NCBI GenBank assembly: GCA_018985225.1
Contig: JADGIF010000042.1
Span: 1-28,809 of the forward strand
Direction: 5' to 3'
From: Amoeboradix gromovi X-113
Taxonomy: Eukaryota > Fungi > Sanchytriomycota
DNA length: 28,809 nt
Under the pieces are notes generated by a model. The model did no database searches. It was given only the letters and a program-made list of their open reading frames with translations, and had not been told where the DNA came from. Position numbers and translations under genes: made by a program. Below, piece by piece: positions 1-28,809 of this stretch. How positions within the stretch are numbered: position 1 is the first letter of the stretch; each line of letters starts with the position of its first letter.

Positions 1-217
1 TGTGGACAGAGATGTGAATGCATGTTGTAATAATCTTCAAGTGATAGATAGTTTGCTAGCGAATGGTGAGAGACCAGGTTGGCAACAAAGGATCACTGAT
101 AAAGTAGTTTCGCCTATTGCCTAGGTGAAGAAATATGGGACACTGCTGTAAAAATTTCAACTGGGTATATCTCGTCACTCGTTTTTCCCCCAGTCTACTT
201 TTTACAGAGCATGTCCC
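1..217 (+). mobile_element. Right portion of a Fanzor-carrying TIR DNA transposon, with right end at TGTCCC (212-217)
   Basis: Terminal GTCTACTTTTTACAGAGCATGTCCC (193-217) matches the family end motif GTCTAnTTTTT-N6-8-TGTCCC also seen at 4520-4542, 5147-5171, 11058-11080 and (minus strand) 15728-15752. Confidence 0.75.
2..124 (+). CDS. 3' end (last 40 aa, 5'-truncated by window edge) of a Fanzor (eukaryotic TnpB-like, probably Fanzor1-type) RNA-guided endonuclease
   Basis: Frame +2 reads VDRDVNACCNNLQVIDSLLANGERPGWQQRITDKVVSPIA* (TAG 122-124). DRDxNAxxN is the RuvC-III motif of TnpB/Fanzor, and a G-x-RP-xxx-R tail is typical of Fanzor1. It is followed by a hairpin and a TIR, and diverged copies occur elsewhere in the window. 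Only 40 aa are visible. Confidence 0.85.
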   Translation: MDRDVNACCNNLQVIDSLLANGERPGWQQRITDKVVSPIA

Positions 218-233
218 ATTGATGTGAAGTTGA
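135..233 (+). ncRNA. Putative Fanzor omegaRNA (scaffold ~135-217, predicted guide from 218, ATTGATGTGAAGTTGA)
   Basis: Long stem-loop starting 10 nt after the Fanzor stop: ATGGGACA 135-142 pairs with TGTCCCAT 212-219, CTGTAAAAA 146-154 with TTTTTACAG 199-207, ACTGGG 160-165 with CCCAGT 189-194. TnpB/Fanzor guide RNAs overlap the element right end and take their guide from flanking DNA. Boundaries are inferred. Confidence 0.6.
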
Positions 234-358
234 TTCATCATTTTACCAAAATATTTCAATGATTCCAAAGCATTTACTACGTCCACTCAACTCCTGAAAG
301 GTCACAGATACCAAGCAGTTATCTCTTCAAGTCATCCGTAAGGTAATAAAGACAATTA

Positions 359-504
359 GTAAGATCTTCAAGTTTTAGAAATAGTATTAGCCAATGATAA
401 AAGACTAAGTTGTCAAAGATGAAATGGTAGCAGAAGTATTTTGCCTAATTTATAGCTAATAGAAGATTGGGCGCTTTGGTAAAAGTTCATGAATGGTGTG
501 TCAC
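359..504 (+). pseudogene. Degenerate older copy of the Fanzor C-terminus plus decayed right end
   Basis: 364-416 aligns ungapped to 33-85 with 38/53 identical nt. It translates LQVLEIVLANDKRLSCQR* versus LQVIDSLLANGERPGWQQR. Decayed hairpin start (TTGGGCGCT…GTAAAA, ~467-485) and end TGTCAC (499-504). Confidence 0.75.
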
Positions 505-553
505 ATCTGATTGGTTCTTCTTCGATATCCAAAAAAGGGAGAATTCAGAAACC

Positions 554-1603
554 ATGCCAGCACTCATTAAAGGTCTTCCAAACTTTGGAAATACCTGCTA
601 CATCAACAGCGTACTGCAAATTGTACATAATGTTGATTATTTTTCGGTTGAGGGTAGTAATAAATGGAGTAAACTCATTACTAATGCCTACACTCAGAAG
701 CAGCTCAAACCCTTAATCTCTCAACTTTCTAAGCAAAAGAAGCAATTCAAAAAAAACAGACAAGGTGATGCTCAAGAGCTGTTGCTGTTCATGTTAAATT
801 ATATGAAATGCTCTTCTGACTATCAAATCACTATATCGTGCCAAATCACTTGTCAACACTGTAGATATATATCTAAATCAAAGAACCTGTCCAATATGCT
901 CTTAATTGATCCTAAAAAGTCAATCGAGTCGAACTTGAAGCCAGAAACAACGTTTCTTAGAGATTACAAGTGTGAAAAGTGCAACTTAAATGGTGCTAGA
1001 AAACTTGATCAGGTCCATGGATATCCGCAGCTATTAATTTTATCCAACAACGCCTTTAAGAAGAAGAACTATTTGCCTTTAACATTCAATTGGAATAACT
1101 CTGATCATAGTTATTCTCTAATTGGAATGATCGTACATTTGGGATCTGACAATTGTGGCCATTATATAGCTATCATTAAGAAAGATGACCAGTGGTATGA
1201 GTGCAATGACAACAGAATAATATCTTTGGCTGAGAGTGATGTAAAAAGATACAAACCATATGTGGCATTTTATGAAAGAAGAGGCCGTAAAAGACATCGG
1301 GACGAAGTGTCTTTTACAGAAAATACAAACAGCAAACCAAAGAAAACTAAAAATGAGTCGAATATTACTGAAAAAGTGGTAAGTGCTAATTCGACTACAA
1401 TTGAAGGAAAGCAACCTTCTAGAAAAGCTAGGAAAACTCCAGCCAGAGTGGAAGCCTTAAACAGTAATAAAGCAATGGCTCCTAAAAGAAACGCTTTTAC
1501 CGAAAGCTTAACATCTGCTCCTCGGAATTTGGAAGCTAGTACAACATGGATGACCAGGATAAGGAAAGTGTTTGCTGACAGTTTGAAAGTAATAAATAAA
1601 TAG
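554..1603 (+). CDS. Ubiquitin carboxyl-terminal hydrolase (USP/peptidase C19), 349 aa
   Basis: Cys box GLPNFGNTCYINSVLQ, QGDAQE, His box HLGSDNCGHY, WYECND. The first ATG (554) is used because the TTG start at 467 lies in the transposon relic. Confidence 0.93.
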   Translation: MPALIKGLPNFGNTCYINSVLQIVHNVDYFSVEGSNKWSKLITNAYTQKQLKPLISQLSKQKKQFKKNRQGDAQELLLFMLNYMKCSSDYQITISCQITCQHCRYISKSKNLSNMLLIDPKKSIESNLKPETTFLRDYKCEKCNLNGARKLDQVHGYPQLLILSNNAFKKKNYLPLTFNWNNSDHSYSLIGMIVHLGSDNCGHYIAIIKKDDQWYECNDNRIISLAESDVKRYKPYVAFYERRGRKRHRDEVSFTENTNSKPKKTKNESNITEKVVSANSTTIEGKQPSRKARKTPARVEALNSNKAMAPKRNAFTESLTSAPRNLEASTTWMTRIRKVFADSLKVINK

Positions 1604-1754
1604 ACATTCAAGCACTTCATACTCGGATTAGCTTAAATTACGGCCATCTACTGTAGAAACCTAACATGTACTAGGGTGTTCTTGATTTAAGAGGATACCG
1701 GGAATTTAATAAGAGCTTACTCCTTTCTTTGGATTAGTTTTTGAAACTAACCTG

Positions 1755-3049
1755 ATGACAGAAGCAGTCACATGCAGTTTAAGTATTAGAGCAAAAGACA
1801 AATCCGGACTACTAAGTGATGTCTTGTCAAAGCTGAAAAAGTTCAATTTGAATCTCACATCCATTAAATCTACAACCACAAAGGATCCTACAGTAGATTA
1901 TGCTTTTGATATTATTTTCACAGCGCCAGCAGACTTTGACTTGACTAACTTGCAGAAGGATTTAGAAAGTGAGCCGCTAATCAGATATTGCCATCTGACC
2001 TCAAATCAATCAGACAACTTTTCACAGTTCTTTCCAAGACAACTCCGAGACTTAGATACATTTGCGGATAAAGTGTTAAGTTATGGCATGGAACTGAAAG
2101 CGGACCATCCTGGGTTCAAGGATCCAGATTATCGTAAAAGAAGGTCTGAGATAACCGAAAAAGCCAAGACTTATCGTACTGGAATGCCTCTTCCTCATGT
2201 TAATTACACTTCAGATGAGTTAAAAACATGGAGCACTGTGTACACTAAGCTGACAGAGTTGTTTCCCACCCATGCCTGCGCAGAACATCAAAAGGTTTTT
2301 CCATTGCTTGTTCGTCATTGCGGATATTCTGCGAACAAGATCCCTCAAATTCACGACATCTCCATCTTCCTTAAGTCTTGTACGGGATTCACTTTAAGGC
2401 CAGTGATGGGTTTGTTAAGTTCGCGTGATTTTTTAAACGGACTTGCATTTAGAGTCTTTCATAGCACTCAATACATCCGGCATCATTCTAAACCGTTATA
2501 TACGCCAGAACCGGATGTTTGTCATGAATTGCTAGGCCACGTTCCAATGTTTGCAGACGCTGACTTTGCGGACTTTTCACAAGAAATTGGGCTGGCATCT
2601 TTAGGGGCAACTGATGAAGATATAAAAAAATTAGCCACGGTATCCTAACTCTAATTAAGTTATATTGGTTTACGGTTGAATTTGGAGTTACGAAAGAAGG
2701 CGATGCTATAAAGGCTTATGGAGCGGGATTGCTGAGCTCATTCGGTGAATTAGAGTATGCAGTAGGTGATAAACCAACTCATCTACCTATGGATCCGTGG
2801 AAGGCATCCGAAACTGCATATCCCATCACAGAATATCAGCCATTATACTATGTTACTGAGAGCTTTAAGAAGATGAAAATGCAAGTTCGTGAATTTTCGA
2901 AGTCATTAAAAAGATCATTCGGGGTAAGATATAACCCATACACAGAGTCAATTGAGGTATTGGATGGACACGAACAGATTGTAAGGTTCATGCATGACAT
3001 CCATGGAGATATGCAGGTTTTGTTAGATTCATTAGATTTATTAAATTAA
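1755..3049 (+). CDS. PAH: Phenylalanine-4-hydroxylase (ACT domain plus biopterin-dependent aromatic amino acid hydroxylase); exons 1755-2639 and 2660-3049; 424 aa
   Basis: [39 protein letters not shown]. Removing the 20-nt intron restores KLAT|LYWFTVEFG…[13 protein letters not shown]. Confidence 0.95.
2640..2659 (+). other. 20-nt spliceosomal intron in PAH
   Basis: GTATCCTAACTCTAATTAAG has GT…AG ends and a CTAAC/CTAAT branch-like motif. Removal restores the conserved [12 protein letters not shown] in frame. Confidence 0.92.
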
Positions 3050-3053
3050 TAAA

Positions 3054-4037
3054 CTACCATACTTTCAACCCTTGCATAATTTGGTGAAGAGTGTTATTTG
3101 CAATACTATTGGCTTTTATAGATCCTTTTTTTAGGACTTCTACAACCTCTCCGTCATTTAACTCTTTAAGCCTTTTAGCTATAGGTTCAACAGTGTTGCA
3201 AAGCACCTCAGTTGCTTCTTTCTTAACAATTTTGTGGAGATTAGGGCCTTGAGCGTAAGTTAGTCCTTCAATTGCATCAGCGATTGGTATGCCCTTGCAG
3301 CCTGCAATTATTTGAAAAAGATTTAACATTCCCGGGCGGTTTTCTATGTTTTCAAGTGTGGTAATATTATCTGTTATGGCTCTATTTATTTTGCTGGAAA
3401 TCAAGTTATTGGAATCGGTTAATAATATGCAGGAGTTCTGGTTACTATCAGATTTGGACATTTTTAAGTCTGGATTGCGCAAAGATTTAACTCTGCAAGC
3501 AGAAGACAGAACAGGTCTTGGAATTATTAAATTTTCGAACTTTGCTGAAGATTTTCTAATTTCTCTATTAAGTTTGCGCGCCAAAGATCGGCACAGTTCC
3601 AAATGCTGTACTTGATCCTCGCCAATAGGTACCAGATTTGGCCGATATAGTAGAATATCTGCAGCCTGTAATATTGGATACGTGAGCAACCCAGAATGTC
3701 TAAGATTCGAAGTAGTCTTTGTTTTCCATTGTGTCATGCGTTCAAGCTCGCCAACAGGACAATGGTTGGAAAGAACCCAATACAATTGACTATGCGCAGG
3801 GACCAAAGATTGTTGGAAGATGCTACATTTTGAGGGATCTACACCGCATGCAATTAGGAGTTTTGTAGTTTGAATAGTGTTCAAATAAATGTTAACGGCT
3901 GTTGTCATGGCATGAAGATCAGCTACCATAATTAGCGTGTCTATATTTTGCATCTGCACCCACGACTTTATACTTCCTAGGTAGTTACCAATATGAAGTA
4001 TGCCCGAGGGTTGCAAACCTGACAATATCCGTTTCAT
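3054..4037 (-). CDS. MSW1: Tryptophan--tRNA ligase, mitochondrial/bacterial type
   Basis: SGLQPSGILHIGNYLG (HIGH motif), YPILQAADIL, VPIGEDQVQHLEL, KMSKS. Confidence 0.95.
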   Translation of the reverse strand: MKRILSGLQPSGILHIGNYLGSIKSWVQMQNIDTLIMVADLHAMTTAVNIYLNTIQTTKLLIACGVDPSKCSIFQQSLVPAHSQLYWVLSNHCPVGELERMTQWKTKTTSNLRHSGLLTYPILQAADILLYRPNLVPIGEDQVQHLELCRSLARKLNREIRKSSAKFENLIIPRPVLSSACRVKSLRNPDLKMSKSDSNQNSCILLTDSNNLISSKINRAITDNITTLENIENRPGMLNLFQIIAGCKGIPIADAIEGLTYAQGPNLHKIVKKEATEVLCNTVEPIAKRLKELNDGEVVEVLKKGSIKANSIANNTLHQIMQGLKVW

Positions 4038-4122
4038 GGAAATAATTCAATCTTGAAAAGTAGCAGCAAATCGGAAGACATAATAAAGTCAAGTTAATTG
4101 CGTTTGAAGTGTTAAATACATT

Positions 4123-4141
4123 GGGACCACTCCACATAAAA
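4123..4141. repeat. Degenerate TIR fragment of the same element family
   Basis: GGGAC(C)ACTCCACA(T)AAAA matches the reverse complement of the 11080 terminus (GGGACACTCCACAAAAA) with two single-base insertions. Confidence 0.5.
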
Positions 4142-4156
4142 GTCTAATTTACAAGT

Positions 4157-4542
4157 GGGACATCAAATATAAAAACTGGACTAACTTTCTGTGACAAATT
4201 GGAACATTATTTTAGCTTTATTAATTTTATGGATTCAAGAGGCGAGTGGACATTCAGCTAGTTGCGGAGTTGACGAGTATAAAAGGAAAATAAATATTCT
4301 GTACAGCTATTCTCTTACTCTTTCATTTAATCTTTATTTCAAATAAAATGCACCTTTTGCTTAGATGCTCAAAGACCTCATATATTTCAACGAGATGCAG
4401 GGTCTTCTAGTTTTATTTTGAAAAGAGGAATACAGTCAATGAAAGAAAATTGGTATAATAGAAGATCTTTTATTAATGATAGCATTTCCTCCGTATGGTA
4501 CACCTTTAAAAACGAGTTAGTCTAGTTTTTATATTGTGTCCC
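4157..4542 (+). mobile_element. 386-bp non-autonomous (MITE-like) member of the Fanzor element family, with TIRs and a 4-bp AAGT target-site duplication
   Basis: Left end GGGACATCAAATATAAAAACTGGACTAAC (4157-4185) versus reverse complement of the right end 4516-4542, GGGACA-CAA-TATAAAAACTAGACTAAC. AAGT at 4153-4156 and 4543-4546. Internal GGTACA (4497-4502) is the hairpin partner of the terminus. The left 34 nt are identical to 28776-28809. Confidence 0.8.
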
Positions 4543-4546
4543 AAGT

Positions 4547-5171
4547 ATATCCAGAATTTTGACGTAAAAACATAGAACGTTAGGCGCCAAACTACCCTCC
4601 TAATTCCCTCTTGCACTAGACTAAGCTGAGAACAATGGGAATGCATACAACTCAAGTATATGACCTCTATGTACTTATAGACAACCACTTTTGACGTCTA
4701 GCAACTCTGATGCATGGGAAGTTCTCGGCTTATTAGATGATCTCTTTTGAGGAAGATATGAATAAACCAATGATATCCTGAAAGTCTTATGCATGGTTCA
4801 GAAATCTATTTTCTAAAGTCTATGTTCATCTTATAGCTCCTGAAGAAAATCACATTCAGTATCTATTTTTGATGTCTCTATATTTGATACATTGTGGTAA
4901 TGGTGATTTGGAGACCTAGTGATGTATAAAAAATGAATATCCAGTTTTTATTAGACTAAAAAAGTCCAAAAAAGAGGATTGCTCGACACATGAATTGTAT
5001 TTAATCAGGGTAAATTATTATTTGATAAGAGTCGACACCTGGAAAGAAATCAAGCTGGTGAAGATTTGTCCAACAAAGTAGAGGTGTTAAATTATGGAAA
5101 TAATACTCGATTAGTATTGCTTCTTGAGACACTAAGCTAAAGGTTTGTCTAGTTTTTGTAGAATGTGTCCC
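4547..5171 (+). mobile_element. Older degenerate element relic ending in a family right end (left boundary uncertain)
   Basis: Right end GTCTAGTTTTTGTAGAATGTGTCCC (5147-5171) is followed by AAGT. Hairpin partner GAGACA at 5126-5131. Additional inverted left-end fragments at 4857-4878 (18/22 match) and 4940-4951 (12/12). Confidence 0.6.
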
Positions 5172-5197
5172 AAGTGAAACACTGGTGCCTATAATTT

Positions 5198-6613
5198 ATG
5201 AGCATCAAAGTGGACGAATTGGGATTTATATTATCCCAAGAGAGTTATCAAATTTATCTTGAAGAGGTACCAAAGAAGCAAGATCAAAGCAAAATTTGGA
5301 ATGACTATTTGAAAAGCTTAGGAGACGGGACTGGGCTGGAAAATATAAATAAAATAAAAAAGAATGAAAAAATAATTAAAAGAATGGTCAGGAATGGCGT
5401 TCCTGCAGATTTACGAGGTCCAATGTGGATGCATTTCACCGGTGCTAAACAACGCAAAACCACCAACGAGCATATTTATGATTCACTCTTGTACCAATTT
5501 CATTTGACATTGACGTATTTCAAAAACATAAATGGCGAATTGCAAATACCCAAGGCTTATAAAAACATATTTGTTGACATCCATGAGTGCAACCGATGGC
5601 CACAACCTTCAATGGTAGATTTTTCCGAAAAGGACAGAAAGAGAATTCAAAAATTTATCAAAATAGTGGATTTAATTGAACGAGATTTGCTTAGAACATT
5701 TCCAGAGAATCAGTATTTTAAATCTACTCCATTTTCACCCACACCAAATCTATCGCGTGAGCCTTCAGTAAATAACTCAGTTTGTGATATGAGTGTACAA
5801 GATGCGGAAGAGGTGTTCGAAGCCAAAGACACAATAGCGACACTTCCTCGCAGCTACTCCTACGATGACTTGAAATCCAAAGCTACTAGAACTACTGGTA
5901 ACATGATCGCCAGTTTAAGACGAGTTTTGATAGCATTCGCTGTCTACGCTCCCTCAATTGGCTATTGCCAATCACTAAACTACCTTGTTGGTATGCTATT
6001 ACTTCATATGAGCGAGGAGGATGCGTTTTGGATGCTAGTTACAATTGTTTTTGATGTTTTGCCGCCATTTGTATATGCGCCTGGTTTACGAGGTGTTATA
6101 CTAGAATCAAAGGTAGTAAGATACTTTTTAACTAATAAAACTCCGAATATTATGCGAAGGATAGAGCCTCATATCCATTTAGAATCCTTGTCTGCGAATT
6201 TCCTGATGACTTTGTTTGTCAACGTTCTACCTCCAAGCACTTTGTGCCGGTTCTGGGATTGCTTCTTTTACGAAGGCATTCATGTGTTTTACAGGATGAT
6301 GCTAACTGTTTTTGTGTTAGCTAATTCTGAGATAAAAAAAATGCCAAGTTATAAATTGAATGAGTTCCTACAAAAATATCCCAGACAGATGAAAAACAGT
6401 AATGACGCGATTGATAAACTGATATATTACGGTAAAAAAAACATAAACATAACTGAAAGGGATGTGATTTATGTAAGACAAAAGATTATGAGAGATGAAA
6501 ATTCTGATTTGCCTGGGATACCTAAATTTCCAAAAAGAGGGAAGAAGTTGTCATTAACCAGGAACATATCATGGATAGACAGTAGCGACAATGAGTCCAT
6601 TAAAAGTCCTTGA
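5198..6613 (+). CDS. TBC-domain Rab GTPase-activating protein (Msb3/Gyp3/GRTP1-like), 471 aa
   Basis: GVPADLRGPMW, IERDLLRTFP (Arg finger), IGYCQSLNYL (Gln finger), EEDAFWML, RFWDCFFYEG. Confidence 0.93.
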   Translation: MSIKVDELGFILSQESYQIYLEEVPKKQDQSKIWNDYLKSLGDGTGLENINKIKKNEKIIKRMVRNGVPADLRGPMWMHFTGAKQRKTTNEHIYDSLLYQFHLTLTYFKNINGELQIPKAYKNIFVDIHECNRWPQPSMVDFSEKDRKRIQKFIKIVDLIERDLLRTFPENQYFKSTPFSPTPNLSREPSVNNSVCDMSVQDAEEVFEAKDTIATLPRSYSYDDLKSKATRTTGNMIASLRRVLIAFAVYAPSIGYCQSLNYLVGMLLLHMSEEDAFWMLVTIVFDVLPPFVYAPGLRGVILESKVVRYFLTNKTPNIMRRIEPHIHLESLSANFLMTLFVNVLPPSTLCRFWDCFFYEGIHVFYRMMLTVFVLANSEIKKMPSYKLNEFLQKYPRQMKNSNDAIDKLIYYGKKNINITERDVIYVRQKIMRDENSDLPGIPKFPKRGKKLSLTRNISWIDSSDNESIKSP

Positions 6614-6664
6614 TGCTAAATAAAAATAAAATTTTCTTGTAAACCGTGTTTCATAATCTGCTGG

Positions 6665-8728
6665 ATGAAAATATGTTCTTCCATACAGGAATTAGAACCA
6701 TTTAAAAGTAAACTGATTCTGTGCGATGTTCCGATTCAAATGGACTTTATTATCGGCGCTAGGTTTGATTTAAAAACTAGGCCTGATTGGAAGAAGAGTT
6801 ACTCTCAAGATTTGAAGTTATCTTTCAATAACGAGCCTTGTGTGTATATACTTCATAAAGAGTCTAGCTATACCGTTATACTTTACGTTCCTGACGGCCT
6901 AATGCGATTACCCAGTCCATTAAAATTGGATTTAGAACCTGAGAACGATTCTAGTTTGCTATTGTGGCACGGGTTATCCAGGTTGACAAGTTATTCAGTA
7001 GATCTACCTACAATCCCATTGTCTGATGTTTTTGATGTATATACAAGCTCTGTTCAGGCTGCTTTATTTTTGTATTCAGTAGATTCGCCTGATTTAAAGC
7101 TTATTCAAAACCTGCTTCTAGTACACAAAGGCAATTTCAAGAACGATTTCCCTAATATTAAACTTGGTAGAAACATATCCTGCCAATCTCTTGTCCAACA
7201 GACTGATTACGCATGTCAAGCTAGTCCAATCTCCGCAGAAATTGCAATTCAAACTAACAATGATTTATTCGATCATATTAATAACCTGAAGCATGCTGTA
7301 AACGTATCTTATGCTGGGGAAATCAAACAGCAGCTGCTGAAGAATAAAGCCCAGCTGCAAGCTATTCAACAACGGCTTCTCTTAAAAAACGCAATGGCGA
7401 CTGCGATGAACTTTATAAAAGATTTGATAAATTACAGAGAGCAGAAAGTAACAGCTCTCGAACAGCTACTGGTTTTGCGGAATGCAGAAGTTGCTGATTT
7501 AAATGAAAAGAATAAGATGTTGAATAAAATTAATTCAAATTCGAATTTTACATCCAAGCAGATAGTCAAGCTGACTCATCAGCTTGAGGACGACAAGGAA
7601 GAACAGCGTATTGACCAGGATCAGCACTGGTCAGAATTCAAGAAATTGATGCTTTTGCAGGGAAACCAGTTGAAATCCATTTTTGAATCTTCTTTTAGAG
7701 AAGTGACCACCAATAACCATTCTCAGTCATCTGAAATACTCTCTAATATTAACGAGCAAAGCGCAATGGTCCACAAAGTATTCACTGACTTGAATAGTCA
7801 CTTACATGCAATCAAATCAAATTTAAAATCTTCTACAGAACAGAGTGAAATTGCTAATAAGATTGATCAGTTAGTAAGGCTAACCAGGTCTTACGAAATC
7901 GAAAAAGTGAAATATGCAGAGGCATTGAGAGATATGGAGAATGTACAGCAAGACAGGAACAGATTAATAAATGAGAATGACGGGTTGATTGATAAATTGC
8001 AAACCACTACTAGCGATTTGGAGCACTATAAACAAGTAAATACGACTCAAGTGAATTCCATTCGAATCTTAGAGACAGAAACTAACAAATTAAAAAAACA
8101 AAAAAAGAATTTGGAGCTGGAGATCGAAAACACTCGGAATGAACTGCGAATAGAAAAAGAAGACAGAGACACATTAGAAGACAGCAACTCCACACAAAGT
8201 AAGAGAAACAGACAGCTTGTTGAGAAGTATCGACTAGAATTGGAGCAGATTAAGAAAATAAACAACAACTTGGAAGAAGACAAGTATGAGAACAACAAGT
8301 TAGTAGAAGATTTAAAACACCAGTTGAGATCAGCCATTAAGAATAATGAGAAGCTAAACAAGACTAAAGAGACTTTACAATTACAAGATGAAGTGGATTA
8401 CTTGGAATTGAAATTGAAAGATGTAGAACAGCAGCGCCTGGTATTAAAAAGGCAGAACGACGACTTGAGTGACAAATTGATGCTTGTAGAAAAGAAAAGC
8501 TCGATAAAGCAGTCTACCCCTGCAGATGTGGACTCCGCAATATCGGTAAATAAGGATAGCAAAAAGAAAAGAAAGACAGAGAGTAGGCCCAAAAGGGAAA
8601 GAAAGAAACCAAAGATATACGATGAAATGGTTAGCAGCGAGAAAATAATTATACCGTCAACAGAGAGGATACCACTAAGACCAATGTTTAATGTAATAGC
8701 TGCTAATATAGAGGACAATATCAGATGA
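6665..8728 (+). CDS. Hypothetical protein with long C-terminal coiled coil and basic NLS-like tail, 687 aa
   Basis: Long open ORF with heptad-rich E/K/L/Q composition from ~aa 220 and KKKRKTESRPKRERKKPK. No family recognised. Confidence 0.8.
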   Translation: MKICSSIQELEPFKSKLILCDVPIQMDFIIGARFDLKTRPDWKKSYSQDLKLSFNNEPCVYILHKESSYTVILYVPDGLMRLPSPLKLDLEPENDSSLLLWHGLSRLTSYSVDLPTIPLSDVFDVYTSSVQAALFLYSVDSPDLKLIQNLLLVHKGNFKNDFPNIKLGRNISCQSLVQQTDYACQASPISAEIAIQTNNDLFDHINNLKHAVNVSYAGEIKQQLLKNKAQLQAIQQRLLLKNAMATAMNFIKDLINYREQKVTALEQLLVLRNAEVADLNEKNKMLNKINSNSNFTSKQIVKLTHQLEDDKEEQRIDQDQHWSEFKKLMLLQGNQLKSIFESSFREVTTNNHSQSSEILSNINEQSAMVHKVFTDLNSHLHAIKSNLKSSTEQSEIANKIDQLVRLTRSYEIEKVKYAEALRDMENVQQDRNRLINENDGLIDKLQTTTSDLEHYKQVNTTQVNSIRILETETNKLKKQKKNLELEIENTRNELRIEKEDRDTLEDSNSTQSKRNRQLVEKYRLELEQIKKINNNLEEDKYENNKLVEDLKHQLRSAIKNNEKLNKTKETLQLQDEVDYLELKLKDVEQQRLVLKRQNDDLSDKLMLVEKKSSIKQSTPADVDSAISVNKDSKKKRKTESRPKRERKKPKIYDEMVSSEKIIIPSTERIPLRPMFNVIAANIEDNIR

Positions 8729-8843
8729 CGAAGAAGAACCAATCGAAGAAAAGAAAGGACTTGATTCCTACAAAATATTCTCCGGATTTAAGTTAAGTAA
8801 AAAAATGTAACCAAACTGAATTTTTAAAACACGGTTCATTGTA

Positions 8844-9302
8844 ATGTTCTTCATAATATGTCCAGGTTATCCACCTGTTGCATTTGATCAAAAAAGTGAG
8901 GTTGAATTTACTAGTTTGTTGCCAAGTTCAAATACATTTTGCGTTTTTGCGGATGTGATATTGGAGAATCAGTTCGCAAACGTACTTGTAAGATTAGATG
9001 AGTCCAATTGGGAACAGCTGGGAGTCCTAACGCCCAATAAATTAAGTGCATTCTTTAAAACCAAAGGATTAATTGTACAAGAAATAGGAATTCAGATACA
9101 GACAGGTATTCCACCATTGATTCAAGTTAACACGAACACTAGTTTAACTCTTACTAGCCATATAGCAAGAAGGTTGATAACGCATTTAGAGAACTATATT
9201 TCATCATTCTGTATTGCTGAAATGGTACCAATTTCAGTATTTCAAAATTGGATGACCACGGTGGAACACAAGTTGTCAAAGGATCCTAACTTCCTAGAAT
9301 AA
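8844..9302 (+). CDS. Hikeshi/Opi10 (DUF775) family Hsp70 nuclear import factor
   Basis: N-terminal MFxIIxxG.P, WEQLGVLTPNKLSAFFK, HLENYISSF, C-terminal VPISVFQNW…KLSKDPNFL. Confidence 0.88.
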   Translation: MFFIICPGYPPVAFDQKSEVEFTSLLPSSNTFCVFADVILENQFANVLVRLDESNWEQLGVLTPNKLSAFFKTKGLIVQEIGIQIQTGIPPLIQVNTNTSLTLTSHIARRLITHLENYISSFCIAEMVPISVFQNWMTTVEHKLSKDPNFLE

Positions 9303-9401
9303 ATAAGATAACCAAATGACATCAATTTATTAGTTGGGCTCAAGTAGTTCTTTGTCTCTTATATGGATTTGTTGATGCATTTCGTAAATCTAAAACCTAG
9401 A

Positions 9402-10217
9402 TTAGACCATAATTACCTCAATCATAGCCTTCAACTCTTCCAGCTTCTTAAAAGACTGCTGAATGTTTTCGTCCGCCAAACAGAATCTATTTTTTATTGT
9501 TTTAATTGCATCATCTGCAAATGACTGGATACTTTTTAAATATCGAAGTGCTAAATCGTGGTTGGTTAGTAATCTTTCATCTTTACCCTCCCTTTGAATT
9601 TTAGATACAAACTGCCTACGAATAGCTTCGCCCGGTAGATATAGTGGTTGAGCAACTCCGAAAGCCTTCATTGCTTCTGAATTGAACTTAGGGCGCTGAT
9701 GTACGGCAATTAGATCAGACTTTGTTAATTCTGGCACCTGTGCGTAATATCTTTCCGTGACGTCATGATTTATATGTTTGGGACACAGCCAGTTTTGAGG
9801 CTCAATTATAATTGGAGGAGTAACGCAGTCATGGTGATACCAATCCTTACAAACATAGCACTGAGTCATTCTGTTGTTTACCATGCCACCGCACGAACAA
9901 GCATAACACAATGTAAAATCATCTGGGGTCTTGCGACTGGTAGAAACAGAGCCTTCAATACCCCATTGCTCTATTTTTGACAGTTTCTGGATATAATTTG
10001 GTAATTTAAATGACTGCATTACTGGGATGCGAATCAAATCTGAAAAAAACCTGTTTTTAATCAATGGGACATGACGAGGACGGCACATTTCACACTTAAA
10101 ATGAGTTCCTACTTTGATATCGTTTAAGCATATTCGATGAAAAGACCTAGGGCATTCATCGCATTCTATTACGAGACCCGGTAAAAGACAGATTTCACAG
10201 TATTCATTGTTTCCCAT
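9402..10217 (-). CDS. Double PHD-finger protein (Rco1/Cph1/PHF12-like, Rpd3S complex)
   Basis: NNEYCEIC…CDECPRSFHRIC…CEMC and CYAC…CYVCKDWYHHDCVTPP…WLCPKH, separated by an FKLPxxI segment. The orthology call is inferred. Confidence 0.82.
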   Translation of the reverse strand: MGNNEYCEICLLPGLVIECDECPRSFHRICLNDIKVGTHFKCEMCRPRHVPLIKNRFFSDLIRIPVMQSFKLPNYIQKLSKIEQWGIEGSVSTSRKTPDDFTLCYACSCGGMVNNRMTQCYVCKDWYHHDCVTPPIIIEPQNWLCPKHINHDVTERYYAQVPELTKSDLIAVHQRPKFNSEAMKAFGVAQPLYLPGEAIRRQFVSKIQREGKDERLLTNHDLALRYLKSIQSFADDAIKTIKNRFCLADENIQQSFKKLEELKAMIEVIMV

Positions 10218-10463
10218 AGCGAAAATTCGAAACGTAGGAAAGTGTGATAAAAGAAATAATGGGCCACTAGTTTATAAGATTAACAGACCTTGGAAGTTTG
10301 AATTTATAAAGAGTCGTCGGTTTTGGTGCTCTGGATACTTCAGTTAGGTGGCTTAAGTCATTCGATAGTCACGCGTTACCCATCTCTACAATGTTATCCA
10401 ATTAAACCAGCATAACGAGTGGTAAAAATAGTATAAATAGCAGTCCGTTCTTTCAGAGTCAAG

Positions 10464-10601
10464 ATGGCTAAAGGAGGAAATAAGCAAAAACAACAAAGTG
10501 AAAAACCAGCAGATGCACCAGTTGCTAATAAGACTGCTGCACCAGCTGAGAAGGCAGCAAAGGCTGAGAAGAAGGGAAAAGGTAAGCAACAAAAAGCTTA
10601 A
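10464..10601 (+). CDS. Small Lys/Ala-rich basic protein, 45 aa (not in the ORF track)
   Basis: MAKGGNKQKQQSEKPADAPVANKTAAPAEKAAKAEKKGKGKQQKA*. Purine-rich coding-like composition, with AATAAA about 11 nt after the stop. Confidence 0.65.
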   Translation: MAKGGNKQKQQSEKPADAPVANKTAAPAEKAAKAEKKGKGKQQKA

Positions 10602-10828
10602 CTAGTATAGGTAATAAATCCATTGCACTCTAACATAACTTTTTTTCATTTTTAGCTATATCCTTAGAGTGGCCTTGCACTGTTACAAGCTAGAGAAAAA
10701 GTAAATTTTTTCTATGCATTCCTTCTTTTTCCATTAGTGCGAACACTTATTATCACCTTCTCTACCAACTTGGGGATGCATCATTGTTCAGTAGACTACC
10801 TCGACCTGAAGAATGCTGGAGTACACTC

Positions 10829-11080
10829 TTAAATATTTATTCACAACTACATCGTAGTGCACTCACTGGCGTAAACTAGGACAGATATGTGAACGCGTGT
10901 TACAGCAATCTTCAGGTCTCTGGTTACCAGTATTGAAAGATCTGGGTAGAAAAGAAGAAGAAAGACAAAGAAGTTTTCACCAAGGCATATGTGGTATGAT
11001 ACGGGAACTGTTTGCTTGAGTAGATCAACGTTTTGAGAAATTGGTTTTAAAACATTTGTCTAGTTTTTGTGGAGTGTCCC
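10829..11080 (+). pseudogene. Degenerate Fanzor C-terminal fragment plus omegaRNA-like region and right end (left boundary uncertain)
   Basis: 10879-10917 versus 4-42: 31/39 identical nt. Translates LNIYSQLHRSALTGVN*DRYVNACYSNLQV (in-frame stop; RuvC-III DRD changed to DRY). TACGGGAACTG at 11000-11010 resembles TATGGGACACTG. Terminus GTCTAGTTTTTGTGGAGTGTCCC at 11058-11080. Confidence 0.8.
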
Positions 11081-12640
11081 ATGTCCCCAGCAATTACTTT
11101 ACTTCAGAAATCATTGTACAGATCGAGACCACCAATATGCTGTATTCTAGGGCACGTAGACCATGGTAAGTCAACCTTGATGGATTACTTAAAAAAGCAT
11201 GAAATCTCAAATAAAATTACTGAAAACGAATTTGGAGGAATTACTCAACATGTCGGATCTTTTGAAGTAAATTTAAAATCTTCAAAAGATAGGATCACAT
11301 TTCTAGATCTTCCTGGTCATTCAGCCTTTGAGGAAATGAGAAGTCGCGGTGCTAAGGGTGCAGATATTGGGATTCTGGTAATCGCTGCTGACGATGGATT
11401 TAAGGAGCAGTCTAGAAAAGCACTGGAGCATATAAGAAACTCAAATCTGCCTTTTATAGTTGCTTTGAATAAAGTTGATAAGCAAGGTTGCAATATCGCC
11501 AAAGTCAAGAGGCAACTTGTAGATAATGGTATAGAGCTTGAGGATTTTGGCGGCGACGTTCCATGCGTTGAAATAAGTGCCTTAAAAGGCACAAACATAC
11601 AACTTTTGGAAGAAAACATAATTGCATTAGCTGAACTACTAGAACTCAAAGAAGAGAAAAAATCATTTGAGGCTCTTGTTGTCGAATCTAAGATTAAAAA
11701 AGGTGTTGGTGCTGTTGCTACTTTGATTCCATTATCTGGAACCTTGAAAAAAGGAAACATCCTCTTTTGCTCCCAAAAGCTTTCTGAAAATCCCATTATC
11801 GGCAAGGTTCGGTCCATCGTTGGATTTTCTGGCAATTCTTTGGTATGTGCCGTTCCTTGTACCCCTGTTGAAGTAAGTGGTTGGAGAAGCCTTCCACCAG
11901 TTGGATCTAAAGTTGTGCATGTGAAGAGCGAGTCTCAGGCTAAGAAACTGTTCAAAGCTCTACAAGATCCTACAGTAATATCGGGTCCAACTGTTTCTGT
12001 TGATAAGAATGGTTGGATACAGATTCCTGTGATTCTGCGTTGCGATGTCGCTGGATCATTGGAAGCCGTTATAAATATGGTACATAAGCTTCCGCTATAT
12101 AGATATAAGGCCAATTGCAATATCGTCTCGGCCGAAGTGGGCGAAATTACCCAAAACGAGGTCAATTTAAGTAAGGAACTAAATGGTGCGTTATTAGGAT
12201 TTAATGTTCGCAAACCTTTGGCTCATTCTGATAACATATTCTCGTCCAATATAATTTATGATCTGGAGAACCAATTTAAGGAATGGATAATTAAAAACAA
12301 GTTACCGCTGCAAAAGAGAGAAACCGAAGTTGGAGTTGCCAAAGTGCTGCAATTATTCGATTACAATAAAAACCAGCCTAGCCAAAAGCGAATACTGGGG
12401 TCTGAAATCAAGCAAGGTTTAGCTAAATGCAAATCACAGGTCCAAGTGTTTAGAAATGACAAATTAGTCCTTACAGGTATACTCGATGAGTTGAAGCACC
12501 ACAAAAAAGTCATAGATAAAATTGAATCAGGCAAGCAATGCGGAATATCCCTCTCAGACTGCGACATACATGATGTCAGAGTAAACGACGAGCTACGAAT
12601 AATAGAAGTAGCGTTGATACCTGCAAATTTAAGTAAATGA
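11081..12640 (+). CDS. IFM1: Translation initiation factor IF-2, mitochondrial type, 519 aa
   Basis: RPPICCILGHVDHGKSTL, GGITQHVGSF, FLDLPGHSAFEEMRSRGA, NKVD, CDVAGSLEA, LKHHKK. The first ATG is at 11081; the GTG at 11069 lies inside the TIR. Confidence 0.92.
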   Translation: MSPAITLLQKSLYRSRPPICCILGHVDHGKSTLMDYLKKHEISNKITENEFGGITQHVGSFEVNLKSSKDRITFLDLPGHSAFEEMRSRGAKGADIGILVIAADDGFKEQSRKALEHIRNSNLPFIVALNKVDKQGCNIAKVKRQLVDNGIELEDFGGDVPCVEISALKGTNIQLLEENIIALAELLELKEEKKSFEALVVESKIKKGVGAVATLIPLSGTLKKGNILFCSQKLSENPIIGKVRSIVGFSGNSLVCAVPCTPVEVSGWRSLPPVGSKVVHVKSESQAKKLFKALQDPTVISGPTVSVDKNGWIQIPVILRCDVAGSLEAVINMVHKLPLYRYKANCNIVSAEVGEITQNEVNLSKELNGALLGFNVRKPLAHSDNIFSSNIIYDLENQFKEWIIKNKLPLQKRETEVGVAKVLQLFDYNKNQPSQKRILGSEIKQGLAKCKSQVQVFRNDKLVLTGILDELKHHKKVIDKIESGKQCGISLSDCDIHDVRVNDELRIIEVALIPANLSK

Positions 12641-12671
12641 TTCACGCTAAAATATGTTTTGCGGTAGAGGT

Positions 12672-15161
12672 TTATTTTATGCTCTTGTTCTTTTGTTTTT
12701 TGGCTTTCGCAGTCGACTTTAATTTACGTTTAATACTTTCCAAGTTCGGAGCACTAACTTTGCACTTGTTAGGAATCGTCCTTATCATATCGTCTATGCT
12801 AAGTAGCCTTAATGCCTGCTTTTCAGACTCCTTTAAATCCTTATTCGCCAAAAACAATTGCATAGCAGTTTTGGCAGATTTTCCCTTTTTTTCTGTACCA
12901 GGCGTTAATTTTACTTTGTACTTGTAATTCTTCATTACATCATAGGGTGCGCAAACAGCTACTCCGAATTCGATTTCATCGGATTCTTGGATATCACCAA
13001 AAAGCTGATTTAAATTATTCGATTCCCCCATTTCAGCCTTGGCCTGAACTGCCTTTAATTCATCGTATTCCTCTTGACTTTTAGCAGGTACAAAATCTTT
13101 AGGCTCGGGCTCCTTGACAGGTGGTTGTATCAATTCTTGTGTTTTCTTCTCTGGTTTCTGAATTTCAAATTTCTCGCTTAATTTATCCATTTGATCTTCA
13201 TATTTTTTAATTTTCATCAACTTCAATTTGCTCTGTTTTTTCTTTTTGCTTTTGAATTTCTTGTTCTCTGTGACAGGCTCATCTACCTTTGTTTTAACTA
13301 CTTCAGGTTCTTTTGACACCTGATTTAAAGTGCTAGCTGCAAATACATTACTAATTGGTTCTGACTTGCTGGCTTCTTCTGTTTTAACAACTTGTGGCGT
13401 TATCATGTCCTGTTCCGCCTCGTTCTCCATTTCGTTTTCAGCCTCGTTCCTTGTAGTTTTCATTTTGAATATAACACCAAATCCCAGTACTAGTTGAGTA
13501 GGTGGCAAGTAATTTTTTTTCCCTCTAATCATAAATGACCCTGTTTTCAAAAATTCTCCACTTGGTGGTGTTATGCTTACTTGGCTTGGATAAACATAAT
13601 ATGCATTACACACTATCTTGGTTTCCCACGCTTTTGATAAGCAGACTGTAAAAGCACCCGCTTCTGCTACTGATCTGCTAGTATAAGACCCTTTACCTTT
13701 TAAAATGCAACTTGGACTGGTATTCGCGTCTGCATGCACGTATAAATCGCTATTAGTCATGTACCTCTTAACTAGCAGCTCATTTTGATGTGCATCTCTT
13801 CCTGCAATTACTAAATCTTTATCTGTTGTTATGAACCAATGAAACTTTTCAAACCAATAAACACTGCGTTTTTCTATTATTTGCTTGTCAACAAAGTAGG
13901 AGTCTATCTTTTCTTGCTCTTTATTTATTGACTTTTGGATGTGCTTTAAGCTTTTATCATAAGCTCCTAAAGTTCTTTTTAGTTTTTCAGAAGCTAATTT
14001 TTGTTTCGCATATAAATATTCAATATTTTGAAAAACTGTTTTATCCAAGAACAGGTCAACAGAAATGTTAACAATTGTGATGCTAACTGTTTTGTTAACA
14101 AAATTTAATTTATTAACCATATTGAGCTCCACAAACCTAGCTTTATCTAGTTCTAGCATGGTCTCAACCTTTTTCCAATCCATCCCAGTTGCAAGTGCCC
14201 CATTTACTAGTTCTAAGATTCTGGTTATATCTACCGTATGCTCTTGTATGCTTTCTGCATTTAAAGTGTACAACTTGATTTCGGCTTCCAGTTCAGCCAT
14301 TCTGCGTTGCTGGTCATCTTTAATGTCTTTGATCTTTTTGTTAAGATGCTGCTTCTGTGCGAGTTGCTTATGAACAACTTTACACTGCTCCATTTGGCTA
14401 AAGTATGTGTCCATTGCCAGCGAAATGGTGTCGAACTCATGCTCCACATAATTATCTAATTCAAGTGGAATGCTGGACACAGTATGCATATCATCTAGAG
14501 ACAACTGAGAAGAATAGTTAGAGTAGTATATGTAGCCACGAGTAGATGAGATAATTGAATTATTTAGACTTTTTATGAATTGAAAATTAGATAAATCAGT
14601 CAAATTTTTAATTATCATCTGGTTTATATCCTTGCCATAGTCATAGTTTGATAGAAACTTGGAATATACAGCCTTAGAAGGTGTTTCGTTACTAAACAAC
14701 TCTGTTAGTTCATTCGGGTCTGTAATGAAATGTAGTTCAGTTTTGGGAACTACAGGTTTAGTGGATTTTTCAGACTGATATTCATACAAAACCTCATTAT
14801 CCTTGTAAAATATCATATTTCCGCTACCATACAAGTCAATTCGAAGGATATAATTCAGATTAAAATGAATTTCGACTGTTCGGTCAAAGTTGACTTGTAA
14901 AATATCTAATACAATCCGATTGATAAGATGCTGTCTGAGTAAAATTTGTATTTGATGAGTTTTGAGATTGTTTGGTAAATCGTACTTGGTAAGATACATT
15001 TTATTGCCAATGTCGATTAATATTTTTGATTTGTCACTTAGTTTTATTAAAATAGTCTTGTTGGACAACGAGTACACAGAACTGACACGTTTGCCTACAG
15101 AGTGTTCTTTTAAAGGACCAACTACTTTATAAACGTCAATCAAAGAAAATTTGTGCTTCAT
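12672..15161 (-). CDS. RQC2: Ribosome quality-control subunit NEMF/Rqc2(Tae2), 829 aa
   Basis: MKHKFSLIDV start, FDRTVEIHF, YWFEKFHWFIT, GRDAHQNELLVKRY, PPSGEFLKTGSFMIRGKKNYL, VCAPY…YKYKVKLTPG. Confidence 0.93.
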   Translation of the reverse strand: MKHKFSLIDVYKVVGPLKEHSVGKRVSSVYSLSNKTILIKLSDKSKILIDIGNKMYLTKYDLPNNLKTHQIQILLRQHLINRIVLDILQVNFDRTVEIHFNLNYILRIDLYGSGNMIFYKDNEVLYEYQSEKSTKPVVPKTELHFITDPNELTELFSNETPSKAVYSKFLSNYDYGKDINQMIIKNLTDLSNFQFIKSLNNSIISSTRGYIYYSNYSSQLSLDDMHTVSSIPLELDNYVEHEFDTISLAMDTYFSQMEQCKVVHKQLAQKQHLNKKIKDIKDDQQRRMAELEAEIKLYTLNAESIQEHTVDITRILELVNGALATGMDWKKVETMLELDKARFVELNMVNKLNFVNKTVSITIVNISVDLFLDKTVFQNIEYLYAKQKLASEKLKRTLGAYDKSLKHIQKSINKEQEKIDSYFVDKQIIEKRSVYWFEKFHWFITTDKDLVIAGRDAHQNELLVKRYMTNSDLYVHADANTSPSCILKGKGSYTSRSVAEAGAFTVCLSKAWETKIVCNAYYVYPSQVSITPPSGEFLKTGSFMIRGKKNYLPPTQLVLGFGVIFKMKTTRNEAENEMENEAEQDMITPQVVKTEEASKSEPISNVFAASTLNQVSKEPEVVKTKVDEPVTENKKFKSKKKKQSKLKLMKIKKYEDQMDKLSEKFEIQKPEKKTQELIQPPVKEPEPKDFVPAKSQEEYDELKAVQAKAEMGESNNLNQLFGDIQESDEIEFGVAVCAPYDVMKNYKYKVKLTPGTEKKGKSAKTAMQLFLANKDLKESEKQALRLLSIDDMIRTIPNKCKVSAPNLESIKRKLKSTAKAKKQKNKSIK

Positions 15162-15194
15162 TCGCAAGGAGGTTACAAGATGTGAGCTGAATGA

Positions 15195-15710
15195 CTACAA
15201 ATTTACTTTAGCATTTGAGAAGTCCATTTCCGGATGTAGTTTTTTGAATTTTTCCAGCATTTCGACCTTACTTTTTTCTTCTGAAGTTGGTTTTCCCATT
15301 TCTTTCTGACGCTGATCAAACATCATCTTTTCAACCATTGTTCTAGTATCACCATCTAAATCAGACAATTTAGAGTTCTCAGGCTCTAATTTTGTGGTGT
15401 CTATTTCTTCCATTCCTTTTAACACAGATGCCCACCATTTTTGTTTGTTCATCTTCTCCAATACTATGTCAACCGAAGTATAATCTTCATGACGTGAAAG
15501 AGTCCAGGTGCAACCATCAGACACCACCTTGTCGAAATATTCACCATTTAAAAATTCTTCGCCACAAACAAGTGCCTTCAGGTTGCCAACACCAATAAGA
15601 ATCTTAATATCACTTTTGCTTACTCCTTTTTTAGTTCTTATGCAAATACTTACCTCTTCTAGCGTCTGAGTCCATGAACAGTTTGCAGAAATTTGAAAAG
15701 TTTGAGTCAT
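15195..15710 (-). CDS. nudC: Nuclear movement protein NudC (CS/p23 domain), 171 aa
   Basis: WTQTLEEV, LEKMNKQKWW, PENSKLSDLDGDTRTMVEKMMFDQRQKEMGKPTSEE, HPEMDFSNAK. The first ATG is at 15710. Confidence 0.95.
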   Translation of the reverse strand: MTQTFQISANCSWTQTLEEVSICIRTKKGVSKSDIKILIGVGNLKALVCGEEFLNGEYFDKVVSDGCTWTLSRHEDYTSVDIVLEKMNKQKWWASVLKGMEEIDTTKLEPENSKLSDLDGDTRTMVEKMMFDQRQKEMGKPTSEEKSKVEMLEKFKKLHPEMDFSNAKVNL

Positions 15711-15727
15711 ACGGAGATGATACAAAT

Positions 15728-16010
15728 GGGACAAAGAATGTAAAAATTAGACGATAATATGTCCCGTATTTTGTCATCTAGAGATTAGTGAAGAGCTCTA
15801 ATATCAAAGCATCTCTGCCGGCTATATATCTCACTGTTTTCCAAGGACATTCGTCGAACTGAAGATTGGTTTGTTATCTTTACAGCTTTTGGATGAGAGC
15901 GCGTATCAAACTTTTTGTTTTCATGCAATATTAAATAGATGTAGTCCAGATGTTTATTGCAACTGTAGCCAAATTTGCACAGATTCAGCGTTGTCCACTG
16001 TACTCGTCAT
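15728..16010 (-). pseudogene. Degenerate Fanzor element on the minus strand with an internally deleted (38-nt) terminal hairpin
   Basis: Minus strand 15781-15760 matches 121-142 at 18/22 nt, and 15752-15725 matches 193-220 at 22/28 nt. AATCTTCA (NLQ) at 15867-15860. Upstream DDEYSGQR*ICAN (~16011-15973) resembles the Fanzor DEYxTSxxCxxC motif. Confidence 0.75.
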
Positions 16011-16213
16011 CTTTAGCAAGGACGAGCTGACCAACAGCTCAGTAGCACACCGTACTTATGTAATAAACAGCACAGAATAAACTCATTGTTGTTGATCTTC
16101 TAGGAGCCCTGCTTCAAATGCTTACTCTTCTTTTTATAATTTATCTCTTTTGTACCACTGTCGTGTTACTTCAAATTCCAATCAAATTTCTCCCTCAAAC
16201 CACAATAAAATCA

Positions 16214-19200
16214 ATGGAATCTATGAACGCAAATGTATACGATATTTGCAAAACCGCTCTGCTAGCTGATTATCTTACTGTTCAAGCTTCTTCCATTAAT
16301 CGTAAGTTCCTTAACAAGTTCATTCCTCCTAAACAAAAAAATGTGAACAAACTCATTGATCACGTTCGCGATGTCTTTAGTTTGAATGAAATAGACATGT
16401 CTCAAATTATTCGCAACTGCCAGTCTTTCTGTACTGAGGAATTCGCCCTTGTAGATTTGCTCATTCGTAGAAATATGCTGGATCAAGATTGTACTCCTGA
16501 ATACATGCCTGGTGATTTTGACTACGAAGACGATTACATTCTTTGGAAACAAGCTGAGCTGAAAGAATTGGACAATGCCATAAACTACATCACTCAACAT
16601 TACCCTCATACTGAACCATTGATAGATACTCCACTGCCCACTCAAAACGCAAAGTTATGTTTTATCCCAAATGATCCTAAAACTGTTTATTATGCCCTTT
16701 TAGAACATTTGATTAGTTTTGAAGACACTCTTAGTAACTCATCTACCTTATTGCTTAGCGAATGCGGTAGAAGATGGCGATTGTCCCTTGCATTTCGTGC
16801 TTATTCATATTTAAACCTTATTTGGAAAAACAACAAGGCTGCAAAATACTCTTCTACAATGCGTATATGCGAAATGATTAGAAACAAAGAGTTCCTATTG
16901 AACATAAAAGAAAAGTACGATGTTTATCTAATTTTTAAAAAGATTGAGAAACTGACTTTTAAACACTTAGAAAATGACGATTTGCTAACTATGCCATGGT
17001 CCCAGATAATTTTTGTATTGAACAAAGTTTACTTGAGTTCTATTTATCGTAAGTTCCACAAGCCTGATATCCCGTCATTTCGGATTTCCAAAGTTATTGA
17101 AAAATCCATCCACTCAAGATTGAGCCCCCTAAAGTCCATAGATAGAAGCGACGATTATTTTAACCTGTTGGTTTCTACTATATCGGTTTTAATCAAGGAT
17201 ACACAGCTTGTTGATAGGTTAGAAATTGAAGATGACTCAACGATTTCCGTTTTACAGGTGCAAAACATATACAAAGTCACCACAGAAACCTTTTTGCAGG
17301 AAATGCTTGATCAAGAACTTGATACTGAAGTAGTTTCCAACGACGGTATGCATATTGGTGCGGGTATCCACATTTTAGACCAGTTCCAAGATTTAAAGGA
17401 ATTGGGACTTGACTTCACTTTGCCAAACGAGATGGTACTAGACACTCTAAATTCGTATATGCTGCAAACATTGGAAGAGATGCGCGAATGGTGTGCGCGC
17501 GCTATTAACTTGGATAATTGGGAGACTAATAACCACTACTCCAGTTGTGTTTCTGATGTATTTGATGTGTTGAGAACCAAATGGCTAGACATTAGGGACA
17601 CATGCTGGTATCAATTCGATGTACTAGCTCATCAGCGTATCATTTACGCCATCTACCTAGTAGTCAATGACATATCCCAATCATTGTTTGAGCATGTAAT
17701 GAATGATTTCGTAAGTCCGCCTGTGCAGGAAGAGCCAAAGGAGACTATAATGCAGAAAGTCGAGAGAATCAGGGGTGCGGATAGACAGGCATTGCAGTTT
17801 AAGATACAGCAACTACCTGCCGGTGTTTTTGTCAAACTAAATGATTTACTAAGTTTGCAAGAAAAGCTGAATGAGCTATTTGTCGAAATAAAGAAGGAAT
17901 ATGATGGGCTATTGGACAGCATGGATTCAGAAATAGATTATGAATCTCTTATATGTAGATTAAGCATCGATGACATTAAAGGAATTGTTAAACATGATGC
18001 ACATGAAGGCGTCGATTATGGGTTTATATGCGAATTGAAGATTAATGAGAACACTCATGTGCTGCAACTACCAGAAATAGGATCCATTCCAATAGAAGCT
18101 GACGAGTGTGTTGACTTTGTAGTCAAACAAGAACAGGTCGTAAACTGCACTATATATTCACAAGATATTTATGGGAAAAAAAAGAAGTACGCTACTACTA
18201 ATTTCACAGTAACTAACAAGGAATGCAAATCATCTTACTATCAGTCTAAAACAAGAATTTACAATCTAAACACTCTTCTTGGTTCCCTCACTGTAAAGTA
18301 TGGCAACGTACATGATGAATATCCATTCTATTACTTCAACAAGTCATATTTAACTCTCAATGATTTCTTGCAAGTCAGTTGTTCAAAGGTAGTCTCGAAT
18401 ATGATGAATCCGTGTATTTGGTTTGTTAGGCAACTCACTAGCAGATACGGAAGCATCGACGTAAAGCAGAATGTAAGCTTAGAAACTGTCGAGGAAGAGT
18501 TGCAGCCAATATTTGACTACTTAAACAAGACTTTTGGTGATTTAATGGAAATCAGCCACACCGAGATTTCTAACTTTGTGTTGAGAAAGAGTTGGAAGGA
18601 GTTTGTAGGCTGCGTTGAGGTTATATTAGTCGGAGATGAGCACAACGAAGCGGTAGCTAGTAGCAGAGGTCAGATTACAACAGTTCACTTCATATTTAAT
18701 TGTTTAGAAGAATTCTTTCATGCTCAAGGCAGTGGAGTCGAGTTGAATCATTTGCATAACCCTCAATATCATAGGGTGAATGGAATATTCAAATTGTACT
18801 ACTTAGAAAATGATGAGTTGATGCAAATGTATTTGAGGTCATTTGTAAATTATGCTGTGCACAAAGTAGAAAAGTACCAGAAGAAACCGGTTTTGCAAAT
18901 AAAAGGAAACAGCAAACTAGAGTCATCTTCCGAAGAGGAAGAATTGGAAGAGGAATTGAAATTAATGCAAAACACGAGACTGCAACCAAATACTCCATTA
19001 ACACCACCTGAATGCGAAGCAGTGGTAAAATTATTAGAGATGAGATCAGTGTATGACCAAGAATGCGCAGACTTCCTGGAAAGTCAGCAAGGAATACAGC
19101 AGCAAGTGATAATGAATTTAGAATTGGAAAAGGTTAAAAAAAGGCAAGAGGCACCAGTGGAAGAAAAAGTAGAGGTCAAGAAACAATCTGAAGATTACAA

Positions 19201-19351
19201 ATATACACCCTTCCAAGAGCAAAATATTCAGAAGCCTGTAAAAACTATAAATGTCACTCGAATTCCAAAGCCAGGGCTTACAGACGTTGAAAGTTTGACA
19301 AAACCTAGAGATGGCTCTTATTATGAAAGATCAAAACAGTACCTGCAATAA
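16214..19351 (+). CDS. Munc13-homology (MHD1/C2-like/MHD2) protein, fungal YOR296W/Git1-like, ~1045 aa
   Basis: LLSECGRRWRL, WCARAINLDNW…YSSCVSDVF (MHD1-like), VKLNDL, EEELQPIFDYLNKTF…FFHAQGSG (MHD2-like). The start is uncertain (16118, 16214 or 16223). Confidence 0.75.
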   Translation: MESMNANVYDICKTALLADYLTVQASSINRKFLNKFIPPKQKNVNKLIDHVRDVFSLNEIDMSQIIRNCQSFCTEEFALVDLLIRRNMLDQDCTPEYMPGDFDYEDDYILWKQAELKELDNAINYITQHYPHTEPLIDTPLPTQNAKLCFIPNDPKTVYYALLEHLISFEDTLSNSSTLLLSECGRRWRLSLAFRAYSYLNLIWKNNKAAKYSSTMRICEMIRNKEFLLNIKEKYDVYLIFKKIEKLTFKHLENDDLLTMPWSQIIFVLNKVYLSSIYRKFHKPDIPSFRISKVIEKSIHSRLSPLKSIDRSDDYFNLLVSTISVLIKDTQLVDRLEIEDDSTISVLQVQNIYKVTTETFLQEMLDQELDTEVVSNDGMHIGAGIHILDQFQDLKELGLDFTLPNEMVLDTLNSYMLQTLEEMREWCARAINLDNWETNNHYSSCVSDVFDVLRTKWLDIRDTCWYQFDVLAHQRIIYAIYLVVNDISQSLFEHVMNDFVSPPVQEEPKETIMQKVERIRGADRQALQFKIQQLPAGVFVKLNDLLSLQEKLNELFVEIKKEYDGLLDSMDSEIDYESLICRLSIDDIKGIVKHDAHEGVDYGFICELKINENTHVLQLPEIGSIPIEADECVDFVVKQEQVVNCTIYSQDIYGKKKKYATTNFTVTNKECKSSYYQSKTRIYNLNTLLGSLTVKYGNVHDEYPFYYFNKSYLTLNDFLQVSCSKVVSNMMNPCIWFVRQLTSRYGSIDVKQNVSLETVEEELQPIFDYLNKTFGDLMEISHTEISNFVLRKSWKEFVGCVEVILVGDEHNEAVASSRGQITTVHFIFNCLEEFFHAQGSGVELNHLHNPQYHRVNGIFKLYYLENDELMQMYLRSFVNYAVHKVEKYQKKPVLQIKGNSKLESSSEEEELEEELKLMQNTRLQPNTPLTPPECEAVVKLLEMRSVYDQECADFLESQQGIQQQVIMNLELEKVKKRQEAPVEEKVEVKKQSEDYKYTPFQEQNIQKPVKTINVTRIPKPGLTDVESLTKPRDGSYYERSKQYLQ

Positions 19352-19408
19352 ATATTATTAACTTTAAGATTTTGCGTTTTTTAAAATGAAAGTATTTAAG
19401 GAGAGACA

Positions 19409-21496
19409 ATGAAATCAAGGGATCCGTTATTACCAGTGCAATTGAATTGGTGGGAACCAACTAAAGCAGGCGAATTTGGGAACTTAAAGGAAGCAGAACG
19501 AATGTACAATGAAGAGATTGAGAAGTATGACAAGATAAGTAAATTAGGAAAAACAGATGAAAAATATTTAAAGCACGTTATAAAGGATGGAACATTTAAT
19601 GACAAGATTACGTTGTTGTCTTACTCTATCAATGAATCCCCTTTGCATAATCTATCTAAATTCAAAGATCTGTTAGAAATGGCTACCAAAAAGAGTAGAG
19701 ATCAAGCGCAAAGAGCCATGGAAGCTCTTGTTACAATATTTGCTACCCAAGGTAGTCAGCGCGTCTTACCTGAAAGACCGCTAAGAGTATTTCGTGCATG
19801 TTTAGACATTAGACCGACTACGGGGCAAATAATTCAAGCATATTTTGAGGATAAGTTACGTGAGGTGTTCTTTGAATTGCTGCAATGCCTAGAAACCTGG
19901 CTTAAAGACAACGTGCAAAATATGAAGATTCGAGTTTTAACTTTTCTTTTTTCTCTCTGTGCCTACACTCTTGAACATTCTGAAAATATAATAAGACTAG
20001 TATCAAACAAACTCGGCGACCCTGACAAGAAAGTAGCCACTCAAGCCGGGTACGTTTTAATTAGTTTATCAAAATCTAAACCTTTGCTTAAGTCCAGCGT
20101 TATCAAGGCTCTATCAAGTCAGCTTTCTAAATCCGAGGACTTGAAATGCCGTGCGGTTGTGTTGAATCATTTATCTCAACTGAAGTTCAGCTTTAAAGAT
20201 GATAGAAAACTGTTTGTTGGTGTATTTAGATTGTATGTTGAAGTCTTGGATAACCTATTGGGTATAGAAACAAGAAAGATAGTCTTTCAGGAATCGCAAA
20301 TCAACAAAAAGATTCGAATTCCGGCAGAGGGTTTGGAGTTTAAAATTATTCATTTCTCCTTGACGGGACTAAAAAGAGTGCTGCCATATATTGAGAGCAC
20401 ACAGGATGAGAACCAAGACATATCTGGAGATTTGAAAAAGTACGTTTCCTTGCTTTTCTTGATCCACAAACATTCCATTTCGTCTTTGACTTGCTTTCAA
20501 ACCCTGGGACTTTTAGTTCAGTTGTCCAACTTTAAAAGCATAAATATAGACGAAAAACTGAATGACTGCATAATTGGGTTTACTAGAGATATTAGAATAT
20601 TCTCTACAAAGCATTTGCAGTTATTTCTGCAAGTAGTTGTGGCATTTTTGCATAAGAAAGATGTAAGGGTTTTCAAAGATATAGTGAAGAGTTTGCTTCA
20701 GGCAGCTATGCATTTTAATGATTCCCATGCTAAAATTTTAGTTCTAAAATGTATTCATGAATTGGCTAAGAATGAATTAGACGAATTTGCTAAAATGGTA
20801 CCGGCGCCGCAGTGTACTACCATCACGCAGGAAGATCTTTCCAAATTGAATGATAGCAAAATGCAACTACATTTATCTTTAAATGAGAGTGTAGATGTGG
20901 ATCCTAGTCAGTATTTATATGAAATAGTAGCCTATTTGTATGATTTTGATCCTCAGATAACACATCTAGCCTACCAACTAAGCACTTTGAATCGTTATAA
21001 CATAAATGAGCTTAAAACAGCTGAGTTTTCAAAATCAGGCCCTATTCTATTTTTGGATTCATTCACAAATAGAAAGCAGAAGAAATCAGAAGGCAATTTT
21101 GCAAAAGAATTGTCGCTTAAAAGCAAAGAATCAGTATCTCTCGAGGAGTTGTACATGTATGAGTATCTGAAAAACAGAAAATCAAATAAAACTATCAAGA
21201 GCCAAGACAGCGAAGAAGATGAAGATAAAGAAGATGTGGAATTGCTGCTGCAAAACATTGAACTGCCTAGTGACATGGAAGACGAATTTGGAATGTCCGA
21301 AATATCATCGGGCTCAGAGGATGTTGATGACCCGTTTGAGCAAATGTCGGAAACTACGCAGAATGATGAAGAAATAGAAAGCAAGAAGAAAAAGAGGTCG
21401 TTTCCTACATTCATGGACGCAAGTGAGGTAGAGGGTTTGTTAAAAACAGCTAAGACTCATAAAAAGAAAAAGACTGTGGATGTGTCAAAGTTTTAG
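19409..21496 (+). CDS. MAK21: Ribosome biogenesis protein Mak21/Noc1 (CEBPZ family), 695 aa
   Basis: GTFNDKITLL…ESPLHNL, AYFEDKL, LVSNKLGDPDKKVATQAGY, acidic C-terminal tract and PTF motif. Confidence 0.87.
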   Translation: MKSRDPLLPVQLNWWEPTKAGEFGNLKEAERMYNEEIEKYDKISKLGKTDEKYLKHVIKDGTFNDKITLLSYSINESPLHNLSKFKDLLEMATKKSRDQAQRAMEALVTIFATQGSQRVLPERPLRVFRACLDIRPTTGQIIQAYFEDKLREVFFELLQCLETWLKDNVQNMKIRVLTFLFSLCAYTLEHSENIIRLVSNKLGDPDKKVATQAGYVLISLSKSKPLLKSSVIKALSSQLSKSEDLKCRAVVLNHLSQLKFSFKDDRKLFVGVFRLYVEVLDNLLGIETRKIVFQESQINKKIRIPAEGLEFKIIHFSLTGLKRVLPYIESTQDENQDISGDLKKYVSLLFLIHKHSISSLTCFQTLGLLVQLSNFKSINIDEKLNDCIIGFTRDIRIFSTKHLQLFLQVVVAFLHKKDVRVFKDIVKSLLQAAMHFNDSHAKILVLKCIHELAKNELDEFAKMVPAPQCTTITQEDLSKLNDSKMQLHLSLNESVDVDPSQYLYEIVAYLYDFDPQITHLAYQLSTLNRYNINELKTAEFSKSGPILFLDSFTNRKQKKSEGNFAKELSLKSKESVSLEELYMYEYLKNRKSNKTIKSQDSEEDEDKEDVELLLQNIELPSDMEDEFGMSEISSGSEDVDDPFEQMSETTQNDEEIESKKKKRSFPTFMDASEVEGLLKTAKTHKKKKTVDVSKF

Positions 21497-21502
21497 TAAA
21501 TT

Positions 21503-22054
21503 TTATTTGAACCACTTATCAATAACGCTATAATATCCATGCATAACTCTTAATTTGAGTCCAGAAAAAGAATTAATTCTGGGTCGAACATCTACATAAA
21601 CGCTGTTAAACTTGGAAGAATATTTACCAGTATAGAAATCAAGATAGTACTCAATATCATTGTTATCCTGTGTTACCTTCCAAATATGAACATCAAAAGG
21701 CTTCTTATATCCTAGAAAATAATGATTCCAAAATGCTTTTGGGGTCATATAAGATGGAGTTCCTTGAAATTGGGACAATTTAGGTTGATTATTTGATCTG
21801 TATTTCTCAAAACTAAGCACTTTTTGCCATGCCAGCTCATTAACGGTATTGTGAATGTGTAAAATTTGGTTCATATCCTTTTTATCGACATTTTCATGTT
21901 TTTTTATAAGAGCTTTGTATAATTGCCCTTCTGAAGGATACTCCCATTTATCTTCGTCGTTCTTAAGTATATTTGAGGTTTCCTTTTCAGATGATAATCC
22001 TTCAACTTTGACTTTTCCATACTCTTCATATTCCGAGTGAACAGGGCAACCCAT
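21503..22054 (-). CDS. Holocytochrome c/c1 synthase (cytochrome c heme lyase), 183 aa
   Basis: N-terminal CPV heme motif, WEYPSEGQ, IHNTVNELAW, PFDVHIW, YYLDFY, VDVRP. CYC3 versus CYT2 cannot be resolved. Confidence 0.92.
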   Translation of the reverse strand: MGCPVHSEYEEYGKVKVEGLSSEKETSNILKNDEDKWEYPSEGQLYKALIKKHENVDKKDMNQILHIHNTVNELAWQKVLSFEKYRSNNQPKLSQFQGTPSYMTPKAFWNHYFLGYKKPFDVHIWKVTQDNNDIEYYLDFYTGKYSSKFNSVYVDVRPRINSFSGLKLRVMHGYYSVIDKWFK

Positions 22055-22105
22055 TGTTTTGAGTGGATAAGAATCAGTGACAATAGTTTTAAAGCATTAA
22101 ATTTA

Positions 22106-22297
22106 TTAAGCATTGGCATAACTTGAGTATATCGGTGTATTAGGTGGAGCCGGTGGAGTTAATGGCATTTTTCTAAAGGTTGCTGAAGTTGGTAAGCGAG
22201 GTGATATCAACGGCAATTCCAAACCAGTTGTGAATGCAGACTTAGGACCATCATCTATTGGTAGTTCTGTATGTACGAAAAGAGTGGTTCTTCTCAT
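22106..22297 (-). CDS. Small Pro/Ser/Thr-rich protein, 63 aa from the first ATG
   Basis: MRRTTLFVHTELPIDDGPKSAFTTGLELPLISPRLPTSATFRKMPLTPPAPPNTPIYSSYANA*. The stop is embedded in TAATAAA like the recognisable genes here. No family recognised. Confidence 0.5.
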   Translation of the reverse strand: MRRTTLFVHTELPIDDGPKSAFTTGLELPLISPRLPTSATFRKMPLTPPAPPNTPIYSSYANA

Positions 22298-22490
22298 TAT
22301 AATAAAACAACGGAGAGGTCTGAATTTGTATGAATACTCAAATCCTGAGACCAATCAACTCGAACAATTGATATCCCAGGTTACATAGGTTCTACAGGTA
22401 CTAAATCCTACAGTTTTATCTGAATTAGAATCCATTTACATCCCTGGCTACTCGCGAGGTTTTACCACAGCCATTTTAATTTGAAACATC

Positions 22491-23154
22491 ATGAACAAAA
22501 TTAAGAATATTGATGAAGCTCGCGTTCACGAGACATTTGAATGGATTGAGGCGGTACTTGGTGAAAAGCTTGAACATGATATTCAAAAAACGTTAAAGAG
22601 TGGTGTCGTATTGATAAAGTTGGTCTCAAAAATAACTGGAAATGATTTTAAAATAGAGAAGCCGGGCTCCAACTTTAAAGAGATGGAAAACATTAGCCGC
22701 TTTTTAACTCAAGCTAAATTAATTGGCTGTCCCGGTAATTTTTATTTATCTAGACCAAGAAATTTTTGTTACAAACGACCTCTATGAAGCTAAGAATCTA
22801 AGTAAGGTTCTGGAATGTTTAGGTTCACTTGCTAGAAATGCTGCACAAAAGGGATATAAAGTTCCCTTATTAGGTCCCAAATTAGCAGACAAAAATGAGC
22901 GAGTTTTTAGCGAAGAGAAATTGCGAGAGGGTAGATCAATTCCTTCTTTCCTAACTAGCAATGAACGCAGTGCTCAATACGCTAACGATCGTGCAGGTGG
23001 CGATTTGGTTCAGCAGGCCCACCTTCCACGCCAGATTGCAGATCAGCGTATCCAGGTATCATCCGACGGCCAACAAACGTTGCTTACGAATACTCAAAAT
23101 TCTGATCCTTCTTCTTTTGGGAACAGACGTCAAATAGGTGGCAAGTATGAATAA
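22491..23154 (+). CDS. Calponin/transgelin-like CH-domain protein (Scp1-like); exons 22491-22734 and 22754-23154; 214 aa
   Basis: EWIEAVLGE, LKSGVVLIKL, FKEMENISRFL. Splicing gives GCPDQEIFVTNDLYEAKNL…GPKLADKNERVFSEEKLREG. Calponin-repeat-like FGNRRQI at the end. Confidence 0.9.
22735..22753 (+). other. 19-nt spliceosomal intron
   Basis: GTAATTTTTATTTATCTAG. Removal joins the two halves of the CH domain in frame. Confidence 0.9.
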
Positions 23155-23159
23155 AAGGT

Positions 23160-25502
23160 TTACTGAATTATCCTTCTTAACTCGTTTCCGATCTTCTCCA
23201 AGAGCTCTATTCTCTCTTGAGCTTGGATTTGATTTTTAATCTTTGGATTTTCATCTATCAACTCTCGTGAAATAGCTCTATACTTTTGAAATACCCGATC
23301 TTCAAGCTCTAGTGGCAACCTGGTATATGTCTCCAACACAAGATCCAACCAAATATACTTTGCGGCTATCACTGACATTTGAGATGCTAATGCAAACAAA
23401 AAAACCTCTGGACATGTTACTGACTGTTTATTTGCTCTATTTATAGGGTTTAAGCTTGAATCTAATATGTGATTGTTCATGTTGCTATCGTTTCCATCGT
23501 AGAGTGGGGTTAAAGGTGCCTTGCATTTTTTCGCATTTAATTGATTAATTCTTATTTTTAATAGCTCTGATCTTGATTCATGATAAAGTGCTTGCTGTAA
23601 TAGTTTAATATCCTGCTCCTCCATTTGTCTGCCAGCTTGCAAATCCTTTATTAGAGTAGGGAATGTCCACCTTCCAAACGACGACTGAATTGCTTTGAAC
23701 TGTGCCTGCGATAAATTCATTTCTTGTTTCAATGCATTAATAGCTACTAATCTGCTACTCTCCCATATATCCTCAACATTGCTTCCGATTTGCTCCACTT
23801 TCCATGGTTTTAGAATATGTTCAATTTGGTCTACAGTTTGCAACAACCTCTCTTTCACTACGTGTTCTATACATGAATCAACAGCCAATTTCAGCTCCTG
23901 ATGATGCTCGAATGACGTTATATTGTGCAGTCCCAGTTTCGCTTTAGCAGTGTTAAATATTGAATGTGTTGCGATCCGCCCAATTCCCGATTTAGTCAGT
24001 TTTGAGGTAGCATGCATCAACTTGTTCACCCAGTATTCAGATTCACTGATACTGCCTATTTCAGAATCAACCAAATAAGAGGATTCCAAAATATCAAATA
24101 GTTGCCCATGTAGTAGTTGTTGTATTTCTAATAGAACATCTTGCTCGGTATAGCTACGCACAGTTTGTCTAAGGTGCTGCTTAACTTGGTCATGTAGACC
24201 ATCGATATAACCAGTTGGGCTTTGTTTTGTGTCAAAATAACTGACATTAAAATTATATTTCTCCTTATCCAAAACATCCAACACCAAGGACAATGTAGAC
24301 TCAGTATAAGACTTCATGGAATTAGTGAGTATGTCAACCAATTTTAACCTCAACGTAGGGAAACCCACAGATTCATTAGGGAATGCATTTTCTACAACGG
24401 GTTTACCTGGAGGGCACACGACACCGATATACCCTAGTGACAAAGGAAATTGTTTATTGTTTAAAAGATTAGCGGCTTCTTGCGGCTCAACCTTGTCTAA
24501 TTTGGTCAAAACGCCCAAAGTTCGCTTACCAAGTGGATCTACTTGTTTACTAACTCTTAGCGCATCCGAGTTAGCCAAGTCAACATCTGCAGCGCTTATG
24601 GCTAGTATTATGTTGGGATGCTGTACATACTGCTCACATAATGCTTCAATGCCATTTTTTAGTGATGCAGGTTGATCGGCACTGACTACTCGAATATAGC
24701 CAGGTAGATCGATTAGGCGCAAATCAGGAACAAATGGAGAATATATGGTCAATTTAATAGGCTTAGCATGCTCAATTTCTTCAATGGATATAGAATTATT
24801 CAGAGCTTTAACTGTCTTGCTAACTTGAGTAAAACTTGTTATTTTTCCCAGGTCTTTCATATCATCAAACACAGCGTAAACATCAGGATCATTAACAAGA
24901 GTTAGCTCTAGAGGTCTTTTAGTGACCAAATTACTTCCTTTTGGAAGGAATTCATGCCCAATGATTGCTTCTAGAACCGAAGTCTTGCCGCAAGATTGAC
25001 TACCAATAACCACAATGCTAGGCAGTTGTATGTCAGTGACTAAACCGGCATCGCTTAAGTCTTCCAATAAGGTTTGAACATGCAGAAGCTTCTTGATAAA
25101 TGGATTGAATTGATCATGGGGCAAAGAATTCATAACTAAAGCCTCAGTTGTGATTTCTAATTCGTCAGCGTGGTCCTGTGGTTGCGACTTTTCTAATGTC
25201 TCAATGACTCCCGCTTTCCATGCCTCTATGGCATCCTTAACTAATAAAGTGAAATCATCATCCTCATCCTGAATAGATACCGCCATATTTTGGAATGAGT
25301 CACTTAGACCTTCTTTGATTTGGTACGCATGTTGCTTGGTTGAATGGAAAGCATCAGAAATATTTGACTGTACTCGATGGATAAATTGATGTGATTGCGC
25401 GCCGATATACGTAGCAAATCCAACACCAGAAGCTGTACCCATAACTATTGAGTATTTACCGATTTTTGCAAAACCTTTAACATATGTCCACATAATCAGC
25501 AT
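23160..25502 (-). CDS. MGM1: Mitochondrial dynamin-like GTPase Mgm1, 780 aa
   Basis: LPSIVVIGSQSCGKTSVLEAIIGHEFLPKGSNLVTKRPLELTL, IDLPGYI, ADVDLANSDAL, TKLD, LTKSGIGRIAT, CPEVFL, ENPKIKNQI. Confidence 0.93.
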   Translation of the reverse strand: MLIMWTYVKGFAKIGKYSIVMGTASGVGFATYIGAQSHQFIHRVQSNISDAFHSTKQHAYQIKEGLSDSFQNMAVSIQDEDDDFTLLVKDAIEAWKAGVIETLEKSQPQDHADELEITTEALVMNSLPHDQFNPFIKKLLHVQTLLEDLSDAGLVTDIQLPSIVVIGSQSCGKTSVLEAIIGHEFLPKGSNLVTKRPLELTLVNDPDVYAVFDDMKDLGKITSFTQVSKTVKALNNSISIEEIEHAKPIKLTIYSPFVPDLRLIDLPGYIRVVSADQPASLKNGIEALCEQYVQHPNIILAISAADVDLANSDALRVSKQVDPLGKRTLGVLTKLDKVEPQEAANLLNNKQFPLSLGYIGVVCPPGKPVVENAFPNESVGFPTLRLKLVDILTNSMKSYTESTLSLVLDVLDKEKYNFNVSYFDTKQSPTGYIDGLHDQVKQHLRQTVRSYTEQDVLLEIQQLLHGQLFDILESSYLVDSEIGSISESEYWVNKLMHATSKLTKSGIGRIATHSIFNTAKAKLGLHNITSFEHHQELKLAVDSCIEHVVKERLLQTVDQIEHILKPWKVEQIGSNVEDIWESSRLVAINALKQEMNLSQAQFKAIQSSFGRWTFPTLIKDLQAGRQMEEQDIKLLQQALYHESRSELLKIRINQLNAKKCKAPLTPLYDGNDSNMNNHILDSSLNPINRANKQSVTCPEVFLFALASQMSVIAAKYIWLDLVLETYTRLPLELEDRVFQKYRAISRELIDENPKIKNQIQAQERIELLEKIGNELRRIIQ

Positions 25503-25651
25503 AAACTAGGATCCTCTCCAATGTTTAAAAAATTACAATTTACAGTAAATATCAAACCAGAACGAATTGGCTGGGTGCTTGATTATTGCATACGCAAGTG
25601 CCTCATATATCATACGCGTGATTGTTCTATTTTGAAACACTGTAATTTGGA

Positions 25652-27305
25652 ATGTCTAACCAGCAAATCATTTTATATCAACTAAGCAGCAGCATAATCC
25701 TTAAAAAGGGCATTAGCATAGAAGTTGGACATGATGTAAAGTTGACAGATAAATCTACTCAACAGGGGCGTGTTTTTTTTGGAGTTTTAGGTATTATTCA
25801 CTTGATTAACACTTACTGCTTCTTGATCAAGGAGCAAGTTAAAATTGGGCAGATTAGAAACTGTTCAATTTACAAGGTAGTTTCAATTGAAGCTATAAAT
25901 TGTACAAAGTTGGACTTGACAAATTTGCAGCACTCTCAGGAGCAGTATTGTTTAGAAGGCTTAACTCTCGCATTGAACAATATCTACTTTTCACCAGACT
26001 ATGATCTGACCTTGCCACTTCGATGTAATACTAAGCGTATCTCTACTTTGAACCAAGGCACCTTTAGTGATCTTGAAAATACAGATTTCTGGTTCAATTC
26101 TTATTTACAGCAGCCTCTTTCCAAACATCCTGAGTTCCAAGTCAAGGCTATCAGTGGTTTTGTTGAGCTGAAGCCTATTTCTTTGAAATCAAATCAAAAT
26201 GGGGTTGTTCAGGGCATGCTAGGTTTGATTAGTCGCAAATTAAATAAGCGCGGAGGTACCAGATACCATAGCAGGGGCATAGATAGTGAAGGGTATGTCA
26301 GTAACTGCGTAGAAACTGAGCAATTCTGTCTGCTGGATAAAGATTGGCAATCTTACTTACAAGTTCGCGGTTCCATTCCATTATTTTGGAGACACATTAT
26401 TACTGGTGCTTATGCGCCACTGCTTCAGATACATGATGCAGCTTCATTGGAAACTAAAGAAGCATATTTAAAGCATTTAAAGTGGTTGGAATCCAAGTAT
26501 GGAAGTCAAACATTTGTTAATTTAGTAAATCTGCAAGGTTCAGAGCTACTGCTAGCTCAGGGCTTTGCTAAACAGCTGATTCACTCTCCCCAAGTCCATT
26601 ACGTTGCGTTTGACTTCCATAAAGAATGCAGCAAATTAAGATGGCATCGATTATCTATCCTACTCGATCAAATAACTAAAGACATAGCTAATAATTCATT
26701 CGATAGCCCATCTACTCAGCAGAAGGGAATTATTCGTACAAATTGCATTGATTGCCTAGATCGCACTAATGTTGTACAATCAAACATTGCTAAGCATGTA
26801 CTATTGGAATACTTCAAATCTAAAGATTTTACGCTTGCAGATGGGTTTGAATCTATTTTGCGAAATGTTTGGGCTGATAATGCAGATGCCATTTCATTCC
26901 TTTATTCAGGTACAGGTGCTTTGAAAACTGATTACACCAGGATGGGTGTACGCACTAAACTAGGAGCATTACAAGACGGTCAGCGCAGTGTAATTAGATA
27001 CATCAAAAACAACTTTTTGGATGGTGTGCGTCAAGATGGGTATTTAAAATTCATGTAGTTATGATTTGGTACTGGGTACACCGTTTAGTAAGATGGCAGT
27101 TCCTCAAAAACCATTTAAACAAGTCATTTTCTTGTTGCTACTGAGCGTCATAATCCAGCTAATAATCGGGACTTCTTCATTGGTAACTTTTATAGTTACA
27201 AACGCTTTAATTGGAATTTCTGTTGTCACTGCTACAATTGCTTTTAATGGTAAAAGAGTAGTAGATCTACCAAAGCTAAAGCAACTTAAACAATATGATA
27301 AATAA
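25652..27305 (+). CDS. SAC1: Phosphoinositide phosphatase Sac1; exons 25652-27039 and 27059-27305; 544 aa
   Basis: GTRYHSRGID, VETEQ, QVRGSIPLFW, FDFHKEC, RTNCIDCLDRTN (CX5R), YSGTGALKTDYTR. Exon 2 supplies two hydrophobic TM segments and the VDLPKL tail. Confidence 0.95.
27040..27058 (+). other. 19-nt spliceosomal intron in SAC1
   Basis: GTATTTAAAATTCATGTAG. Removal gives RQDGYDLVLG, matching the Sac1 RQDxxDLxLG motif. Confidence 0.9.
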
Positions 27306-27318
27306 ACACTATTGCTAT

Positions 27319-28611
27319 TTATTCATGATCCGATAAATCTGCTATAATCTTCACCTCCTCCTCAGTCCCGCTCTTAAAATTGCGTTGAGCTGTGACAGGC
27401 AGCGCGTCTATTTCTTGTCTTACATTTAATTCTTGCTGAAGCTTCTTAAGGTTGTCTTGCTGTTGCCTAATGATGGATTGGTAATCAATAACCTTTGAAT
27501 TTATTAATTTCAAATCATCTATCTCCGCTGTAAGGTTAGAAATCATCGAAATTTGCGAGTCTTTATTCTCTTTTATACTCAACAGCAGTAATTTGTTTTC
27601 ATCACTAATCGATTGTAGTTGCTCTGCAAATTCAGATTTGTTATGATTCATTAAATCTACCAATTCAGATTTGACAATTTCGAGATTATTTGGAACACTA
27701 TTTAGCTTAGCATTGTTGCCAGATATGTTCGAAATATTTGAACTAATTGCTTTTTTGTTGATTTTAATTTGGTCTAATAGAATGTTCTGATCCTTGTCGA
27801 TCGATTGTGTGAACGCATGAAGTCCCTGAGAAAGCAAAGATATTTCCTGCTGATTTTTGGATGATGTGTTCAGTAGGTTTTCATTTAAATCAGATATTTT
27901 TTGAGTAACATCTGACTGAAAAGATTTGAAAGATTTAATTTGATTACGCAAAACAGGATCAATACCGCTCAGTCGATCATTAATACTCGCTATCAAGGTA
28001 TCGGTAATGGAATTGGCCTTCTCCGCTTCAGTTTGCTTTTCATCGTAAAGATGCATTTGGAGTTCTATTTCAGACAATCGATGAAAGACCTTCTTAAAGT
28101 CATTTATTTGATTTTTCTGAGTTTCTTTTTCATTCTCGATGATTTTCACCTGGATTTGATGTGATTTTTCCAGATCAGATAATTTATTTTTCAGTTCTTT
28201 GTTTTCCAACTTCAGAGTGTCATAATTCTGAATTAAAACATCAAACTTTGAAGCGAAGCTCGACAGCATGAAATTTATTATAAAATCTTTAATTGAGTAA
28301 ATAAAAGTGAGTATACTGGGAGTTGGCTGCGTTAAATTTGGAGATGCAGAAACATTCGGGACTGGTGCTAAATCAGCCTTCACAAAGTCTTTAATTACAT
28401 TTGGCTGCGCTACTCGAATATCTTCCTCAACAACAGCGGCAGGCAATGATTGAGGACTACTTAGTACTTCATTCTTTGTTTCTGAGGTGCGTTTTATTGA
28501 TTTGGTATATATGTACTCATCGTATTCGGCAGGAATGCTAAATATCTTTCGCGTTAATCTTGTACTGGCTGCTGGCGATTTACCTCGAAGTCTTATGTCT
28601 TTGCTCGTCAT
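27319..28611 (-). CDS. Hypothetical coiled-coil protein, 430 aa
   Basis: Basic N-terminus, a mildly hydrophobic segment (ILTFIYSIKDFIINFML), then a long coiled coil. The stop overlaps AATAAA. Confidence 0.75.
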   Translation of the reverse strand: MTSKDIRLRGKSPAASTRLTRKIFSIPAEYDEYIYTKSIKRTSETKNEVLSSPQSLPAAVVEEDIRVAQPNVIKDFVKADLAPVPNVSASPNLTQPTPSILTFIYSIKDFIINFMLSSFASKFDVLIQNYDTLKLENKELKNKLSDLEKSHQIQVKIIENEKETQKNQINDFKKVFHRLSEIELQMHLYDEKQTEAEKANSITDTLIASINDRLSGIDPVLRNQIKSFKSFQSDVTQKISDLNENLLNTSSKNQQEISLLSQGLHAFTQSIDKDQNILLDQIKINKKAISSNISNISGNNAKLNSVPNNLEIVKSELVDLMNHNKSEFAEQLQSISDENKLLLLSIKENKDSQISMISNLTAEIDDLKLINSKVIDYQSIIRQQQDNLKKLQQELNVRQEIDALPVTAQRNFKSGTEEEVKIIADLSDHE

Positions 28612-28775
28612 TCTCAAAACAGGGAGGTATGTCTCATTATAATTGCTACTAATTAAATAACTGATTTACTAGTATATCCGGCATTTCCTCCGAGAAACTA
28701 ACAATCATAGTCGCTAAGTTATGGTGATTGCTCACGCTTCGCTACCCTGAGGCTGGATTGAATAAGAATACACTC

Positions 28776-28809
28776 GGGACATCAAATATAAAAACTGGAC
28801 TAACTTTCT
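28776..28809 (+). mobile_element. Left end of another family member (runs off the window)
   Basis: GGGACATCAAATATAAAAACTGGACTAACTTTCT is 34/34 identical to 4157-4190. The match starts exactly at GGG and is preceded by TAC-ACTC. Confidence 0.85.

Follow-up and report, generated by a model that had tools for sequence, protein, structure and literature searches.

The first 217 nucleotides of the window (the whole 28,809-nt stretch analysed here, from contig JADGIF010000042.1 of Amoeboradix gromovi X-113) are the right end of a young TIR transposon that is present in about 100 copies in this genome. We assign a probability of about 80% to the reading that this is the right end of a non-autonomous cut-and-paste Fanzor1 transposon with an omegaRNA-type module, with Fanzor1 cutting empty sites, repair restoring the element and the transposase acting in trans. 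Table 1 lists the features on which this reading is built.

Table 1. Features at the right end of the element, in window coordinates.
Feature	Position	Strand	Remarks
Fanzor1 ORF C-terminus, last 40 codons and stop (RuvC-III helix, C-terminal tail)	2..124	+	gene runs off the contig start
RuvC-III catalytic Asp codon (D of RD)	11..13	+	invariant column in alignments A1 and A3
SL1, 7-bp hairpin (TCGCCTA / TAGGTGA, one G.U)	110..128	+	over the last codons and stop; predicted omegaRNA 5' part
8-nt linker	129..136	+	ends in ATAT, which resembles the ANNT target site and can base-pair with the TSD
SL2, long stem-loop	137..217	+	5' arm is the inner inverted TIR copy, 3' arm the right TIR
Right TIR	193..217	-	starts GGGACATGCTCT; 239 genome-wide matches at <=2 mismatches (control 0), which may take in sister families
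Right half of the 4-bp TSD	218..221	+	ATTG in the window copy; family consensus ANNT
Predicted ~15-nt guide	222..236	+	by analogy; 218-232 should the guide include the TSD

A search of the element's own genome (10.55 Mb, 1,319 contigs) returned 96 candidate copies; the 40 of them that were scored are 88–96% identical, and all 40 end at positions 218–220. In 32 copies the sequences agree through TGTCCC (212–217) and diverge beyond it, apart from an ANNT bias in the right flank, where position +1 is A in 32/32 copies and position +4 is T in 23/32; beyond this motif, 16/32 have G at +5. The boundary across these copies confirms the terminus that the preliminary description had proposed. The same TIR motif forms the left end, which was placed in 15 contigs, 104 nt upstream of position 1 of the 529-nt sister contig L037 and 186 nt 5' of the start codon, and the earlier view that the inner arm of the hairpin is an inverted TIR copy has held. 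Two TIRs, a sharp edge, an ANNT flank and about 100 copies describe a eukaryotic transposon with defined ends, as applies to Fanzor1 elements. The A. gromovi genome of 10.5 Mbp was assembled from 100-bp reads after whole-genome amplification (10.1101/2020.11.19.389700), and this origin accounts for the contig breaks within the repeat; the sequencing data matching the family are a single DNA run.

Frame +2, from which the preliminary description had started, indeed reads VDRDVNACCNNLQVIDSLLANGERPGWQQR...PIA* with its stop codon at 122–124, and the catalytic Asp is D in 8/8 sister copies spanning that codon. The frame is extended by sister copies L008 and L022, with CTHC ahead of DRDVNA, and by L037, in which YYGDGS, PEFRTSKLCYSC and the second pair of cysteines can also be read. 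The resulting CxxC..CxxC..RD layout in these three contigs places the RuvC-III RD after a C4 zinc finger, as in Fanzor proteins, and in L037, outside the window copy, the RuvC-II glutamate lies six residues ahead of this zinc finger (E-FRTSKL-CYSC), with RD next. Such a rearranged glutamate (Ealt), six residues before the zinc finger, is a Fanzor signature (PMC10711439). PF07282 was matched above cut-off, and the YYGDGS..DSLL stretch of L037 is 66% identical across 95 aa to the 606-aa relative P0002. Among 1.84 billion proteins searched, the closest relatives measure 580–685 aa, and all full-length ones have the RuvC-I motif DPG, the glutamate, the C4 finger and RD; L037, a deleted form, is without DPG. 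A RuvC-I stretch tied to the exact window family was found neither by protein search nor among the contigs, P0159 having been discarded as its source because it belongs to a sister family, and the assembly holds no intact full-length copy of the window family.

The assignment to Fanzor1 comes from these relatives. A broad profile matched SpuFz1, GtFz1 and PpFz1 at E values of 1e-59 to 1e-41 (SpuFz1 1.5e-59) and Fanzor2 at 3.4e-11; a narrow profile made of the 12 closest relatives alone matched SpuFz1 weakly (E 1.2e-4), and a single-sequence PDB search gave no significant match. The AlphaFold model of relative P0152 (pLDDT 87.7), which is 60% identical over the shared C-terminus, has SpuFz1, PpFz1 and GtFz1 as its top folds (SpuFz1 E 5e-16, TM 0.62; Fanzor2 TM 0.26), and with about 600 aa and a REC/WED/RuvC arrangement it stands nearer to Fz1 than to Fz2. 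As the full-length relatives have DPG and a predicted fold like that of SpuFz1, we class the family as a divergent Fanzor1 clade. The Fanzor1-like identity given in the preliminary description is thereby upheld by homology, fold and copy boundaries; of the domains it had named for HMM and structure searches, the RuvC-II glutamate and the zinc finger were located in sister copy L037, and RuvC-I could not be tied to the family. One of the relatives found by HMMER, P0006, is an A. gromovi protein in EukProt and matches contig C363 at 100% identity. A related family has intact Fanzor1 genes at C363:1463-3517 (minus strand; 685 aa, P0006) and, as a 72% identical copy, at C1184:3683-5722 (plus strand); these two genes are better experimental starting points than the window fragment.

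Ten nucleotides past the stop codon, the three-segment stem-loop that the preliminary description placed at 135–219 was recovered at -29.3 kcal/mol (z -6.56, reached by 0/200 shuffles). The reverse strand of 137–217 folds as well (-31.9, z -6.04), and since both strands fold equally, the z-score of SL2 reflects the inverted repeat and not an RNA, so that the big hairpin, taken alone, is weak evidence for RNA. SL1 had been overlooked, and the scaffold of 81–85 nt put forward at that stage did not stand; with SL1 included, a scaffold of about 108–112 nt, TSD included, is predicted. SL1 folds with a z of -3.34, and 30/30 copies have the same stem. The hairpin recurs in six relatives from other samples, where it always opens with TCGC and closes with GTGA, including a G.U pair, and is followed by 8 nt and a TIR-like stem reaching the element end; in 7/7 elements the linker has exactly 8 nt, its positions -4 and -1 being A and T. 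The inner pairs of SL1 vary on both arms across the relatives (C-G/T-A/T-G; T-A/G-C/A-T/C-G), and pairs 5–6 are paired in 12/12 cases when the arms are cognate and in 37/60 when they are swapped. A result as good arises in 6 of 720 permutations, which for six hand-anchored and related sequences does not amount to formal covariation. We take these compensatory changes across families as good, though not formal, evidence that the SL1 stem is conserved by covariation. Protein constraint does not explain SL1, as its motif sits in two different codon phases among the relatives, and its constant G.U can pair on the plus strand only. For the long stem (SL2), the covariation across copies that the preliminary description had anticipated was not seen within the family, where copies are 93% alike and offer little power.

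Three Fanzor1 structures share a 7-bp SL1, with the region past SL1 varying freely (PMC11423790); the right end described here has, in silico, the same order of an approximately 7-bp SL1 and an SL2 before the guide. An Rfam search yielded only a sub-threshold snoRNA match. Across relatives, the distance from the SL1 start to the terminus ranges from about 45 to 108 nt. The shortest span, 45 nt, was noted for an intact 608-aa Fanzor1 relative (P0151, L117:1918-1962, ENA ERZ27315200), whose end comprises an SL1 of 8 bp, an 8-nt linker and a 7-bp stem; the span in relative L112 is about 60 nt. If the terminus call is right, the P0151 scaffold would be more compact than any Fanzor1 scaffold described so far. 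With SL1, linker and SL2, the window copy by its sequence holds a complete RNA module.

By pointing to the intact Asp, the preliminary description implied a working nuclease, a view that we cannot share, because many copies are without RuvC-I and no more than the final 217 bases of the element lie in the window. L037 aligns with full-length relatives only from residue ~57 onward, and several contigs match L037 only up to base 173, among them C709, which continues in a 256-aa open frame matching residues 1–217 of P0002. When the source run was mapped on L037, loose ends appeared on both sides of 173–175, with in-frame continuation into Fanzor-like sequence. From these ends, continuing in frame on both sides, we read L037 as an in-frame internal deletion at a 3-nt microhomology, which fuses codons 1–30 to the final ~140 codons, with loss of WED/REC and RuvC-I. 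Of the contigs that span the joint, six carry the deletion and three or four do not; the deleted element measures ~0.79 kb. What remains at L037:83-529 is an open frame of about 170 aa, a mini-Fanzor with a basic N-terminus, RuvC-II, zinc finger and RuvC-III; by chance alone, a third of all deletions would keep the frame. The odds that the window copy itself has a whole nuclease gene are roughly even or worse, and if deleted it would, by analogy, be a ‘ghost’ donating a guide only.

These deletions lend substance to the most serious alternative, namely that the family is Fanzor1-derived with a dead RNA-guided arm, its members being MITE-like passengers of a transposase that needs only the TIRs and its hairpins mere leftovers. 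At least four deletion forms exist in the family, including C644, a form with the 5' leader joined to base 195, and C1227/L038, from which SL1 and the inner arm are missing; one copy has a stop codon in the tail, and the lack of a full-length copy in the assembly points the same way. We nevertheless consider this unlikely: the SL1 stem has been kept in every copy scored, the undeleted form is present in the reads with frames open on both sides of the joint, the missing full-length copy is accounted for by collapse of near-identical repeats, and the genome has the intact Fanzor1 genes of the related family on C363 and C1184.

Far less probable, and largely refuted, is the view that the 81-bp hairpin (137–217) is a miniature TIR element in its own right, which inserted behind a Fanzor gene and folds only through the complementarity of its two TIRs. 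It does carry GGGACA and TGTCCC at its ends, is preceded by the ANNT-like ATAT and folds on both strands, and a 38-bp GGGAC..GTCCC terminal hairpin, a unit of comparable build, occurs at window 15728–15765. Yet the left neighbour of the hairpin is constant (ATAT) in 32 copies in which the right flank varies, and hence the 81-bp unit does not move alone; moreover, the element's actual left TIR is located 5' of the start codon, and the layout of SL1, 8 nt and stem recurs in the six relatives from other samples. Such an insertion could be the ancient origin of the inner arm.

Returning to the Fanzor1 transposon with an omegaRNA-type module, the question is where its guide would begin. Fanzor1 RNAs are reported to include the TSD in the scaffold and to end ~15 nt beyond it (PMC10711439); Spu-1 has a guide of 14–15 nt and a CATA TAM composed of a conserved upstream CA and the TA duplication (PMC10432273, PMC3627910). 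By analogy with both, the TSD at 218–221 probably belongs to the RNA scaffold and the guide more likely starts at 222 than at 218. The flank-derived guide of the preliminary description is therefore supported in kind, by homology, fold and copy boundaries, but its start is more likely to lie past the 4-nt TSD. Left ends of a sister MITE family, whose TIRs are related, have C at -5, just ahead of the duplication, in 13/13 cases, and right ends in 4/16 (p 6e-5). Three of four full-length relatives have AC there as well; these left-flank counts refer to the sister family and the relatives, not to the window family. From this imprint we predict a TAM near (A)C-ANNT. Part of the flank bias may be a palindromic preference of the transposase, as right flanks in the window family have G at +5 in half of the 32 copies. 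Derivation of the guide from the ORF of an older relative was rejected (alignment score 48 versus a shuffled mean of 46.8).

The element ends are Sola-like. Exact 4-bp TSDs flank relatives L112 and L115; in the sister MITEs the TSD is exact in 4/9, compared with 4% of cross pairs, and matches at >=3/4 positions in 7/9. AWWT-type duplications are a Sola hallmark (PMC3845634, PMC3627910) and Sola2-Fanzor1 chimeras are known (PMC3627910); a 4-bp duplication of this type next to TIRs is what we find, with ANNT flanks and exact TSDs. No transposase was found between the TIRs, either within the element or in full-length relatives. DUF7869 has 28 matches over cut-off in the genome, in open frames of up to 687 aa; three of them have a TIR that faces inward within 4 kb, where a hand estimate predicts about one, and the excess is not significant. 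DUF7869 ORFs on C367, C567 and C781, 1.8–3.5 kb from an inward-facing perfect TIR of the window family, are candidate autonomous partners. TIRs with 4-bp TSDs also argue against the least probable alternative, that the ORF is a Fanzor2 or IS607-type TnpB or stems from a bacterial contaminant: although the tail motif and PF07282 are common to all TnpB kin, PF07282 has 560 candidates in this genome and the narrow profile scores TnpB-like chains about equal to SpuFz1, the length of ~600–680 aa, the GDGS motif, the broad profile and the fold all speak for Fanzor1, the neighbouring genes are eukaryotic housekeeping genes, and pattern scans of prokaryotic genomes and viral contigs brought up no relative.

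TnpB-type nucleases restore their element by cutting the empty site. Applied to the Fanzor1 transposon, the cycle would run as follows. A transposase encoded elsewhere in the genome, probably of Sola type, would excise and reinsert the element in trans, and a transcript over ~110–236 would be trimmed to an omegaRNA with a scaffold of ~108–112 nt and a flank guide of ~15 nt. Full-length Fanzor1 from undeleted copies would bind this RNA and cut the empty site after excision; repair from the occupied chromatid would then restore the element, so that a cut-and-paste element gains copies. The occupied site would escape cutting, since CC-ANNT stands ahead of its guide match, the predicted TAM being about (A)C-ANNT followed by the flank. 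Deleted copies would supply guides only, like the ghosts of Spu-1. For expression, binding, cleavage and restoration we infer the course of events from work on TnpB and Fanzor; the anatomy was read from the sequences themselves. The restoration idea has been raised for Fanzor in the discussion of PMC10432273.

A more far-reaching version, to which we give a good deal less than an even chance, holds that this is an undescribed and active Fanzor1 clade with Sola-type ends, in which the ~100 right ends in the 10.5-Mb genome of this tiny fungus, a parasite of algae, act as a library of guides that serves a few full-length genes, the one-sided (A)C-ANNT imprint is the TAM, and scaffolds of relatives go down to ~45 nt. 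If it were true, the imprint would be a direct sign that Fanzor selects which insertions persist, and the ~45-nt scaffolds would fall below the smallest described Fanzor1 scaffold. In eukaryotes, the role of Fanzor1 for its transposon is argued by analogy with TnpB. About 100 near-identical insertions with differing flanks, in deleted and undeleted forms, together with the bias in left flanks, would offer a test bed for the restoration model and the TAM, and the clade provides candidates for compact editors, with intact relatives of 606–673 aa, readable ends and one predicted 45-nt scaffold.

Remnants of related elements are scattered over the window and the genome. Directly behind the right end and upstream of a ubiquitin hydrolase gene, 363–507 holds an older, decayed Fanzor tail (72% to 33–85) with a degenerate right end. 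Window 4157–4542 is a 386-bp GGGAC...GTCCC MITE with an exact AAGT duplication and a frame (CTFC..QRDAG) resembling a divergent Fanzor tail; it has many copies in other examined loci and a further left end at 28776. Lone right ends of related elements were also seen at 5147–5171, 10879–11087 and 15728–15765, one of them 26 nt ahead of a TBC-like ORF and one with a DRYVNAC tail against an IF2-like ORF and a double terminus (11080/11087). That right ends lie just ahead of host start codons as a rule was not confirmed, as only 4/26 scored copies do so within 60 nt in sense. At L002:359-430, a tRNA-like sequence adjoins a decayed Fanzor 5' fragment split by a MITE. The 560 candidates for PF07282 (the TnpB/Fanzor zinc finger), of which 150 were scored, all over cut-off and mostly as short broken frames, represent a separate, very abundant TnpB-like family, in which C542 has an open frame of 672 aa. 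Pattern scans through collections of metagenome, viral and prokaryotic sequences contributed no further loci.

The architecture is already known from Spu-1/SpuFz1 of Spizellomyces punctatus (PMC3627910, PMC10432273, PMC11423790), and the host group is one for which a literature search found no report linking Fanzor or transposons to sanchytrids. As in Spu-1, a single Fanzor1 ORF lies between TIRs of ~30 nt with no transposase inside, deleted ‘ghost’ copies retain the right-end RNA, a 7-bp SL1 is followed by one SL2 on the right TIR, and a conserved motif stands just upstream of the left end. Unlike Spu-1 with its TA duplication, the A. gromovi family has a 4-bp ANNT TSD and GGGAC ends; its predicted TAM is (A)C-ANNT instead of CATA, its predicted scaffold has ~108–112 nt where that of Spu-1 has 75, SL1 reaches back into the end of the ORF, and the host belongs to Sanchytriomycota. 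SpuFz1 and relative P0152 share only ~12–13% identity in the structural alignment. The Fanzor1 elements of SfAV and other lepidopteran viruses (PMC10711439) are viral, occur in two copies and have a three-stem RNA, a TTAN TSD and a 13-bp TIR. The Sola2-Fanzor1 elements DFa-1,2,3 and PPa-1,4,5 of dictyostelids (PMC3627910) likewise combine Fanzor1 with TIRs and an AWWT-type TSD of 4 bp; these are several-kb elements with TIRs of 12–21 bp and Sola2 transposase sequence, whereas the A. gromovi element of ~2 kb carries only Fanzor between TIRs of ~25–30 bp, and its link to a Sola transposase is putative.
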